From Patescibacteria group bacterium (GTDB lineage Bacteria > Patescibacteriota > Microgenomatia > UBA8517), in contig JBBRBD010000006.1 of NCBI GenBank assembly GCA_038206135.1, forward strand, positions 1-62,774: a stretch of 62,774 nucleotides of DNA, read 5' to 3'. The position numbers were made by a program, and so were the translations under genes. Position 1 is the first letter of the stretch; each line of letters starts with the position of its first letter. The notes beneath the pieces were generated by a model. That model made no database searches and had not been told where the DNA came from. It saw nothing but the letters and a program-made list of their open reading frames with translations. This document shows, piece after piece, positions 1-62,774 of this stretch.

Positions 1-1
1 T

Positions 2-499
2 TTCCATTTGGTTTCCAATTACAAATACTCTGGTGGGCTTGAACTTGTAAGATTTTAACTTATTGTAAAGTTCATTAAAATCGATAAACGTCCCTGCTTT
101 CCTTATATAACAAAGCACAATTGTTTCTTCATCGTATGCCTTTTTGGGATTAATAAGCTTACATTTTAAGATAAAGTCAACGACCGGAATGCTTGTATGA
201 GTTTCGTATGTTACAACTTCTACAGTTTGATATTTAGTCTCAACGTTCTTTCCAAGAATTTCTTCTTGGTAAAGCGTCCAAACATCAGGAAATTCATCTA
301 AAGAAGCCTGCATGAAAAAATGTGTACCGAAAGCCTTATGCAAACTTAGCAGCATTATAGCTGACCCTTTCATCTCGCCAATCTTTTTTAATGCGGTATC
401 TTTATCGACGACGTCCTGACCGTATATTTTTATAAGATCCTCTGCCATGTAAATGACATAAGCAGGTGAGTACCAAAATCTAGTCATATCAATACTCAT
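2..499 (-). CDS. Hypothetical protein, truncated by window start
   Basis: Manual translation from ATG at 499 (MSIDMTRFWYSPAYVIYMAEDLIKIYG...) stays open to the window edge; absent from the ORF track because no stop codon is included. Confidence 0.6.
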   Translation of the reverse strand, partial: MSIDMTRFWYSPAYVIYMAEDLIKIYGQDVVDKDTALKKIGEMKGSAIMLLSLHKAFGTHFFMQASLDEFPDVWTLYQEEILGKNVETKYQTVEVVTYETHTSIPVVDFILKCKLINPKKAYDEETIVLCYIRKAGTFIDFNELYNKLKSYKFKPTRVFVIGNQME

Positions 500-505
500 A
501 ATGAA

Positions 506-727
506 TTATTCATTTTCGTTATCTTGAAATAAATCAGTTACTTGTCTAAATACCTTTTTATAACTTTCATTTTCTGATGAATCAGTTACTTTCAATAACA
601 TCGTGGTCAGAAACATCGAAAACATGGTTAATCTAAAGAGTGTCGTCTTCATAATATACTGGTCAAACTTAGGACCAAGTACCATGGTTGTGGCAAATTG
701 TTGGGGATTACTATTATCTAGCCCCAT
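506..727 (-). CDS. Possible small hypothetical protein (~73 aa)
   Basis: 3' part of track ORF 506..856; ATG at 727 avoids most of the overlap with the + strand gene; no recognisable motif. Confidence 0.3.
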   Translation of the reverse strand: MGLDNSNPQQFATTMVLGPKFDQYIMKTTLFRLTMFSMFLTTMLLKVTDSSENESYKKVFRQVTDLFQDNENE

Positions 728-849
728 TTCTTCATGAACTAGGTCAAAGTCATGGTGAGCCAAACGATTTGCTTGTTTGTACACAATGTCATAAATATAT
801 GTTGTTAAAAAGGTTAAAATCGAATTTTCAAATAAAAGGAGAAGACGAG

Positions 850-1428
850 ATGCCATGCACTGAGTTTGAGACTCCAGATCAGTTGCTTTTTGGACTTATC
901 ACAATGAACATGTTAGATGTACTTGATGATGCAGGTTTAACATCAGAAGAAATGTTGATGTATTTGAGTAAAATGAATGCAGGTATATTATCTGACTCGG
1001 TTAACCGCAATATAATATCTTTGGAACAAGCAAACAACGCAGCTGCATATATCACAGGAAAGGCCTTAATCTCACTAAATCAAATGGGAAAGTCGTCTGA
1101 AGAACAAGTTAAATTTATAAGTCAGATTTATGGACACACGTTTGGGTGGGTAGGTGCCGTAGATAAAGAGTTAAGTGTAAGTGGAACTGCAATCGATCCA
1201 TTTCTTAAGCCAGAAAACAGGGGCTTTTTAGATACATGGATTAGTCACAATGGTACGCAGTCAAATGTGAAAATATCCGATGGTCCAGATCGCGGTTTAC
1301 ATTGGTGGATCGATACAAAAACCCAGTCACAGGGTGTCACATTGGTCACTCGTAAAGTTGAAGGAAAGTTGTACAGAGGGACGCCTGTTGAGAATCCACA
1401 GCAAATATACAAAAAGGAAGAACATTGA
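850..1428 (+). CDS. Hypothetical protein (192 aa)
   Basis: Track ORF 688..1428; start moved to ATG 850, which has AAAGGAG upstream. Confidence 0.7.
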   Translation: MPCTEFETPDQLLFGLITMNMLDVLDDAGLTSEEMLMYLSKMNAGILSDSVNRNIISLEQANNAAAYITGKALISLNQMGKSSEEQVKFISQIYGHTFGWVGAVDKELSVSGTAIDPFLKPENRGFLDTWISHNGTQSNVKISDGPDRGLHWWIDTKTQSQGVTLVTRKVEGKLYRGTPVENPQQIYKKEEH

Positions 1429-1487
1429 GGTAAAAACTGTTGGGTGTTAGAATATAAAGTAGTCTAACACTCAACTTAATTAAAATT

Positions 1488-1898
1488 ATGAAATTTAACT
1501 TATATAAATCAATACCAGTTAATTGCTCAAAAGAAAATTTAGAGTTCATGAAATTTGTGACTGATTTATCAGAAGCGATCTATCTTTTAAGGAAAGATCT
1601 TAATGCAGAAAAAGATGGGAGAGAGACAATAAGACAACTTTCAAATGCCTATTCATATTATTGGAGTCAACCAGATTTAAGCATTCCACCCAAGGATTTA
1701 TTTACTGGAGAATATTCTAATGAAATAGTAAAAGTGTATGGCTTTTTCCATGATGCATGGGGTTACTTTGAGGTACTTAATCTCCCTGAAGGGGGAGGCG
1801 GTTACAGACCCGATGATATCGATGCAGACGCTGAGGATTTCTTAAACAAGATATCAGAAAGTCTCAAGATGATAGATTCTTCCTACGGAATAAAATAG
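1488..1898 (+). CDS. Hypothetical acidic protein
   Basis: ORF track 136 aa, non-overlapping, natural composition. Confidence 0.7.
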   Translation: MKFNLYKSIPVNCSKENLEFMKFVTDLSEAIYLLRKDLNAEKDGRETIRQLSNAYSYYWSQPDLSIPPKDLFTGEYSNEIVKVYGFFHDAWGYFEVLNLPEGGGGYRPDDIDADAEDFLNKISESLKMIDSSYGIK

Positions 1899-1954
1899 TT
1901 TATTAATTATTTACTTCTTAAATATCCGCTAAATTCAATAAAGGAGAATTCAAT

Positions 1955-2401
1955 ATGAGTGGACAAAGTGACCATTTTGTAAGAGAGTCCATGGCTAAAC
2001 TACTGAAGTATCTTGCAAGATATAATTCCGAATATTCAGTAGATGGTAAATTGCCCAAGGCGTATGTTTGGAGACCTTATAGATTCGCGTTAAAAGATAT
2101 CGTATTGGGTAGGGTTGTTATTAGACATAATCGAAATGACAACACTGTTGATGTGGCAGTCTGTTTGTGTGAAGATCATCCTGATTTTGAGGACCACAAT
2201 GGCACTAAGTTTGTATGCGCTTTCTTGTTGTCGGAAGCTTTTATGTGCGGTTCATCAATGACAATTCGTTTTGTCAAAGAAGAACAAGTAGAAGGAGAGA
2301 CGAAGCTTCAACTCGACAAAATGCCAGACGCGATCATTGAGTATGTCAACTATCTTGGCGTAAAGCTAAATCACATAAGTGACGCGCGTATTACACCCTG
2401 A
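1955..2401 (+). CDS. Hypothetical protein
   Basis: 148 aa ORF with AAAGGAG SD upstream. Confidence 0.75.
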   Translation: MSGQSDHFVRESMAKLLKYLARYNSEYSVDGKLPKAYVWRPYRFALKDIVLGRVVIRHNRNDNTVDVAVCLCEDHPDFEDHNGTKFVCAFLLSEAFMCGSSMTIRFVKEEQVEGETKLQLDKMPDAIIEYVNYLGVKLNHISDARITP

Positions 2402-2464
2402 AAACTAGCTTCATAAATGATATATTACATGCGCAGGAAGGACACTGAGTAAAAGGAGTTTGTC

Positions 2465-2674
2465 ATGAGTGCGGGGACAGTTCACAGTTGGGTGCCAGAT
2501 GCAGGTTTCATTCTTTCTCGATTTGTCATCTGCGCAGTTATAGCTGCGATTTCAAGTGCAACACTTTTCGTTGAAGGTCAGTCAAAGACCGTATGTATAG
2601 CAGTTGGTTGTTGCCTTTTACTCCTGGGAGCGTTTCTCGAAAGGATTCAGTGGTCACAGCAAATCGATAGCTAA
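2465..2674 (+). CDS. Small two-TM membrane protein
   Basis: AAAGGAG SD; two hydrophobic stretches; followed by terminator. Confidence 0.7.
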   Translation: MSAGTVHSWVPDAGFILSRFVICAVIAAISSATLFVEGQSKTVCIAVGCCLLLLGAFLERIQWSQQIDS

Positions 2675-2695
2675 AATTTCGACTATATTCACAGG

Positions 2696-2726
2696 AAGGA
2701 ATACCGTTTGGTATTCCTTTTTTTTT
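2696..2726 (+). terminator. Intrinsic terminator
   Basis: AAGGAATACC-GTTT-GGTATTCCTT followed by T-run. Confidence 0.8.
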
Positions 2727-2740
2727 GATATACTAAATTT

Positions 2741-3280
2741 ATGAAAGATTCTGCCCACGTTCTTCATACAACACAAAGAGATCGCTTTAGACACTTTAAC
2801 TTTCTGCTCCTTCTCCTGCCTTCAATGGCTTTTGTTCTGGTCCTTTCATTCTTTCTCCGAAATAAATTTGCACCCATGGGCGCAATGACTCAGTCTTCAG
2901 TTTCAATGGAACGAACAAAAATTACGGTAAAAGACACAGAAGTTATGGTCGGGCTCGCCAAAACAGAAGCACAACACGAGCAAGGTCTCTCTGGTGTTAC
3001 AACACTTGCCGACACTGAAGGGATGCTGTTTGTATTCACCACAAAAACTCACCCCCCATTCTGGATGAAAGACATGCTTATTCCACTCGACTTTTTGTGG
3101 ATTTCGGACGGAAAGGTAGTTCAAATCTCAAAGGACGTTCCAGCACCTGCATTTGGAACTCCTGACAATCAGCTGAAACTTATTATTCCAAATGATCCGA
3201 TAAACTATGTCCTTGAAGTAAATGCAGGATTTACAGATTCACACCAAATAGAGGTAGGGGACAGTGTTACAATACCTTGA
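2741..3280 (+). CDS. DUF192 family protein with N-terminal TM anchor
   Basis: Motifs GLS...GMLFVF, FWMKDMLIPLDFLWI, YVLEVNAG; TATACT 6 nt before ATG. Confidence 0.85.
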   Translation: MKDSAHVLHTTQRDRFRHFNFLLLLLPSMAFVLVLSFFLRNKFAPMGAMTQSSVSMERTKITVKDTEVMVGLAKTEAQHEQGLSGVTTLADTEGMLFVFTTKTHPPFWMKDMLIPLDFLWISDGKVVQISKDVPAPAFGTPDNQLKLIIPNDPINYVLEVNAGFTDSHQIEVGDSVTIP

Positions 3281-6200
3281 TGGCGAGTGAATTTGCTCAT
3301 ATTCATCTTCATACAGAATATTCGCTGCTTGATGGGTTAACCAATATTAAGAAGCTCTTCGGTCGTGTCAAAGAAATGAACATGGACTCAGTTGCCATAA
3401 CGGATCACGGAGCCATGTACGGAGCCATTGAGTTTTACAAAATGGGTTTGAAAGAAGGCATTAAACCCATCATTGGCATGGAAGCCTATACCACTCCAAA
3501 GGACCACACAAAGAGAGAAGGAAAAGAAGAGCGTCAAATTCATCACTTGCTTCTTTTGGCAAAAGACGAAGAAGGCTACAAGAACTTAATGAAAATTAGC
3601 TCCATTGCTTGGCTTGAGGGATACTATTATAGACCTCGGATTGATCGCCCCACTCTCGCCAAATATTCAAAAGGTTTAATTGTCACCTCAGCGTGTCCAG
3701 CGGGAGAACTAGCTGAAAAAATAGTTGACAACAATATGGAAGAAGCCCGTCAAACAGTACAGTGGTTTTTAGATGTATTTGGAGAGGACTACTATTTAGA
3801 GGTACAAAACCATGAATATGCAAAGTTTATAGAAAGTGCCCCAAACCCTGAGATTAGAGCTGAAATGTCCAAAATGGCAAACATGGAGAAGGTTATTAAA
3901 GAGGGGGTTATAACACTTTCTCGTGAATATGGCATCCCTATTGTTGCAACAAACGACTCCCACTACTTAAACAAAGAAGACGCAAACGCCCAAGATGCAC
4001 TTGTCTGCGTGGCTACGGGAAAACAAGTTACAGACACGAAGCGTATTCGTTTCATTGATTGCCCGAATTATTATGTAAAGTCTGCTGATGAAATGAAAGA
4101 ACTGTTTCCAGACCTTCCCGAAGCCATTTCAAATACGGTGAAACTCGCCGAAAAGTGTAACTTGGAAATAACTACACTGGGCAAATGGTTCTTTCCGAAA
4201 TACGAAGTTCCTGACCACAAAACTGCAGAAGACTATTTAACAGAGCTTGCAAACACTCGTATTCACGAGCGGTACGATGACATAACCCCAGAAATAAAAG
4301 AGCGGCTCGCATATGAGCTCGATATTATTATCAAAAAAGGATACGCTCCATACTTTTTGATTGTCATGAGTATGATGAACTGGGCAAATGAAACGGGGAT
4401 TATTACCAATACTCGAGGCTCCGCGGCCGGAAGTATTACGTCATATATTCTAGGCATCACGACTGTTGACCCAATTCGCTACTATTTGCCGTTTGAGCGA
4501 TTCTTAAATCCATATCGCCCAACTCCTCCTGATATTGATTTTGACGTTGCTGATAACAAACGCGATCAAGTTATTGCTTATATGGCAGACACCTATGGAA
4601 AGGAAAAAGTTGCACAGATTTGTACCTTCGGGAGAATGCTTGCCCGGGCTGCTGCGCGTGATGTCGCCAGAGTATTGGGATATGACTACGCAATTGGAGA
4701 CAAGATTAGTAAGCTTATTCCACCACCAAAGCAAGGGTTCCCCGTTAACATCGCAAAAGCCTTGGAAATAAGTCCAGAGCTCAAAGCCTTATATGACTCA
4801 GATCGTGATGCCAAGAAAATTTTAGATCTCGCAAAACAAATGGAAGGTAGTGCCAGGCACTTATCAGTGCACGCGGCAGGAGTTGTCATTGCTCCAGAAG
4901 AAATTACAAACTTCACTCCAATTTTGAAAGAAACAAAGGAAGGCAAAATCATTACGCAGTATGAAATGCATGCAGCTGAAGACGTTGGTTTAATTAAATT
5001 TGATATCTTGGGTATTCGAAATCTTTCAATTCTGGGGTCTGCCATTGAGATCGTCAAAGAGCTCCATGACGTCACCATTAACTTAAATAAGCTACCCCTT
5101 GATGACACCAAAACCTTTGAAATGCTCGCGAGGGGCGACACCATGGGTGTATTTCAATTGTCGGGAGGGGGAATGACTAAGTACCTGATGGACTTGAAGC
5201 CTAATAAAATTGAGGACTTAATGGCAATGGTAGCTCTCTACCGCCCGGGGCCAATGGCTGTAATCCCAGAATACATCGCCCGAAAAAATGATCCAAACCT
5301 AGTTTCATATTTAGACCCGCGAATGAAAAAGTTTTTAGGGGCCTCATATGGACTCATTGTCTATCAAGATGACTTGCTCTTTTGTGCGATTGATCTTGCC
5401 GGATACACCTGGGAAGAAGCCGATAAATTTAGAAAAGCTGTGGGAAAGAAAATTCCTGAGGAAATGGCCGCACAAAAAGACAAGTTTGTTGCAGGCATAA
5501 TCACAAATGGACAATCTGCTGAATTTGCAGAAACGTTGTGGCAACTGTTTGAACCATTTCAGTCCTACGGATTTAATAAAGCACATGCCGCAAGTTACGG
5601 AATGGTTTCATACCAAACTGCATATATGAAGGCGAACTATCCGGTTGAATATATGACTGCTTTAATGACTGCGGAAAGTGGAGACTTAGAGAAAATCACC
5701 GAAGCCATTAACGAATGTAATCGAATGGGAATAACTATTCTCCCGCCTGACATTAATAAAAGTAAAGTTGGCTTCCACGTTACAGACATTGAAACTTCAC
5801 TCGGGGGAAAAGGAATACTCTTTGGTTTTTCAGCCGTTAAAAACGTGGGAGCTGCCGCTATTGATGCCATTATTGAAGCCAGAGCCACAGGACCATTCAG
5901 TTCTTTTATTGATTTTTGCCAGAGAGTTGACGGGCGAAAAGTAAATAAGCGGGTATTTGAAAGTTTGATTAAAGTGGGCGCCATGAGTGCATTTGGAAAT
6001 AGGGCATCTCTATTGGAAAGTGTTGAAGAAGTCAGAGCAAAGGCAAAGCCCGTCGACAATGGGGACCAGATGGGACTTTTCTTCGAAGAAGAAGCCGAGA
6101 AAAAAGCAGCAGCTCCAGTAATCACCCATACCTTAGACGTAAAACCTGAGTTTTCAGAAAGCGTTTTAATTGGATTGGAGCGGGAACTCATGGGTTTTTC

Positions 6201-6771
6201 CTTGTCAGCCCCACCGGTTTCCCAGCTGGTTGCTGAAATATTGCCGTACAAAACGCATGCAATTTCTCAAATTACCCCGGATGATTATCCACGGGAACCT
6301 GCAAAAATAGCTTGTGTGATTTCAGAAGTACGTATGGTTATCACAAAAAAGAACTCATCAGAAATGGCATTTGCAAAAATAGATGATGGAACGGGGATGC
6401 TGGATGTGGTGATTTTCCCAAAACTCTATGCACAAACAAAAGAGTTGTGGGTTGAGCAGCGCCCAGTTCTCATAACGGGAAAAATTGAACTTCGAGATGA
6501 AGCCGTTAATATGCTTGCCGACTCCATTGAAACGGTTGAAACAATTAAAGGGAAAGGTGGAGAGCTGAAAATTTCAATTCCCATTGGAACAGAAGCCACA
6601 AAGCTAAAAGCATTAAAGGAACTCCTGGAGCAAAACAAAGGAAACCAAAAAGCACTGCTTCTCTTCGATGGCACCAAACAAGAAGTGGTAATTCCCTTTA
6701 CTATCTCTTGGAATCAAGATTTGTCTCGTAAAATTGCATCGCTTTTAGCTACAAATAACCAAAGCAATTAG
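3280..6771 (+). CDS. dnaE: DNA polymerase III subunit alpha
   Basis: PHP domain HIHLHTEYSLLDG, RGSAAGS, PDIDFD, KFDILG, FNKAH, OB-fold C-terminus; 1163 aa. Confidence 0.98.
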   Translation: MASEFAHIHLHTEYSLLDGLTNIKKLFGRVKEMNMDSVAITDHGAMYGAIEFYKMGLKEGIKPIIGMEAYTTPKDHTKREGKEERQIHHLLLLAKDEEGYKNLMKISSIAWLEGYYYRPRIDRPTLAKYSKGLIVTSACPAGELAEKIVDNNMEEARQTVQWFLDVFGEDYYLEVQNHEYAKFIESAPNPEIRAEMSKMANMEKVIKEGVITLSREYGIPIVATNDSHYLNKEDANAQDALVCVATGKQVTDTKRIRFIDCPNYYVKSADEMKELFPDLPEAISNTVKLAEKCNLEITTLGKWFFPKYEVPDHKTAEDYLTELANTRIHERYDDITPEIKERLAYELDIIIKKGYAPYFLIVMSMMNWANETGIITNTRGSAAGSITSYILGITTVDPIRYYLPFERFLNPYRPTPPDIDFDVADNKRDQVIAYMADTYGKEKVAQICTFGRMLARAAARDVARVLGYDYAIGDKISKLIPPPKQGFPVNIAKALEISPELKALYDSDRDAKKILDLAKQMEGSARHLSVHAAGVVIAPEEITNFTPILKETKEGKIITQYEMHAAEDVGLIKFDILGIRNLSILGSAIEIVKELHDVTINLNKLPLDDTKTFEMLARGDTMGVFQLSGGGMTKYLMDLKPNKIEDLMAMVALYRPGPMAVIPEYIARKNDPNLVSYLDPRMKKFLGASYGLIVYQDDLLFCAIDLAGYTWEEADKFRKAVGKKIPEEMAAQKDKFVAGIITNGQSAEFAETLWQLFEPFQSYGFNKAHAASYGMVSYQTAYMKANYPVEYMTALMTAESGDLEKITEAINECNRMGITILPPDINKSKVGFHVTDIETSLGGKGILFGFSAVKNVGAAAIDAIIEARATGPFSSFIDFCQRVDGRKVNKRVFESLIKVGAMSAFGNRASLLESVEEVRAKAKPVDNGDQMGLFFEEEAEKKAAAPVITHTLDVKPEFSESVLIGLERELMGFSLSAPPVSQLVAEILPYKTHAISQITPDDYPREPAKIACVISEVRMVITKKNSSEMAFAKIDDGTGMLDVVIFPKLYAQTKELWVEQRPVLITGKIELRDEAVNMLADSIETVETIKGKGGELKISIPIGTEATKLKALKELLEQNKGNQKALLLFDGTKQEVVIPFTISWNQDLSRKIASLLATNNQSN

Positions 6772-7355
6772 TTCCCTTCGAATTTACGTCTCAAGAATAA
6801 GGTGAACTCTTTTAATTCCTGTTGGTATAAATGAAGTTCTTTCTTCTTCTCAGCTTTAGTTCGAGCGTCTTGCATAAATTCTCCTACAAAAGTGAGCCTC
6901 GTAAATTGAAATACATTTCGAAAAACAAGCATATGCTCATATATACACACATGTTCTTTGTAAAATTCATTGAGCAGTTTCAGGACTGGTTCAATATCAT
7001 TCTTCAAAAGAACTGAGATTTCTTGTAATGTATCCGTATATTCCTTAAATATCTCGCCCCTCATCACCTTACGGCTAATTCTACCTCTAGTGTCTTCCGC
7101 TTTTTTCAATTTCTCCTCAGCACTTTTTTGCAATTGCTTGTATTTCAATGTCTCTTTTGGATTAAAATCAACCCACGGCGCAGCAACCCCATGATCAAGA
7201 TGTCCTTCACATGAAGCAGCAGTTTCAATACCAAGCAAATTAAAATAGAGCACTGTTTCAAAGACTAATGGGTCTATTGGTCTGCCTAGTTTATCTCCTG
7301 TTTGCTCGAGTTTTCTTTTGATACGCTTATATAGAGCTTGTTTCTGTGTAATCAT
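6768..7355 (-). CDS. Hypothetical protein with T-x-x-SCEGH motif (TYW3-like fold suspected)
   Basis: ETAASCEGHLDHG...PWVDF; start moved to ATG 7355 (TATACT 6 nt upstream). Confidence 0.7.
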   Translation of the reverse strand: MITQKQALYKRIKRKLEQTGDKLGRPIDPLVFETVLYFNLLGIETAASCEGHLDHGVAAPWVDFNPKETLKYKQLQKSAEEKLKKAEDTRGRISRKVMRGEIFKEYTDTLQEISVLLKNDIEPVLKLLNEFYKEHVCIYEHMLVFRNVFQFTRLTFVGEFMQDARTKAEKKKELHLYQQELKEFTLFLRRKFEGN

Positions 7356-7416
7356 GTATATAGTATATCTCATCGCTTGCGAACACACACTCATTTGAGG
7401 TACAATACAACCTAAC

Positions 7417-7863
7417 ATGGCAATTACAGCAATCCACAAAGAAATAACTTTCGGTGTCGGAGACATTATTAAAGTTCACCAACGCCTTTTTGAGGCTGCA
7501 AGTGATAAAAAGGGAACAGCAACTGGTGAAATTAAAAGTCGTATTCAAATTTTTGAAGGAACCGTTATTGCTATTCGTGGAAACGGAATGGGCAAAAGTG
7601 TAATTGTTCGACGAATTGGAAACCAAGGAATTGGCATGGAAATGATTTTCCCTCTTTTTGCTCCAACTATTGAAAAAGTAGAAGTTTCCAGATCCGGATA
7701 TGAAGGTTCACGCCGCGCAAAGCTCTATTACATCAGAGAAAAGAGTAAACGTGAAATTGACAAGATTTACAGACGTAATAATGTCAAAGAAAAGCCTACA
7801 GAAGTCGCTGCAAAACCTGCTAAAAAAGCTGCTGCAAAGAAAGTAACCCCAAAAAGCGAGTAA
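7417..7863 (+). CDS. rplS: 50S ribosomal protein L19
   Basis: VGDIIKVH, QIFEGTVIAIRG, VRRIG, RRAKLYYIRE. Confidence 0.95.
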   Translation: MAITAIHKEITFGVGDIIKVHQRLFEAASDKKGTATGEIKSRIQIFEGTVIAIRGNGMGKSVIVRRIGNQGIGMEMIFPLFAPTIEKVEVSRSGYEGSRRAKLYYIREKSKREIDKIYRRNNVKEKPTEVAAKPAKKAAAKKVTPKSE

Positions 7864-7879
7864 GTGATACACTCACCAG

Positions 7880-9802
7880 GTGAGGCTCACTGTCATATTC
7901 TCATTATTAATAACTAGTTTTTGTTTAGTATTTTTGCCCCACACCACTTTCGCCCACGACTCCTTTGTCACCATTGTTAACCCCGTTCGAATTTCAGCCT
8001 ACACAACGGATGTCTCAAAAAGCATTCAAGCGCAAGCTGCAGTTGTTGCAACTTTTAATTTTCCCGCGACTTGGCTTCTAACCCCTGAAGTACTTGATAC
8101 CCCAACAGCCATAACAGAACTTAAAAAACTTCCCACAACTAACGAACTGGGACTCTTCCTTGAAATTTCAGAAAAACTCGCAAACGACGCACAAGTTTCG
8201 TATAAAAAGCCAGAACACTGGTATCACCCAAATGCACTGTTTTTGTCAGGATACACACAAAGCGAGCGCATAAAGCTCATCGATACACTCTTTAAAAAAT
8301 TCAAAGAGCAGTTTAGATATTTTCCAACTTCAGTCGGGTCGTGGGGGACAGATAGCTTTAGCCTTTCATATATGCAAAAAACATATGGAGTGACCGCGAA
8401 CCTCATGTGTACTGACCAATATGCAACAGATAACTACCAACTCTGGGGACAATTCTGGCAAGCTCCGTATTACCCTTCAAAAATACACGCAGGAGAACCG
8501 GGAACAATAGAATCAGAAATACCAATCGTTGAAATGCAGTGGGCTCCCCGCGACCCCCTCCATGGATATGAATCCAGTTTATATAGTACCCAGGATTACT
8601 TTACCGTAAAGGACAACTTAGGAATAGATTACTTTCAAAAACTTATTGAGAGTTATCTATTTGATGAGCATAATTCATTCGGACAAGTTGTCGTCGGACT
8701 TGAAGGCGACTTTAACCCTGAAACGTATTCACAACACTTCAAAGAACAACTTACGGTTGTTTCAAATCTACAAAAAGATAAAGGAGTAAAAGTCACCAAC
8801 ATGAAAGATTTTTCAAGTTGGTACAAAAATAACTTTAAAGTTACCCCACCAACTCATTTTGTAACAAAGGATCTACTCGGGGGGCCTGTAACCACAGAAT
8901 GGTATGAGTCGACAAGCTATAGAATTGGAATGAAATACGAAGACAAAAATTCTCAGCTATCCATCTTTGATTTTAGAGTGTATGACCCAAACTTCATGGA
9001 GTCTTACTACTTGTTCCCAAACAGACAAAACACGCTTTCCCTGGTAATTCCCAGTGTCATTGACACAAAAATAAACCCCTCAGCAGTTTGGAACCTTAAT
9101 GTATCGAGACAAGACATTGAACTTTCCCCCACAGGCATACTCATAAAAAAACAAACTGATGTTCCTGCAAATATTAAAGACTCACCCCTAATCACCCTTT
9201 CCACAAACAATGAAAACACCACGATTACCCCGACTACATGGAATTATGCACCAGAGGGACAATCAGTAAAATATCTAAAACCAGAAGTTAAAAGTCTTCT
9301 TAACTCTCACAAAGTGCAACTCATTTTATTTTTAGGACTCTTACTGCTTCTCTTTATTTCATTCAAAGGCTATAGAAAAATAACAGTAGTACTCATCCTA
9401 TTCGGGTATTTATTCTTCCAGTCACAAGCATACGCCTCATATATAGTTCTCCCCGGAGAGCTGCAAGCTCTACAGTTTTTACGAGCGCAGCCAGAAGGCC
9501 GCGTTCTCACTAAAGGAACTGTTTGTTTGCAATGCGCCTTCCAATCTCACGACACTCCTGCAGCTTTCACCGGAGAGCGACGCTATGTCACTGATATTTC
9601 AAATAAAAAAATTGTCACCGATGACTCCGTGTTTACCGTAGACCGGGAGCACATTCATGAAGCTTTTCAAAAAACAGGAGCCACTTATATATACCTGGTA
9701 AAAATAGGAGACTACATTGAAAACCTTCCCTATTCACCAGGGGACTCAGGAGTCAAAAAAATATTTGAAAATGCAGACGCTACCATTTGGCAAAAAGAAT
9801 AA
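7880..9802 (+). CDS. Exported/membrane protein with glycoside hydrolase/deacetylase-like N-terminal domain
   Basis: Signal peptide, PATWLL, ELGLFLE, YFPTSVGSW motifs; two TM helices near aa 480-520. Confidence 0.65.
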   Translation: MRLTVIFSLLITSFCLVFLPHTTFAHDSFVTIVNPVRISAYTTDVSKSIQAQAAVVATFNFPATWLLTPEVLDTPTAITELKKLPTTNELGLFLEISEKLANDAQVSYKKPEHWYHPNALFLSGYTQSERIKLIDTLFKKFKEQFRYFPTSVGSWGTDSFSLSYMQKTYGVTANLMCTDQYATDNYQLWGQFWQAPYYPSKIHAGEPGTIESEIPIVEMQWAPRDPLHGYESSLYSTQDYFTVKDNLGIDYFQKLIESYLFDEHNSFGQVVVGLEGDFNPETYSQHFKEQLTVVSNLQKDKGVKVTNMKDFSSWYKNNFKVTPPTHFVTKDLLGGPVTTEWYESTSYRIGMKYEDKNSQLSIFDFRVYDPNFMESYYLFPNRQNTLSLVIPSVIDTKINPSAVWNLNVSRQDIELSPTGILIKKQTDVPANIKDSPLITLSTNNENTTITPTTWNYAPEGQSVKYLKPEVKSLLNSHKVQLILFLGLLLLLFISFKGYRKITVVLILFGYLFFQSQAYASYIVLPGELQALQFLRAQPEGRVLTKGTVCLQCAFQSHDTPAAFTGERRYVTDISNKKIVTDDSVFTVDREHIHEAFQKTGATYIYLVKIGDYIENLPYSPGDSGVKKIFENADATIWQKE

Positions 9803-9850
9803 AATTTCAGCTTGACATACGATTATAGGTTTGATATATTTCGTGCATCA

Positions 9851-9940
9851 GAGCCTATCGTCTAGCGGTTTAGGACGTACTGTTTTTCTTAAACCTTCGG
9901 GTTAAGAAGTAAAAGACGGGTTCGAATCCCGTTGGGCTCA
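9851..9940 (+). tRNA. tRNA-Glu-like gene whose anticodon loop is replaced by a cUUCGg-capped hairpin (non-canonical)
   Basis: Acceptor GAGCCTA/TGGGCTC, D arm GTCT/GGAC with A14,G18,G19,A21, T arm ACGGG-TTCGAAT-CCCGT; 39 nt between D and T arms instead of ~22-23. Confidence 0.75.
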
Positions 9941-10117
9941 CAATTTCATCATGGTTCAGCGCGACCCGTAGGCTCGTGCAGAAAAGCCCGATGTGGCTTG
10001 CTAATCGATCGTCGAATTGTTCGAAATGTCGTTTTAGAGCCTGTAATACACTATTTTTACTCCCAATTTTACCCTGAATTTAAGCCACGAGAAGAACACC
10101 TATCATAGGTGTTGAGG

Positions 10118-10969
10118 TTATTTCTGAATTGTTATCACTCTTTTTGACAAAATGAACTTTGTTTTTATGAATGACAATGCTTCTTGCCGTTCTTCAACTG
10201 TCCCGATCTGGAGAATGTGTAAAAGGTAGTTTTTCGTCATCTCATTTTTATCTGCTGAAGTCTGTGGGATTCTGTTAAATTCCCCTAAATGACCATCGAT
10301 AAACTCCTGATGAAGTACTTGGGTTTTAAGTCGATGATAACGTTCTATATCCTCCTGAATTTTCCTCGTTACTCCAGTGTGATTAAATTTGATTTTGTCG
10401 ATATTAGCGATTAATTGCTTGATTAAGTCATTTTCTGTAATATATGGCTCGTCACACTCATAGTTGAGTGACCTACCGCAGTGATCATAAGTATGTTTAA
10501 CAAATCCACCGTGTTTTAATTTCCTAAGTTTCTCTTCAGCCGTTACACCACCTCCGCATCCACCACATTTGAAGATACTTTTGAATGGGAAGATTTTATT
10601 TTTGTATCCTTTATCAGCAAGAAATGACTCGTCATACTTAGCTAGTAGATCCCAATCAAACTCACCAGTATTTTTATTGAGACGAAGGTTTAATTCCTTC
10701 TCTTTTTCAAGATCAGGAATATCGACATAGACTACGGGTACTGTCTTATATTCAAGTGCTTTAGCTACTTCCCATCTAAAGTGTCCACCAATAATGATGT
10801 TCTTTCGGTCTGTAGATGAATTAGCGATAACTGGGTCAACAAAACCAAAACGCAGTATACTTTGCTTTAGTTGTTCGCTAGCGACATCATCATGTTTGCG
10901 AGGATTGTAATCCGCTGGGATTAAATCGTTGATTAGTACTTCGACCGTTTGGATGGGTATATTTTTCAT
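10118..10969 (-). pseudogene. In-frame fusion of ParB-like N-terminal domain and large serine recombinase C-terminal zinc-ribbon/coiled-coil
   Basis: aa 1-119: YNPRKH...FGFVDPVI...IIGGHFRWEVA (ParB/Srx); aa 120-283: FKCGGCGGGVT...YDHC...C (recombinase Zn ribbon); no catalytic serine domain. Confidence 0.7.
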
Positions 10970-11015
10970 AATTTAACTAAATCTATCATGGGTTTTTGAA
11001 AAACTTGTTTATCAA

Positions 11016-11048
11016 CCCCCTTGACAACGGAGTTGTCACGGAGGGGGG
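11016..11048. repeat. Nested inverted repeat upstream of the ParB fusion
   Basis: CCCCCT-TGACAAC-GGA-GTTGTCA-CGG-AGGGGG. Confidence 0.7.
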
Positions 11049-11280
11049 TATTGATGTTCGATTAGGCCGTTAAATAGGACTATTCTTAATATTTGTTTTA
11101 TTTTCTGATGAATTTGAAAATACCCCTTGACAAGATTTTGTAGAAGTAATCCTTCGGGCTGTAATATCATTAAAAATGATGAGTAACAGTATAAGGACAT
11201 TTATCAACTTAATAGTGCTTGATGTCGTAAAAATGTTTCAGGAAGTGTATAAATTACCATAAATAGCTTAAAATACGGGC

Positions 11281-11949
11281 ATGAAAAACGAACGGCGAGA
11301 ATTTGAAGGCTATTTATTTACTAGAAAAGAAATTGAACCAATTCCAAACTTGGTTGTAGCCTTAGAAGGTCCTGTATGCGCTGGAAAAACTACGGTACTA
11401 GAAAGATTAAAAGCCGATGGAATTTCGATAATTCAGGAATACTCTGAATATGTCGATTCAGCTACAAGAGATTTTCCTAATTTTCCTCCAAAAGACGAAG
11501 AGTCAGCAAAGGGTAGTTTCAAATTTTTCTTTGATTTGGAACTAAAAAGACACTCAGATTTGAATAGACAAAACGGTAAATTTACTGTCATAGATCGTAG
11601 CGTTTATACACTATTAGCTTTTGAAGTTGGCGCATCAAGATTAACTGGAATTGACATACTACCATGGGCGATTGAATATCTTGAAGAGCATAAAAATGAA
11701 ATAATTATTCCAGAGCATGTTGTCTATATGGATAACTCCGTAGAAGAATCTCGCAGACGTGCAGAAGAGGGAAAAATTAGGATTGCCGAGTTTCTACTGA
11801 CTGATGAGTTTAATAAGGGATTTAGGAGTTTCTTTTTAGCGTTAAAGGAGAAAGCTCCAAATCTCATAGATATCGTTGATGCATCTAGAGAACCTGAAGA
11901 TGTTAGATTTAGCGTCAGTTCATTAATAACTGGCAAGGATACGATTTAG
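11281..11949 (+). CDS. Deoxynucleoside/thymidylate kinase family P-loop protein
   Basis: LEGPVCAGKTT Walker A, IDRS motif. Confidence 0.8.
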   Translation: MKNERREFEGYLFTRKEIEPIPNLVVALEGPVCAGKTTVLERLKADGISIIQEYSEYVDSATRDFPNFPPKDEESAKGSFKFFFDLELKRHSDLNRQNGKFTVIDRSVYTLLAFEVGASRLTGIDILPWAIEYLEEHKNEIIIPEHVVYMDNSVEESRRRAEEGKIRIAEFLLTDEFNKGFRSFFLALKEKAPNLIDIVDASREPEDVRFSVSSLITGKDTI

Positions 11950-12597
11950 AGCTGGCACAAAGCCTTTCACAGGTTCTATGTGTTCATACTTTATACCAAA
12001 GCTCTCTATTGTCTGTATGTCGTCTGAACTATCATCCACGAGAATACTTTCTCCGGGCTTTAAGTTGTTTTTCTTCAAGTATTCTGAAAAAAAGATGCTT
12101 TTTCCATCTTTATCTACATCCTTTTTCATTCCGCCTAAGTAATGAGAATTTAAAACATCATCAAACAGGTCGTCAATCTTCAAATATCTTTTTGTCCAAC
12201 GAGTAAAAGAGTCCATATTATCTGTTGCTACTACAACCTTTGAACCATTCTTCTGTAGCTTTTTAATCAAACCCGGGACATCCTTAGATACAAATTCCAT
12301 ATTCATACAGCTATGAATAAATTCATCAAATACATCTGAATAAGCAAGTTTACTTTTGTCAGATATCCTTCTAATAACATCTTCGGATTGAATTTCACCT
12401 TTCATCCATGGCTTAAGTAAGCCTCTAAGTTGTCCAAATAAAGTATTTTCTATCGTTGAAAACATTTTGGGATCAGTTTTCTCTAAATGTCCCCAGAATT
12501 TTGAACCCGAAAGCGTTCCATTCCAATCAATAAATACTGTTTTATAGGAGAGCTTATTCTTCTTGGAAGTATGGTTTATCTTTTTGGATTGCTTCAT
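11923..12597 (-). CDS. HAD-superfamily hydrolase
   Basis: Motif I variant FIDWNGTL, ATDN, motif IV LVDDS. Confidence 0.8.
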   Translation of the reverse strand: MKQSKKINHTSKKNKLSYKTVFIDWNGTLSGSKFWGHLEKTDPKMFSTIENTLFGQLRGLLKPWMKGEIQSEDVIRRISDKSKLAYSDVFDEFIHSCMNMEFVSKDVPGLIKKLQKNGSKVVVATDNMDSFTRWTKRYLKIDDLFDDVLNSHYLGGMKKDVDKDGKSIFFSEYLKKNNLKPGESILVDDSSDDIQTIESFGIKYEHIEPVKGFVPALNRILASY

Positions 12598-13519
12598 CTA
12601 TTGTTTGTTTAATGTATTGATTAAAATATATAGCATGTGTCTTCTGAAATAAAGAATCTCTTTTCCCCTTATCAATCGCTGATGACTCATCATATATATG
12701 AATTGAATAACGATCAACTACAGGAATAACAAACGCATTAAATTTAGCCATCAATTTAGTAACCAAAGATGTTTCTTCAAACCCATATGCTCCAAAATCT
12801 CCACTACATCCATTTACAGCAATCGATTGCACTTTCATTGAAGCAAAACATCCACCCAACACCATATTCGGTAAAACCCATGGACCTAGTTTTCCACTTT
12901 TAGGCCAGTCTTTAAGATTGTTCGTCTGCTTTAATAATCTGTACTCTGTATTTGCGAACCTTTCATCTTCATCTGAGCCTTTCCATGATTTTTGATAAAT
13001 ACAGTGGTCCCTAAAGTCATTTGTTATGTCAAAATTGAAATTATCTTTGTTCTTGCCTTCAACAAAGTTGAATAAACAAAATGTTATGCATGATCTACCC
13101 TGGCTTATTTGATTAAGATGTGTTTTAACCTGATTTTTAATTAATTCTGGGTAGATAATTACGTCTGAATCTATGAAGAAGATTAAATCATTCTTAGTTT
13201 GTTTTAAACCAAAGTTCCTTGAATAATATCGACCTTTATTTTTCTTGATATTTAATACTTTGACTTCATTAGCTAAATCTTTCTTAATACTTGTAATAGC
13301 TGTATACTGGATAGATCCATCATCTACAACAATTATTTCAAATAAACCGCCAAATTTTCGAGCTGAAGTAATAACTGATTTCAGACATTCGTTAATAGTA
13401 TTATTCGATTCAAAATAAGGTATTACGATGCTTACTGAAAGTTCTCTCTGCTCAAAGTTGTCAGTTAGCTTATAGTTATTATTAAAATTTAAGATTTGTT
13501 TTTCTAATGTTTTAGTCAT
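12554..13519 (-). CDS. Glycosyltransferase family 2
   Basis: SIVIPYFES, IIVVDDGS, FFIDSDV, GFEETSL. Confidence 0.85.
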   Translation of the reverse strand: MTKTLEKQILNFNNNYKLTDNFEQRELSVSIVIPYFESNNTINECLKSVITSARKFGGLFEIIVVDDGSIQYTAITSIKKDLANEVKVLNIKKNKGRYYSRNFGLKQTKNDLIFFIDSDVIIYPELIKNQVKTHLNQISQGRSCITFCLFNFVEGKNKDNFNFDITNDFRDHCIYQKSWKGSDEDERFANTEYRLLKQTNNLKDWPKSGKLGPWVLPNMVLGGCFASMKVQSIAVNGCSGDFGAYGFEETSLVTKLMAKFNAFVIPVVDRYSIHIYDESSAIDKGKRDSLFQKTHAIYFNQYIKQTIDEAIQKDKPYFQEE

Positions 13520-14822
13520 CTGTTTTTGGCTTGTGTATTTCAGATTTGTCTATTTTTGATCTTAGCTCATTAAATATTGAAAGATATGGTGGAATGCTGT
13601 TAAAAATAATTACAGGAACACTCAATAATAATATATAGACCATTTCCAAATAATTCTTATTGTTGTAATTCCAAAAGAAAATTAGATATTGAAGTGGACC
13701 ATATATGAAAATAACTAAATAGGATATTGTTATTAAAATCAAATCCGTAGTTATAAGTGGAGAAGCTAACAGCATAAGTACCAAAGGTCCTGATATTAGC
13801 CACGCTAAGGCGGAAAGAAGTCCTTCTAGTGTAAAGAGAAGTGGTGAGATGAGACTTTCAATTCCAAGCTGTTTTTTATTTTTTGCAACATACTGTAAAT
13901 ATGAAATATTTTTCATTGGCCCCCAGAACCAAATATATTTTTGATTCCACGACCCCCTTACTGTCTCAGGTGAATCAGCATACTCTAAAAACGGAATAGC
14001 AAAGATTCTATACCTCTTACTCCTTAATAAGAAGCCTAAAAACAGATCCTCTGTCATTGTTCCTGTCGGGAACTTACCAACACTTTCAAGCACAGACTTC
14101 TTTATTATCAGTCCATGACCAACAACATGAGCATAAGCATATTTTCTGAAGAAAACATTATTAGATATGGATTGTCTTAACAACCTTGCTATCTCGTGAG
14201 CAAATGTCCACCTGCTTTGCAAAATGGCTGAAATTTTCAAAAACGGATTAAGATCATTGTAGTTTTTAGTAAATACTGCTGGTTGCTGGAAGATTTCTGA
14301 TTCATTTTTCTGTACTGATCTTGAGACATAATCAAATGTGTTAAAGTGCGGACGTGAGTCAGCATTATATATAGCTATGTAAGAATCTTCTTTGATTTTA
14401 TCAATAGCGTAATTTAATTGATGAGCCATTTTCCCTTTTGCATCAGGATAGTTAATAACTTTTATGTAACCAGAATACTTATTGTTTTTAATAAAAGACT
14501 CTACTAATTTTTGAGTGGATTCACCGTTAAATTTCTTACTAAATTCCTTTTGTGTTGTAATAACAATAATTTTTATATTTTCCCTTCGAAAGTGCTTAAC
14601 AAAATACTCTAGTGTGGCAATGATTCTTTTTTGCTCTCGTAAAACAGGAATCAGAATATAAAACTTTGTTTTAGAATTCTTACTTAACTTTGATTCTGAA
14701 GAAGCTTTCTTCTGCCAATTAATTGAATTTAATAGAAAATATAAAGTAGATAATCCTCTTGCTAAAACAATGGCTAAAGTTATTTGTAAAATAATCATAG
14801 AGGTATAATATTTGATTCCCAA
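13512..14822 (-). CDS. Membrane glycosyltransferase family 2 (processive-type architecture)
   Basis: N-terminal TM, ILIPVLRE, YNADSRP, TEDL, QKYIW (QxxRW-like), C-terminal TMs. Confidence 0.8.
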   Translation of the reverse strand: MGIKYYTSMIILQITLAIVLARGLSTLYFLLNSINWQKKASSESKLSKNSKTKFYILIPVLREQKRIIATLEYFVKHFRRENIKIIVITTQKEFSKKFNGESTQKLVESFIKNNKYSGYIKVINYPDAKGKMAHQLNYAIDKIKEDSYIAIYNADSRPHFNTFDYVSRSVQKNESEIFQQPAVFTKNYNDLNPFLKISAILQSRWTFAHEIARLLRQSISNNVFFRKYAYAHVVGHGLIIKKSVLESVGKFPTGTMTEDLFLGFLLRSKRYRIFAIPFLEYADSPETVRGSWNQKYIWFWGPMKNISYLQYVAKNKKQLGIESLISPLLFTLEGLLSALAWLISGPLVLMLLASPLITTDLILITISYLVIFIYGPLQYLIFFWNYNNKNYLEMVYILLLSVPVIIFNSIPPYLSIFNELRSKIDKSEIHKPKTDD

Positions 14823-15679
14823 ACTTTCTTTTTCAAAGGATCTAGTCGATCTGCTTTATCTGACTCAAAGTTAAGATCAACAGTCATAAGATAAATTAAG
14901 TCCCAGCCGATCAGGAGAATACGGTGAATTTCAATCATTTCTTCTGTTATCCACTCTGAATTATATGACTTTAAAAATAGCTTTTCCTCTCGCTTAGTTA
15001 AAAAATGTAGATATATGAATTGAGAAAGATCGCAAGTAACAATATCCCATCGACAGTCAGCCCAGTCAATTATCATTATTTCTCCTTTTTTTGTGCGTAC
15101 AATATTAGTATCATTCAGGTCTCCATGTACAAGAGAACAATTATCTCTTGTGAAATTAATTTTTGAATTGAGTTTTTTCACTTTTTTAGTTATTTCATTA
15201 ATTGTCGTTTGAACTGTCCTGTTCACAAGATGTTTTTTTGTTTCCTTCAATTTCTCAAGTGGCTCTAATATAAAAACTTTCAATATCACCAACGGATTAT
15301 ATACACCATCAGTGAGGAGGTTGTCTTCAGGAATATGCTTGTTTGTCAGATTCTTCTGTTTTCTTGCATAATCATGAACCCTACTAAGAGCCTCAGCTGT
15401 GTCAATAATAAACTGATCTGTCTTTTTATATATTTTATGAAAGTTTACTTTCTCTTCTAAAATTAGACTGGGTAGAAGTTCATTTGGAAAGTGCAACTTT
15501 AAGTATGGACTTGGAGCTAAATTTATATTGGAGATAATTTTTTGTGCCCAATATTCCTTATCAAGAGTGCCTCGCCTCTCTGCTGGAAGCCAACGCAGAT
15601 ACAACAAACCCAAATCTAATGTTGAGTGTATAGTATCACGAAAATAATCTGTCCATTTATATTTATCTAATTTCATCAA
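14795..15679 (-). CDS. Aminoglycoside/choline kinase-like phosphotransferase
   Basis: VHGDLNDTNI (Brenner motif) and IIDWAD. Confidence 0.85.
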   Translation of the reverse strand: MMKLDKYKWTDYFRDTIHSTLDLGLLYLRWLPAERRGTLDKEYWAQKIISNINLAPSPYLKLHFPNELLPSLILEEKVNFHKIYKKTDQFIIDTAEALSRVHDYARKQKNLTNKHIPEDNLLTDGVYNPLVILKVFILEPLEKLKETKKHLVNRTVQTTINEITKKVKKLNSKINFTRDNCSLVHGDLNDTNIVRTKKGEIMIIDWADCRWDIVTCDLSQFIYLHFLTKREEKLFLKSYNSEWITEEMIEIHRILLIGWDLIYLMTVDLNFESDKADRLDPLKKKVWESNIIPL

Positions 15680-16388
15680 AATTTGTTAATTTCCATCCAT
15701 TTTCTTTTATTGTTTTGATTAATTTCACATCTCTTAACACAACCACCTGCATTTGTCTCTCAACAATATATGAACTATTAAGTGACTTGTCCGTTAGTCC
15801 AGGATGTAAGACAAATTCTGTAACCCCTTCAGGAGCTTCATGCATAATCTGGATTAAATGATCAATGTTAATCTGTAACTTATCGTAAAATCTAAACTCA
15901 GTGTGATTTGGGTGAGGAACACTTATAGGTTCCAAGTCTTTAAACCACCTAGTTGGCAATGAAACTTTTTCGATGTATTCTCTAAAGCTTTGTACGAAAT
16001 TAGGTATTTGGTAAAGAGGATGGTGAAAATTAACATGTGCCGGATCTGACCTGAATTTATGCTTAAATAATTCCAACTGCTTATCAAATTCAGCAAACAT
16101 CTCGTCGACTATTTCACTAGGCAAGGGCTCCTTGTTTTTATATGCCTTATTTATGATTCCAGATTTGCCAAAACTTTTGCTTTGATTAATAAAATCTCCC
16201 TCTCCTGAAACGTTTAAATGAATTCCAATAGAAATTCCTTTATCTGTTGCCTTCTTATATGCTTCGTCAACACAAGAACTAGTCACCATTAGACTAGCAC
16301 TCTTAACCAGAGTTGAACATTGCAGGATTCCATTGGTGGTCAGTGGTGAAAGACCAAGATCATCAGCATTAAAGATAAACTTTTTCAT
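15663..16388 (-). CDS. ChbG/YdjC-family carbohydrate deacetylase
   Basis: NADDLG, GIHLN, HVNFHH, EFVLHPG. Confidence 0.85.
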   Translation of the reverse strand: MKKFIFNADDLGLSPLTTNGILQCSTLVKSASLMVTSSCVDEAYKKATDKGISIGIHLNVSGEGDFINQSKSFGKSGIINKAYKNKEPLPSEIVDEMFAEFDKQLELFKHKFRSDPAHVNFHHPLYQIPNFVQSFREYIEKVSLPTRWFKDLEPISVPHPNHTEFRFYDKLQINIDHLIQIMHEAPEGVTEFVLHPGLTDKSLNSSYIVERQMQVVVLRDVKLIKTIKENGWKLTNFDEIR

Positions 16389-16601
16389 GCAATCATATTA
16401 TATGCTTTTGTGGCCAAAAAAGCCTCTGTTATGTGGTAGAAGAAATAATATATCACTATAATTTTGAGACTCGCTCTTTTTATAGTGTCTCATTTGTCTC
16501 GTTTAGCCTGAAGATGATACACTCAGAAAGACAGTGGTTATAAACCAAGTTTGCAAGCTTTGCTTATGGGACTAAACGGTTCCAGACCCGTATGGCTCAA
16601 T

Positions 16602-16675
16602 CGGACTGTAGCTCGGTGGAATGAGCACTTGTGCATAGACGCAAGAGGGCGTGGGTTCGAATCCTACCAGTTCGA
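16602..16675 (+). tRNA. Non-canonical/pseudo tRNA with 8-nt anticodon loop (C1-G72, A73; Pro-like acceptor)
   Basis: CGGACTG/CAGTTCG, GCTC/GAGC, CTTGT/GCAAG enclosing GCATAGAC, GTGGG-TTCGAAT-CCTAC; lacks U33 and A14. Confidence 0.65.
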
Positions 16676-16760
16676 ATAGGCCAGAAGTGGCCCACCAGAA
16701 CGATCCCCAACGGTTGACTGGTCGAGCGTTATTGCTGGACCAGTCAATGAAAATTTTTGA

Positions 16761-16787
16761 GGGCAGGACAACAAACTGCCCTTTTTT
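16761..16787 (+). terminator. Intrinsic terminator
   Basis: GGGCAG-GACAACAAA-CTGCCC followed by T-run. Confidence 0.75.
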
Positions 16788-16836
16788 ATTTTAAACGTTT
16801 GACAGACTGGGTTTTAGTCACTATAGTATCCTTTCT

Positions 16837-16907
16837 GTCCTCGTAGCCAAGTGGTAAGGCATATCCCTGCAAAGGATATATCAGCGGTTCGAATCCGTTC
16901 GAGGACT
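16837..16907 (+). tRNA. tRNA-Cys(GCA)
   Basis: GTCCTCG/CGAGGAC, anticodon arm TATCC-CTGCAAA-GGATA, U73 discriminator, CCA not encoded. Confidence 0.95.
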
Positions 16908-17053
16908 ATTTTCTTGGGTATCGTAAAGCTGGCCCCCCTCTAGCTTTATCAAGATGCCACAATTGGGTGTACATAAAACATGTACACCCTTTTCTTTTGC
17001 CTTAAAAACCATTTGCACTTTTGTGTTTTGTTTGGGGTATACTGATTTTACAC

Positions 17054-17575
17054 ATGTTGTTGCCTATCACAATTCTCGGAATAGACCCAGGAACTGCCAC
17101 AACTGGATACGGCGTTATTGAATTTACAAAACAGGGGATAGAACTTATAAGCTACGGCCTTATCTCAACAGACAAAGATGGCACTCCAGAAGTTAGACTC
17201 GCTGCAATCTTTGATGAAATGAACACCCTCTTTACTAAATACAAGCCACACGTTATGGCTATCGAGAAAGTTTTCTTCTCAACAAACGTAAAAACTGCAA
17301 TTCGAGTCGGACAAGCACAGGGAGTGATGCTTTTGGCTGCAGCACATGGCCGTGTACCAGTTGCTGAATATGCCCCCGGCACTATAAAAAAACAGGTCAC
17401 CGGAAGTGGGAGAGCTGACAAAAAAATGGTGATAAAAACAGTACAAGACATTTTTGGCTCTAAAGTAAAACCTGAAAAAGGTGGGAAGACTCATTTTGAT
17501 AATGCAGCCGACGCCCTCGCCATTGCCATGTGTCACGCATTTAAAGAGCGCGATAAAGATCTTGTTACGATATAA
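17054..17575 (+). CDS. ruvC: Holliday junction resolvase RuvC
   Basis: ILGIDPG, AIEKVF, DNAADALAIA. Confidence 0.95.
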   Translation: MLLPITILGIDPGTATTGYGVIEFTKQGIELISYGLISTDKDGTPEVRLAAIFDEMNTLFTKYKPHVMAIEKVFFSTNVKTAIRVGQAQGVMLLAAAHGRVPVAEYAPGTIKKQVTGSGRADKKMVIKTVQDIFGSKVKPEKGGKTHFDNAADALAIAMCHAFKERDKDLVTI

Positions 17576-17587
17576 TAGGCGTCACAC

Positions 17588-17998
17588 ATGTTTGGAAGAA
17601 AGAAAAAAAAGCGCGAAAAAGTTGATTGGGTAAAAGACCCAGAGATTTTAGTGAGAGTTCACGATCTCGCTGACAAACTTCATTTAGATTGGATTCAAAC
17701 AGACAAAATATATGCAATTCGCTCAACTGGTAGTGCTGCAAAAGCATATGCTCGTATTTGGGGAATGAGTAGGGTTTGGCAGATTGCCGCAAACTTGCCC
17801 GCTGTGTATTGCATTGAGGTTGTCTCCCAATATTTTGATAAATTGTCCGTGACAGAGCAAGACAAAGTACTTTTGCATGAACTCGCTCACATTCCAAAAA
17901 ACTTCAGTGGCGCCCTTGTTGCCCACAACCACACCAAAGGGGGATTCCATGACAAGCTCCATGAAATGCTTGCTGATTACAAAAAACTTAAAAACTAA
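17588..17998 (+). CDS. Putative metallopeptidase (HExxH)
   Basis: VLLHELAHIP; AYARIWG motif. Confidence 0.75.
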   Translation: MFGRKKKKREKVDWVKDPEILVRVHDLADKLHLDWIQTDKIYAIRSTGSAAKAYARIWGMSRVWQIAANLPAVYCIEVVSQYFDKLSVTEQDKVLLHELAHIPKNFSGALVAHNHTKGGFHDKLHEMLADYKKLKN

Positions 17999-18069
17999 AC
18001 TTTCTTGAAGTGGTGTGACTTATAGTGTATAATTTACCCTCAGGCATATCATCAGAAAGGTTCGTACAG

Positions 18070-18264
18070 ATGAACGACGAGCAGAGTAAAATGTTTGCAA
18101 AGATTGTTAGGCGACAATTGGCGTATATGCTTCTCCTATTATCTTTTGCAATATCTATCGCAGTTGCCGGGATAAGCTTGATTGTAACCAGCGACGCAAC
18201 ACCAATTCTTGCTGCAATCTCGATTGCGGGTCTCATAACAGGTTTAGTATTGAGTGTTATATAA
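18070..18264 (+). CDS. Small two-TM membrane protein (paralogue 1)
   Basis: MNDEQSKMFAKIVRRQL plus two hydrophobic helices; own promoter and terminator. Confidence 0.75.
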   Translation: MNDEQSKMFAKIVRRQLAYMLLLLSFAISIAVAGISLIVTSDATPILAAISIAGLITGLVLSVI

Positions 18265-18283
18265 AGTATTCCGCTAGTTTTTC

Positions 18284-18310
18284 GAGCGGCTCATAAGCCG
18301 CTCTTTTTTT
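18284..18310 (+). terminator. Intrinsic terminator (GAGCGGC-TCATAA-GCCGCTC family)
   Basis: Perfect 7-bp stem plus T-run; near-identical copy at 18868. Confidence 0.85.
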
Positions 18311-18433
18311 ATGCTTTGATATACATAGTTTATAAAATGCTTGCTGACTACAAAAAACAGAGGCGTTAGATTATTTGAATAAATACATCTTATAGTGTAT
18401 AATATGCCAGTATTTAGCAGATAGGAGGATATC

Positions 18434-18589
18434 GTGCTGAACCATGCAATGCATTTTTCGAGTCAGGTGAGTCAAGCGGCTCAAGACACTCCAGAGTATC
18501 TTTTACGCATATCACTGGCTGGAATTTGTACAGTGACGTTTATACTCTTGGTTCTTATTGTGTATTTGATAAGAACTTCTAAGCGCTAG
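18434..18589 (+). CDS. 51-aa single-TM microprotein (below ORF-track cutoff)
   Basis: AGGAGG SD, GTG start, MLNHAMHFSSQVSQAAQDTPEYLLRISLAGICTVTFILLVLIVYLIRTSKR. Confidence 0.7.
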   Translation: MLNHAMHFSSQVSQAAQDTPEYLLRISLAGICTVTFILLVLIVYLIRTSKR

Positions 18590-18620
18590 TAAGAGCAATT
18601 TGACGAAAAGAGGTAACGGT

Positions 18621-18854
18621 ATGAATGATGAACAGTATAAAGCATTTGTCCGTATTGTGAGAACAGAAATCGGCAATGCATTCACGCTATTTGGAGTTCC
18701 ATTAACACTCACCTCTGCCGGAGTGATGCTATTGGCTTCTAATAGTGGGTCTGCAGCTGTACACGAAGTTTCAGCGGTCTGTATAATAATGAGTACAATT
18801 GGTATTTCATGTCTTTTAGCAGCAGCAATTTTGAGAATTATCTCAAAACAATAA
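18621..18854 (+). CDS. Small two-TM membrane protein (paralogue 2)
   Basis: MNDEQYKAFVRIVRTEI plus two hydrophobic helices; AGAGGT SD. Confidence 0.75.
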   Translation: MNDEQYKAFVRIVRTEIGNAFTLFGVPLTLTSAGVMLLASNSGSAAVHEVSAVCIIMSTIGISCLLAAAILRIISKQ

Positions 18855-18867
18855 GTAGACTCATTGT

Positions 18868-18894
18868 GAGCGGCTCATCAGCCGCTCTTTTTTT
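18868..18894 (+). terminator. Intrinsic terminator (GAGCGGC-TCATCA-GCCGCTC)
   Basis: Stem-loop plus T-run. Confidence 0.85.
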
Positions 18895-19027
18895 GTGCCT
18901 ATAAACATTTCATTAAATGGTTTGCAATTATGACGGTCTGTTCAACTTTTAACATATTGATAAATAACTTGAAAAACAACTGAAATGCCCTATAATTGAG
19001 TGATCGGTTAATTGGAGGCTTTGTGTA

Positions 19028-19282
19028 ATGCAAACGAATGAACCTTTGAATCAGGAGACTGTCGCTCAGATCCGCAATATTATTCGAACAGAAATTCAAA
19101 ATGGCAACTCTCGCAATGTCGCTTTAGATGGAGTTTCTGACCTTGTTAAAGGCTTAATCTTTTTAATTGTAGTCATACTTACGTACAACCAGCCGAATTT
19201 GGGTGAAGCTTCGATAGTATTTCTCGTATTGATGATTATCTCCTTTGTACTGGGCGTTCTGAAAATCGGGTTGACTATCTAA
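19028..19282 (+). CDS. Small two-TM membrane protein (distant paralogue 3)
   Basis: LNQETVAQIRNIIRTEI resembles paralogues 1 and 2; GGAGG SD; terminator at ~19295. Confidence 0.7.
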   Translation: MQTNEPLNQETVAQIRNIIRTEIQNGNSRNVALDGVSDLVKGLIFLIVVILTYNQPNLGEASIVFLVLMIISFVLGVLKIGLTI

Positions 19283-19341
19283 ATCTGTTTATGCGAGGGC
19301 TTTAGGGCCCTCGTTTTTTTATCCTTTGATATACTTACTCC

Positions 19342-20007
19342 ATGAAAATAGTTTGTGTTTTTGGTGAAGAATCCTTGGGTTCATACAAACGCTTCTCTCA
19401 TATTGTTGATACAACAAAAAAAAGAAATTGGGAACACCTTGATGTTCTCCCCACACACTCCTTGTCGGAAGTCTTGGCCAGTGGATCACTTTTTTCAAAT
19501 GAGCGCTTGATTACGGCACATGACGCTCAAAAAATCTCAATTAAGGACTATGAATGGCTTTCAAAACACAACTCAGAATATGAAGGCAGACTGTTACTCT
19601 ACTTTCCAAACACTATTCCAGCAGCTGTTAAAAAACTACTTCCAAAAGACACGGTCTATGAAGAATTTAAGCAAAAAAAAGAGCTCTTTATGTTTTTAGA
19701 ATCAATAGAACCAAATAGAGGTCAACTACTCATAAAACAATTCCATAGAATTATTGAAACAGATGCCCCGGAGCTTGTTCTTGCAATGCTCGGGCGTCAC
19801 GTCAGAGACTTAGCTTGGGTAAAGTCAGGTAGTATTGGCCTCGCGGCACCTCCCTGGAGACTGCAAAAGTTAACCAGACAAGCCCAGAAGTTTTCAAGCG
19901 ACAAGCTAAAGCAGTTTATACATGATTTGTCGGACGCTGACATTAAAAGTAAAAGTGGCGGGGGAGACATTACGCTTCTTTTGGACATTATCTTCATTAA
20001 GTTGTAA
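19342..20007 (+). CDS. holA: DNA polymerase III delta subunit-like (short)
   Basis: SLFSNERL, central helical domain, C-terminal LSDADIKSKSG...LLLD pattern; leaderless-type start. Confidence 0.7.
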   Translation: MKIVCVFGEESLGSYKRFSHIVDTTKKRNWEHLDVLPTHSLSEVLASGSLFSNERLITAHDAQKISIKDYEWLSKHNSEYEGRLLLYFPNTIPAAVKKLLPKDTVYEEFKQKKELFMFLESIEPNRGQLLIKQFHRIIETDAPELVLAMLGRHVRDLAWVKSGSIGLAAPPWRLQKLTRQAQKFSSDKLKQFIHDLSDADIKSKSGGGDITLLLDIIFIKL

Positions 20008-20016
20008 TATTCGAAT

Positions 20017-21432
20017 ATGAAGATTAGCCAGACAATGTTTCGCGGATATGACATACGCGGCATTGTTGGACAAGATCTTTCGTCAGATGTCATGACAACA
20101 CTTGGCAAGTCGTATGCCACCTTTCTTCACAGACGCCAAATTCGAGAATGTGTAGTCGGAATGGACATTCGTGAAACTTCACCCGTGTACAAAAATGCAT
20201 TTATAAAAGGACTTGTTGAAATGGGTATTGATGTCACTGACTTTGGATTGTCACTCACACAAATCATGTACTTCGCTCAATACCGTTACTTATCAAAAGG
20301 AGGAGCAATGATCACCGCTTCTCACAATCCCAAAGAGTTCAATGGATTAAAGTTGGCCGTTGGCTTTTCGGATACGCTCATCACCGAAGAAATACAAGAG
20401 ATTAAAAAAATTGCAGAAGACGAAAGTTTTGAAGGATGGGGAAAGACAGGAAGTGTAAAAATAGATGATGTGTTTCCCGCATATAAGGCCGACCTCATGA
20501 AGCGCACGCAACTTACTGATAGCGGACTGAAAGTGGTGATTGATTCAAGCTGCACAACAACAGGAAAATTCCTACCCACAATTCTTCGAGAAGCAGGATG
20601 CGATGTGGTTGAGAAAAATACAAATTTAGATCCAAGTTTTCCCCTTGGTACTCCAGACCCTACTGAAAAAGAGATATTAGAGCGTCTTGCCTCTGAAGTA
20701 TTGGAATCAAAGGCCGATCTTGGTGTAACCTATGACTCAGATGGAGACCGATTAGGAATCGTCGACTCGCTCGGAAGAATTATTTGGAATGATGTTTTGG
20801 TGGCGCTCTTTGCAGAAGATATTTTGCATTATTTACCCGGAAGCCCGATTGTATTTAACACTCTGTGTTCAAAAGTAGTAGGGGACACCATTGAAAAGTT
20901 CGGCGGAAAACCAGTGATGTGGATGGTTGGACACAGCTTTATTAAACAAAAGGTGAGAGAAACAAGAGCTCCTTTTGGCGGTGAGCTTTCAGGACACTTT
21001 TTCTTCATGGATAATTTTTACGGCCACGATGACGGAGCCTTTGCAACCTTAAGGCTGCTACAGTACTTAAAGCGCACAGGGAAAACGTTAGCGCAAGCTC
21101 TCGATGATCTCCCCAAATATATCGGTTCTCCTGAAATTAAACTTGGCCTTGCTGACGAAATAAAATTTGATTTTATAAACACAAAATTAACTGCTGACCT
21201 TAAAGAATTGATGCCTGAGGCTACATACATTGACATTGATGGTATTCGAGCTGACACAAAAACAACAATGGCTACAATTCGTGCGTCACAAAATGGCCCG
21301 TATATCACCATTAAGTTCGAAGGAAAAACACAGGAAGAATATGACTCTCTAAAAACAAAAATTCGGGACCTTCTGAAGAAGTATCCCGAAATCGATTGGT
21401 CAAAAGGCTCGAACACTCACGCTTTTGATTGA
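20017..21432 (+). CDS. Phosphomannomutase/phosphoglucomutase
   Basis: FRGYDIRG, ITASHNP, YDSDGDR, GGELSGH. Confidence 0.95.
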   Translation: MKISQTMFRGYDIRGIVGQDLSSDVMTTLGKSYATFLHRRQIRECVVGMDIRETSPVYKNAFIKGLVEMGIDVTDFGLSLTQIMYFAQYRYLSKGGAMITASHNPKEFNGLKLAVGFSDTLITEEIQEIKKIAEDESFEGWGKTGSVKIDDVFPAYKADLMKRTQLTDSGLKVVIDSSCTTTGKFLPTILREAGCDVVEKNTNLDPSFPLGTPDPTEKEILERLASEVLESKADLGVTYDSDGDRLGIVDSLGRIIWNDVLVALFAEDILHYLPGSPIVFNTLCSKVVGDTIEKFGGKPVMWMVGHSFIKQKVRETRAPFGGELSGHFFFMDNFYGHDDGAFATLRLLQYLKRTGKTLAQALDDLPKYIGSPEIKLGLADEIKFDFINTKLTADLKELMPEATYIDIDGIRADTKTTMATIRASQNGPYITIKFEGKTQEEYDSLKTKIRDLLKKYPEIDWSKGSNTHAFD

Positions 21433-21827
21433 ACTTCTAAATTCAATTCATGTAACAAGAGATCCGAAAAGAACGCTAAAATTTTCTGAGATGACTCGCT
21501 GCACTCCACCCAGGTTTTAACACATGCTCGGGGAATATTCATTAACTCCCCTTCTGGTGTGATTCGATAAATTGCTGCGGCCAATACATCTGCCGCATTT
21601 TTACTACCGACTTTTGTATATGATTGTCCCCGTAGCCAGGTATAAATCCAATCAGAACAATTGACTGTGTGTTCCTGAGCAACTTCATTTCCATTTAATC
21701 GAAGTGCCAACTTAAAACTTGATAACATCACTAAGTCAATGTCCTGTGACACAAAGAAATAAGCATATTCAAGAACTAAACGCTTTGTATCTGTGTCCAA
21801 CTCTTTTGCGAAAGCTTCCATTTGCAC
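21417..21827 (-). CDS. Hypothetical protein inserted between PMM and PGI/PMI genes
   Basis: AAGGAG SD on minus strand; 136 aa. Confidence 0.6.
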   Translation of the reverse strand: MQMEAFAKELDTDTKRLVLEYAYFFVSQDIDLVMLSSFKLALRLNGNEVAQEHTVNCSDWIYTWLRGQSYTKVGSKNAADVLAAAIYRITPEGELMNIPRACVKTWVECSESSQKILAFFSDLLLHELNLEVQSKA

Positions 21828-21907
21828 GAACTCCTTATTAACTCAAACACTTGGGACAAATTGTATCTCACTTGTGTTTTAAAAACAAATTGCTGTACTA
21901 TAAATTA

Positions 21908-22942
21908 ATGCCAGATCCAGTACTTGATACTATTCATTTTTTTCCTGATCAACTCCGCAGTAGTTGGACTGCAGTGACTTCTTTGCAAACGAGTATAGAC
22001 TTTTCAACAATACTAAATGTAGTCGTTTGTGGAATGGGAGGCTCTGCTCTTGGGGGGAGAATTGTGCATGCGCTTTCTGCAGACTCTCTGCATGTGCCAA
22101 TCGAAGTCGTGAGCGGTTACCATGTACCATTTTATGTCGGAGAGCAAACACTGGTGATTTTGTCTTCATATTCAGGAACCACAGAGGAAACATTAAACGC
22201 ATTCCACGAAGCATATGAGAAACGCGCACAGCTATTTGTTATTACAACAGGAGGGCCACTTTTAGACCTTGCCAATGAACACCAAATTCCCGTTTACAAA
22301 ATTAACCCTGAATTTAATCCTTCAAATCAACCCAGACTTGCACTTGGTTATGCAGTCGGAAGCTTGATTGCCCTTTTCAATAAAGCCGGATACTTAAGCA
22401 TAACGCAGGATCAATTTGAAAGTGCTATCCAGAAAGCCGTTAACTATTCGCACGAATTTGATTCTGAAACACTTGATGAAAATAATGAGGCAAAAAAAAT
22501 CACCAATGTACTTGGTGCAAAAATTCCTGTACTCATAGCGAGCGAACACTTATTTGGCGCAGTATACGCATTTAAAAATCAATTGAACGAAACTGCAAAA
22601 ACGTTTTCTGCAATTTATGACTTACCTGAGCTGAATCATCATTTGCTCGAAGGCCTACAGTTTCCAACGGACTTAAAGGATCACATTCAATTTGTATTTT
22701 TTGAAAGTGAGCTGTATTCGGACCGAGTTAAAAAGCGATACGGAATAACAGAAGAAGTTCTTAATAAACAAGGTATTGAATATGTTAAATATAATGTGAG
22801 ATCCATGGACAAGTTGTCACAGGTACTTGAAGTGCTTACTTTTGGCAGCTTTGTACAATATTATTTAGCTGTAAAAAACAATGTAAAAATGATGGAGATT
22901 CCCTGGGTTGATTACTTCAAAGAGCAAATGGGGAAAGACTAA
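21908..22942 (+). CDS. Bifunctional phosphoglucose/phosphomannose isomerase (SIS type)
   Basis: GMGGSALGG, SSYSGTTEETL, QPRLAL, QLNETAK, PELNHH; start moved to ATG 21908. Confidence 0.9.
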   Translation: MPDPVLDTIHFFPDQLRSSWTAVTSLQTSIDFSTILNVVVCGMGGSALGGRIVHALSADSLHVPIEVVSGYHVPFYVGEQTLVILSSYSGTTEETLNAFHEAYEKRAQLFVITTGGPLLDLANEHQIPVYKINPEFNPSNQPRLALGYAVGSLIALFNKAGYLSITQDQFESAIQKAVNYSHEFDSETLDENNEAKKITNVLGAKIPVLIASEHLFGAVYAFKNQLNETAKTFSAIYDLPELNHHLLEGLQFPTDLKDHIQFVFFESELYSDRVKKRYGITEEVLNKQGIEYVKYNVRSMDKLSQVLEVLTFGSFVQYYLAVKNNVKMMEIPWVDYFKEQMGKD

Positions 22943-22988
22943 AAGGAGTAGGTGGTGTAGTCACACTCCTTACTCCTTATTTTTTTTG

Positions 22989-23294
22989 CTAAACTGCGAA
23001 TGGTTTATACCAGCGTCCAAGGTAAAAGGTATAAACTGCGGCAGCTACGTATCCTGAAATACTGCCTAGAAATAAAGCAACAACTACTGAAATTAATCCC
23101 CAGACAATTGCTGCACGAATCTTTCGAGGTGGCGATATTTCAAGCGGCACAAACACCAACAAAAAGTAGGCTTAACTGACGGATCCAGTTAACGCTGTGG
23201 GTGCATCCACCACACTAAATAGTAATATGACCACACATGCATAAATAGAAATCACAACGACATTCCGAGTCACAAGTATCTGTTCTTTGGTCAC
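22989..23294 (-). pseudogene. Four-TM membrane protein gene interrupted by an in-frame TAA
   Basis: GGGAG SD, GTG start; 40 codons, TAA at 23172-23174, then 60 more codons of hydrophobic sequence in the same frame. Confidence 0.6.
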
Positions 23295-23464
23295 TGTAAA
23301 CTCCCAGTTAGCTTTTTATAAATACTGAATAAGTATATTCTAACCAGTACAAACTGTCAAACTATAAGACACAAAGCACAAATAACTCATAGGATAGATA
23401 TATATAGTGATATGCATTCATTTACACCCTTGCATGGCACACTAAACCGCTTTACTATGAATAT

Positions 23465-25750
23465 ATGCCAACTGCTCATCCTCTAATCGCATTCTTCAAA
23501 GACATAGACAAACACGATATTCCACTGGTCGGAGGGAAAGGCGCAAATCTTGGAGAAATGACCCAAGCAGGATTTCCAGTTCCTTATGGATTTGCAGTGA
23601 CTGTTGTGTCTTATGATCGATTCTTAGTCGACTCAGGTTTGCGTGATGAAATTAACGCATCTCTCAAGGGCTTAGATGTTGAAGATTCAGACGAACTTGA
23701 CCGCGTTGCACGTCACATTCAAAGAAGAATAATTGCAGCAGACTTCCCACAAGACGTAGCAAAAGAAGTAGTCGCGGCTTATAAAAAGCTTTCAGGATTC
23801 ATGAAAAAAGCAACCGTTGCAGTTCGTAGTTCCGCAACGGCCGAAGACTTACCAGGAGCAAGTTTTGCCGGACAACAAGCAACATTTTTAGATGTTAAAG
23901 GAGACGAATCACTTTTAGTTAACATCAAAGAATGTTGGGCTTCACTTTTCACTGCTCGAGCAATCTTTTATCGAGTACAAAATAAAATCAACCACGACAA
24001 AGTTAAAATCTGTGTCATCGTTCAAAAGATGGTGCAGTCTGAAGTTTCTGGAGTCATGTTCTCAATTAATCCTGTCACAAACGAAAAAGATCGCATTGTA
24101 ATCGAGTCAGTCTGGGGACTTGGGGAAATGATTGTACAAGGCGCTGTTCTTCCAGATAAATATGTAGTTCAAAAAGAAACATTCTCTATTCTTTCAAAAG
24201 AAGTTTCTGATCAATCAAAACAATTGGTTCGTCATGGAAATGGTACTCGTGAAGAAGAAGTACCAATGGCATGGCGCGACAAACAAAAAATAACTGACAA
24301 AGAAATTGTTGATCTTGCAAAAATCGCAAATAAGCTTCAAGAGCACTATTACTTTCCGCAAGACATGGAATGGGCAAAGCAAGATGGGAAACTATACATC
24401 ACCCAGACTCGTCCAATTACCACAATGGCTGCCGTTAAAAAGTCGAGTGCAGCAGGAGCCGCTGGAGTAGGACTTGATGTCACTCCATTCTTGTCAGGTG
24501 AACCTGCAAGCCCTGGAATTGGCTCCGGACATGTCAGAATTTTGAAGTCTCCAAGTGAGATTGATCATGTACATCCTGGAGACGTGTTAGTAGCAGAAAT
24601 GACTTCTCCTGATTATGTGCCTGCTATGAAAAAGGCGTCTGCAATTATTACAAACGAAGGTGGATCAACGTCACACGCCGCGATCGTTTCTCGTGAACTC
24701 GGAGTTCCTTGTGTTGTTGGAACTCGAACTGCAACCCACGCCTTGAAAGAAGACCAAATTGTAACAGTAGATGGTGCAAAAGGACTTATTTACTTGGGAG
24801 GAAAGTTGCCAGAAGCTGACGCAAAGCTCGCAGCCGCTGCAAAGAAAGTTATGAAGAAAAAGAAGCGAGTAAAGACAGCTACTAAGATCTACGTTAACTT
24901 GGCCGAACCAGAACGCGCAAAAGAAATTGCTAAGAAGTACGTTGATGGAGTGGGACTTTTAAGAGCTGAATTTATGATTGCAAACATTGGTATTCATCCA
25001 AAAGAAGCAATTAAGCTAAAAACTCAAGACAAGTTTATTAAAAAACTTGCACACGAGCTTGAGATATTTTGTGAAGCATTTTATCCACGTCCCGTAACTT
25101 ATCGTGCAACTGATTTTAAAACTAATGAATATAGAGCGCTTCCCGGTGGAAAAACGTGGGAACCAATTGAGCCAAATCCTCTGCTCGGATTTAGAGGAGC
25201 ATTTAGATATGTGGCAAATCCAGAAGTGTTTAACTTAGAGCTGCAAGCTATTAAAATTGTTCGAGAAAAGTATAAGAACTTGAACCTGATGATTCCGTTT
25301 TGTCGATCTCCACAGGAACTTGCACGAGTGAGAAAATTAGTTTCAGCATCCGGACTATTTGAAAGCACCACCTTTAAGTTTTTGATGATGTGTGAGCTTC
25401 CAGTTAACGTCATTATGCTTGAAGACTTTATTAAAGTTGGTATTGATGGCATTTCAATTGGAAGTAATGACTTAACTATGCTTCTACTGGGAACTGATCG
25501 AGATAACTCTGAAGTAGCACAAGCATTTAATGAGCGCGCTCCAGTCGTTGATTGGGCACTAAAACGAGTAATTAAAACTTGTAACAAATATGGAATCACT
25601 AGTTCTATTTGTGGACAGGCGCCATCAACATATGAAGACTTAGTTGAAAAATTAGTTAACTGGGGAGTAACTGGAATATCAGTAAACCCGGACGCAATCG
25701 AGAGAGTTCGAGAAGTAGTCGCAAAAACAGAGAAAAAGATTGTATCCTAG
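23465..25750 (+). CDS. ppsA: Phosphoenolpyruvate synthase
   Basis: VGGKGANLGEM, VRSSATAED, TSHAAIVSRE, GVGLLRAEF, SIGSNDL. Confidence 0.95.
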   Translation: MPTAHPLIAFFKDIDKHDIPLVGGKGANLGEMTQAGFPVPYGFAVTVVSYDRFLVDSGLRDEINASLKGLDVEDSDELDRVARHIQRRIIAADFPQDVAKEVVAAYKKLSGFMKKATVAVRSSATAEDLPGASFAGQQATFLDVKGDESLLVNIKECWASLFTARAIFYRVQNKINHDKVKICVIVQKMVQSEVSGVMFSINPVTNEKDRIVIESVWGLGEMIVQGAVLPDKYVVQKETFSILSKEVSDQSKQLVRHGNGTREEEVPMAWRDKQKITDKEIVDLAKIANKLQEHYYFPQDMEWAKQDGKLYITQTRPITTMAAVKKSSAAGAAGVGLDVTPFLSGEPASPGIGSGHVRILKSPSEIDHVHPGDVLVAEMTSPDYVPAMKKASAIITNEGGSTSHAAIVSRELGVPCVVGTRTATHALKEDQIVTVDGAKGLIYLGGKLPEADAKLAAAAKKVMKKKKRVKTATKIYVNLAEPERAKEIAKKYVDGVGLLRAEFMIANIGIHPKEAIKLKTQDKFIKKLAHELEIFCEAFYPRPVTYRATDFKTNEYRALPGGKTWEPIEPNPLLGFRGAFRYVANPEVFNLELQAIKIVREKYKNLNLMIPFCRSPQELARVRKLVSASGLFESTTFKFLMMCELPVNVIMLEDFIKVGIDGISIGSNDLTMLLLGTDRDNSEVAQAFNERAPVVDWALKRVIKTCNKYGITSSICGQAPSTYEDLVEKLVNWGVTGISVNPDAIERVREVVAKTEKKIVS

Positions 25751-25765
25751 GTAAAGAAGTCTTCT

Positions 25766-27070
25766 ATGGCAAAAATACATAAAATATGGGCGCGCGAGAT
25801 TTTGGATTCACGAGCCACCCCAACGGTTGAAGCCGCGTGTCAACTTGATAATGGAATAATTGCAGTGGCTTCAGTACCCTCTGGAATGTCTACGGGCTCG
25901 CATGAAGCTTTAGAGCTTAGAGACGGGGATGCCACAAGATATTGGGGAAAAGGAGTATTAAAAGCAGTTTCTAATGTAAACAACATTTTAGGGCCAGCCG
26001 TCGTTCAATCTCAAATTGATGTTGATGATCAACAAAAACTCGACACACTTCTGATTCAATTAGACGGCACTGAAAACAAATCAAAGCTCGGCGCAAACAG
26101 TATACTGGCTGTTTCTTCTGTTATTTTGAAAGCTGCAGCGGCTGCAAAAGGAATGCCAATTTACTCATGGGTACAACAGCTTGCAATTACCCACGGATTA
26201 AACCCCAGAGTTCACGCACCAACCCCACTTTTTAATATGATTAACGGAGGACTTCATGGAGCGGGTAACTTAGATTTTCAAGAATTTTTTGTAATCCCTG
26301 CAAGCTCAAAGACTTACTCAGAAGGACTTCGGGTGGGAGTCGAAATATATATGACCATTGGAAACAATCTAACGCGCCGTGGAGCCATTCACTCAGTTGG
26401 GAATGAAGGGGGATATGCACCAAACTTATTCACCAATACTGATGCCTTGGAAATTCTTGTTGAGTCAATCAGAGAAGCTAATTACCAAGTTGGACGAGAT
26501 GTCTTTTTAGGGCTCGACGTTGCAGCAGACACCTTTTATAAAGGAAACGTATATACCATTCGTGACAAGTCGACGCCACTAAACGAAACCGCCATGATTG
26601 AGTTTTATAAAGAAGTGAACAACATGTATCACTTGGCAGTTTTGGAAGATCCACTCTATGAAGACGGCTGGGAAGGATGGAATAAACTCAGGGAAGCTTT
26701 TGGAGATCAAATGACTATAGTGGGGGACGATCTCTTGGCCACAAACCCAAAGCGTGTTCAAAAAGCAATTGAACAAAAATCATGTAATGCAATCCTCGTG
26801 AAACCAAATCAGATTGGAACAATTACAGAAACTCTAAATGTTATTAAAATGTGTAAAGATGCAAATTGGAAAATTATTGTTTCACATAGGTCAGGGGAGA
26901 CAAATGAATTTATGATTGCTGACTTTGCAACGGGAGTGGGAGCTGACTACGTAAAGTTTGGAGCTCCTGCCAGAGGAGAGAGAGTTGCAAAATACAACAG
27001 ACTTTTGTCCATTGAAGCAGAGCTTGCCATGCAGCAGCCACAACAAGCAGCTCCACCTGCAGCCGTATAA
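25766..27070 (+). CDS. eno: Enolase
   Basis: REILDSR, VPSGMSTG, VGDDL, SHRSGET, RVAKYNRLL. Confidence 0.97.
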   Translation: MAKIHKIWAREILDSRATPTVEAACQLDNGIIAVASVPSGMSTGSHEALELRDGDATRYWGKGVLKAVSNVNNILGPAVVQSQIDVDDQQKLDTLLIQLDGTENKSKLGANSILAVSSVILKAAAAAKGMPIYSWVQQLAITHGLNPRVHAPTPLFNMINGGLHGAGNLDFQEFFVIPASSKTYSEGLRVGVEIYMTIGNNLTRRGAIHSVGNEGGYAPNLFTNTDALEILVESIREANYQVGRDVFLGLDVAADTFYKGNVYTIRDKSTPLNETAMIEFYKEVNNMYHLAVLEDPLYEDGWEGWNKLREAFGDQMTIVGDDLLATNPKRVQKAIEQKSCNAILVKPNQIGTITETLNVIKMCKDANWKIIVSHRSGETNEFMIADFATGVGADYVKFGAPARGERVAKYNRLLSIEAELAMQQPQQAAPPAAV

Positions 27071-27101
27071 TGGTGTTTTTCCTCCATGCTACTATATCTA
27101 T

Positions 27102-28760
27102 ATGAACGATAAATTTGCCATGCTTGTTGTGCTTGACGGATTTGGTATTGCACCTGCAGGATCCGGAAACGCAATGAGTCAGGCAAATATTCCAAACATC
27201 AAGGGACTTATGGCCGGGTTTCCTCATACGCAGCTTGGCGCTTCAGGCGAGTCTGTAGGGCTTCCGAGAGGAGAAGTAGGTAACACTGAAACGGGGCACT
27301 TAAACTTGGGGGCAGGACGAATTGTATATCAAGACTTGGCTCGCATTAATATGTCTATTGCCGATGGCTCATTTTTTGAAAACCCAATATTAAAAAATGC
27401 AGTTGAACACGTTAACAAAAACAAGTCTAACCTGCACTTAATGGGGCTTGTTGGAGCGGGAGGTGTTCACAGTAACATTGAGCACTTGTATTCAATACTT
27501 CACTTCTGTGCACAAAACAAGCTCACAAATGTATTTTTACATGCCTTTACTGATGGCCGTGACTCACCACCAAACGCGAGTGCTACGTATTTGGCACAAG
27601 TGCAGGAAGTTATGGCTCGTGAAAAAGTGGGACAGATTGCGTCAGTCATGGGCCGCTATTGGGCAATGGACCGAGATCTTCGATGGGACCGAACGGCAAG
27701 AGCATATTTTGCATTAACCAGAGGAGAGGGCCACTTATATAAGACAGTCAAAGAAGTAATTGAGGACTCATATTCAAGAGGTCAAACCGACGAATTTATC
27801 GAGCCCTCGTTAATTTCAAATGCAGCAGGGGTCCCCATTGCACAAATTAAAAATGGAGACTCTGTTATATTTTTCAACTTTAGAATTGACCGACCCCGGC
27901 AGCTTGCTCGTGCATTTATGCTACCCGATATTGGCTCAAAAATGGACTTTGACCCATACACAATCAAATACGAAAAGAAACACGTTGTTGAACCCAAAAG
28001 AGCAAACATTGGCTTTGATCGCGGAACACTTTTGAAAGACCTCTATTTTGTGACCATGACTGAATATGAAAAACCGTTAACACAAGTTGGTGTTCATCCC
28101 CTGTTTCCACCTGAACAAATTACCATGCCTCTCGGCAGAGCAATTTCCGTAGAAGGCCTTCGACAACTACATGCTGCAGAAAGCGAGAAGGAGAGATTTG
28201 TGACTTTTTACTTTAACGGGCAGCAAGAACAACCATACCCGGGAGAAGATGTTCTGATTGTACCGTCCCCAAAAGTCCCCACCTATGACTTGAAGCCCGA
28301 AATGAGCGCCCGAGAGTTGACCACCGCAGTCCTTGATAAACTCAGTCACCAAAATGATTATTCGTTTGTTGTCATTAACTTTGCTAATGCCGATATGGTC
28401 GGACACACCGGGAACCTGCAAGCTGCAATAAAAGCCATTGAAACCCTGGATGAATGTGTGGGAAAGCTTTCGAGCTATGTACTTTCCCGTGGAGGGCTCA
28501 TGATTGTGACAGCAGACCACGGAAACGCTGAACAAATGATTAATTTAAAAACGGGAGCGGTTTCGACAGAACACAGCGACAATCCCGTGCCCTTTTTAGC
28601 AGTTTCAGAAAGCTTCAGACAACACCCTGAAATGCTGACCTCTGGAATTTTAGCTGATGTAGCTCCAACAATTCTCGCGTATTTGGGTCTCGAAATCCCC
28701 GGCTCCATGATGGGCCGTAACTTGCTCTCAGACATTACGCATACTACAATGCCCCAATGA
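27102..28760 (+). CDS. gpmI: 2,3-bisphosphoglycerate-independent phosphoglycerate mutase
   Basis: LVVLDGFG, DGRD, GRYWAMDRD, NFRIDR, DMVGHTG, TADHGN; start moved to ATG 27102. Confidence 0.95.
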   Translation: MNDKFAMLVVLDGFGIAPAGSGNAMSQANIPNIKGLMAGFPHTQLGASGESVGLPRGEVGNTETGHLNLGAGRIVYQDLARINMSIADGSFFENPILKNAVEHVNKNKSNLHLMGLVGAGGVHSNIEHLYSILHFCAQNKLTNVFLHAFTDGRDSPPNASATYLAQVQEVMAREKVGQIASVMGRYWAMDRDLRWDRTARAYFALTRGEGHLYKTVKEVIEDSYSRGQTDEFIEPSLISNAAGVPIAQIKNGDSVIFFNFRIDRPRQLARAFMLPDIGSKMDFDPYTIKYEKKHVVEPKRANIGFDRGTLLKDLYFVTMTEYEKPLTQVGVHPLFPPEQITMPLGRAISVEGLRQLHAAESEKERFVTFYFNGQQEQPYPGEDVLIVPSPKVPTYDLKPEMSARELTTAVLDKLSHQNDYSFVVINFANADMVGHTGNLQAAIKAIETLDECVGKLSSYVLSRGGLMIVTADHGNAEQMINLKTGAVSTEHSDNPVPFLAVSESFRQHPEMLTSGILADVAPTILAYLGLEIPGSMMGRNLLSDITHTTMPQ

Positions 28761-30547
28761 AGAAAGAGAAACTCCCTGAGTGGGATTTATCCCGTTTTTA
28801 CGCTTCTCCCAAAGACCCAAAAATAGTGAAAGACATGGAGTCGCTCACGAAAAAATATTCAGCATTCCAAAAAAAATATAAAGGTAACATTAAGTTTCTT
28901 TCCGGACCACAAATAGAAATGCTCCTCACTGAGCTTCAATCACTAGATGACACGAGTGAGCGCCTAGGCTCCTACATAGGTCTGCTTTCAACAACTGACA
29001 CTATAAATGCAGAATACAACAAGCTCATGCAAAAAATTCGTGAGTGGAGTACTGAAGTCTCTCAAAAAATGTTGTTTGTTGGCCTTGAATGGAAATCCCT
29101 TCCCGACAAAATTGCCAAACAGAAACTAGAAACAATAAAAAACCCGCTCTATAAACATTATTTAACTCATGTCAGAGAGTTTGCCTCATATGCATTGAAA
29201 GAAGATGTTGAAGAAATAATTTTAGAAAAAAACATAACCGGCGCACAAAGCTTTGTACAACTGTTCAATAAACTTACCTCAACCCTTACATACGAGGTGA
29301 ACAAGAAAAAACTTACCCAGTCTGAAGTATTAACGCGTGTCACAGATAAAGACAGATCAGTGAGAAAAGAAGCTTCAGAAGCAGTCACTAAAACACTCGC
29401 CTCACGAGAAATGGAACTGACGCATATTTTTAATACCCTCTTAACCGAAAAAATGCTTTCAGACAAACGACGCGGGTACAAAACCTGGCTTACTGGTCGC
29501 AACTTGGGAAACAAAGTTTCAGACACCATCGTCGACAACTTAGTAACCAGTGTCACGAGTAGATACACAATCGCTGAAAAACATTACGCCTTGAAGAAAA
29601 AACTGTTACAGCTTGACGAACTATTTGACTACGACCGATATGCGCCGCTGACGGTAAGCACTAAAGAAACAAGCTTTAGCTGGCACGAAGCACAAACCCT
29701 CGTTACAAATTCATATGCATCTTTTAGTCCAGAAACAGGAAAAATAATTGACGAGTTTTTCACTGAAAAGTATATTCATGCAGAACCACTTCCCAATAAG
29801 CGGGGAGGAGCCTTTTGTGCTTCCACGGTGTCTTCAGCTCATCCCTACATCCTTATGAATTTCATGGGTAAAACTGATGATGTCATGACTTTAGCTCATG
29901 AGCTTGGGCACGGACTTCATCAATATTTGGCTGGGAAATCGCAGGGTGACTATGGACTTGGAATGCCGTTAACCACACAGGAGCTTGCTTCTACATTTGG
30001 AGAAATGATTGTGTTTCATAATTTAAAAAATAACATCCTCGACCCAAAGGAAAAACTCACCCTGTTAACCCAAAAAATAGACGGCATGATTGCAACAGTC
30101 TTTAGACAAATTGCCATGCATTCATTTGAAGACTTGGTTCACACTAAGAGGACAGAAGGATCTGAACTGTCAACAGAAGATATAAACAATGCATGGATCA
30201 CAACACAGCGAAAGATGTTTGGAAAAAGTGTGACACTGAGAAATGAATACAAAAACTGGTGGAGCTACATTCCTCATTTTATACATACCCCGGGCTACGT
30301 ATATGCATATTCATTTGGAGAACTGTTAGCGCTTTCCCTCTATAACTTGTACCAAAAAGACCCGGATAGCTTTGTGCCAAAATATATTGCCCTATTAAAA
30401 GCAGGGGACAGCGATTATCCCGTTAATCTCCTGAAAAAAGCTGGAATAGACATCTCAAAACCTGACATTTGGAATGAAGGACTCGACACAATTGAGAACC
30501 TTATAAAAGAGGAAGAAGAGCTCTCTGCTCAGATTTTAAAGAAATAA
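28757..30547 (+). CDS. M3B oligoendopeptidase F family
   Basis: WDLS, KRGGAFC, HELGHGLH, YVYAYSFG. Confidence 0.9.
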   Translation: MKKEKLPEWDLSRFYASPKDPKIVKDMESLTKKYSAFQKKYKGNIKFLSGPQIEMLLTELQSLDDTSERLGSYIGLLSTTDTINAEYNKLMQKIREWSTEVSQKMLFVGLEWKSLPDKIAKQKLETIKNPLYKHYLTHVREFASYALKEDVEEIILEKNITGAQSFVQLFNKLTSTLTYEVNKKKLTQSEVLTRVTDKDRSVRKEASEAVTKTLASREMELTHIFNTLLTEKMLSDKRRGYKTWLTGRNLGNKVSDTIVDNLVTSVTSRYTIAEKHYALKKKLLQLDELFDYDRYAPLTVSTKETSFSWHEAQTLVTNSYASFSPETGKIIDEFFTEKYIHAEPLPNKRGGAFCASTVSSAHPYILMNFMGKTDDVMTLAHELGHGLHQYLAGKSQGDYGLGMPLTTQELASTFGEMIVFHNLKNNILDPKEKLTLLTQKIDGMIATVFRQIAMHSFEDLVHTKRTEGSELSTEDINNAWITTQRKMFGKSVTLRNEYKNWWSYIPHFIHTPGYVYAYSFGELLALSLYNLYQKDPDSFVPKYIALLKAGDSDYPVNLLKKAGIDISKPDIWNEGLDTIENLIKEEEELSAQILKK

Positions 30548-30598
30548 AAAAAGGTACCAGCGAGTAAAAACTCCACTGGTACCAAATCTGATTTTCCG

Positions 30599-30832
30599 TT
30601 ATACAAAAAGAGCAAAGATTAAAAACATTACTCCAAAAACAAATGATCCAATTCCCGAGTAAAACAACTGGAGAGCACGTCGTTCAAGTCTAAATGCTCT
30701 CATAAGATCCATCTTTTTCCCAGTCATTTCTAGCTCTAGGTGCAGTTGGAGAGATCTCAGGAACACTCCAATCCCTATGGCTATTAAAACTAGACTGCAA
30801 AATAACTCTACTATTCGTGAATAGATATCCAT
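30599..30832 (-). CDS. Small two-TM membrane protein
   Basis: Two hydrophobic helices; purine-rich SD; bidirectional hairpin GGTACCAG/CTGGTACC downstream. Confidence 0.6.
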   Translation of the reverse strand: MDIYSRIVELFCSLVLIAIGIGVFLRSLQLHLELEMTGKKMDLMRAFRLERRALQLFYSGIGSFVFGVMFLIFALFV

Positions 30833-30904
30833 CTTTAAGCCCCTTCAATAAGATCGACGCTAGATATTCTAGCATACAGCCCCTAGACCAGCAATAATTA
30901 TGGG

Positions 30905-32143
30905 TTAATTTTGCATCAGTTCTTCTAACTCTTTTACATTTCCAAATGCAATGCGATCCGGAATATTTTGCTTCGCGGGGAGCACGCGCGCCGAGGTAAT
31001 CGTGTAGCTGCCAAAGCGAGTATTCACCGAGTCACACGCAGTTGACAGAGAAATGCCTTTTGAAACGTCGAGAAAAAGCTCTCCCTGCACTGGGGAAAAT
31101 GGTCGGAGGCAAAAAGAAGAAACTGCCAAATTTCGTACGGGTTTCCGAGGAGCTTCCTCTAAAATGACCATGGCTGCCCTAAAAAAATCAGGAGTGTTCC
31201 ATAAGTCTGAAGGAGTTTTATACCCTCGGTGATACTGTGTGCCATCCCGATACCCAATTGAGAGGTGAATCCCTCGTGCGGCAAGCCCTGCGTTTCTCAC
31301 TCTGAAACTCATTTTGGTAACCAGCTTTGACAAAATCGGAGACAGATCTGAAATCGTTTCAAAGGGTTTGGGAAGTGCATAACTGTTTCCATAACTGCGA
31401 CGCCCAAACTCCACTCGATCAATTTCATAACCATGCAGTCTTAAGTGCCAATAGTATCCATTCACACTTTGAAATGCAGCTTTTAATTTCCACAATGGAG
31501 CCTCATAAAAATCCCAGACAGAATAAATTCCCATGCCCATCAGGCGCGCGGCATTGCGCTCTTTAATGCCCGTTAAGTCAGTGAGTTTCATCTTTTTAAA
31601 TACTGACTCATATGAAGTACTGTCTATCGTGTCCAAGCCATCGGGCTTAGTTAAATTGGCTCCTGTCTTAGCTAGAAAATGGTTTGGACCAATGCCTACA
31701 GAAACCGTGAGTGAGTCCCCAATATCTGTTTTTATACGCCTCTTTATTTCAGCTCCCAATTCCATCATGGTTTTTCCGTGCATGGGAAGTGTCTTTTCAA
31801 AATGAAGCACAAACTCATCAATTGATTTGGGAGAAAAGTCCCAGGTGTAGTTTTTAAGAAGATTTCGAAATGCACGGTGCACATGTCGATATTTCTGAGG
31901 GTCAGGTCCCAACACAATGATCTTGGGACAAAAAATCTGTGCGTCTTTGACCCGCATGCCCGTTTTAACTCCCATTCGTTTTGCTTCATATGACGCGGCC
32001 AATATACACCCATTTGAACTGGGATATGCCGCGACCCCCACTGGCTTCCCCCGCAGAAGTGGATTGGCTTGTTGTTCAACTGACGCAAAGCAAGCATTCA
32101 AGTCTATGTGCATGACCGTGGGGGGAGTTGAGTTAAATTGCAT
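30905..32143 (-). CDS. dinB: Y-family DNA polymerase (DinB/Pol IV-like)
   Basis: HIDLNACFASVE, ASYEAK, SIDE, KTGANLTKPDG. Confidence 0.9.
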   Translation of the reverse strand: MQFNSTPPTVMHIDLNACFASVEQQANPLLRGKPVGVAAYPSSNGCILAASYEAKRMGVKTGMRVKDAQIFCPKIIVLGPDPQKYRHVHRAFRNLLKNYTWDFSPKSIDEFVLHFEKTLPMHGKTMMELGAEIKRRIKTDIGDSLTVSVGIGPNHFLAKTGANLTKPDGLDTIDSTSYESVFKKMKLTDLTGIKERNAARLMGMGIYSVWDFYEAPLWKLKAAFQSVNGYYWHLRLHGYEIDRVEFGRRSYGNSYALPKPFETISDLSPILSKLVTKMSFRVRNAGLAARGIHLSIGYRDGTQYHRGYKTPSDLWNTPDFFRAAMVILEEAPRKPVRNLAVSSFCLRPFSPVQGELFLDVSKGISLSTACDSVNTRFGSYTITSARVLPAKQNIPDRIAFGNVKELEELMQN

Positions 32144-32509
32144 TTTATTTGTTTTAGACCTATAATTGACACTTCAGTAGAAAATCAAAGGAGGTTGAAT
32201 CTGCAAAAAACTCTCAAGGTCCCGGGGGCTCCCTTTGTAACTTTCAGGTGCAATGACGAATTTTTCAAGTTATCTTTTGATCCAATCAGTTCGTTCATAA
32301 ACGTCGACAGTGAAAAAGGAGTACGGCTATTTTCAGTTAATACCAGAGAGTCTGTTGCAATTTATCCGACAGTTGACTGCTATCTGACTGTCGCGAGTAT
32401 TGGCTTGGAAGTAACACCTAGAAACGCACCCATCATTCTAAACGAATACCACGCAGTAACACTCACGGTCAATGAAAATGAAATACAGATCGAGTATTTT
32501 CCTCGGTAG
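32138..32509 (+). CDS. Hypothetical protein inserted between dinB and its upstream partner
   Basis: ORF track; AAGGAGG near 32188 suggests the true start is ~32194-32200. Confidence 0.55.
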   Translation: MHFICFRPIIDTSVENQRRLNLQKTLKVPGAPFVTFRCNDEFFKLSFDPISSFINVDSEKGVRLFSVNTRESVAIYPTVDCYLTVASIGLEVTPRNAPIILNEYHAVTLTVNENEIQIEYFPR

Positions 32510-32527
32510 AAAAACAATTGGCGCTTT

Positions 32528-32833
32528 TCACATTTGGAAAGCGCCAGCAATATCTCCAATTTCTTCCAGCTTCCAAAACAACGTATCTGTATTTAACACA
32601 AGCCTCATAAAAATAGTTTCAGTCATCACAGAAAACACATGAAACAATGTTTTGCCGTCTCGAAATACGTGGTGCAGTCCTAATTTTTTAACAGTATACT
32701 CACGGTTTTTCCAGATAACTGTTCGAGGGACTACAAAGGCCGGAGTGGCAGAAGAGGAGCAAAGAACCGAAACTGGCTCACTAATTTTAAACGAAGAGTA
32801 GTGTGAATATTCGGGTACTGTTTGGGTGGACAT
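32528..32833 (-). CDS. DUF6504-like small beta protein typical of dinB neighbourhoods
   Basis: VIWKNREYTVKK, HVFSV, RLVLNTDTLFWKL; TTGACT-17-TATTTT promoter. Confidence 0.65.
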   Translation of the reverse strand: MSTQTVPEYSHYSSFKISEPVSVLCSSSATPAFVVPRTVIWKNREYTVKKLGLHHVFRDGKTLFHVFSVMTETIFMRLVLNTDTLFWKLEEIGDIAGAFQM

Positions 32834-32934
32834 ACTTTAAAATAACCCAAACAAAAACCGAAGTCAAGAGACTAAAAACAAAATATATGTGGATAAAGAA
32901 AGTGTTGGATTATTATTCACAAAGCACACACTCA

Positions 32935-34956
32935 CTACATATTGAAGTACCATTGGATCCATGAAGGTCTACCAACTGGGGTTAAATCATGGTCAACTCG
33001 AGTACAAGCTTCACATTGTCTATTTGAGTATCTCTGATTGCTTTTGCCCGGATCACTCAAAGGGACATTGGTCAAAATAAGAGGAATACAGTCGAGGCCC
33101 GCACCCGTACAATTCATATTTCTGTTTCCAAATCGGTTCATGAACACTTTCCCGAGGGTCAAATCAGTTTTACCATTTTTGTCACTATCGACGGGAGTGT
33201 TGTCATAATATTCATATACTTGAGTTGTATACCCTTGACCTGCACTAAAGTTAGAGTTATTCCATCGACAGGTAACATCTCCTGGTTTACAAAATGGCGC
33301 GTTTTGAACAGTTACTCCAGACGGCGTCATAGTGTCAACGTTACTAAGAGGGTCAAATACTCGAATAACATATCTAAAGTCAGATGAGCCATGTGCCCAC
33401 CATTCAACAGGTGCTTGAGACGAATCAATCATCCCATTAGGCATTGCTTTGACAATGCTATCTGTAATTGTTTTGTGGCAACGGAACTCATCCATAAGTC
33501 CTTGAGTATTCAATGGGAAGAACTGACTGTCTGTCGGAAGACTTATCAATTGTCCACGAATCGGATCTGAATTACGTAGATTCCAGCAAGGTTGGGTTAA
33601 ATAGCCAGAACCACCAGTTGCTGCGGATGAGACAAAGAGTTGTCCGTTGTCACTCCATCCTCCAGTGCGATAAATTCCACAAGTCGATGGGTCATTTGGG
33701 TTTTTACACAGTCTTCCTTCAAAAGAGAATGAGTGGAATCGTACTCCGACTTCATTGTGATGAGATGACATGAAATGGAATTCCAAACGTGAATCTGTAA
33801 TACAGTATTCTCCTCCGTCACAGGTTTGACCTCGGCGAACCACCCAGAAGTAGCCTTGATGTTTCAAATCATTTTCCTTTTGACCTTCAACTCCAGTAAT
33901 TGACATTGCTTGAGCTTCTGTTGTGTTTGCCGGAATGGAGAAAGTCTGCCATGGATATGAAATAGACTGTCCTGCATTGTTAAACCATGCTCCTGGTTCT
34001 CCAAATATGTCATTCACATAATTTGGATCATCACCATGCTCGTGGTCATAATGACATTTTGCTGTCGTATTCACTAAGCTGTGCCAAATGTTCTTATTGT
34101 GCTCAGCTGCAGTACACACTCTGTCATATACTCCTTTAACAGCATCAGCCTTTACTTGATTGAACTTGGCAAGATTAATTCCAACTTCGAGTCCGTCTCC
34201 TGATCCAACTCCAAATCCGCCAGTTGCAGAGGTTCCATTTGGTGCAGTTGTAGCACTTGGTGTGGTAACGGGAGTCGGTGACGCCATTGCGGTCATCTTT
34301 GGAGTAGCAATTGCACTTGGACTAACGACAGGTGTAATTGTTTCTATAAATTCAAAATACGGTTTTTGAGAGGAATCGTTTGAGTTAAAAGTAAAAATAC
34401 CAGAGCCAGAAGCAGTAATTGCAAAACTTACGTTTTCAAGAGGACTCTTTTGAATTGCTGGAAGAAATTGACTGAAATCAATTTCGACCCAACCATTTGT
34501 TGCATTGGTATTAAAAGTCGCAACAGTAGATCCAAGTGTAGGTTTGTTTTGATAGGTGAGTTTTGATTCATTCCAATTCGCTGTTACCAGTCTAATAACC
34601 TGTTGAGCAGTACTTGTACTTACAACATGCAGTTTCAATTTTGCCGAAGTGATGGTTCTTCCGCGAAGAGCATTCAAATTTACTTTAAAATATGTGGTTA
34701 AACGAGTATTGTCTCCAGATTGGAGCACATCACTTTTGCCAAAATTGTTTCTTGGTTTTGAGGCAGAAGAATAAGTGTCTTCCCCAATTCCGACTTTAAA
34801 ACTTGAAGTCAAACTTGCAGCGTTAGTTCTAGAGACAAAAGGGTTCAAATTGCTCTGTGAAAAAACAATTGCACCAAGTGTAAGTAAAACAAGTGCCCCT
34901 ACGACAACTAGCTGGGCAAATCCTGAATTTCTCATGTGCATAGTTTTATAATTCAT
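32935..34956 (-). CDS. Exported protein: pilin-like N-terminus, DNRLRE/CBM96-like domain, P/T linker, His/Cys-rich C-terminal domain
   Basis: RNSGFAQLVVVG; EDTYSS...NFG...TITSAKLKLHV; SPTPVTTPSATT; CHYDHEHGDDP. Confidence 0.75.
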   Translation of the reverse strand: MNYKTMHMRNSGFAQLVVVGALVLLTLGAIVFSQSNLNPFVSRTNAASLTSSFKVGIGEDTYSSASKPRNNFGKSDVLQSGDNTRLTTYFKVNLNALRGRTITSAKLKLHVVSTSTAQQVIRLVTANWNESKLTYQNKPTLGSTVATFNTNATNGWVEIDFSQFLPAIQKSPLENVSFAITASGSGIFTFNSNDSSQKPYFEFIETITPVVSPSAIATPKMTAMASPTPVTTPSATTAPNGTSATGGFGVGSGDGLEVGINLAKFNQVKADAVKGVYDRVCTAAEHNKNIWHSLVNTTAKCHYDHEHGDDPNYVNDIFGEPGAWFNNAGQSISYPWQTFSIPANTTEAQAMSITGVEGQKENDLKHQGYFWVVRRGQTCDGGEYCITDSRLEFHFMSSHHNEVGVRFHSFSFEGRLCKNPNDPSTCGIYRTGGWSDNGQLFVSSAATGGSGYLTQPCWNLRNSDPIRGQLISLPTDSQFFPLNTQGLMDEFRCHKTITDSIVKAMPNGMIDSSQAPVEWWAHGSSDFRYVIRVFDPLSNVDTMTPSGVTVQNAPFCKPGDVTCRWNNSNFSAGQGYTTQVYEYYDNTPVDSDKNGKTDLTLGKVFMNRFGNRNMNCTGAGLDCIPLILTNVPLSDPGKSNQRYSNRQCEACTRVDHDLTPVGRPSWIQWYFNM

Positions 34957-35054
34957 TAAAACTGAAGATGTGTCAAGATATCAAACACACAGATATTTAT
35001 TAGAAATAATTAAATCACGATTTTTTATGAAGAGATAGAACCATAGTGTGATGC

Positions 35055-35828
35055 TTATTCAATACGTTGATCAAAATTAGACTGTTGCGCAATATCTTTA
35101 AATTCCAACGCTCCAGCAAACATACCTTTGGCTAAAAACTCTTCCGTTTGAGGCTTACTTAATCCCTTCTCTTGATAATAGGAAGATGCTTCACGAAGGA
35201 CTTCTCCCATTGTCTTATTCTCAAACTGATTATTGTGATCATCCAAAAAGTGTCCGCCTGAAACCTTATCGAGCGTCATTGTCGCTTTCCATATAGTATC
35301 GAGATGTTCTCCTTCAAAAGGTAAATCAAGCGTTTCTATAAGAGTTGTAATACCTGCTTCATTTATAGCTCCCTGTGTACAGTCTTTGTCTTGTACGTTA
35401 TCAATAATAATCTGTTTCGTTGGTTTCTCAGTTAATGGTGTAAGCGTTTTTCCTTCAGCATTATATAATTTTGTTTCTGGTTTAATGTCATATGCTGCAA
35501 GTACCGGAACAAACGCTCTGTCTCCTGATCGAATATCACTATTATATTCTTCATCTGTAGCCATACGAACGAGACATCTCATTGTGACGACTCCTTTGGC
35601 ATATTCTTTGTCGGGAGTCGTCCAAGTAAAGTTGTTAGCGTAGTCAATCGAATGGGGATTTAAGCCTTTTGACATAATTTCTTCTAAAAGGCCTTCTGAA
35701 GTAGGTTTATTTATGCTCGTGTCATTTCGTGGAATATATCCTCGATACAATGCTTTTGGCCTATCAACTTCTGCTGTCTTTTCGGCAAAACCTGAAGAAG
35801 AAAATTCAATACTTTGTTCTGGTTCCAT
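35055..35828 (-). CDS. Hypothetical protein with ADP-ribosyltransferase-like motifs
   Basis: ALYRGY...IMSKGL...FTWTTPDKEYA; start moved to ATG 35828 (TACTAT 5 nt upstream). Confidence 0.6.
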   Translation of the reverse strand: MEPEQSIEFSSSGFAEKTAEVDRPKALYRGYIPRNDTSINKPTSEGLLEEIMSKGLNPHSIDYANNFTWTTPDKEYAKGVVTMRCLVRMATDEEYNSDIRSGDRAFVPVLAAYDIKPETKLYNAEGKTLTPLTEKPTKQIIIDNVQDKDCTQGAINEAGITTLIETLDLPFEGEHLDTIWKATMTLDKVSGGHFLDDHNNQFENKTMGEVLREASSYYQEKGLSKPQTEEFLAKGMFAGALEFKDIAQQSNFDQRIE

Positions 35829-35938
35829 GCCTAATAGTAGCATTATTTGAAAAAGCTCAGAAAAAAAATCACGATTTGATATACTATAAGTGTCAGATCG
35901 CACATTTTCACAAAAAATCACATAAGGAGTCTTTGAAA

Positions 35939-36865
35939 ATGAAATGGAAAACGCTCGTTGTTCTCCTGATTTCAATTTTTGTAATGAGCTTAAGCGGCAC
36001 TACATTAGCACAAACGCAATCTGTCACCGTCACGAGTATCTCGGTTGACACCACAGCAAAGTCACCACTTGTCTGCCTGAACATGGACCTCACCCTGAAT
36101 GGTCTTGCCAACAAATACACCATAGTCGCGGCCATTCCGGTCAATGACAAGGGGGATCAGATTGTTAACACCAGTGGAGACCCAAGCGACACCTGGAAAA
36201 CAGGAACTGTCCTGAGCCACGTTAAGCTTGACAAAGATTCGACGAATGTTGCCAAGTGGAACAATATCAAGGTTTGTGTAAATACAGATCACTTTCAACT
36301 CTCTGAACAGATGTACACCTTTTATGTGGTACTCGCGTTCTTTGACGAAAGTAATGGCAACTTGATCGGTGATCTATACGACACGTCTCAAAAAGTAGGG
36401 GAGTTCACTATTCTCGCGGCCACTGCACCACAAGTCAGAATTACGAACGTAGTAAAAACGGTTGGACCAAACCTTGCCATTGGAAGTATTGATATAGGGG
36501 TCACATATACGGTTACGTTTGAAGCCTGGAGGCTGAAAGGAAAAGCACTAACCGTAAATATGTTGCCCGTCACAAAAGACGGAACACACGTAAAAAACTT
36601 AAGCCCAAAGTCGAATAATCGAACGGTTGGCGGAGATATTGTTTCAACGCTTATTGTAACCCCTTTGAAAAATGATCAAATTTGGGGCGACTGGCAAAAT
36701 GATTCAACCAGTCAATCACTTTCGTTTTATGTATCGTTTTACGATATTCCGATTGGTACTATCTACCCGTCGTTCGTTGTTGTCAATTCAGACAAAAAGA
36801 CTACGGTCCTCTTAGAGAGGTCGTTTATAGACGAGAATCTGTCTGTGGTCGTAAAACCATCATAA
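35939..36865 (+). CDS. Secreted protein with two repeated beta-rich domains
   Basis: AAGGAG SD, signal peptide MKWKTLVVLLISIF...TLA, internal similarity between halves. Confidence 0.75.
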   Translation: MKWKTLVVLLISIFVMSLSGTTLAQTQSVTVTSISVDTTAKSPLVCLNMDLTLNGLANKYTIVAAIPVNDKGDQIVNTSGDPSDTWKTGTVLSHVKLDKDSTNVAKWNNIKVCVNTDHFQLSEQMYTFYVVLAFFDESNGNLIGDLYDTSQKVGEFTILAATAPQVRITNVVKTVGPNLAIGSIDIGVTYTVTFEAWRLKGKALTVNMLPVTKDGTHVKNLSPKSNNRTVGGDIVSTLIVTPLKNDQIWGDWQNDSTSQSLSFYVSFYDIPIGTIYPSFVVVNSDKKTTVLLERSFIDENLSVVVKPS

Positions 36866-37024
36866 AATCAACAACTCATCACCATTGTTGATTTGAAATA
36901 CAGGGGCGTTCAAAGTTTGAGCGCCCTAACTTGTAAACCCCATAATTCAATTTTAGCCTCAAGTGTGATATACTTTGATACCTCAATAGTGAGGATACTT
37001 TAGATACAGAAAGGTGCGCTTTTT

Positions 37025-37435
37025 ATGGCTCACGAATATCGCTTTGAACCGTGTGTCTCAGCAATTATGGCTTCTGCACTGAAGCCGATCGCGGAATTAC
37101 ACGGGATTTCACCAGATATTGCAATGCAATGGGTGGCACGTGTTTCAGCGGATGACATCATTGATCTGGGGCCTGGAACATTTCCGACCTGTGATGGTGA
37201 AGTTGTCTTTTTGGTTGGAAATAACCCTGAGTTTCAAGTAAAAGTGATCGTTAAAGTTGCTCGTATTGTACTCTTAGAGAACAGTCAGACATGGATTGGC
37301 AAATATGTTGGTTGTAAATGTCGTGATTGGTCATGGGCATACCCGATTGATTGGAAAACCGGCGAGAAATTACAACCACAAATTCTTTTAGGTGAATACC
37401 CGTTTTCGTATCTTAGTATGAAGCATTACAGCTAG
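37025..37435 (+). CDS. Hypothetical protein
   Basis: AAAGGT SD; contains GCKCRDW; followed by terminator 37453-37480. Confidence 0.7.
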   Translation: MAHEYRFEPCVSAIMASALKPIAELHGISPDIAMQWVARVSADDIIDLGPGTFPTCDGEVVFLVGNNPEFQVKVIVKVARIVLLENSQTWIGKYVGCKCRDWSWAYPIDWKTGEKLQPQILLGEYPFSYLSMKHYS

Positions 37436-37452
37436 ATTGAAGGATTCACAAA

Positions 37453-37512
37453 GAGTGGCTCATTAGTCACTCTTTTTTTTGCACAAAAAAAAGGCGCTCA
37501 AACGTGAGCGCC
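37453..37512. terminator. Back-to-back terminators of convergent genes
   Basis: GAGTGGC-TCATTA-GTCACTC+T8 (+) and GGCGCTCA-AACG-TGAGCGCC with A-run on the left (-). Confidence 0.8.
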
Positions 37513-37522
37513 AAACCTTACA

Positions 37523-37810
37523 CTATATAAGTGATATGCTAAAAAAAACGGCTTTTCGTTTCCGAATGTGAGCTGACAAGCGAACATGTGTTCCGATTTT
37601 GCACAATCGCTTATTTAGCTCTAGAAACACTGAACAAACTGCGTACTGAATGACGCGGTCGTAATCGGCCTCAGGACGCAAGTCTTCCCGCAACACATCC
37701 TCACTGCACCGAATAAGTCCTATCGTCGCATGATTCATATGTATTGAAACTACCTGTCGCAATTTTCTTTCTAGAAAAATACTGTCTTGCATCTCAAGTG
37801 CGTTTAGCAT
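37523..37810 (-). CDS. Hypothetical protein
   Basis: 95 aa, GAGGT SD, own terminator. Confidence 0.6.
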   Translation of the reverse strand: MLNALEMQDSIFLERKLRQVVSIHMNHATIGLIRCSEDVLREDLRPEADYDRVIQYAVCSVFLELNKRLCKIGTHVRLSAHIRKRKAVFFSISLI

Positions 37811-37868
37811 GAGTAACCTCGCTTTTTATAAAAAAAACACTGAAAAGAAGTATATGCTATATTTAATT

Positions 37869-38249
37869 ATGAAACCAGAAACAATTAAAGCGATTTTTAC
37901 AAATCTTTTGTTCGTGATTGGAGTCATACTTCTTATCGTTGGTTTTATTCAAGGAACAAGAACTGCCGTAAAACTTCTCACCTTTGATCAATATCCTCTT
38001 GAATCATATGAAGAAACAAAATGCTCGCAGCCTCCATACACTGGTGTTGAACCTGTACCAATGCCGCTTGAAAACGGCAAAACTGCAGCTATCGTAAACA
38101 AAGGGAGTGAGTCCATAAAGGCAGATTGTGAAATGCAGCTTAATCATGAACGAAAAGTAAGAGAGACAGAGGACATTGTGGGAGCTATTACCATGCTTGT
38201 GTCAGGTGGCACTCTTGTATTCTTCTTTAGAAAATATATTTTGAAGTAA
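37869..38249 (+). CDS. Two-TM membrane protein with periplasmic loop (two Cys)
   Basis: Start moved to ATG 37869; hydrophobic N- and C-terminal helices. Confidence 0.75.
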   Translation: MKPETIKAIFTNLLFVIGVILLIVGFIQGTRTAVKLLTFDQYPLESYEETKCSQPPYTGVEPVPMPLENGKTAAIVNKGSESIKADCEMQLNHERKVRETEDIVGAITMLVSGGTLVFFFRKYILK

Positions 38250-38281
38250 AAAAAAACCCCTTGGCGTGGGGTTATGCTAAA

Positions 38282-38500
38282 TTAAATGGCTTCTGCCGGA
38301 TCTGATGCTTTTACAAAAACTGGTCGTAATATTGTCCCGTGAATTTTGTTTGCTCGCTTCTCGAGACGTTTAGCATCTGTAATGGTTTCTAAATACTCAA
38401 GCTTTCCCTGTTTGCCGGGGATCATTATTTTGACACCCGTACAAACTTTTCCTGCAGGAATCTTTATTCCGAATTTTAACAAAAGTCCTTCTTTAAGCAT
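38282..38500 (-). CDS. Small basic hypothetical protein (72 aa)
   Basis: AGGGAG SD before ATG 38500; terminator CCCC-ACGCCAA-GGGG+T9. Confidence 0.65.
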   Translation of the reverse strand: MLKEGLLLKFGIKIPAGKVCTGVKIMIPGKQGKLEYLETITDAKRLEKRANKIHGTILRPVFVKASDPAEAI

Positions 38501-38730
38501 TCTTGTCTCCCTATCAATGTAAATGAATTGAGTCCACGCCAAGGGAAATCAGTATAACAAAAAAATACAATCAATGCAAATAGATATAGGATATGCAAAC
38601 TGTTCATTCATACCTAACTAAGAGCGTATGTATTGTCAAAAAAGCATACGAAGCATATCAAGGGCTATATGTGAATGCAGAAAAAAAAGGGTGACGAATA
38701 AAAACGTCACCCTCAACAACGCTCTGCAAT

Positions 38731-38856
38731 TCACTGCTGATATTTTCTATCACATTCCGCGCAGTGGAAGCCTCGATTGCCGGCACAAAAATGACACGTA
38801 CAATTACATTTACGAACGCGCATTAAGGGAAGCCAACCAAATCGTTTCGTTTTCAT
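38731..38856 (-). CDS. 41-aa Cys/His-rich microprotein (below ORF-track cutoff)
   Basis: AAGGAG SD; MKTKRFGWLPLMRVRKCNCTCHFCAGNRGFHCAECDRKYQQ; terminator GGGTGACG/CGTCACCC+T8 at ~38681-38712. Confidence 0.75.
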   Translation of the reverse strand: MKTKRFGWLPLMRVRKCNCTCHFCAGNRGFHCAECDRKYQQ

Positions 38857-38972
38857 TTGAACAACTCCTTATAAGTAATATGTACATATGCACCTTTGTT
38901 CAAGGTGTATGGCAAGTATACAAAAATTTGATTCCAATTGCCAAAAGGCTTCAAACTTTCTACACTGAGTAC

Positions 38973-40361
38973 ATGAGCCTGCCTGCTTTAAAAAAAGCGA
39001 GTATTCCACCTTCACCAAACTTTGTGAAACTTCTTGGCCCCAGTTTTATACTCCTTGGTCTTGGACTGGGGAGCGGAGAACTTATCTTGTGGCCATATCT
39101 GACGAGCCAATATGGTCTTGGAATTATTTGGGGTGCAGTTATTGGCATTACGTTGCAATTTTTTATTAACATGGAGATTTCTCGCTATACGTTGGCAACA
39201 GGAGAAAGTGTTTTTGTAGGACTCACTCGAAAGCTTGGAAAGCTGTCTCCTGTTTGGTTTATTTTTTCAACACTCCTTCCTTGGATGTGGCCGGGAATTA
39301 TTGCAAGTTCCGCGACCCTTCTTGCAAGTTTATTTGGTATTTCATATACACCACTTATTCCCGTTTTAATGCTTGTCGCAATTGGAATAATTTACACCTT
39401 AGGGCCAGTTATTTATAAAACACAAGAACGACTTGAAAAACTTATTATTGGAGTTGGGGTTCCGTTTGTATTTGCCCTTGCCGTTTTTCTTGCAAAACCT
39501 GCAGATTGGCAATCATTGGGAGCAGGTCTCATTGGTATTGGAAATGGCTTCTGGCTTGTTCCCGCTGGTATCTCTGCAACGACATTTTTAGCAGCCTTCG
39601 CGTATGCAGGAGCTGGAGGAAACTTAAACCTTGGACAATCACTCTATATAAAGGAGAAAGGATATGGAATGGGGAAGTACTCTGGACATTTAACCAGTTT
39701 CTTAACGGGCAAGCAAGAAAACATTTCACTCACGGGAACAACATTTGAGAATAATCCTCAGAATATTCATTTGTTTAATGCCTGGTGGAGAAAAATAAAC
39801 TTAGAACATGCAATTGTGTTTTGGATAACGGGAGCAGTTACTATGCTTCTCTTGGCGCTCTTGTCATATGTAACCGTTTTTGGAAGCGCCAACCAATCAG
39901 GAATCATGTTTGTCGTCGAAGAAGCACAAGCCATGAGTATTCAAGTGGGACCAATCATAGGGGTCCTCTTTTTGTCAATTGCTTCTGTTATGCTTTTCTT
40001 CACTCAGTTTTCAGTCTTTGGTACAACAAGTCGTATCATGACAGAGAATTTGCTTTTAACTTCAACACAATTTAAAACAAAATATTCAGGCGGATACTTT
40101 TACTTTTTTCTATGGCTGCAAATAGCACTCGGAGTACTCGTTTTTCTCCTTGGATTTAAAGAGCCACTAACACTTGTTGTCATAGGAGCCGTCTTAAATG
40201 CTTTCTCAATGTTTGTATATAGTGGGCTTATTTTGTGGCTTAATAAAACAAGTTTGTATAAACAAATTCAACCAAACCTACTACGAACAACAATGGTCAC
40301 CCTTGCATTCTTGTTCTATGGAGGATTTAGTATTTATACAATTCTTTCTAAAATTCTGTAG
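38973..40361 (+). CDS. Nramp-like/APC-superfamily transporter
   Basis: LLGPSFILLGLGLGSGELILWP, INMEISRY, GAGG; ~11 TMs; start moved to ATG 38973. Confidence 0.8.
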   Translation: MSLPALKKASIPPSPNFVKLLGPSFILLGLGLGSGELILWPYLTSQYGLGIIWGAVIGITLQFFINMEISRYTLATGESVFVGLTRKLGKLSPVWFIFSTLLPWMWPGIIASSATLLASLFGISYTPLIPVLMLVAIGIIYTLGPVIYKTQERLEKLIIGVGVPFVFALAVFLAKPADWQSLGAGLIGIGNGFWLVPAGISATTFLAAFAYAGAGGNLNLGQSLYIKEKGYGMGKYSGHLTSFLTGKQENISLTGTTFENNPQNIHLFNAWWRKINLEHAIVFWITGAVTMLLLALLSYVTVFGSANQSGIMFVVEEAQAMSIQVGPIIGVLFLSIASVMLFFTQFSVFGTTSRIMTENLLLTSTQFKTKYSGGYFYFFLWLQIALGVLVFLLGFKEPLTLVVIGAVLNAFSMFVYSGLILWLNKTSLYKQIQPNLLRTTMVTLAFLFYGGFSIYTILSKIL

Positions 40362-40545
40362 ATATACATAATCATTTGTACACAAATATCATTCAGCAAT
40401 CTTCATATCGTACCTGATAGGAAATAAGGCTTTTTTATAAAGTGTTTAAGTTTAAAAAATCAACATTGAAATCCTATAGCTTGATTTTCAAGCACATTTC
40501 TGATAAAATCAACAAAGTAATCAAGACAGTTAGGAGACCATCAAT

Positions 40546-40956
40546 ATGGTGCTTGAACCCAAAGTCGAAGTGTTATTGGAAATCTGGACTGAGTTAGAAC
40601 AGTTTCGCCGGGACATTGCATCTTTTTATTCTACAGACTTAAAGGATGTCGCCGCCGTGCAGATACGAGGCTACAACCCGAAATCTGTTAATTCTCCAAA
40701 AAAACAAGGAGAAATGACATTGTGGGTCAATCGAACAGATTCAGCCGGCCCTATGGAAAACAACATTCTCCTCGAGCGTCACAAAGTGTTACTTATCAAG
40801 GTCTGGAATCGAATTCTAAACGAGATATCAGATAATGTAGATCGCGTGCTGATCGCAACTGAGGACTGTACATTCTATGTGCCCGGTATCTATCCGGCGC
40901 ACATTGATATAAATGTCTATCTACCCATTTATCAACATGCTTCGTTGCACGACTAG
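40546..40956 (+). CDS. Hypothetical protein
   Basis: AGGAG SD; 136 aa. Confidence 0.65.
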   Translation: MVLEPKVEVLLEIWTELEQFRRDIASFYSTDLKDVAAVQIRGYNPKSVNSPKKQGEMTLWVNRTDSAGPMENNILLERHKVLLIKVWNRILNEISDNVDRVLIATEDCTFYVPGIYPAHIDINVYLPIYQHASLHD

Positions 40957-41388
40957 TTATCGACCTTTTGACCTCTTCGAACTAAAAACGAAGAGGTCTC
41001 TTTTTGTAAGTAAATAGTAAATATAATACCCACTAATAAAAAAATTTATGTCACCGACCAAAAATGCGGTCCATACGATAAAGTCTTTGGTATGTAACAA
41101 ATGGTAAATCAAGCCATATCCAAAAAAAAGTAATACTACTTCATTACCAAAATAAAAAATAAACTCAACAGAAAGAAAGGCTAACAACAACCAGAAACCA
41201 AGTCGATGCTTTGATTTTAGTAACCAGATACTGCTAATAAACCAGACCAGGGTGATTATTAGTAAAATAACACCTAGAAAATTAAATTTACCGTGGTACA
41301 AATGCAGGTTGTATGGTATTTGAACTAAATAGTTAAGACCAACAATAACAAAAAGCGGCATGAGTGATTTATCTATTTTATTTTTCAC
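40957..41388 (-). CDS. Four-TM membrane protein
   Basis: Hydrophobic helices throughout. Confidence 0.7.
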   Translation of the reverse strand: MKNKIDKSLMPLFVIVGLNYLVQIPYNLHLYHGKFNFLGVILLIITLVWFISSIWLLKSKHRLGFWLLLAFLSVEFIFYFGNEVVLLFFGYGLIYHLLHTKDFIVWTAFLVGDINFFISGYYIYYLLTKRDLFVFSSKRSKGR

Positions 41389-41491
41389 AATCTAATTATA
41401 ACAATTAGTTCATCTGAGCATTTATTCTTGAAAATAATAACAAATTTATCTAATTTGTATTCCAACACTAAAAAATTGATAGAATAAAGCT

Positions 41492-41833
41492 ATGAAAAAA
41501 TTGGTCATTTCAATACTTTTAGGAATAATTTTTGGAGGGATTATTTCAAAATATATTTTTGTTGCCTCGTATCTCAATCTTTTTTTGTGGGGAGGAATTG
41601 GAATAGGTATTGGCTTCTGGAGCGATTCAAAAAAACTTGCCATTAGAAATTCAGGTGTTTATGGCTTTGTTCTTTCCTTTGTTTTTATGTTTGTCGGATA
41701 TCAGGGGAGTGTATCTATAATAAGTCGTATACCTTTCTTTGCAATCCTAGGCTTGGTAGGTTTAGTGTGCGGATCAATACTTGGTTTTATTGGAAGTATT
41801 ATCTCTCAATATGCTAATCGGATTCCAGCATAG
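41492..41833 (+). CDS. Gly-rich four-TM membrane protein
   Basis: ORF track; hydrophobic. Confidence 0.7.
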   Translation: MKKLVISILLGIIFGGIISKYIFVASYLNLFLWGGIGIGIGFWSDSKKLAIRNSGVYGFVLSFVFMFVGYQGSVSIISRIPFFAILGLVGLVCGSILGFIGSIISQYANRIPA

Positions 41834-41994
41834 TACTTTCTCTTCAATGCGTGCTCACATTAATTCTGGATTACTTCGACAGGTAGTGCTTTGCATTCCA
41901 GCTTCGGCCGCATTTGGATTAATTTGTAGGTTCATAGCGAACAAAATTCCCTATATAGTACATAAAAATCGTTGAGTACTGTACAATTTAAGAT

Positions 41995-42384
41995 ATGAAG
42001 AAAACACTTTCAGATTTGTTCAAAATTACTGGTTTACCAATTCTCTTTGCATCATTGTGTTGTCTGGCACCTGTTGTTCTCGTAGCACTTGGACTCAGTA
42101 CAGTGGGATTCGCCGCAGCTTTGGGTGGCACGCTTGATGGAAAATATAAGATCGTGTTTCTTGGTGGAGGAGTAATCCTTTTAATAATTTCGTTAGTAAT
42201 CTATTTTCGTGGTAAAGGTATCTGCACATTAGATCAAGCCAAGCGTCACCGAAATGAAATTATAAATAAAATATTAATCGCGATTATCGCTACAATTATC
42301 GGTTATGTACTGTTCTTTAATATCTTTCTTGGTATAGTTGGCACCCAACTTGGACTATGGCACGGTATTTCATTTTTGCCTTAA
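41995..42384 (+). CDS. MerT/MerF-like small membrane protein
   Basis: ASLCCLAPVVL vicinal Cys in TM1; three TMs. Confidence 0.7.
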   Translation: MKKTLSDLFKITGLPILFASLCCLAPVVLVALGLSTVGFAAALGGTLDGKYKIVFLGGGVILLIISLVIYFRGKGICTLDQAKRHRNEIINKILIAIIATIIGYVLFFNIFLGIVGTQLGLWHGISFLP

Positions 42385-43496
42385 TAGCTTTTTTATTGTT
42401 TTTTCGGATTAATCCAAACCTTGATCATGATGTCTATCTGTATCAATGGGAAGGGTATGTAACAGCTTCTGGAGTAAATCCATACGCAGCTCCACCTAAT
42501 GACTATTCGAACACATCACTTGCCATAAAATTCCCGTATTGGAGTGAGTTGCAATTCAAAGAATATCGTTCTATTTATCCACCTGTTAGTCAAGTCATCT
42601 TCATGTTGAATTATCTGCTCTTTGGTTTTTCATTAATTGGGATGCGAATTACATTTTTTATTTTTATACTTGGTTCTATCTGGGTAATAAAACACATTTT
42701 AATCGAACTCAAAATACCGATATCAAGAATATGGCTTTTTGTTGCAAATTTAGTAATTTATTACAATGTTACGGGGACTATACACAATGATATTTTGATG
42801 ATGTTTTTCCTCTTGCTCGCGATATTGTTCTTTTTTAGAAAAAAGGAGTTATTAAGCGGAATTTTTTTCGGCTTGGCAATCGGTACTAAGTATGTTCCAA
42901 TTTTCTTGTTACCACTGTTTGTGAGTTACGCAGTTGATAAGAAAAAGTTTTTTGTGAGTGTGGGAACATCAATCTCAATTTCATTTTTACCGTTTCTTAT
43001 AAATACTTCTCCGGCAAATTTTTTTCAAACGTTAGTCGTGTACACAGATAGATGGACTTATACGCCAGGAGTATTTGGTCTCACCCAAAAATTGTTTTCT
43101 GCCCTTAATTTCGCTTCGCCATTCCTAATAACAAAAATACTATTTTGGCTCGTCTTATTTATTCTGATTGTTTTCCTTTCCTTAAAAACAAAGAAAACTA
43201 AAAAGTCACTGATAGAGTCATCAGTTCTAATTTTAGGGTTTCTCTTAGTCGCTAACAGTGTTCTTTTCCCTTGGTACTTGATATGGGTTCTTCCATTTAC
43301 TCCATTGATTAAAAACCCATGGCCGTGGATAGTTCTCGGATTCTCTTCTTTATTTATTACCTGGGGAGGATATGGTCAAGAAGGACTGCAACTATGGAGA
43401 CAGCTTTTGGTGTGGATACCATTTTATTTAGTTTTACTGATATCATTCATTCATGAACGAATTAAAAGTCGCCATAATTATACCGACGCTGAATGA
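42357..43496 (+). CDS. GT-C membrane glycosyltransferase (GT87/DUF2029-like)
   Basis: DVYLYQWEG, GVNPY, IYPP, IHND, GTKYVP, FPWY. Confidence 0.8.
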   Translation: MARYFIFALIAFLLFFRINPNLDHDVYLYQWEGYVTASGVNPYAAPPNDYSNTSLAIKFPYWSELQFKEYRSIYPPVSQVIFMLNYLLFGFSLIGMRITFFIFILGSIWVIKHILIELKIPISRIWLFVANLVIYYNVTGTIHNDILMMFFLLLAILFFFRKKELLSGIFFGLAIGTKYVPIFLLPLFVSYAVDKKKFFVSVGTSISISFLPFLINTSPANFFQTLVVYTDRWTYTPGVFGLTQKLFSALNFASPFLITKILFWLVLFILIVFLSLKTKKTKKSLIESSVLILGFLLVANSVLFPWYLIWVLPFTPLIKNPWPWIVLGFSSLFITWGGYGQEGLQLWRQLLVWIPFYLVLLISFIHERIKSRHNYTDAE

Positions 43497-44139
43497 AGAA
43501 AGAACTATCGAGAAAGTAATTACTTCAATCCCGAAAAAATACCAGAAAAATATTATTGTTGCTGACTGTCAATCAACTGACAAAACGGCCCAAATTGCCA
43601 AGCGATTAGGTGCCACTGTAATTACGAGTTTAAAACGGAATTATGATCAACCTTGTTTTTTAGGTTCACAGAAAGCACTTGCCAGTAAGGCAGACATTTT
43701 CGTGTATATGCATGCAGGCGGTGATGATGATGTACATGACTTAGATCTATTGATTGATCCTATTCAGAAAAGTGCAGCAGATCTTGTTATGGGAGCAAGA
43801 GTAAAAGGTGACCCACAAAACAAGGCTTTGGCTAAACACCAAAAAATTGGTACTAAAGTTATAGTTGGAATAATTAATTTATTTTTCAATAGACAATTGA
43901 ATGACATTGGGCCATTCCGTGCAATTAGTGCAAATTGGTACAAGGAATTAAAAATGAGACCAACTGGGTTTTCATTCCCTTCACAAATGTTAGTAAAGTC
44001 TTTAAAAAAAGGTGGTCGAGTGATTGAAGTCCCGATTACGAGCCGCCCTCGAATTGGTAAATCTAAGATATCAGGCTCTCTCAAAAAAAGCCTTTTAGCA
44101 GGACGAGATATGTTCTGGGCATTAAGGTTTATCATTTAA
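43453..44139 (+). CDS. GT2 (DPM-synthase-like) glycosyltransferase
   Basis: IIPTLNEE, VADCQSTD, DIGPFRAI, SKISG. Confidence 0.85.
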   Translation: MNELKVAIIIPTLNEERTIEKVITSIPKKYQKNIIVADCQSTDKTAQIAKRLGATVITSLKRNYDQPCFLGSQKALASKADIFVYMHAGGDDDVHDLDLLIDPIQKSAADLVMGARVKGDPQNKALAKHQKIGTKVIVGIINLFFNRQLNDIGPFRAISANWYKELKMRPTGFSFPSQMLVKSLKKGGRVIEVPITSRPRIGKSKISGSLKKSLLAGRDMFWALRFII

Positions 44140-44264
44140 GGTAAAACTTCACACCTTTCTCACTCAATTTGCAAAGTGGAGAAACAGGCCTATAGCTTGA
44201 TTCTTAGCTTCAAATATGCTATCATTCACTATCGATTTAGGCGTCTAATAAGGAGAATAAGCAC

Positions 44265-44678
44265 ATGTTTGACAACTTTTCTGTGTTACCTGGTGTTGGA
44301 CAGGCACATGTTGATCATGTTTGTATTCAAGTAGGACCAGACATGATCATTGCAGCCACCTGCCTGTTTACAAAACTTGGATATGTCGAAAACCAACCTC
44401 GCCGCAAGAATGGAGAATGGGGGGAGGCACGATTTATGGAAAAACTGGGTTCAATCCCCGTGCAGTTGACACTTTCGACTGATATGACAGTTATTCTGCC
44501 CGGCGAAAACCACGTCGCAATTGCAGTGGAAAATCCATATAAAGCAGCTATGTCTTTGGTCGAATGGCTCAACTGGGCAGGTATTAAAGATACCGTGGTT
44601 GAGGACTATGACGAAAAATATTTCGTCTCAATCCCGACGATTTTAGTTGAGCCTTTGGAATTTGTCCCAATGCATTAG
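44265..44678 (+). CDS. VOC/glyoxalase-like protein
   Basis: DHVCIQV...F..LGY and NHVAIAV paired motifs; AAGGAG SD. Confidence 0.65.
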   Translation: MFDNFSVLPGVGQAHVDHVCIQVGPDMIIAATCLFTKLGYVENQPRRKNGEWGEARFMEKLGSIPVQLTLSTDMTVILPGENHVAIAVENPYKAAMSLVEWLNWAGIKDTVVEDYDEKYFVSIPTILVEPLEFVPMH

Positions 44679-44719
44679 CAGTAACAATTTTAAAATGCTG
44701 TAACAGATAAGGAGCAGGT

Positions 44720-44908
44720 ATGAAAAAGTTGTGGGATTCTATTACGACTCATCTAAAGGAAGCGAAAAATACGTTTCGCTTTATCATGAACATGGATATG
44801 AGTGTAACTGAGGATCCACATTGGTTCCTCGGCACAAAGACGCGTCCTGAAACGGTGCAGCGGCTGAAAGAAGCCAAAGAACGAGCAGACAGTTCTCAGT
44901 CTGATTAA
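44720..44908 (+). CDS. Small hypothetical protein
   Basis: AAGGAG SD; terminator at ~44928-44964. Confidence 0.6.
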   Translation: MKKLWDSITTHLKEAKNTFRFIMNMDMSVTEDPHWFLGTKTRPETVQRLKEAKERADSSQSD

Positions 44909-45036
44909 CCGTAAAAACACATAAGTTACTCTCTCTATTTTTTGAACAAAATAGAGAGTTTTTTTTGACCATTATTTGCACGAACATTAAATATAGAATA
45001 TAATTCTGCAGCGCTTAGATATCAAGGAGAAATGTC

Positions 45037-45417
45037 GTGGGGATACTATTTGCGATTATCGCGTTTTTTCAGGCATCAGCTGAGAGCAAGAACCTGACAA
45101 CAGAGCAATCAACATTACTGTTTCTGCAAAAGATGTCAGACATTGAGCACTCAGTTTTGCCATTCGCTTCGATCGCCCTTGTCGTCGGCCTTGTTTTTCT
45201 TTTCATTTCGTTTCGGAAACGGGGAATGACAGTTGGAGCGTTCTGTTCAGGAGGATGTCTCACCTTAGGTGGGGTGTTTGTTGGAATAGGCACGTTGCTG
45301 CCGCTTGCCTTCACTAGCGTCGCTCTTTCGGCCATCAACAGTGAGACGGGAGTAATTACGAACCCGCTTTTTTTCTGGGGTTCCATTATTCTCTTTGTCC
45401 TGACTTGTTGGGGTTAG
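45037..45417 (+). CDS. Membrane protein
   Basis: AAGGAG SD, GTG start; terminator GGGTGGATT/AATCCACCC. Confidence 0.65.
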   Translation: MGILFAIIAFFQASAESKNLTTEQSTLLFLQKMSDIEHSVLPFASIALVVGLVFLFISFRKRGMTVGAFCSGGCLTLGGVFVGIGTLLPLAFTSVALSAINSETGVITNPLFFWGSIILFVLTCWG

Positions 45418-45564
45418 TATTTGTTTTTCGGGTGGATTATTGCAATCCACCCATTTTTGTCCTAAAAAATAAGAACAAACAGAATGATTCCACAAAACAA
45501 TCTGATTTATCTCATGTTCCACCTCTATCAGGTAGTTACATATAGATAGATATATAATACAAAT

Positions 45565-46590
45565 ATGAAACGAATATTCTTGATCCTCTTTGTTGCAACA
45601 CTCGCGCTAGTTTTTGGTTTTTTTACCGGACGCGCTAGTACTTCGTCCGAGTCCCACATTTTTGAACTTTCTCCAACACCCGTTCCCACGCCACTAGCTA
45701 AATACACAATGGAGAACATGAAGTCAGCCCAAGTCGCACCCGCTGAATTTATGAAAGAAAATCAAATGAGTGAAACCCCAGATGTTTCTCTGTATGGTTT
45801 TTCAATGCGTTTTGACCCAACGCTTTCAGGAAATAAAACACAAAAGGTAACCGGAGTCGTAAACATGCCAAAGGCAGACGGGAAGTATCCTCTTGTCATT
45901 ATGATTCGTGGGTTTGTTGACCAAAGTATTTATAAGCCTGGAATTGGGTCAGCGCCAGCAGCTGCATATTTTTCAAAGAATGGCTTTATTACTGTTTCGC
46001 CTGATTTTCTCGGATACGCGGGGAGTGATACTGAATCAGGAAATATATTTGAAACTAGATTTCAAACATACACGACAGTTGTTTCTCTTCTAAATTCAAT
46101 TGCAACTCCATCTTTCTCCCAAATTGTCGACAATAAGTGGGATGGAAAAAACATATTCATCTGGGCACACAGCAATGGAGGACAAGTAGCATTGACAACA
46201 CTTGCAGTAACAGGTGTCACGTACCCTACAACGCTCTGGGCACCGGTCACAAAGCCATTTCCATATAGTGTCTTATATTACACAGATGAGTCAGTTGATG
46301 GAGGAAAGTTCATTCGATCTGAACTTTCTAAGTTTGAAAAGCTGTATAACGTCGATAATTATTCATTTACCAATTATTTGAGTGACATTAAAGCGCCGCT
46401 ACAGTTCTCACAAGGTACAGCCGATGATGCCGTTCCTTTTGTATGGACACAGTCAATTTCAGCTCGACTAAAGAAACTAGGGGATGACGTTACCTATAAT
46501 CAGTATGCAGGAAGTGATCACAATTTAAGGCCTGCGTGGGACACTGTTGTTGAAAATGATTTGAAATTCTTCAGAAAATGGTTAAAATAA
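45565..46590 (+). CDS. Alpha/beta hydrolase (S9-like), membrane-anchored
   Basis: WAHSNGG nucleophile elbow, QGTADDAVP, GSDH. Confidence 0.85.
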   Translation: MKRIFLILFVATLALVFGFFTGRASTSSESHIFELSPTPVPTPLAKYTMENMKSAQVAPAEFMKENQMSETPDVSLYGFSMRFDPTLSGNKTQKVTGVVNMPKADGKYPLVIMIRGFVDQSIYKPGIGSAPAAAYFSKNGFITVSPDFLGYAGSDTESGNIFETRFQTYTTVVSLLNSIATPSFSQIVDNKWDGKNIFIWAHSNGGQVALTTLAVTGVTYPTTLWAPVTKPFPYSVLYYTDESVDGGKFIRSELSKFEKLYNVDNYSFTNYLSDIKAPLQFSQGTADDAVPFVWTQSISARLKKLGDDVTYNQYAGSDHNLRPAWDTVVENDLKFFRKWLK

Positions 46591-46595
46591 GAGAT

Positions 46596-46943
46596 ATGAA
46601 TATTTTTGTAGGCCTAATTATTAATATCTTAAGCCTAATGATTGTGAGTTACCTGATTCCTGGATTTCACTTTGTAGATTTCCAAGCACTTCTGGTGACC
46701 GCAGTTGTAATTGGGGTAATTAACACTTTTGTGCGTCCAGTGCTCCAGCTTATTGCACTTCCGCTTTCAATTATTACTTTGGGCCTCTTTGCGTTCTTCG
46801 TAAACGTCGCTCTTTTGTGGTTCGCATCAAACATTGTGTCCGGATTTCAGATTGATAGCTTCTTTACCGCAGCAGTGGCCTCTGTCGTAATGGCACTGGT
46901 TGGTGCGTTTTTCCACAAAATGGATAAGAACCCCAAATCATGA
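46596..46943 (+). CDS. YvlD/phage-holin-like four-TM family protein
   Basis: INTFVRPVLQLIALP...TLGLF...VN; housekeeping context. Confidence 0.8.
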   Translation: MNIFVGLIINILSLMIVSYLIPGFHFVDFQALLVTAVVIGVINTFVRPVLQLIALPLSIITLGLFAFFVNVALLWFASNIVSGFQIDSFFTAAVASVVMALVGAFFHKMDKNPKS

Positions 46944-47098
46944 GCAATAAAAAAGAAAGCAAAAAGGCTGCAGATCAAAAAAAAGTAGTTCCTGTTCCTT
47001 TTAAACAAGCAAGTAAATTTGGTGGAGCTGCAAATACATTTGTCACTAAATCTCAATATAAACCTGAACCTGTTCGAATAACCCAACACAAGGGCTAG
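46940..47098 (+). CDS. 52-aa basic microprotein (below ORF-track cutoff)
   Basis: ATGA overlap with upstream stop; MSNKKESKKAADQKKVVPVPFKQASKFGGAANTFVTKSQYKPEPVRITQHKG. Confidence 0.7.
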   Translation: MSNKKESKKAADQKKVVPVPFKQASKFGGAANTFVTKSQYKPEPVRITQHKG

Positions 47099-47130
47099 CC
47101 TTGAGCTCTATTTCGTGTATAATAACCTCC

Positions 47131-48018
47131 ATGGCCGCTAAACAAAAAACAACTAATCCAAATGTAACTGTTGCAAAGACAGATGATGGTACCGTTCAGA
47201 TGACATTCATTCTTCCTTGGGCAGAAGTTGAAAAGGAAGAAAAAAAGGCCATTGAAAAACTTGCGAAAACTATAACAGTTCCAGGATTTAGAGAAGGTAA
47301 AGCTCCTGCAGAAACAGCAGCCGCTCACATTCCTCGAGAAACTTTGGTACAAGAAACAGTAGCAGCACTTATTCCTTCACAAATTTCACAAACATATAAA
47401 GATCACGATATAACTCCTATCATGTATCCAAAGCTTGAGCTTTTGCATGCACACGATGGTGAAGATTGGGAAATTAAAGCAACTACAGCACAGTTTCCTG
47501 AAATTAAAATGGGTGACTATAAAGCTCAAATTAAAGGCGCAATTGCCGCGGGTGGTATTTGGACTCCAGAAAAAGGGAAACCAGAAGACGCTCCAAAAGA
47601 ATTAAGCGCTGAAGAAAAAGAAAACATAGCACTTCGCACCATATTAAATACTGTTGAAGTTAAGCTACCTGCAATTTTGGTCGAAGAAGAAGCTGACCAC
47701 CGAGTTTCAAATTTACTTGCTAGACTTGAAAAACTTGGACTGAGTCTTGAAAGTTATCTCTCTTCTCAAAACAAAGATGTACAAAGTTTAAGAGCTGAAT
47801 ATGCACAATCAGCAAGTGAGTCCTTGAAGCTAGAACTTGTTCTTGGAAAAGTAGCAGAAGAAGAGAAAATTGAAGTCTCTGAAAAAGAAGTTGATGCGTT
47901 CGCTGCCGTAACTGAAGCCGACCCAAGAAGAGCAGGTCAGCCAATTACTCCAGAAGAAAAAAACACTATTCGAACGCTTCTAACTAAACGCAAAGCAATA
48001 GAACATCTGGTATCCTAA
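47131..48018 (+). CDS. tig: Trigger factor lacking the FKBP PPIase domain
   Basis: TVPGFREGKAP ribosome-binding motif; C-terminal chaperone domain follows directly; 295 aa. Confidence 0.85.
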   Translation: MAAKQKTTNPNVTVAKTDDGTVQMTFILPWAEVEKEEKKAIEKLAKTITVPGFREGKAPAETAAAHIPRETLVQETVAALIPSQISQTYKDHDITPIMYPKLELLHAHDGEDWEIKATTAQFPEIKMGDYKAQIKGAIAAGGIWTPEKGKPEDAPKELSAEEKENIALRTILNTVEVKLPAILVEEEADHRVSNLLARLEKLGLSLESYLSSQNKDVQSLRAEYAQSASESLKLELVLGKVAEEEKIEVSEKEVDAFAAVTEADPRRAGQPITPEEKNTIRTLLTKRKAIEHLVS

Positions 48019-48022
48019 GAAC

Positions 48023-48646
48023 ATGGATCCACTGAAGTCGAAAAAACACATTCCTCAATTTAAAAACCCGCTTGAGTCTCTGCGTGAAAGTAGCACAGAG
48101 ATCACAAAAACCGTCTCAAACGAAGTGTTTCGTCCTATGTCAAAAGAGTTCATGGACCAAATTTTGGGCCGCAAAAGAAAGTTTCATGGTGAAATTTTGC
48201 CTGGTGAATCTATCGAAATGCGCTCGGTTTTAACGGGGAAGCAAACTGAAACTGATAAGCTCAAACAGCAAGTAATTCTTGAGCGAAGACTCCGAGAAGA
48301 AGATCGTATTCTTGTTGAGCGGAAAGGCAATGAATTAAAACTCCAGATTGAAGCTATAAAAATAGAAGTCACAAAACTAGCAACTGCGACTCCAAGACTT
48401 TCTCGAGAAGTTGATGTCGCGTCTTTCCAAGCAACTGCCAGTGTAAGTATGTATGAACTGTTTTTCTTGCAACAACTTTTTAAATTTATTAGAAGCTTTA
48501 GAGAACACATTGAAGATGCGCAGTTGTGGCTTGGAACTGTTAACGCACGAGCACATAAAAAAAATGTATGGGGCGCTAACTACAAAAAATATGGTGCCAA
48601 ATATCTCCTCTCCGGTGAACATTATTCTGGCCGATCTTCTGCATAA
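48023..48646 (+). CDS. DUF5660-like CPR coiled-coil protein
   Basis: FKNPLESLR, YELFFLQQL, AQLWL, C-terminal EHYSGRSSA pattern. Confidence 0.55.
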   Translation: MDPLKSKKHIPQFKNPLESLRESSTEITKTVSNEVFRPMSKEFMDQILGRKRKFHGEILPGESIEMRSVLTGKQTETDKLKQQVILERRLREEDRILVERKGNELKLQIEAIKIEVTKLATATPRLSREVDVASFQATASVSMYELFFLQQLFKFIRSFREHIEDAQLWLGTVNARAHKKNVWGANYKKYGAKYLLSGEHYSGRSSA

Positions 48647-48648
48647 AT

Positions 48649-48677
48649 TTGACAATATACTTTTGTTCCCATAGAAT
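48649..48677 (+). promoter_or_regulatory. Sigma70 promoter
   Basis: TTGACA (48649-54), 17-nt spacer, TAGAAT (48672-77). Confidence 0.85.
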
Positions 48678-48691
48678 ACGACAATATTCTT

Positions 48692-48835
48692 ATGAATACT
48701 TTGAATCTCAACTGTAAATCTTCGTTTAGCCGCTATATGTGGCGTGGGGATTACGTGGTGAGAGGAAACAATAGAATTTAAAAAACCCAATAACAGAAAT
48801 TTAGAAAGACCTCTCACCCGAGAGGTCTTTTTGGT
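48692..48835 (+). promoter_or_regulatory. Leader peptide (29 aa) with terminator/antiterminator (attenuator)
   Basis: ORF 48692-48781; 11-bp terminator stem 48805-48830; GGTGAGAGG (48757-65) complementary to CCTCTCACC (48810-18). Confidence 0.7.
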
Positions 48836-48854
48836 TTTTAAACAAAATAAATAT

Positions 48855-49940
48855 ATGTCACCTGAATTTGGATACAATCAAGAAAAAAAATACGAGCCAC
48901 CGGTAAAGGTTTCAGCTTTCACTGAAATCATGTCTGTTGCGCCTGAAAAATTAATTAGAAATGTGGAAGATCTTGCGGGCAAAGTGGTGTGGCTCTCTGA
49001 CGGCAGTAGCTCTGTAGCGAACTGTCGTGCAGTTGAGCTTGCAACAACCCTTATTGCTGCCCACAACTTACACGGAATTGTCGAAGGAATTGTGACTGAC
49101 ACGGTCGGTGGCGGTCACGCGGAGCTCGCATTAAACGACTTGGGAATTGATATCACAAGACTTGAGCTTAATACAGAAATAGTAGACGAGCTAAAAGCCA
49201 TTTTTCCGAGAGTTATTTTTGATGAGAAAGTAATGCGATTTTTATCAGCTGAATCATTTGTATTCCCAGAAAGTAAAAGAAGTTTAAGAGAGGCAAACTT
49301 GAGATCACGAGAAGCGCTTATCCGAGGAGCAGCACGAGAAATCAACATTACGCTTCCAAACATTGCAGTTTTGGGGTGTGAAGATTTGCCGCATTTTAAG
49401 GATGTAAGCGTTCAGGAATTCTTAAACCAAAACTCACAAAGCCCGGATCAGATGGTTTTAAAATTCTGTTGCCCTGATTGTAGTCGCATGCAGCAAACAG
49501 CTGTAGAACATGGAGTGTTACCAACTGGACAAGTCGTGAAGCATCACCAGTTCCCAGTTAAGTGCAAAGGTGGCAAAGATTTGGCACAAGCATTTACCGA
49601 TGGAAAGATACAAGAGAAATCTTTGTCAGAAATGGTGAAGCTTGGATTCTTTGTAAGTGGCAAAGCAATTTATAGATTAACCACGAAGTCACTGGATCCT
49701 GAAACAGATGTACTTTTAGTTCGAAATTATTCCAACAGTAGAGGAACAATTGCGCAAATTGTCAGCGAGTGCAATGCACCAATTGGAATTACGCAGCGAT
49801 TTTATTTTGATGACAAAAAGGACATTCCTGGAAAAGATTTTATTCAGGTTCTGCGAGGAAACACGGCGCTGCAAAACGCAATAAAGTCACAGCCGCTGCT
49901 TATAACGAACCGAGATATAGACATATTTTTACCATGTTAA
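48855..49940 (+). CDS. Divergent class I lysyl-tRNA-synthetase-like catalytic domain protein
   Basis: SDGSSSVANCR (aligns by eye to SGxxHxGNxR), FCCPDCSR Zn knuckle, GGKDL; no anticodon-binding domain. Confidence 0.55.
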   Translation: MSPEFGYNQEKKYEPPVKVSAFTEIMSVAPEKLIRNVEDLAGKVVWLSDGSSSVANCRAVELATTLIAAHNLHGIVEGIVTDTVGGGHAELALNDLGIDITRLELNTEIVDELKAIFPRVIFDEKVMRFLSAESFVFPESKRSLREANLRSREALIRGAAREINITLPNIAVLGCEDLPHFKDVSVQEFLNQNSQSPDQMVLKFCCPDCSRMQQTAVEHGVLPTGQVVKHHQFPVKCKGGKDLAQAFTDGKIQEKSLSEMVKLGFFVSGKAIYRLTTKSLDPETDVLLVRNYSNSRGTIAQIVSECNAPIGITQRFYFDDKKDIPGKDFIQVLRGNTALQNAIKSQPLLITNRDIDIFLPC

Positions 49941-50899
49941 AAACAATATATTTCATTACAGATAGAAATCTGACCTTAAGCGACAGTGTTTCCAGATACA
50001 TTATCGACTTATCAGAAGCTCTCGCGAAGGGTGGTTTTAACGTGACTATTTTTAGCTCAAGTGAAGCCAAGAGATCTGATTATGTGCTGCCCCAAAATGT
50101 GAATTTTTCGAATGAAATGCCGGACCCAGCGGACCGAGCAATCTTTCATTTTCACTTAACTTATACAATACGCGCGCACACACAGTTTCTATTTGATAAT
50201 GTGTCACAACTTAAAAACAAGTCCATTGTGACGCTCCACGTAACCCCTGAATACGCAATTCAAATGGTTCAGCAGGCAAGTATGATTAAAATTTTGTCAT
50301 TCATTTCTGAGCAGTCACTGCTTGTTCAAGTTTTCTCTAACTACTCAAAGTATGACCTAAAGAAATATGGCTTAAATAGAGTGGCGGTCGTGTACCCAGG
50401 ACTTAATTTATCAAGGTACCAAGAATATTTACCGTTTACAAAACAAAAAAAGAGACAAATTTTAGTTGTCGCCTCAAACCCTGATGCGCTTTTTGTGAGA
50501 AACATTAAGGGCTTTAATTTTATTGAAACAATTAAAAAAACATATCCAGATATTAAAGTAAAAGAGGTAATCAACTTGTCATTTTCTGAATATTTAAAAG
50601 CTATGGCTGAAAGTGAGTTTTATATTGCGCTGTCAAAACTCGAGCATTATGGCTTAGCAATTATTGATGCGTATAACTTGTTTACCATTCCCATTTATAG
50701 CAATGAAGGGGGACTCACAGAAGCGATATATGGAAATGGAATTCCAATATACACAGAAGGGACAAAAGTGTTTCTGCCAAAGAAACTGCCGTATACTGAA
50801 ATAGACGCAAGATATAACTATTTGTTTTCTCAAACTGAGCATACAATTGAAAAACACATGAAGAATATGCTATCAGTATATGAATTAATAAAGCCATGA
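49934..50899 (+). CDS. GT-B glycosyltransferase (GT4-like)
   Basis: VVYPGL, IKGF, EHYGLAIIDA, GGLTEA. Confidence 0.8.
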   Translation: MLKTIYFITDRNLTLSDSVSRYIIDLSEALAKGGFNVTIFSSSEAKRSDYVLPQNVNFSNEMPDPADRAIFHFHLTYTIRAHTQFLFDNVSQLKNKSIVTLHVTPEYAIQMVQQASMIKILSFISEQSLLVQVFSNYSKYDLKKYGLNRVAVVYPGLNLSRYQEYLPFTKQKKRQILVVASNPDALFVRNIKGFNFIETIKKTYPDIKVKEVINLSFSEYLKAMAESEFYIALSKLEHYGLAIIDAYNLFTIPIYSNEGGLTEAIYGNGIPIYTEGTKVFLPKKLPYTEIDARYNYLFSQTEHTIEKHMKNMLSVYELIKP

Positions 50900-51606
50900 A
50901 AAACATACTTTGTATAACAGCTCATCCAGACGACGACTCGCTTTTTGCGGGAACTTTATTGAAAATGAAAACCGCCGGATGGAATATATTTGAAGCCATT
51001 TTAACGGGTGGTGAAGATGGGGTGTCTATAAAAAACGATGTTAAAAACTTAAAAAAACATCGAGTAACAGAGGCCGAACAATTTGCAAAATTAATTGGTT
51101 TGAGTGATATCTACTGGCTTAATGGAACTGACGGCTTTTTAGAAGAAACAAAGCAAATTACGGAAGAACTGGTGAGAGTTATGAGAAAAGTCAATCCAAG
51201 TATCCTAATACTTTTAAGCCCAGGAGACTATCACAAGGACCATCAAGTTTCATACAAAATTGGACTAAGTGCCATTGAACTTGCGACCAGAAACGCATAT
51301 TTAAGCTTAGGCAAATCAATTGAAACCCCACTTATTTTAGTGAGTGATGGTATAAATTTACTCGCAGAGCCACAGATAATAGTGAACACAACCGTCGAGC
51401 ATCCGACACGAATGGAGGCCTTAAGACAAGCATATGCTTCTCAAATGGATGCGGATCTCGATCGCTTTTCGGAAGGTGTTGCACTCGCGCGCGGAGCCCG
51501 CATTAAAACAATATATGGGGAAGGGTTTAATTTAGCTAAAATTTCATCACGACCACTGCTCACAGAAAAAAACATGATGGCTCTCACAGATTTACTAAAA
51601 ATGTAA
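50896..51606 (+). CDS. PIG-L/LmbE family de-N-acetylase
   Basis: AHPDD, LTGGE, RVTEA, DG, HKDH. Confidence 0.9.
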   Translation: MKNILCITAHPDDDSLFAGTLLKMKTAGWNIFEAILTGGEDGVSIKNDVKNLKKHRVTEAEQFAKLIGLSDIYWLNGTDGFLEETKQITEELVRVMRKVNPSILILLSPGDYHKDHQVSYKIGLSAIELATRNAYLSLGKSIETPLILVSDGINLLAEPQIIVNTTVEHPTRMEALRQAYASQMDADLDRFSEGVALARGARIKTIYGEGFNLAKISSRPLLTEKNMMALTDLLKM

Positions 51607-51687
51607 AACAGCTCTCAAACGAAAACGATACATAGAAGTGATTTTAAAAAAATCATTTTTCAATATCGTTTTAATAGGGAGGTCTAC

Positions 51688-51888
51688 ATGTGTAAGAAAG
51701 TCGTTGTAAGAGATTTGAACACAGGTCGGGTTGTAGAAGTACGATATGAAGGCGGACCTGTCCCGATCCTAATAAATGCAGACCTGCCGCAAATTTTTGC
51801 AGCAACGGGACAAGGATCAGACTTAGGACTTGGCTGCAGTACTGATGCTGTTCACGCACCACTTGAAGTTTCTGAAGACAACGAGTGA
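51688..51888 (+). CDS. Small hypothetical protein
   Basis: AGGGAGG SD; terminator GTGGGGTTG/CAACCCCAC at ~51903-51940. Confidence 0.6.
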   Translation: MCKKVVVRDLNTGRVVEVRYEGGPVPILINADLPQIFAATGQGSDLGLGCSTDAVHAPLEVSEDNE

Positions 51889-51970
51889 TTGGGAATACAC
51901 TAGTGGGGTTGTAGGTTTCTACTCAACCCCACGTTTTTTTGATATACTACTGCTGTTCTCAACAAAAAAA

Positions 51971-52047
51971 GGACCCTTAGCTCAATTGGCTAGAGCGATT
52001 CATTGACGTTGAATAGGTTCTGGGTTCAAGTCCCAGGGGGTCCACCA
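51971..52047 (+). tRNA. tRNA-Val(GAC)
   Basis: Canonical cloverleaf, ATTCA-TTGACGT-TGAAT, encoded CCA. Confidence 0.95.
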
Positions 52048-52131
52048 AACACTTCACAAATTAAACCTTATAGTTTGACATTCTCATCAAACAGTGATTA
52101 AATTCACTGACCGAAAAAAAGGAGAAATTGT

Positions 52132-52320
52132 ATGCAAAGTATGAATGTAATGCCATTCATCCTGATTGCCGGTGCAATTTGTTTGTTGGCATTAATCAAA
52201 TCACTGTTTCTGGCTGTGAAGTTTGGTGGACTATACGGCTTCCTCGGATGGGTAGCCCTAATGTTCTTTCCACCTTTAGGATGAATTATTCTTATCGGCG
52301 TTGGATTTGTCATCTGGTAA
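52132..52320 (+). pseudogene. Small membrane protein gene with in-frame TGA
   Basis: AAAGGAG SD; MQSMNVMPFILIAG...FFPPLG*IILIGVGFVIW*; TGA at 52282-52284. Confidence 0.55.
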
Positions 52321-52574
52321 ACGAGATGATGCTCCAAATAGTTAAACTCCAAACAGAAACATTTGTTTTGTAATGGAATTTCGAGATACAAGTAGTTTCT
52401 AAAGTTGATGTAAATAGGAGCGCAATAATATGCGCTCCATTTTATTTATTTAAATTCTACAAAAAAATTTTAAAATACTACTTTACAATAACGCAGACAG
52501 CAACTTATAGTTTGCATGTTTTCTTTTCTTTAAGTATAATATCTGCATACGCTGAGTAATATTGGGGGTTAAGA

Positions 52575-52913
52575 ATGTTAAATATTCTCATGAATGTAGC
52601 GGTCAACGCTCTCTGTATTTCGATAATTTGGACAATTGGTTCCAGACCAAAAACACGAACAGTTGTTAGTACTGAAGTGTTTTGTGCAGGACTCGCCGCA
52701 GTGATCATTGCTTGTGCACTAGGTGAGGGGTTTTATTTAGCCCTTTATCGCATTATTGGTATGGAAATAGGATGGCTACTCGCATTTATCATTGCAGTAT
52801 ATCTATTGCAAAAGCTGCCAAATAAGGTCAAAGGAAAATCAAAACACCGTCAAAACATTGAATTTGACGGAGAGGTTTTTCCGATTGTTGACGAGGATGT
52901 CAATAACTTTTAA
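52575..52913 (+). CDS. Membrane protein
   Basis: Three hydrophobic segments, charged tail. Confidence 0.6.
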   Translation: MLNILMNVAVNALCISIIWTIGSRPKTRTVVSTEVFCAGLAAVIIACALGEGFYLALYRIIGMEIGWLLAFIIAVYLLQKLPNKVKGKSKHRQNIEFDGEVFPIVDEDVNNF

Positions 52914-53036
52914 CCGTATTAATTTTTTCACTTGGTTGCCCTCATCAATATTTGATGGGGGTTTTTCATTCCCACAAAAAAAACAGTCTTTGAGTATATC
53001 CAAAGACTGTATCGTATTTTTTTGCCTACTTAAAAG

Positions 53037-53249
53037 CTAATTTGCGGATAGGTTTGCATCTGAGCTTTTGACTACTTGGTCTGCCTGATTCTCAACAGCA
53101 GTAATATTATTCATAAAGTTGCGACGAACGTCAGGGTTAATTGCTCCATGCGCTGTAGCTAGTTCGACATGCGCATACGCAATCATCGCAAGTAGGTTGA
53201 CAATGAGCTTTAACAAATGAATGACTGTACGAACGGCTGTCTTATCCAC
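53037..53249 (-). CDS. Small helical hypothetical protein
   Basis: AGGAG SD, GTG start. Confidence 0.55.
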   Translation of the reverse strand: MDKTAVRTVIHLLKLIVNLLAMIAYAHVELATAHGAINPDVRRNFMNNITAVENQADQVVKSSDANLSAN

Positions 53250-53313
53250 AGTATTCTCCTTAATCGTATAGCATCTTCCTTTCTAATTTAAAAAAATCTG
53301 TTAAAATATCTCC

Positions 53314-53537
53314 AAGTGATCTGAAAGTCCGGCAGTAGTTTCTCATTCCCCTGGGGAGTGCCGACTAAAGGGGGAGATAAGCCCAATCTCAATGATAAGG
53401 ATGTAAATAGTAAAGACTTAACGTCTCTTATATCCGATGCATGAGGCGGAACGAAATCGGCTCATTGAGAAGAGCTTGTTTTTCGGTTTTATAACTCCGC
53501 GGTACGATCACTTCCCAGTCGAAAGACTGGTTTTTTT
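53314..53537 (+). ncRNA. Unassigned ~200-nt structured RNA with intrinsic terminator
   Basis: TAAAAT -10 upstream; AAGTGATC/GATCACTT closing stem; AGTCCGGCA/TGCCGACT; TCTCAATGA/TCATTGAGA; CCAGTC-GAAA-GACTGG-T7. Confidence 0.7.
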
Positions 53538-53561
53538 ATTTTTAAGGCAAAGGAGCCTCTT

Positions 53562-54086
53562 TTGAATGAAATCTTGTGGGTGTCTGGATTTGTAGCTGCA
53601 ATTTGCGCTTGTTTGTTTGTAGTCCTCCCCACATTGTTTGTGGGATTAAACTACAAACATGAGCCAATGAGCATAATCGTTATGGTGCCTCACCTGGGGC
53701 GAATCTTTAGAGTGGGACTGGTCGCAACTGCACTTTTTCTCTTGTTTTTCATAGTCTGGCTTACCATGCGATTTGTAGAATATTCACCGTTTTTAGGAAT
53801 GGCGTTATATGTGTTCGGTTCAATTTGTATGATAGTAGTTGCGTGTATTACGATTGACTCAAATCAGCGAGTACACACCATGTTTACAAAAGGCTATTTT
53901 TTCCTAAGTACTGTTGGAGCACTAGTTTTCAGTCTGACAATACATCAAAGCTTACCAATTGTACTCGCGCTCATTGGAGGAATTGGAACAGCAATCTTGT
54001 ATTTTAAAATGGGTGTAAAGGCATATTCTGAGTATTGGGGGATTACTTTTGCAATTCTTTGGGTACTATCGTTTTACATTCTTTGA
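53562..54086 (+). CDS. DUF998-like multi-TM membrane protein
   Basis: AAGGAG SD, TTG start; SIIVM, RVHT motifs; ~6 TMs. Confidence 0.6.
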   Translation: MNEILWVSGFVAAICACLFVVLPTLFVGLNYKHEPMSIIVMVPHLGRIFRVGLVATALFLLFFIVWLTMRFVEYSPFLGMALYVFGSICMIVVACITIDSNQRVHTMFTKGYFFLSTVGALVFSLTIHQSLPIVLALIGGIGTAILYFKMGVKAYSEYWGITFAILWVLSFYIL

Positions 54087-54135
54087 TTGTAAAAAAATAA
54101 TGCTGGCAGGGACAACCTGCCAGCAGAAATACTTC

Positions 54136-55218
54136 TTACTTTATTGCTTCAATGACAAACAGCTGTTTATCATCTGTATACACACGACAATGTGTTCGCT
54201 GTATTTCTCCGGTTCGTATCCAGTAATTGGCTTTACTTCGATTTATAAATTGTCTTGCAGGTGATACCTGAGAATTTATAAATCCAACTTTTTTCAGCTG
54301 ATCCCGAATAAGCGATTCATCTGAGACAATCGACTTCGAAACATCAAATTGAACAGCCCATTCGTCTACTACTGGATGTTCTACAAATACAATGCGCCCA
54401 CCCGGCTTCAAAAGCCGATATGCCTCTTTAAAAAGGACTGCTCTCTTCTCATTCTTCTCATCGACTGTTATTCCAAATTCATGGAATAATCCATTAGTCA
54501 TAATCAGGTTCTGTGACGCACTTTCATATGTTGTCTTCAGTGCATTTTGTTGTCTAAATTGAATGCCGTAATGTTCAGCAGCAAAACAATTTAAAAATTG
54601 TTTGATGTCCACAATCTCAAAATGCGAATTCGGGAGCAAATGCCGCTTCAATGAATAAATATCACCAACACTCACCGGACTAAAAGCTCCAAAAAACAAC
54701 ACCTGCATTGAATCTAGCGACTGAAATGCACTTGCATATGCAGGAGCAACTGTCGCAGGGGTGAAAAATTGAAACTCATTACTAATAGTCGTAAGCCATG
54801 CCTCACAAATTAGGCAAAAGGTGTGGACAATTTCCCCTAAATTATGTGATTCAAATTCAGACAGCCCCAGATATTTCATCCAAAGCCCGTTACTTATAGC
54901 TCGAGTAAAGAGGTTTGCATCTGCGTTTGATACACTTCGTGCATATTTTCTCCATGCTTGTGGATACTCAAAAAACGTAGATGCAAACGCACCCGTGTAT
55001 GCAGGATTAGATAAAAGCAAATATACGTCTTCCACTTCCTTCTTTACGATTTTTTCAATCGTGAGTGGTTTTGCGTTAAATGTATTGCTTAAATCCAAAA
55101 CACTATTCTGAAGCATAACCAATTGTTCTTGGTAAGAACGGTTATGAAACAAAGTGCTACTATCTCCAAATGTGAGCATTTCTTGTACCTTTCTGGTAAA
55201 GAGCAACGAATAAGACAC
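54136..55218 (-). CDS. Class I SAM-dependent methyltransferase
   Basis: QVLFFGA, IVDI, QNALK, EAYRLLKPGGRIVFVE. Confidence 0.8.
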   Translation of the reverse strand: MSYSLLFTRKVQEMLTFGDSSTLFHNRSYQEQLVMLQNSVLDLSNTFNAKPLTIEKIVKKEVEDVYLLLSNPAYTGAFASTFFEYPQAWRKYARSVSNADANLFTRAISNGLWMKYLGLSEFESHNLGEIVHTFCLICEAWLTTISNEFQFFTPATVAPAYASAFQSLDSMQVLFFGAFSPVSVGDIYSLKRHLLPNSHFEIVDIKQFLNCFAAEHYGIQFRQQNALKTTYESASQNLIMTNGLFHEFGITVDEKNEKRAVLFKEAYRLLKPGGRIVFVEHPVVDEWAVQFDVSKSIVSDESLIRDQLKKVGFINSQVSPARQFINRSKANYWIRTGEIQRTHCRVYTDDKQLFVIEAIK

Positions 55219-55269
55219 GAACAGTCAAACATTTTATCACAACGGCTAATGAAATCTAAAATGAGGAGC

Positions 55270-56445
55270 TTATACTAACTTCAGTTCTTTGTGTGAGAAG
55301 ATTTTAATAGCTAAATAAATGCAAATAGCACTAAGTACACTTGCTCCAATAAATGGCGCACTATTTGAAAGAGTTGCTGCAGCTCCTGCAATGATTGGTC
55401 CTAATATCTGACCAATACTCATATATGAAGTGTTAATGCCTTGCATTTCACCCTGTTCAGTTTCATCAGTTTCTTCAGACAAAATAGTTTGGGTAATAGG
55501 TTGCACAAAATTATTGATAAGCCCAAGCGCTACGCTTGCAATAACAAAGGGGACGATGCTTCGAGTGAAGAACATTACTGCAAAGGTAATCGTTACCCAA
55601 ATAAGTGCAAACAAAAGAGCCTTTTTAACCTTAAAATATTTAAGTGCGCGGGGGAGTAAAAAGAGTTGAGAAATAAGTCCCAATACTCCAAACAAGCTAA
55701 ACAAAAGTGCAATCCCAGAAGCACTCATATGAAGTACTTCCACAGTGGAGCTTTGGAATCCAAATATAAACATTGAAAACGCCATGAAATAAAACAGTGT
55801 CAGTAGAAGCGTCGAACCAACAGTTTTATTCGTCAAAGCAGAAGCGAGTTTTTTCAAATCAAACAATTTAGCATGAGAAAGCTTTCCCATATTTTTATTT
55901 GTTTCTGGCAAAAAGAGGGCAGTAATAATTACAGCAAGCAAAGAAATTGCAGCAGCAATTAAAAATGGAATTGCAGTGCTAATCCCAACCGTTGCCGCAG
56001 ACACTGCAGGACCAAAGATAAAACCAAAGCCAAAAGCAGCACCAATAATTCCAAAGCCTTTGGCTCTATCTTTTGGTTCAGTTGTATCAGTAATGACAGC
56101 AGAAGCCACTGGAATGTTACCCGCAGTTATACCATCAAGCGCTCGTGCCAAAAACAAGAATAGTGCACTCGGGGCAAAAGCCATCATGATAAATGAGATA
56201 ACCGTTCCAGAAATAGAAATAATCAAAAGTGGTTTTCTACCAAACTTGTCTGATAATCTTCCAATGATTGGAGTTGAGAAAAATTGACACAAGGAGAAGG
56301 TCGCAAACAGTATTCCATTTTGGAAATCTGAAAGTCCATATTTTTTAGAATATGAGTAGAGAATTGGAATGATAATGCCGTACCCCAAAGCGTTCACCAC
56401 AGCAATCAAAGCAATGATTAAAAGGTTCTTGTTGTTTTTGAACAT
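55270..56445 (-). CDS. MFS transporter (TetA/DHA1-like)
   Basis: GRLSDKFGRKP motif A, LDGITAG, motif C GFIFGP; 12 TMs. Confidence 0.92.
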   Translation of the reverse strand: MFKNNKNLLIIALIAVVNALGYGIIIPILYSYSKKYGLSDFQNGILFATFSLCQFFSTPIIGRLSDKFGRKPLLIISISGTVISFIMMAFAPSALFLFLARALDGITAGNIPVASAVITDTTEPKDRAKGFGIIGAAFGFGFIFGPAVSAATVGISTAIPFLIAAAISLLAVIITALFLPETNKNMGKLSHAKLFDLKKLASALTNKTVGSTLLLTLFYFMAFSMFIFGFQSSTVEVLHMSASGIALLFSLFGVLGLISQLFLLPRALKYFKVKKALLFALIWVTITFAVMFFTRSIVPFVIASVALGLINNFVQPITQTILSEETDETEQGEMQGINTSYMSIGQILGPIIAGAAATLSNSAPFIGASVLSAICIYLAIKIFSHKELKLV

Positions 56446-56508
56446 GAATGGTGATTATACCAAAGAATTGGGGAAAACAAAAAGAGGGCGTTAACGCCCT
56501 CATACAAC

Positions 56509-57057
56509 TTAAGACTCAATAACAGTAAACGGTTCGCGAACAAAAGCATTATGAAAAGCTGCGGCACCAAGTGCCAATAAAACCCTTTCCTTCGGTTTCA
56601 ATTTTTGATGCTTCGTGGCATAAAATGCTCCAAGTGCATAAGAATACCCACTGCCAACTGAACAGTATGGTTCAATTACGGTTGCCACTTGAAGATCATC
56701 ATATACCGTGCAGATCTCACCCTTATATGCAACGATAAAACTTCCAGCGTTTTCCTTATTCTTGTCAATTTCAAGGAAGCCTTCAGTTTTCAGCTTTTCA
56801 CGAAGAACAGGAATCCATTTTGTTATCAGATGTTCACGCAAACTAATATCAACTGCTTTGACTTCAGGAGGAGGAACAATAAATTCAAGTAGATCGCCCA
56901 TCCGAAATGACGTTGTGTAACCCATTATGTAGTCATTCCTATGAAATACTTTTGGGTGAGGTCTCACCGCAATGTTTCCACCTTTCGAGTCAGTACCTGC
57001 AGCATCTCCTCCTAAATACGCAATTCCCTTATGAATAAGTCCAACAATACATGTCAT
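56509..57057 (-). CDS. Ntn-hydrolase, HslV/proteasome-beta-like
   Basis: N-terminal MTCIVG, GGD, VGSGYSYALGA; AAAGGA SD; terminator GAGGGCG/CGCCCTC. Confidence 0.75.
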   Translation of the reverse strand: MTCIVGLIHKGIAYLGGDAAGTDSKGGNIAVRPHPKVFHRNDYIMGYTTSFRMGDLLEFIVPPPEVKAVDISLREHLITKWIPVLREKLKTEGFLEIDKNKENAGSFIVAYKGEICTVYDDLQVATVIEPYCSVGSGYSYALGAFYATKHQKLKPKERVLLALGAAAFHNAFVREPFTVIES

Positions 57058-57171
57058 TTCAATTCCTTTCTTGAATAGCCTGATTGCGTGATATTCTAGC
57101 TTATAGGTTGAATGATTGCAAAAATTTTTGTTAATAAGTTACGAGGTTGATATAATCCGATAAGTGTTTTT

Positions 57172-57247
57172 GGGCCGTTAGCTCACTTGGTAGAGCGTAC
57201 GCATGGCATGCGTAAGGTAGCCGGTTCGATCCCGGCACGGTCCACCA
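57172..57247 (+). tRNA. tRNA-Ala(GGC)
   Basis: Canonical cloverleaf, G3-U70, TACGC-ATGGCAT-GCGTA, encoded CCA. Confidence 0.95.
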
Positions 57248-57265
57248 ATTTGATAGAATATTTAA

Positions 57266-57478
57266 ATGAATGATATAAAAAAGGAAAGTGTAATCCAAAA
57301 AGTCAAAGATGGATTTTGGCGGGGACTGGGGACTGCTATTGGCCTCACCATTGGCTTTGCCATTGTTTCCACACTTCTTATCAATCTCATTCGCCTCGGC
57401 GGTGGATTACCAATCGTTGGCAACTTCTTCGCTTCAATTGTAGACGTAACTCAAGTCTCACTTGAAAGGCGCAACTAG
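57266..57478 (+). CDS. DUF5665-like small membrane protein
   Basis: FWRGLGTAIG...LPIVGNF pattern. Confidence 0.65.
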   Translation: MNDIKKESVIQKVKDGFWRGLGTAIGLTIGFAIVSTLLINLIRLGGGLPIVGNFFASIVDVTQVSLERRN

Positions 57479-57500
57479 ATTAACTATTCTTAACATAACA

Positions 57501-58277
57501 ATGTTTCTTCATTCACTTCTGATTTGTAGTGTAGTCGTTTTTATTTTCGTATCAATTTATTATTTAATTTCACTGGTTACTCATAAAAACAGCGTCGCTG
57601 ACATCGCCTGGGGAATGGGGTTTCCCTTAATTGCATATACCTGTCTAGTGATAAATGGACTCGGTTCACCAACACAACTATTGGTATCGCTTTTAGTTCT
57701 TTTGTGGGGTGTCAGACTTTCAACTCACATCTACAGTAGGAATAGAGGAAAGGGTGAAGACTTTAGATATGCTGAATGGAAAAAGCAGTGGGGAAAACAG
57801 TGGAAACTTAAAAGTTATCTACAAGTATTTCTCCTCCAAGGGATACTCATGCTTTTAGTTGCATTTCCTGTCATTTTTACAAACACATATAGTGCTTCAA
57901 CACTCAGTGTGTTTGTGAGAATGGGTACACTTTTGTGGATCATTGGTTTTTATTTTGAAGCCTTAGGCGACTGGCAACTCATGAGGTTTAAAAACATTCC
58001 TCTAAACAAAGGAAAAGTGATGAAAACCGGTCTGTGGAAATATACAAGACACCCGAACTATTTTGGGGAAGCATGTATGTGGTGGGGGATATATGTAATA
58101 ACTCTATCAAATCTCAGTGGATGGTGGACCTTTGTCGGACCACTGTTTATTACCTTCTCACTTCTGAAAGTCTCAGGTGTCACTCTTTTAGAGAAAAAAT
58201 ACAATGGAAACCGTGAATATCAAGAGTATCAAAAGAGTACCTCAAGCTTCATTCCTTGGTTCCCCCAAAAAAGTTGA
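57501..58277 (+). CDS. DUF1295 (steroid 5-alpha-reductase-like) membrane protein
   Basis: ADIAWG, WGVRLS, EDFRY, GLWKYTRHPNYFGE. Confidence 0.9.
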   Translation: MFLHSLLICSVVVFIFVSIYYLISLVTHKNSVADIAWGMGFPLIAYTCLVINGLGSPTQLLVSLLVLLWGVRLSTHIYSRNRGKGEDFRYAEWKKQWGKQWKLKSYLQVFLLQGILMLLVAFPVIFTNTYSASTLSVFVRMGTLLWIIGFYFEALGDWQLMRFKNIPLNKGKVMKTGLWKYTRHPNYFGEACMWWGIYVITLSNLSGWWTFVGPLFITFSLLKVSGVTLLEKKYNGNREYQEYQKSTSSFIPWFPQKS

Positions 58278-58334
58278 CTCATTAGGTGAAGTGTCCTATA
58301 ATTTGAACGGTTAAATTAAATCTGGAGGTAGATT

Positions 58335-58544
58335 GTGTTAAATAAACAGGCACCAATACCTGGAGAGTATGGGTACGATAAAAGGCACCCATTTTATGAA
58401 TCCATTGTGCTACTTCGAAAACAACTCGAACTAGCTATCAAACTGAACGAAATACCGGTTGGACAAGAATCAGCGTTTCGAGCAGATCTGTCTGCTTTCA
58501 CCCATTGGCGCTCACATAAAAACGATAACAGATATATCATTTGA
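58335..58544 (+). CDS. Small hypothetical protein
   Basis: GGAGG SD, GTG start; terminator at ~58556-58597. Confidence 0.6.
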   Translation: MLNKQAPIPGEYGYDKRHPFYESIVLLRKQLELAIKLNEIPVGQESAFRADLSAFTHWRSHKNDNRYII

Positions 58545-58619
58545 TACCAGAACATTAGGGGCAGCTTTTTTTTCCAGCCGCCCCTACTTTTTTTATATGA
58601 ACAGCCTTATAATTGCCTC

Positions 58620-60389
58620 ATGGATAAAAAATCTTCAGAATATTTAGAACACTTACAGCATTCAACTGCTCATCTTTTGGCGGCTGCAGTTCAAGAGCTC
58701 TATCCAAATTCGAAACGAACTATTGGCCCCTCAATTGAAAACGGATTTTATTTTGACTTTGATTTTCAAGGGGTTAAGGTTTCAGAAGATGACTTTCCAA
58801 CGATAGAAGCAAAAATGAAAGAAATCATAAAAACTTGGAAAGGATTTGAAAAACAAGAAGTTTCTAAAGAAGAAGCAGTAAAAGAATATCACCAAAATGA
58901 ATATAAGTTAGAACTTATTGAAGAATTTGCAACAGAGGGACAAACATTAACTCTCTATAAATCAGGAGAATATTCAGATCTTTGTCGTGGGGGACACGTC
59001 GAGCATCCAAATTCTGAAATTAAACACTTTAAACTGTTATCAATTGCAGGGGCTTACTGGAGAGGAAACGAAAAAAACAAAATGTTGACTAGAATTTATG
59101 GAACCGTTTTCCCTACAAAAGTAGAACTTGATGAGCACTTAAATCAACTCGAAGAGGCAAAAAAGAGGGATCACAAGAAGCTTGGTAAAGAACTTGACCT
59201 TTTTGTGTTCTCAGACGTAGTTGGAAAGGGTTTACCCTTGTGGACTCCGCGGGGCGCAACGGTTCGACGAGAACTTGAGCGTTTTATTGTAGATGAAGAG
59301 CTTAGACGCGGATACTTGCATGTATATACTCCAGACATCGCAAATCTCGCTTTGTATCAAAAAAGCGGGCATTACCCTTATTACAAAGATTCTATGTATA
59401 ACCCGATTACGATTGATGACGAACAGTACATGCTTCGCCCTATGACATGCCCTCACCACTTTGAGCTCTATCTATCTCGTCCACATAGCTACAAAGAGCT
59501 TCCAATGCGTATTGCAGAGCTTTCGAAGCTATATAGATATGAACAATCGGGGGAATTAGCGGGACTTTTGAGAGTAAGAAGCTTCTGCTTGGCCGACGCA
59601 CACATTATTACGCCGAAAGAGCAGGCTAAAATGGAAGTAAAAGGTGCCTTAGACTTAATACAGTATATTGCTGGCGTTTTTGGACTTAAACCAGGAGATG
59701 ACTACCGATATCGATTGTCCTTGGGAGATAGAAGTGATGACAAGAAGTACTTTAAAGACGACAAAAGCTGGGATCACGCAGAGCAAACCTTGAGAGAAGT
59801 ATTAAAAGAGCAAGATGTGCCATTTTTCGAATCTGCTGGCGAAGCTGCTTTTTACGGACCAAAAATTGATATTCAGATGAAAAATGTGAATGGCAAGGAA
59901 GAAACCGCGTTCACCGTACAATATGATTTCGTAATGCCAGCCAGGTTTAAACTTACCTTTACAAATGAATCAGGTGAAGCTGAGGAGCCAGTCGTAATTC
60001 ATCGCTCATCAGTAGGTGCAATTGAGCGATTGATGGCATTTCTTATAGAACATTTCGCTGGAAGTTTCCCCGTATGGCTTTCTCCTATTCAAGTCAAAGT
60101 ATTGCCAATTTCAGACAAACACGCCGAATATGCAAAAGAAGTTCAAAAACAGCTCTCAGAAGCTCATATCAGAGCCGAAGTAGACAGTCGATCTGAAACA
60201 CTCGGCGCAAAAATTCGAGATGGAGAAATGGAAAAAACTCCATATCTCTTAGTCGTTGGAGACAGGGAAACTGAAGAGCAAACAGTTTCTCCAAGAATTC
60301 GCACTAAAGGAAACCAGCCAAGCATTAAACTTACAGAATTTATAGACTTTATAACCGAAAAAGTGGCCTCAAAATCACTTGAAGTTTGA
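58620..60389 (+). CDS. thrS: Threonine--tRNA ligase (no N-terminal TGS domain)
   Basis: HSTAHLLA, DLCRGGH, RDHKKLG, RPMTCPHH, FYGPKID. Confidence 0.97.
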   Translation: MDKKSSEYLEHLQHSTAHLLAAAVQELYPNSKRTIGPSIENGFYFDFDFQGVKVSEDDFPTIEAKMKEIIKTWKGFEKQEVSKEEAVKEYHQNEYKLELIEEFATEGQTLTLYKSGEYSDLCRGGHVEHPNSEIKHFKLLSIAGAYWRGNEKNKMLTRIYGTVFPTKVELDEHLNQLEEAKKRDHKKLGKELDLFVFSDVVGKGLPLWTPRGATVRRELERFIVDEELRRGYLHVYTPDIANLALYQKSGHYPYYKDSMYNPITIDDEQYMLRPMTCPHHFELYLSRPHSYKELPMRIAELSKLYRYEQSGELAGLLRVRSFCLADAHIITPKEQAKMEVKGALDLIQYIAGVFGLKPGDDYRYRLSLGDRSDDKKYFKDDKSWDHAEQTLREVLKEQDVPFFESAGEAAFYGPKIDIQMKNVNGKEETAFTVQYDFVMPARFKLTFTNESGEAEEPVVIHRSSVGAIERLMAFLIEHFAGSFPVWLSPIQVKVLPISDKHAEYAKEVQKQLSEAHIRAEVDSRSETLGAKIRDGEMEKTPYLLVVGDRETEEQTVSPRIRTKGNQPSIKLTEFIDFITEKVASKSLEV

Positions 60390-60431
60390 ATTCTTGAAAA
60401 AGTCCCGTTAAACTGATATCATTACCTGCCT

Positions 60432-61007
60432 TTGAATAAGAAGCTAAATGTAAGAATAAATGGAGAGATCCGCGCACCTGAAGTGCGTGTTTTGTCTGAG
60501 GAGGGAAAACAAGTAGGGGTCATGAAGATTGGAGAAGCCCTTGCACATGCCGAGAACTTACACGTAGATCTTATTGAGATAGTACCGAATGCAACTCCGC
60601 CAGTTGTCAAAGCTATTGAAATTGGTAAATTTAAATACCAGGAGGAAAAGAAAGCTCGGGAAATAGCCAAGAAGAGTAAAGGAGGGGAAGTCAAAGAATT
60701 ACATTTTAGCCCATTTATTGGACAGGGTGACTTTGATACGAGAACTAGGAGAATCGACGAATTTTTGAATGACAGCAATAAAATTCGACTCGTGGTAGTA
60801 TTCAACAACAAGCAAATGGGTGCAAAGGAGCATGGATACACGGTGTTAAACCGAGTAAAGGCTCAGTTTGCAGATAGAATTATCGTTGACATGGAACCAA
60901 AGTTCTTTGGAAAACACCTTTCTATGGTGATTTCACCGTATAAAAAGAAAACAAAGAAGATAGTAGAAGAAATAACAATTACAAATGCCGAAAGTAAAAA
61001 CGAATAA
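60432..61007 (+). CDS. infC: Translation initiation factor IF-3
   Basis: INGEIRAPEVRV, DLIEIVPNATPPV; TTG start. Confidence 0.93.
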   Translation: MNKKLNVRINGEIRAPEVRVLSEEGKQVGVMKIGEALAHAENLHVDLIEIVPNATPPVVKAIEIGKFKYQEEKKAREIAKKSKGGEVKELHFSPFIGQGDFDTRTRRIDEFLNDSNKIRLVVVFNNKQMGAKEHGYTVLNRVKAQFADRIIVDMEPKFFGKHLSMVISPYKKKTKKIVEEITITNAESKNE

Positions 61008-61227
61008 ATCAATTTCAAAACGTTTCCGAGTTACAAAAAACGGGAAAGTATTGCGTGGACAAAACTTTAATAGACATTTGAGCGTTAGAAAATCAAGTAA
61101 ACGAAAACGAGCACTTTCTGGTACAGTACTAACAAAGGAAACATTTGCAAAGAAAATTCGAAAAGCTCTTGGCATTAAAAAGCCAACTGCACAAAAAAAG
61201 ACAAGAAGAACAAACTTAACTAAATAA
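60985..61227 (+). CDS. rpmI: 50S ribosomal protein L35
   Basis: MPKVKTNKSISKRFRVT, HL...KSSKRKR. Confidence 0.93.
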   Translation: MPKVKTNKSISKRFRVTKNGKVLRGQNFNRHLSVRKSSKRKRALSGTVLTKETFAKKIRKALGIKKPTAQKKTRRTNLTK

Positions 61228-61228
61228 C

Positions 61229-61564
61229 ATGCGTGTAAAATCAATTGCCAGCCGAAAACATAAAAAAATCCGAGAAGCTACAAAGGGCTTTCGTAATGCT
61301 GCACGTCGACGAATTGTCGTTGGAAAGCAAGCTATTATGCATGCTGGACAATATGCGTATATTGGTCGAAGACTTAAAAAGCGAGATTTGAAATCACTTT
61401 GGATTATTCGTCTTGGGGCTGCAGCAAAAGAAAACAACACCAGTTATTCTGTTATGATCCATAACCTTAAAAAAGCAAATATTGAGCTCGATCGTAAAGT
61501 TCTTTCAGATATTGCTATCAAAGATAATGCCACATTCAAGAAAATCCTGGCATCTATTGTTTAA
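61229..61564 (+). CDS. rplT: 50S ribosomal protein L20
   Basis: MRVK, KGF, YAYIGRR, LWIIRL, LDRKVLSDIA. Confidence 0.95.
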   Translation: MRVKSIASRKHKKIREATKGFRNAARRRIVVGKQAIMHAGQYAYIGRRLKKRDLKSLWIIRLGAAAKENNTSYSVMIHNLKKANIELDRKVLSDIAIKDNATFKKILASIV

Positions 61565-61586
61565 TTCATAAGGAGTACAAGGACTC

Positions 61587-61766
61587 ATGTTCAAAGCGTT
61601 AATAGAACAGCTGAAGACCATGGAAAAACTTCAAGTAGCCGATTTTCAGAGATATACTACGGCAATGAAAAAGTCGAATTCTGCAGACACAAAAACATTA
61701 ATCTATATTCTCAGAAGTAGAGGCATGGCAATGGTGAAGTTTCGAGCATACATTCTGAATATCTGA
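61587..61766 (+). CDS. 59-aa hypothetical protein (below ORF-track cutoff)
   Basis: AAGGAG upstream; MFKALIEQLKTMEKLQ...; terminator at ~61787-61815. Confidence 0.55.
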   Translation: MFKALIEQLKTMEKLQVADFQRYTTAMKKSNSADTKTLIYILRSRGMAMVKFRAYILNI

Positions 61767-61898
61767 CCATATAAAAAAACTTGTTGAACTCCCCAAATGT
61801 GGGAGTTTTTCTTTTCCTTAAATTTACTTAAGATTCAGAAAACGGGAAGTGCATGAACTTGGGGGAGCACACAGTATTCTTTATTACGAGAATATTAT

Positions 61899-62261
61899 TT
61901 ACTTTCGTAAAATATTTTCCATCTCTTTTCCTTTTGCCAACTCGTCGATCAATTTGTCCAAATAACGAACTGCTTGCACAGTTGGATCCTCAATATCTTC
62001 TACCCTTACACCACAAATCACACCCTTAATTAAAAATCGTGAAGGATTAAGTTTAGGCGCTTTGGCAAAAAAGGTTTCAAAGTTTGTCTCTTTCGAAAGC
62101 TTAACTAACTCTTTCTCACTATAACCGGTAAGCCAACAAATAATTTCATCCACTTCAGCTTTTGTACGTCCTTTTTTCTCAGCTTTGGCAACATAATATG
62201 GATAGACACCTGCAAACGTCATTGTATAAATTCTCTGTTTTGTTTTGGTATCATCTTTCAT
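61899..62261 (-). CDS. DUF2200 family protein
   Basis: [38 protein letters not shown]. Confidence 0.9.
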
Positions 62262-62389
62262 ATCTTGTTATTATATCAAGAATATTTGAACCTTAACTTA
62301 AAGTAAGTTTATAAAGGGCACTTTTTAAAAGCATTCATTTAGTTTGGAAAAATTCAAGTAACTTCAATAAAAAAATCTGGTATGCAATT

Positions 62390-62774
62390 TCAATTGCTTT
62401 TTATTTGATGAAGCTTCTTGAGTAGAGGAGGAATAAAACTTCGAGGAACAAACCGAACCAGGTTCACCATGATTTTATTTCGAATTCCAGGGATTACAAT
62501 TTGTTTACCTTTAATAAGTCCTGCATATCCAACTTCTGCAACTGCTGCCGGATCCATAAGACGGTTTTTAAACAAATAAGTATTTTGTAAGTTAGCTCGC
62601 TTTGCAAAATTTGTTTTTGTCGGGCCTGGACACAATGCAGTAACAGTGACTCCAGTGCCTTTCAGCTCTTCTGATAATGCTTCTGAGAAAGAAAGAACAT
62701 ACGACTTTGTTGCATAATAGACAGCCATCAGTGGGCCCGGAACAAAAGCTGCAATAGAAGCTACATTTAAAATC
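62390..62774 (-). CDS. Short-chain dehydrogenase/reductase, N-terminus beyond window end
   Basis: YYATK catalytic YxxxK, ALCPGPT; frame open to the window edge. Confidence 0.9.
   Translation of the reverse strand, partial: ILNVASIAAFVPGPLMAVYYATKSYVLSFSEALSEELKGTGVTVTALCPGPTKTNFAKRANLQNTYLFKNRLMDPAAVAEVGYAGLIKGKQIVIPGIRNKIMVNLVRFVPRSFIPPLLKKLHQIKSN

Follow-up and report, generated by a model that had tools for sequence, protein, structure and literature searches.

The locus and its tRNA-shaped gene

The window, that is the whole 62,774-nt stretch of DNA analysed here, contains a tRNA-shaped gene of glutamate type, hereafter tRNA1, which is unable to read codons. The order of features at the locus is a promoter, tRNA1, 6.7 kb of low-GC DNA, a second aberrant tRNA gene (tRNA2) and a tRNA-Cys gene (Table 1). 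Pfam searches placed DnaE, L19, a conserved 640-aa protein and the cargo of a genomic island in the neighbourhood of tRNA1. The genome holding the gene is 1.09 Mb in size with a GC content of 38%, its relatives ranging from 0.4 to 2.1 Mb.

Table 1. Features of the tRNA1 locus and of the loci compared with it
Feature	Position	Strand	Remarks
640-aa protein gene	7880-9802		no Pfam domain
Sigma-70-type promoter	9812-9840	+	TTGACA-17-TATATT, extended -10 TG, 11/12 matches
tRNA1	9851-9940	+	acceptor 9851-9857/9933-9939; discriminator A at 9940; no encoded CCA
Glu-type D arm	9860-9876	+	GUCU/GGAC stem with U13.G22, four pairs, loop AGCGGUUUA
34-nt arm replacing the 17-nt anticodon arm	9878-9911	+	UUCG loop at 9896-9899
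UUUUCUU, likely remnant of a tRNA-Glu(UUC) anticodon loop	9884-9890	+	now mostly base-paired
23-nt quasi-palindrome TTCTTAA-ACCTTCGGGT-TAAGAA	9886-9908	+	right arm is the inverted complement of the putative loop remnant
T arm, acceptor 3' strand and discriminator	9916-9940	+	bacterial half of the island attL
Degraded serine-integrase island, 6.7 kb	9941-16599	.	GC 30-36%, flanks 40-42%
Island left end, conserved	9941-10010	+	..GGTTCAGCGCGACCCGT.GGC..GAAAAGCCCGAT..GCTTGCTAAT
Chimeric ORF, 283 aa	10118-10969	-	ParB_N and C-terminal zinc-ribbon part of a large serine recombinase (Pfam)
Island right end, about 90 nt conserved (alignment A2)	16462-16599	+	ends in a tRNA-3'-end look-alike ..ACGGTTCCAGACCCGTATGGCTCA
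tRNA2, second aberrant tRNA	16601-16676	+	Rfam tRNA, 45.7 bits
tRNA-Cys	16837-16907		follows tRNA2
Right-end counterparts, other genomes	L125:17850-17981; L126:1879-2012 (-); L127:1934-2065 (-); L120:1497-1629 (-)
Right end in G088			3.0 kb downstream of a normal tRNA-Glu, anticodon CUC
Right end in G101			14.6 kb downstream of a normal tRNA-Glu, anticodon CUC
Right end in G130			1.35 kb downstream of a normal tRNA-Glu, anticodon UUC
Right end in G074			about 0.7 kb downstream of a normal tRNA-Glu, anticodon CUC
Shewanella jiangmenensis tRNA-Glu copy	L032:1000-1087		in a tRNA-Ala/Glu tandem array
Streptomyces/Saccharothrix tRNA-Glu-like genes	L007-L073, e.g. L046:6323-6407, L010:7860-7944, L063:2155-2239

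Against the Rfam tRNA model (RF00005), tRNA1 gave an end-to-end match over model positions 1-71 with a score of 40.8 bits (gathering score 29), and when the thresholds were relaxed the tRNA model was the only one to match around the gene. The match contains an anticodon loop of 22 nt, compared with 5 nt in the model. ARAGORN under default settings did not call the gene; with introns permitted, it was returned as 'tRNA-Stop(tta) i(35,17)', a gene with a 17-nt 'intron' and the anticodon UUA.

Outside the anticodon arm the gene shows no decay at all, as 16 of 16 body pairs and the bases of the tertiary contacts are intact. The acceptor stem (GAGCCUA/UGGGCUC, RNA positions 1-7/83-89 numbered from 9851) forms seven pairs with a single G.U, U8, A14 and G18G19 are all kept, the variable region has 4 nt, and a T stem of ACGGG/CCCGU carries the loop UUCGAAU. 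Like most tRNAs of this genome, tRNA1 has no encoded CCA. The cloverleaf was retained in the minimum-energy fold, with a z-score of -2.15 for the whole RNA. The D arm fits the glutamate type, in which a short D stem with U13.G22 is part of the pattern UCGUCUAG..GG...AGGAC, and it is nearly identical to that of the genome's own tRNA-Glu(UUC) and to the tRNA-Glu D arms found across the family. Nearly all family tRNA-Glu genes that were retrieved have the acceptor stem GGCCCCA/UGGGGUC, from which tRNA1 differs at three pairs, one of them a flip from C3-G70 to G3-C70; all three are still paired in tRNA1. Such compensated divergence implies that structural constraint acted on the acceptor stem for long at some time.

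The promoter ends 10 nt before the first base of tRNA1, and its motif TTGAC..TTATAGGTTT..TATA occurs only once in the genome, at this locus. An earlier note, made from the letters alone, had described a tRNA-Glu-like gene with intact acceptor, D and T arms and invariant bases, preceded by a -10 element. This description was borne out by the Rfam score and by our reading of the gene, and the -10 element proved to be part of a full promoter.

The sealed anticodon arm

The arm starts at its base with a 4-bp helix (UACU/AGUA), above which a 5-nt bulge (GUUUU) interrupts the 5' strand. A 6-bp helix follows and, after a single bulged A, two further pairs lead to the UUCG loop and its closing C-G pair. 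The irregular extended stem with a UUCG cap that had been claimed for the gene was thus recovered as drawn, and the claim that it has no readable anticodon also held, the loop being sealed and default ARAGORN finding no gene. A decoding tRNA has a 5-bp anticodon stem and a 7-nt loop with U33 and a 3-nt anticodon, whereas in tRNA1 a 4-nt loop closes the arm. In the same way, a tRNA-Glu presents UUC or CUC within a 7-nt loop, whereas the only UUC in this arm lies inside the helix.

The segment UUUUCUU, on the 5' side of the arm, is identical at 6 of 7 positions to UUUUCAU, the anticodon loop in the normal tRNA-Glu(UUC) of this genome; from this likeness it is likely to be the old anticodon loop of a tRNA-Glu(UUC). 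The quasi-palindrome which overlaps it does not behave as a repeat element, as there was no second copy in the genome, and no credible copies of the hairpin were found in 60 relatives when up to three mismatches were allowed. The string CCUUCGGGUU may resemble a hairpin of the E. coli 16S rRNA; its origin as a copy of that hairpin was considered and dropped, no such copy having been found in the genome.

The arm is AU-rich in composition. The 34 nt fold with -7.2 kcal/mol and a z-score of -1.43, and 16 of 200 shuffled sequences were equally stable, which removes the ground for the earlier description of the insert as 'thermodynamically optimised'.

tRNA complement of the genome and the question of splicing

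A survey of the whole genome with ARAGORN recovered a full tRNA set, including tRNA-Glu(UUC) at C3:85532-85606, the presence of which the earlier note had proposed to check, and tRNA-Glu(CUC) at C4:47379-47452. As canonical genes for both glutamate tRNAs are located elsewhere, translation is independent of tRNA1, and tRNA1 is a third, dispensable gene of glutamate type. The survey also contained a class II tRNA with the anticodon ACU (G000 C2:36444-36531), and a 'tRNA-Gln' with a 1525-nt intron on contig C11, which was discarded as a false call since it had no Rfam match. A sub-threshold group I intron match of 36 bits lies near tRNA-Ala(UGC), at G000 C3:59371-59825 on the reverse strand.

The hairpin could be envisaged as an intron, the 'tiny intron' of the earlier note, removed from a precursor to leave either a decoding tRNA-Glu(UUC) or a tRNA(UUA) that reads UAA. 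ARAGORN does fit a 17-nt intron that yields UUA, and, judging from the sequence, taking out 16 nt at a different position would give UUUUCUU, in which UUC is properly placed. However, the bulge-helix-bulge structure is absent, since the 3' strand of the arm is fully paired and the two bulges, of 5 nt and 1 nt, are both on the 5' strand. Neither the tRNA splicing endonuclease (PF01974) nor the RtcB ligase (PF01139) was found in the genome, which is scored as 100% complete, while control genomes were positive for both. An insert of 16-17 nt is also far too short for a group I intron, whose catalytic core alone takes about 200 nt or more, and the sole match to RF00028 was sub-threshold and lay on another contig. 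A restored arm would, moreover, keep either a G.A mismatch or a bulge, together with U37. As for suppression, all three stop codons are used in this genome and TAA is the main one; it closes 327 of the 546 ORFs of at least 250 codons, so a UAA-reading tRNA would be expected to do harm. An intron or suppressor reading is thus unlikely, splicing of the hairpin from a precursor is in our estimate very improbable, and the 'tRNA-Stop(tta)' call of ARAGORN is a forced fit.

Genes and tRNAs flanking tRNA1

The 640-aa protein encoded upstream has 669 homologues at an E-value of 1e-50 or better among Patescibacteria-type bacteria, with source names such as Patescibacteria, Microgenomates, Woesebacteria and Daviesbacteria, and in a search of 5.8 billion proteins the closest of them were about 51-52% identical or less. 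These names mark the host as a bacterium of CPR type. tRNA1 was absent from the homologous 640-aa loci that were inspected, and one further contig with a homologue showed a different context. A genome of the same genus (G002) has the orthologous 640-aa gene, followed by a promoter with the same TTGAC..TATA motif and then by tRNA-Phe and tRNA-Cys.

ARAGORN reported tRNA2 as 'tRNA-???' with a two-base anticodon, and its anticodon arm can be drawn either as a 6-bp stem with a 6-nt loop or as a 5-bp stem with the 8-nt loop GCAUAGAC. Since tRNA2 begins 1 nt past the right end of the island, it would have adjoined tRNA1 almost without a spacer before the island was inserted.

A degraded serine-integrase island begins at the discriminator base

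Sequence of one island family starts directly past the discriminator base both of tRNA1 and of the normal tRNA-Glu genes of G088, G101 and G130, as judged from an alignment of the left ends made by eye against the sequence that follows tRNA-Glu in these three genomes. The right end is likewise conserved, its final 39 nt (16561-16599) being 95-97% identical in three other genera (G088, G101 and G130), and a normal tRNA-Glu stood at the left junction in four of the five related loci examined, these four coming from four related genera. From the conservation of these ends, the islands can be taken to define a family that targets the 3' ends of tRNA-Glu genes in Patescibacteria-type bacteria. The roughly 90 nt conserved at the right end far exceed the typical length of a serine-integrase attachment site; they contain GAGAC/GTCTC inverted repeats and a possible TATAAT, and may double as a small-RNA gene or a regulatory region. 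At G000 C11:39677-39708 lies a 32-nt partial copy of the right end.

In G101 the first gene past the tRNA-Glu encodes a 459-aa large serine recombinase with Resolvase, Recombinase and Zn_ribbon_recom domains. The corresponding part of the island at tRNA1 holds the chimeric ORF, of which residues 120-283 share 82% identity with residues 296-459 of the G101 recombinase (164 residues), and residues 1-120 share about 62% with the ParB_N-methylase of the G101 island, at its N-terminus. This recombinase/ParB fusion implies that an internal deletion took the catalytic part of the integrase and left the island stranded; with the catalytic domain missing, the integrase at this locus is dead. The cargo genes encode a dNK/AAA_28-like kinase, a HAD hydrolase, two family-2 glycosyltransferases, a choline/aminoglycoside-kinase-like protein and a 241-aa protein of unknown function. 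The cargo (11281-16388) resembles a surface-decoration operon.

Among the normal target tRNAs of G088, G101 and G130, the T stem varies from host to host and stays paired, which places the crossover on its 3' side, within the acceptor strand or at the discriminator base. This position has two consequences. The tRNA-like tip of the right end, which could pass for a far-side 'duplicate of the tRNA 3' end', is the element's own attachment-site arm and not a displaced piece of the tRNA; and, since some 30 nt separate the crossover from the hairpin, the arm cannot be the work of the integrase. Integration also shows that the T arm and acceptor end of tRNA1 passed for those of a tRNA-Glu. Two further candidate observations were rejected: a 13-mer matching the left junction at 36497 was a chance match within coding sequence, and the impression that the 3' end of tRNA1 is nearer to the island arm than to a normal tRNA-Glu was dropped after a hand count of 19/25 against 18/25.

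Search for relatives of the sealed gene

A blastn search of 40 relatives with a 91-nt query returned only the 5' half of ordinary tRNA-Glu genes and unrelated T arms. We then relied on a covariance model of our own (R1), which scores 120.9 bits on tRNA1 itself; on 124 other family genomes it gave 60 bits at most, all from normal tRNAs of 72-76 nt, with no copy bearing the hairpin. The search for homologues with covariation in the hairpin, which the earlier note had put forward, thus produced no hairpin-bearing relative in these 124 genomes. Scans for the acceptor and D-stem pattern found no relative of tRNA1 in viral contigs and 400 genomes of the phylum, and pattern scans were equally negative in 185,579 species genomes and in metagenome contigs, which were scanned twice, the second scan giving eight unrelated odd genes of Glu or Gln type. 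Literature searches yielded no description of the RNA. tRNA1 is therefore a singleton among the collections searched.

An assembly artefact is argued against by sequencing run SRR19962010, the only other assembly reached by exact-protein look-up of the neighbours, in which the flanking genes are 316 nt apart, exactly as at the tRNA1 locus.

A broader scan, for a Glu-type D arm joined to an oversized anticodon region, gave 71 loci. Among these were many archaeal introns as well as assembly duplications, and a small number of bacterial genes shared the design of tRNA1. Isolated Glu- and Gln-type tRNA genes with oversized or re-paired anticodon regions were also seen in unrelated bacteria and metagenome contigs (L105:6017-6081 and L111:146-210, both on the reverse strand; L006 with L104; L029; L009; L069); they include an AT-rich pair (5-nt offset, 8-nt loop) and a Gln-like tRNA gene with a 26-nt insert from a member of the Tepidisphaeraceae.

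Comparison with known systems

Set beside canonical tRNA-Glu (RF00005, and the two normal genes of this genome, Glu(UUC) and Glu(CUC)), tRNA1 is alike in the D arm, the 4-nt variable region, the T loop UUCGAAU, the discriminator A, the lack of an encoded CCA, the possession of its own promoter and the use as an attachment site by an island. It differs in having a sealed arm of 34 nt instead of 17 nt, and in the acceptor sequence GAGCCUA instead of GGCCCCA.

The nearest analogue to the lesion was found in Shewanella jiangmenensis, where a tRNA-Glu copy has its UUC sealed by an inserted inverted repeat with a small-loop cap, as in tRNA1. This copy is redundant, standing beside intact tRNA-Glu genes. 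Unlike tRNA1, it has mismatches in the acceptor and T stems and has lost the cloverleaf fold, and by analogy it would show how such a lesion looks once decay has gone further.

A different picture is offered by tRNA-Glu-like genes of Streptomyces and Saccharothrix (alignment A3), which share with tRNA1 a Glu-type D arm, a normal T arm and a longer, closed hairpin. In contrast to tRNA1, they form a family conserved in several species with up to two copies per genome, and their arm, made of an outer stem and an inner stem capped by GUUCGC, shows covariation in both stems. In alignment A3 pairs of the extended arm and of the T stem covary, for example from CG to GC in 8 of 18 sequences, the D and T arms being otherwise invariant. 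Their hairpin has no sequence relation to that of tRNA1. Rfam gave either a generic tRNA match or none for these genes and no specific family, and no common neighbour gene was found, their contexts falling into small syntenic groups. The conservation of sealed-arm tRNA-Glu-like genes in Streptomyces implies that such a design can be selected, and this covarying family merits a separate study.

Other known systems resemble tRNA1 in part. YrlA Y RNAs have a tRNA-like acceptor/T/D architecture with no usable anticodon, and they end in a Ro-binding stem, have a closed acceptor-like stem and need Ro60. In contrast, the acceptor stem of tRNA1 has open ends, and Ro60 (PF05731) was not found in the genome. 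Archaeal bulge-helix-bulge introns also add nucleotides to the anticodon arm of Glu- and Gln-type tRNAs, but the two 3-nt bulges around a 4-bp helix are missing from tRNA1, and the host is a bacterium in which neither endonuclease nor RtcB was found. Serine-recombinase islands at tRNA and tmRNA genes are comparable in that a recombinase adjoins the small-RNA gene and a look-alike of the RNA 3' end stands at the far end; here, the host is of Patescibacteria type, the target is tRNA-Glu and all that is left of the recombinase is a C-terminal piece within a fusion.

Reviews of irregular tRNAs (PMC7609411) cover tRNA-Sec, tRNA-Pyl and allo-tRNAs whose anticodon stems have 6 bp or are broken, as well as irregular tRNA-like sequences with a supposed link to mobile elements or toxin-antitoxin systems; the design of tRNA1 is not described among the irregular tRNAs reviewed there. 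A recent preprint on bacterial tRNA mimics deals with families other than tRNA1. In our view tRNA1 is best classed with tRNA genes whose anticodon arm has been disabled, here on the border of an island that targets tRNA genes.

Origin and status of tRNA1

The account that we favour, as somewhat more probable than its opposite, is that tRNA1 is a young non-decoding relic, i.e. a pseudogene, at the edge of the island, and probably still transcribed. On this account, a supernumerary Glu-type tRNA gene would have lost decoding through an insert of 16-17 nt in its anticodon loop. The insert would carry the inverted complement of the loop, with UUCUUAA and UUAAGAA placed around ACC-UUCG-GGU, so that the former UUC anticodon would be buried in a 9-bp helix under the tetraloop. 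A template switch at a hairpin already present might be expected to leave a quasi-palindrome of this kind. The T arm and acceptor end would then have become the attachment site of an island with a tRNA-Glu-targeting large serine recombinase, and the island would later have lost its integrase by internal deletion. From the intact body and strong promoter, we infer that the gene is probably transcribed, trimmed by RNase P and at its 3' end, and CCA-added, to give a stable RNA that does not decode. The status as a singleton, the redundancy of the gene and the ordinary stability of the arm suggest a relic; these findings, apart from the redundancy, also turn against the earlier opinion that the insert looked 'more selected than decayed'. 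The mutational signature, the Shewanella analogue and the position at a degrading island point, by analogy, in the same direction. Against a relic stand the flawless body outside the arm and the compensated differences in the acceptor stem, as well as the classical C(UUCG)G loop, which would rarely be hit by accidental duplication.

These same features would be in keeping with a non-decoding tRNA mimic maintained by selection, acting either as a decoy or sponge or by carrying an aminoacyl group for uses outside translation. Such an RNA would keep the features by which RNase P, the CCA-adding enzyme and the modification enzymes recognise a tRNA, and perhaps those used by GluRS or an acceptor-end toxin, while the rigid sealed arm would bar it from the ribosome. 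The intact cloverleaf and tertiary bases, the compensation in the acceptor stem, the strong and conserved promoter and the cUUCGg cap would all be accommodated, and the Streptomyces and Saccharothrix family shows that sealed, covarying tRNA-Glu-like RNAs are maintainable. On the other hand, the 124 family genomes, the 400 phylum genomes and the pattern scans of genomes, metagenomes and viruses yielded no copy; the arm is weak and rich in A and U; the neighbours include no evident partner gene, and the 640-aa protein occurs in relatives without the RNA; and Ro60 was not detected in the genome. Bacterial GluRS is strongly anticodon-dependent, and charging of tRNA1 with glutamate is doubtful. We therefore regard a selected mimic as rather unlikely, and a shade less credible still is its more specific form, in which a promoter-driven, chromosomal tRNA-Glu body barred from the ribosome would serve as a decoy or cofactor for an acceptor-end toxin, for GluRS or for a Glu-tRNA-dependent enzyme. 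We think it quite improbable that the arm is a recombination product made by the integrase, or that the gene is kept purely as an attachment site. Use of the gene as a site fits well with an island that begins exactly at the discriminator base and belongs to a family targeting tRNA-Glu genes. However, the distance of about 30 nt between crossover and hairpin speaks against the integrase as maker of the arm, and selection does not maintain a host gene for the benefit of an element, whose integrase is in any case already dead here. Of the roles proposed in the earlier note, that of an integration site has thus gained support as far as use is concerned, while retention 'only' for that use is improbable; the intron was rejected, and the selected mimic keeps the low standing given above.

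As a young relic, tRNA1 would offer a clean case of an anticodon loop sealed by inverted duplication, of a kind that annotation pipelines will miss or will mislabel as an intron-containing suppressor. The island beside it adds a putative tRNA-Glu-targeting serine-integrase family with both ends conserved, and a dated example of integrase loss. If the RNA of tRNA1 is functional, non-decoding tRNA mimics would be extended to a bacterium with a minimal genome, and if the sealed arm is selected, it would be a cellular counterpart to the conserved tRNA-Glu-like family of Streptomyces.

Follow-up and report, generated by a model that had tools for sequence, protein, structure and literature searches.

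The window, a stretch of 62,774 nucleotides from a bacterium of the Patescibacteria group, carries what appears to be a real and conserved gene for a structured RNA that is not assigned to any family. A conserved unit with promoter-like and terminator signals is present in two differing genomic contexts, it matches no known family and it is rare. Judged from its two known members, this is probably an undescribed and very narrowly distributed RNA family, a new small family of a familiar kind, and it remains a lead. The features of the RNA and of the surrounding DNA are as follows (positions in the window).

52050..55270, no strand assigned: 3.2-kb insert beside tRNA-Val(GAC) that carries the RNA gene and is absent from the same-genus genome G001
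53299..53307, plus strand: extended −10 promoter TGTTAAAAT, with the hexamer TAAAAT at 53302-53307, read directly
53314..53537, plus strand: predicted primary transcript of ~224 nt, bounded by promoter and terminator; the structured RNA including its terminator
53314..53321, plus strand: 5′ strand of helix P1, AAGUGAUC, pairing with 53506-53513
53326..53366, plus strand: P2 hairpin domain, AGUC(C)GGCA at 53326-34 paired with UGCCGACU at 53359-66, with a bulged C
53360..53388, plus strand: most conserved block, GCCGACUAAAGGGGGAGAUAAGCCCAAUC, comprising the 3′ strand of P2, a purine-rich junction and a possible GGG/CCC mini-hairpin
53399..53435, plus strand: hairpin GGAUGUAA/UUAUAUCC with inner AGAC/GUCU, from folding; private to the window copy
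53434..53451, plus strand: one copy of the unit CCGAUGCAUGAGGCGGAA, read directly
53446..53500, plus strand: 3′ domain (P5, P6a and P6b), from pairwise alignment with the copy in genome G017 and from folding
53506..53513, plus strand: 3′ strand of P1, GAUCACUU, with the conserved GGUAC directly before it
53515..53537, plus strand: intrinsic terminator CCAGUC-GAAA-GACUGG plus U7, from a terminator scan
53562..54086, plus strand: ORF for a 174-aa membrane protein with a TTG start and AAAGGAG ~10 nt past the T-rich tail; not part of the RNA family

The RNA is ~200 nt long without its terminator and ~225 nt with it. The promoter element TGTTAAAAT ends 7 nt 5′ of 53314, and the predicted start, at about A53314, is the first base of the closing helix. 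A simple sigma-70 scan of the locus left this promoter unflagged because its −35 is poor. The terminator hairpin CCAGTC-GAAA-GACTGG occupies 53515-53530, with a T-run that reaches 53537, and on its own it folds with −9.8 kcal/mol. Both signals had been proposed in a first-pass annotation of the window and both were recovered, the promoter by direct reading and the GAAA-capped terminator by the scan. The same annotation held that no ORF is present, which is nearly right: a 42-codon ATG frame (53437-53565) crosses the terminator, lacks a ribosome-binding site and is unconserved. The RNA locus has a G+C content of 44.5%; the genome has 38.3% and the nearby non-coding DNA 27-30%. The folding z score is −2.3 for the plus strand (matched by 2 of 200 shuffles) and −2.9 for the minus strand, and the sub-domains give values between −0.4 and −1.8. 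Folding energy is thus a weak argument for an RNA, and conservation is the stronger one. When sequencing runs were searched, the locus sequence was present only in the source DNA run.

The fold of the window copy is closed by P1, an 8-bp stem of AAGTGATC (53314-53321) and GATCACTT (53506-53513 in DNA letters); this stem had been noted at first pass, and both direct reading and folding confirm it. The hairpin that was placed after it stands in its stem, AGTC(C)GGCA (53326-53334) with TGCCGACT (53359-53366), where one C is bulged. The inner TCCCC/GGGGA pairing assigned to this hairpin would leave a loop of 1 nt and cannot form; the fold instead has UUUCUCA/UGGGGAG in the distal part (53339-45/53352-58). 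In the 3′ domain, P5 is formed by GCGGA (53446-50) and UCCGC (53496-500), P6a pairs 53452-56 with 53481-85, and P6b pairs GGCUC (53459-63) with GAGCU (53472-76) beneath the loop AUUGAGAA (53464-71). A long arm, GATAAGC..TCTCAATGA with TCATTGAGA..GCTTGTT, had been drawn across this region. Its letters are in the sequence, but it has no counterpart in the second copy of the RNA and competes with the hairpin 53459-63/53472-76, which that copy conserves. The pseudoknot-type pairings suggested earlier likewise lack a counterpart there.

The second copy came from the homologue search that the first-pass annotation had proposed as a check. BLAST over 60 relatives matched two pieces in collinear order on a single contig of G017, a genome of another genus in the same family, and a covariance model of the 5′ domain (R1) scored the G017 locus at 127 bits (E 4e-22) and the window locus at 95 bits. 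The RNA lies at G017:C20 ~10793-11054 on the minus strand, and each genome (G000, the source of the window, and G017) holds a single copy. The G017 contig CAZMSJ010000020.1 (L035) is publicly titled 'uncultured Gammaproteobacteria bacterium', a label that is probably wrong; G017 shares its family-level group with the 1.1-Mb genome, and EF-Tu and EF-G are 87-90% identical. In the 1.1-Mb genome, L30, L9 and LpxC are absent by tblastn, which is a ground for regarding the organism as Patescibacteria-type.

The arrangement of signals around the RNA is the same in both copies. The G017 promoter, TTGTTA-17 nt-TAGAAT, ends 7 nt 5′ of the same AAGUGAUC, and the terminator starts 1-3 nt past P1 in each copy. 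The P1 core, GUGAUC/GAUCAC, is identical in the two and so displays no covariation, and its 3′ strand is preceded by GGUAS in G017. The P2 stem differs by a single C-G to U-G change and is otherwise retained; its distal part in G017 is an unrelated and longer hairpin, with an 18-nt insert in it. The block that follows reads GCCGACUAAAGGGGGA..AGCCCAAUC in G017, and indels within it, 2 nt in all, are confined to the loop of the predicted GGG/CCC mini-hairpin. The G017 terminator, CCCCAGUC-AAUGC-GACUGGGG, has the same arm sequence and folds with −17.3 kcal/mol. The conserved RNA blocks are 89-94% identical between the copies (BLAST, 89% over query 54-89), with 92-94% in the purine-rich block, whereas the two genomes agree at 80% of positions in tuf DNA and at 79% in fusA DNA, and other spacers do not align. 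Because the RNA blocks exceed the ∼80% of tuf/fusA, the comparison suggests that they are under constraint, with recent transfer as the alternative reason for the identity.

The middle and the 3′ half have diverged further. In place of the single repeat unit of the window copy, G017 has ~3 to 3.5 tandem 18-nt units, CCGAYAUGAYGGGUAWAA; it has no equivalent of the hairpin 53399..53435, and two extra 18-nt units stand there instead. The array, at L003 1416-1470 (RNA positions ~122-176), is a repeat expansion within a structured RNA. A further repeat was seen in the source genome on contig C18 (~560-830), a long heptanucleotide microsatellite of GAATAAC/GAGTAAC units past a coding region. The 3′ halves of the RNA were aligned by a gap-tolerant pairwise alignment, as MAFFT gave no alignment of them. 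In G017, P5 reads GUAGA/UCUAC, with two pairs changed on both sides relative to the window copy, and P6b is a different stem, GAAUUU/AAAUUC, carrying the similar loop AGUGAGACAA in place of AUUGAGAA. Both 3′-domain helices arise in 0.025% of shuffled G017 flanks, a frequency to be read knowing that the anchors were picked after both sequences had been viewed; this result is supportive of a conserved 3′ domain, short of proof. A single-sequence structure model of this domain (R2) skipped the helices, and neither it nor a sequence-only model (R3) was informative. On the alignment of the two copies, a closing helix and a UGAGA-loop hairpin appear to be the conserved 3′ domain, in place of the long arm. 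With two sequences, in which P1 and most of P2 are invariant, covariation statistics do not apply.

The distribution of the RNA is narrow. Searches with R1 over 125 genomes of the family, 139 of the order, 401 of the class and 401 of the phylum found no third member, nor did R1 with relaxed filters, applied to each genome's set of 39 relatives; in all, ∼1,200 genomes were searched. Pattern scans, two of metagenomes, three of viral sequences and one of a genome collection, returned only the G017 contig. Two weak further matches were dismissed as chance, one of them lying within an adenylate kinase gene, as were the viral pattern matches. An origin from a phage or plasmid was considered and rejected, only terminator look-alikes having been found.

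The two copies occupy unrelated places. The insert of the window lies directly 3′ of tRNA-Val(GAC) and consists of several small cassettes, each with its own signals. In G001 the MFS gene, found at 55270-56445 in the window, follows 54 nt past tRNA-Val, and another genome of the same genus, G002, has different DNA at this spot; with the insert absent from one and other DNA in the second, the tRNA-Val site is a variable hot spot. No att-like repeat or integrase was found at the insert, and no transposase, integrase or target duplication lies nearby. The G017 copy lies between tuf and fusA, within an insert of ~8 kb (L034, G017:C20, 4452-12440). This insert also contains pnuC-like and nadR-like genes and an operon that encodes a GT2 protein, a methyltransferase, a membrane protein of 508 aa and an FkbM methyltransferase, and the RNA copy is located just upstream of the GT2/methyltransferase operon, with 78 nt from its terminator to the next ORF. 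The flanking genes of the two copies are unrelated, with no neighbouring protein common to both, and defence and phage families gave no meaningful match among the neighbours.

On the 5′ side of the RNA in the window, the minus strand carries a 70-aa ORF (53037-53249) with a strong AAGGAG site that matches no family and is followed by a bidirectional terminator (52983-53010); its likely promoter is back-to-back with that of the RNA and overlaps it. On the 3′ side is the 174-aa membrane ORF. No promoter of its own was recognised between the RNA terminator and its TTG start, and the gene is probably transcribed by read-through. Its sole homologue, 47% identical, has a tRNA-Leu gene upstream and no copy of the RNA. 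This homologue lies within a tRNA cluster and aligns over 99% of the TTG form, and the public gene call for 53562-54086 (134 aa) begins 40 codons too late.

Two roles for such a unit had been left side by side at first pass, a stand-alone RNA and a riboswitch for the downstream membrane gene. The former fits better, and a self-contained gene for a stand-alone structured non-coding RNA of ~225 nt is the reading that we favour over a leader, at about an even chance of being correct. Transcription would start at ~53314 from the extended −10 promoter and stop at the terminator 53515-53537. P1 would close the fold, with a 5′ domain made up of the P2 hairpin and the conserved purine-rich junction CUAAAGGGGGA..GCCCAAUC, a variable middle of one to three copies of the small repeat unit, and a 3′ domain of closing helix P5 and hairpin P6 with its UGAGA-type loop. 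The RNA would act in trans, most likely as a scaffold or binding partner for a protein; a protein-binding role is suggested because what is conserved in sequence lies in unpaired blocks and loops, whereas the stems are free to vary. The 174-aa membrane gene would obtain its transcript as a by-product of leaky termination. Transcription, action in trans and the protein partner are all matters that we infer.

Several observations support a stand-alone RNA. The generic marks of such genes are present, namely a predicted promoter and terminator, no conserved ORF and a unit kept across contexts. In particular, the 7-nt spacing of the promoter from AAGUGAUC and the position of the terminator 1-3 nt past P1 are common to both copies, P2 tolerates an 18-nt hairpin insert in G017, and two-sided changes of pairs preserve P5 and P6. 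The strong G017 terminator with 78 nt to the next ORF, the 174-aa homologue that occurs without the RNA, the unrelated flanking genes and the raised G+C of the locus (44.5% against 27-30% in the neighbouring non-coding DNA) point the same way. Against it count the modest folding z score, with the opposite strand no worse, and the ribosome-binding site close behind the terminator with no promoter in sight, which is the classic layout of a cis-acting leader. The partner searches also count against it: no protein partner emerged, no gene is common to the neighbourhoods of both copies, and CsrA, Hfq and L7Ae were not found.

The serious rival, and a real, if minority, possibility, is that the RNA works in cis as a leader, be it a riboswitch or an attenuator that depends on a protein. 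Its folded 5′ region would respond to a ligand or protein and thereby set read-through into the 174-aa membrane gene here and into the GT2/methyltransferase/membrane-protein operon in G017. The next gene is co-oriented in both genomes, the genes downstream of each copy have envelope or membrane functions, and a P1-closed fold with conserved junction nucleotides and a terminator directly after it is typical of riboswitches. In the window, AAAGGAG and the TTG start at 53562 stand close behind the terminator with no promoter recognised between them; a gene without its own promoter behind the terminator thus fits the window, while G017 has its 78-nt gap. In each copy the best partner of the terminator 5′ arm anywhere in the RNA is the conserved block CGACUAAAGGGG (−12.1 and −11.7 kcal/mol), a candidate antiterminator. 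However, pairings as good are reached by 16% and 45% of shuffles, so that this candidate is no better than shuffled sequence; the pairing would also cross P1, and thermodynamics favours the terminator state, strongly in G017 (−17.3 kcal/mol). The identity of the genes behind the RNA further disfavours a riboswitch for the downstream gene, since the 174-aa homologue is preceded by tRNA-Leu in place of the RNA and the second copy precedes the unrelated GT2/methyltransferase operon. No known riboswitch model matches, and a varying copy number of the middle repeat would be unusual for a ligand pocket.

It is improbable that the RNA is a relic without present function, whether a remnant of a mobile element, such as an end or a leader, or a gene decaying in accessory DNA. 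Both copies do lie in inserts absent from close relatives, the RNA occurs extremely sporadically, roughly 1,200 genomes having yielded no third copy, and the terminal 8-bp inverted repeat can be read as the ends of a small element. Yet there is one copy per genome, with no transposase, integrase or target duplication nearby, and the blocks are conserved above tuf/fusA DNA where neighbouring sequence cannot be aligned. The retained promoter-to-P1 spacing and terminator, together with the compensating stem changes, point to selection rather than decay.

The RNA is unusual in being accessory and not core: it is found in two unrelated inserts in two genera, while closer relatives are without it. 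Bacteria with ultra-small genomes keep few regulators, and a strongly constrained RNA in a genome of 1.1 Mb is therefore likely to be functional. If it stands alone, it would exemplify an RNA gene that is passed on horizontally without an accompanying protein gene; if it is a switch, it would represent a new response to a ligand or protein, linked to envelope genes. A wider proposal, which has an outside chance of being right, is that the two copies belong to a hitherto unrecognised class of structured, accessory RNAs of ultra-small (CPR-type) bacteria, a self-moving promoter-RNA-terminator cassette that lands in variable islands and serves either as a ligand- or protein-responsive switch for the envelope genes that follow or as the RNA subunit of an unrecognised ribonucleoprotein. 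Function in such a class would centre on the conserved purine block AAAGGGGGAG, which on our own comparison could pair with 11 of 12 positions of the anti-Shine-Dalgarno tail of the genome's 16S rRNA.

Among the families of Rfam 15, only tRNAs matched within the window at the gathering score. At E ≤ 10, a 451-nt slice of the locus gave only noise below 18 bits, and the G017 copy likewise. The Infernal check proposed at first pass therefore yields no family match for either copy, and the description of the locus as a structured RNA that belongs to no assigned family and has promoter and terminator signals of its own holds. Among the tRNA calls themselves, ARAGORN reports one with an undetermined anticodon at 16601-16676, Rfam aligns another (9851-9940) that has a 22-nt insert in the anticodon region, and on contig C2 ARAGORN calls tRNA-Ser(ACT) and tRNA-Ile(TAT). 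That the RNA is a strongly diverged member of a known family, be it a ydaO riboswitch, a retron, a derivative of RNase P, a type III antitoxin or a CsrB-like sponge, is most improbable and largely refuted. In its favour are no more than local similarities: GGGGGA..CCCA is reminiscent of ydaO and the end repeat of retron a1/a2, GAAAGUCCGGCAG resembles a motif of RNase P RNA, and G017 has 18-nt tandem repeats. The lack of any sensible Rfam match in either copy, even at E ≤ 10, speaks against all of these, and each fails on its own account as well.

The ydaO riboswitch, which binds two ligands, has a pseudo-two-fold architecture with two three-helix junctions. Analogous to ydaO (RF00379), the RNA has a P1-closed fold with two similar GGGGA..GCC-type elements in succession, and a terminator is followed by a membrane-protein gene. 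The resemblance, raised at first pass, does not hold: the model does not match at E ≤ 10, the downstream genes are unconserved, and the DAC domain (PF02457) is absent from G000, G017, G001 and G002 while present in 11 of 14 control genomes. With no diadenylate cyclase in the four genomes, a c-di-AMP switch is implausible and was rejected. The other likeness raised then was to a retron msr-msd. An inverted repeat joins the ends, the 5′ part is conserved and the 3′ part varies more, and P1 (53314-21/53506-13) fits the terminal repeats a1/a2, although such repeats are generic to many RNAs. However, no RVT_1 (PF00078) reverse transcriptase adjoins the RNA or occurs anywhere in G000 or G017, so the RNA is not a retron; its neighbours are instead the 70-aa ORF, the 174-aa membrane ORF and the GT2/methyltransferase genes.

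RNase P RNA was considered for GAAAGUCCGG. In that RNA, CR-I (GAAAGUCC) is universally conserved and forms P4 with CR-V. The segment GAAAGUCCGGCAG is nearly identical to CR-I of the genome's own rnpB, GAAAGUCCAGGCAG. Unlike CR-I, it reads GAACGUCC in G017, at a supposedly universal motif, and in both copies it pairs with CCGAC in P2, not within P4. The motif is thus not kept, the rnpB of the genome is a separate 304-nt gene (C4:98295-98598, 106.5 bits), and the RNase P models (RF00010/RF00011) gave no match at the RNA locus at E ≤ 10; RNase P RNA was rejected.

Further candidates were examined and discarded. The genome's tmRNA lies on C2, and the genome has no array that would call for a tracrRNA or other CRISPR RNA. 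ToxI-like antitoxins consist of tandem repeats of ∼34-45 nt followed by the gene for an endoribonuclease toxin; the repeat unit here is 18 nt, no neighbour matches a PADLOC toxin model, and no toxin or defence gene is adjacent. For a CsrB/RsmZ-type sponge, ~4 GGA motifs in 200 nt are near chance by our own count, and tblastn with the CsrA proteins of E. coli and B. subtilis found nothing at E ≤ 1. An Hfq-dependent sRNA and a K-turn/L7Ae partner were set aside since tblastn found no homologue of Hfq or L7Ae. As to an antisense regulator, complementarity across the genome is no more than chance; as to a leader peptide or small ORF, the frames are unconserved and none has a ribosome-binding site; and a mimic of the 16S 3′ tail (GAUCAC..UCC) amounts to a 6-nt match expected by chance on our own estimate.

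The closest parallels are orphan structured RNAs of bacteria that comparative genomics has revealed, such as the raiA motif RNA (RF03072), OLE, ROOL and GOLLD, none of which the RNA matches in sequence or structure, and relative to which its length is similar or shorter. Like them, it appears to stand alone with its own promoter and intrinsic terminator, and it has a multi-stem fold with paired ends in which conserved nucleotides lie in junctions and loops. Unlike them, it is found in two species where they extend over whole phyla, and it resides in accessory inserts where they keep a fixed locus.
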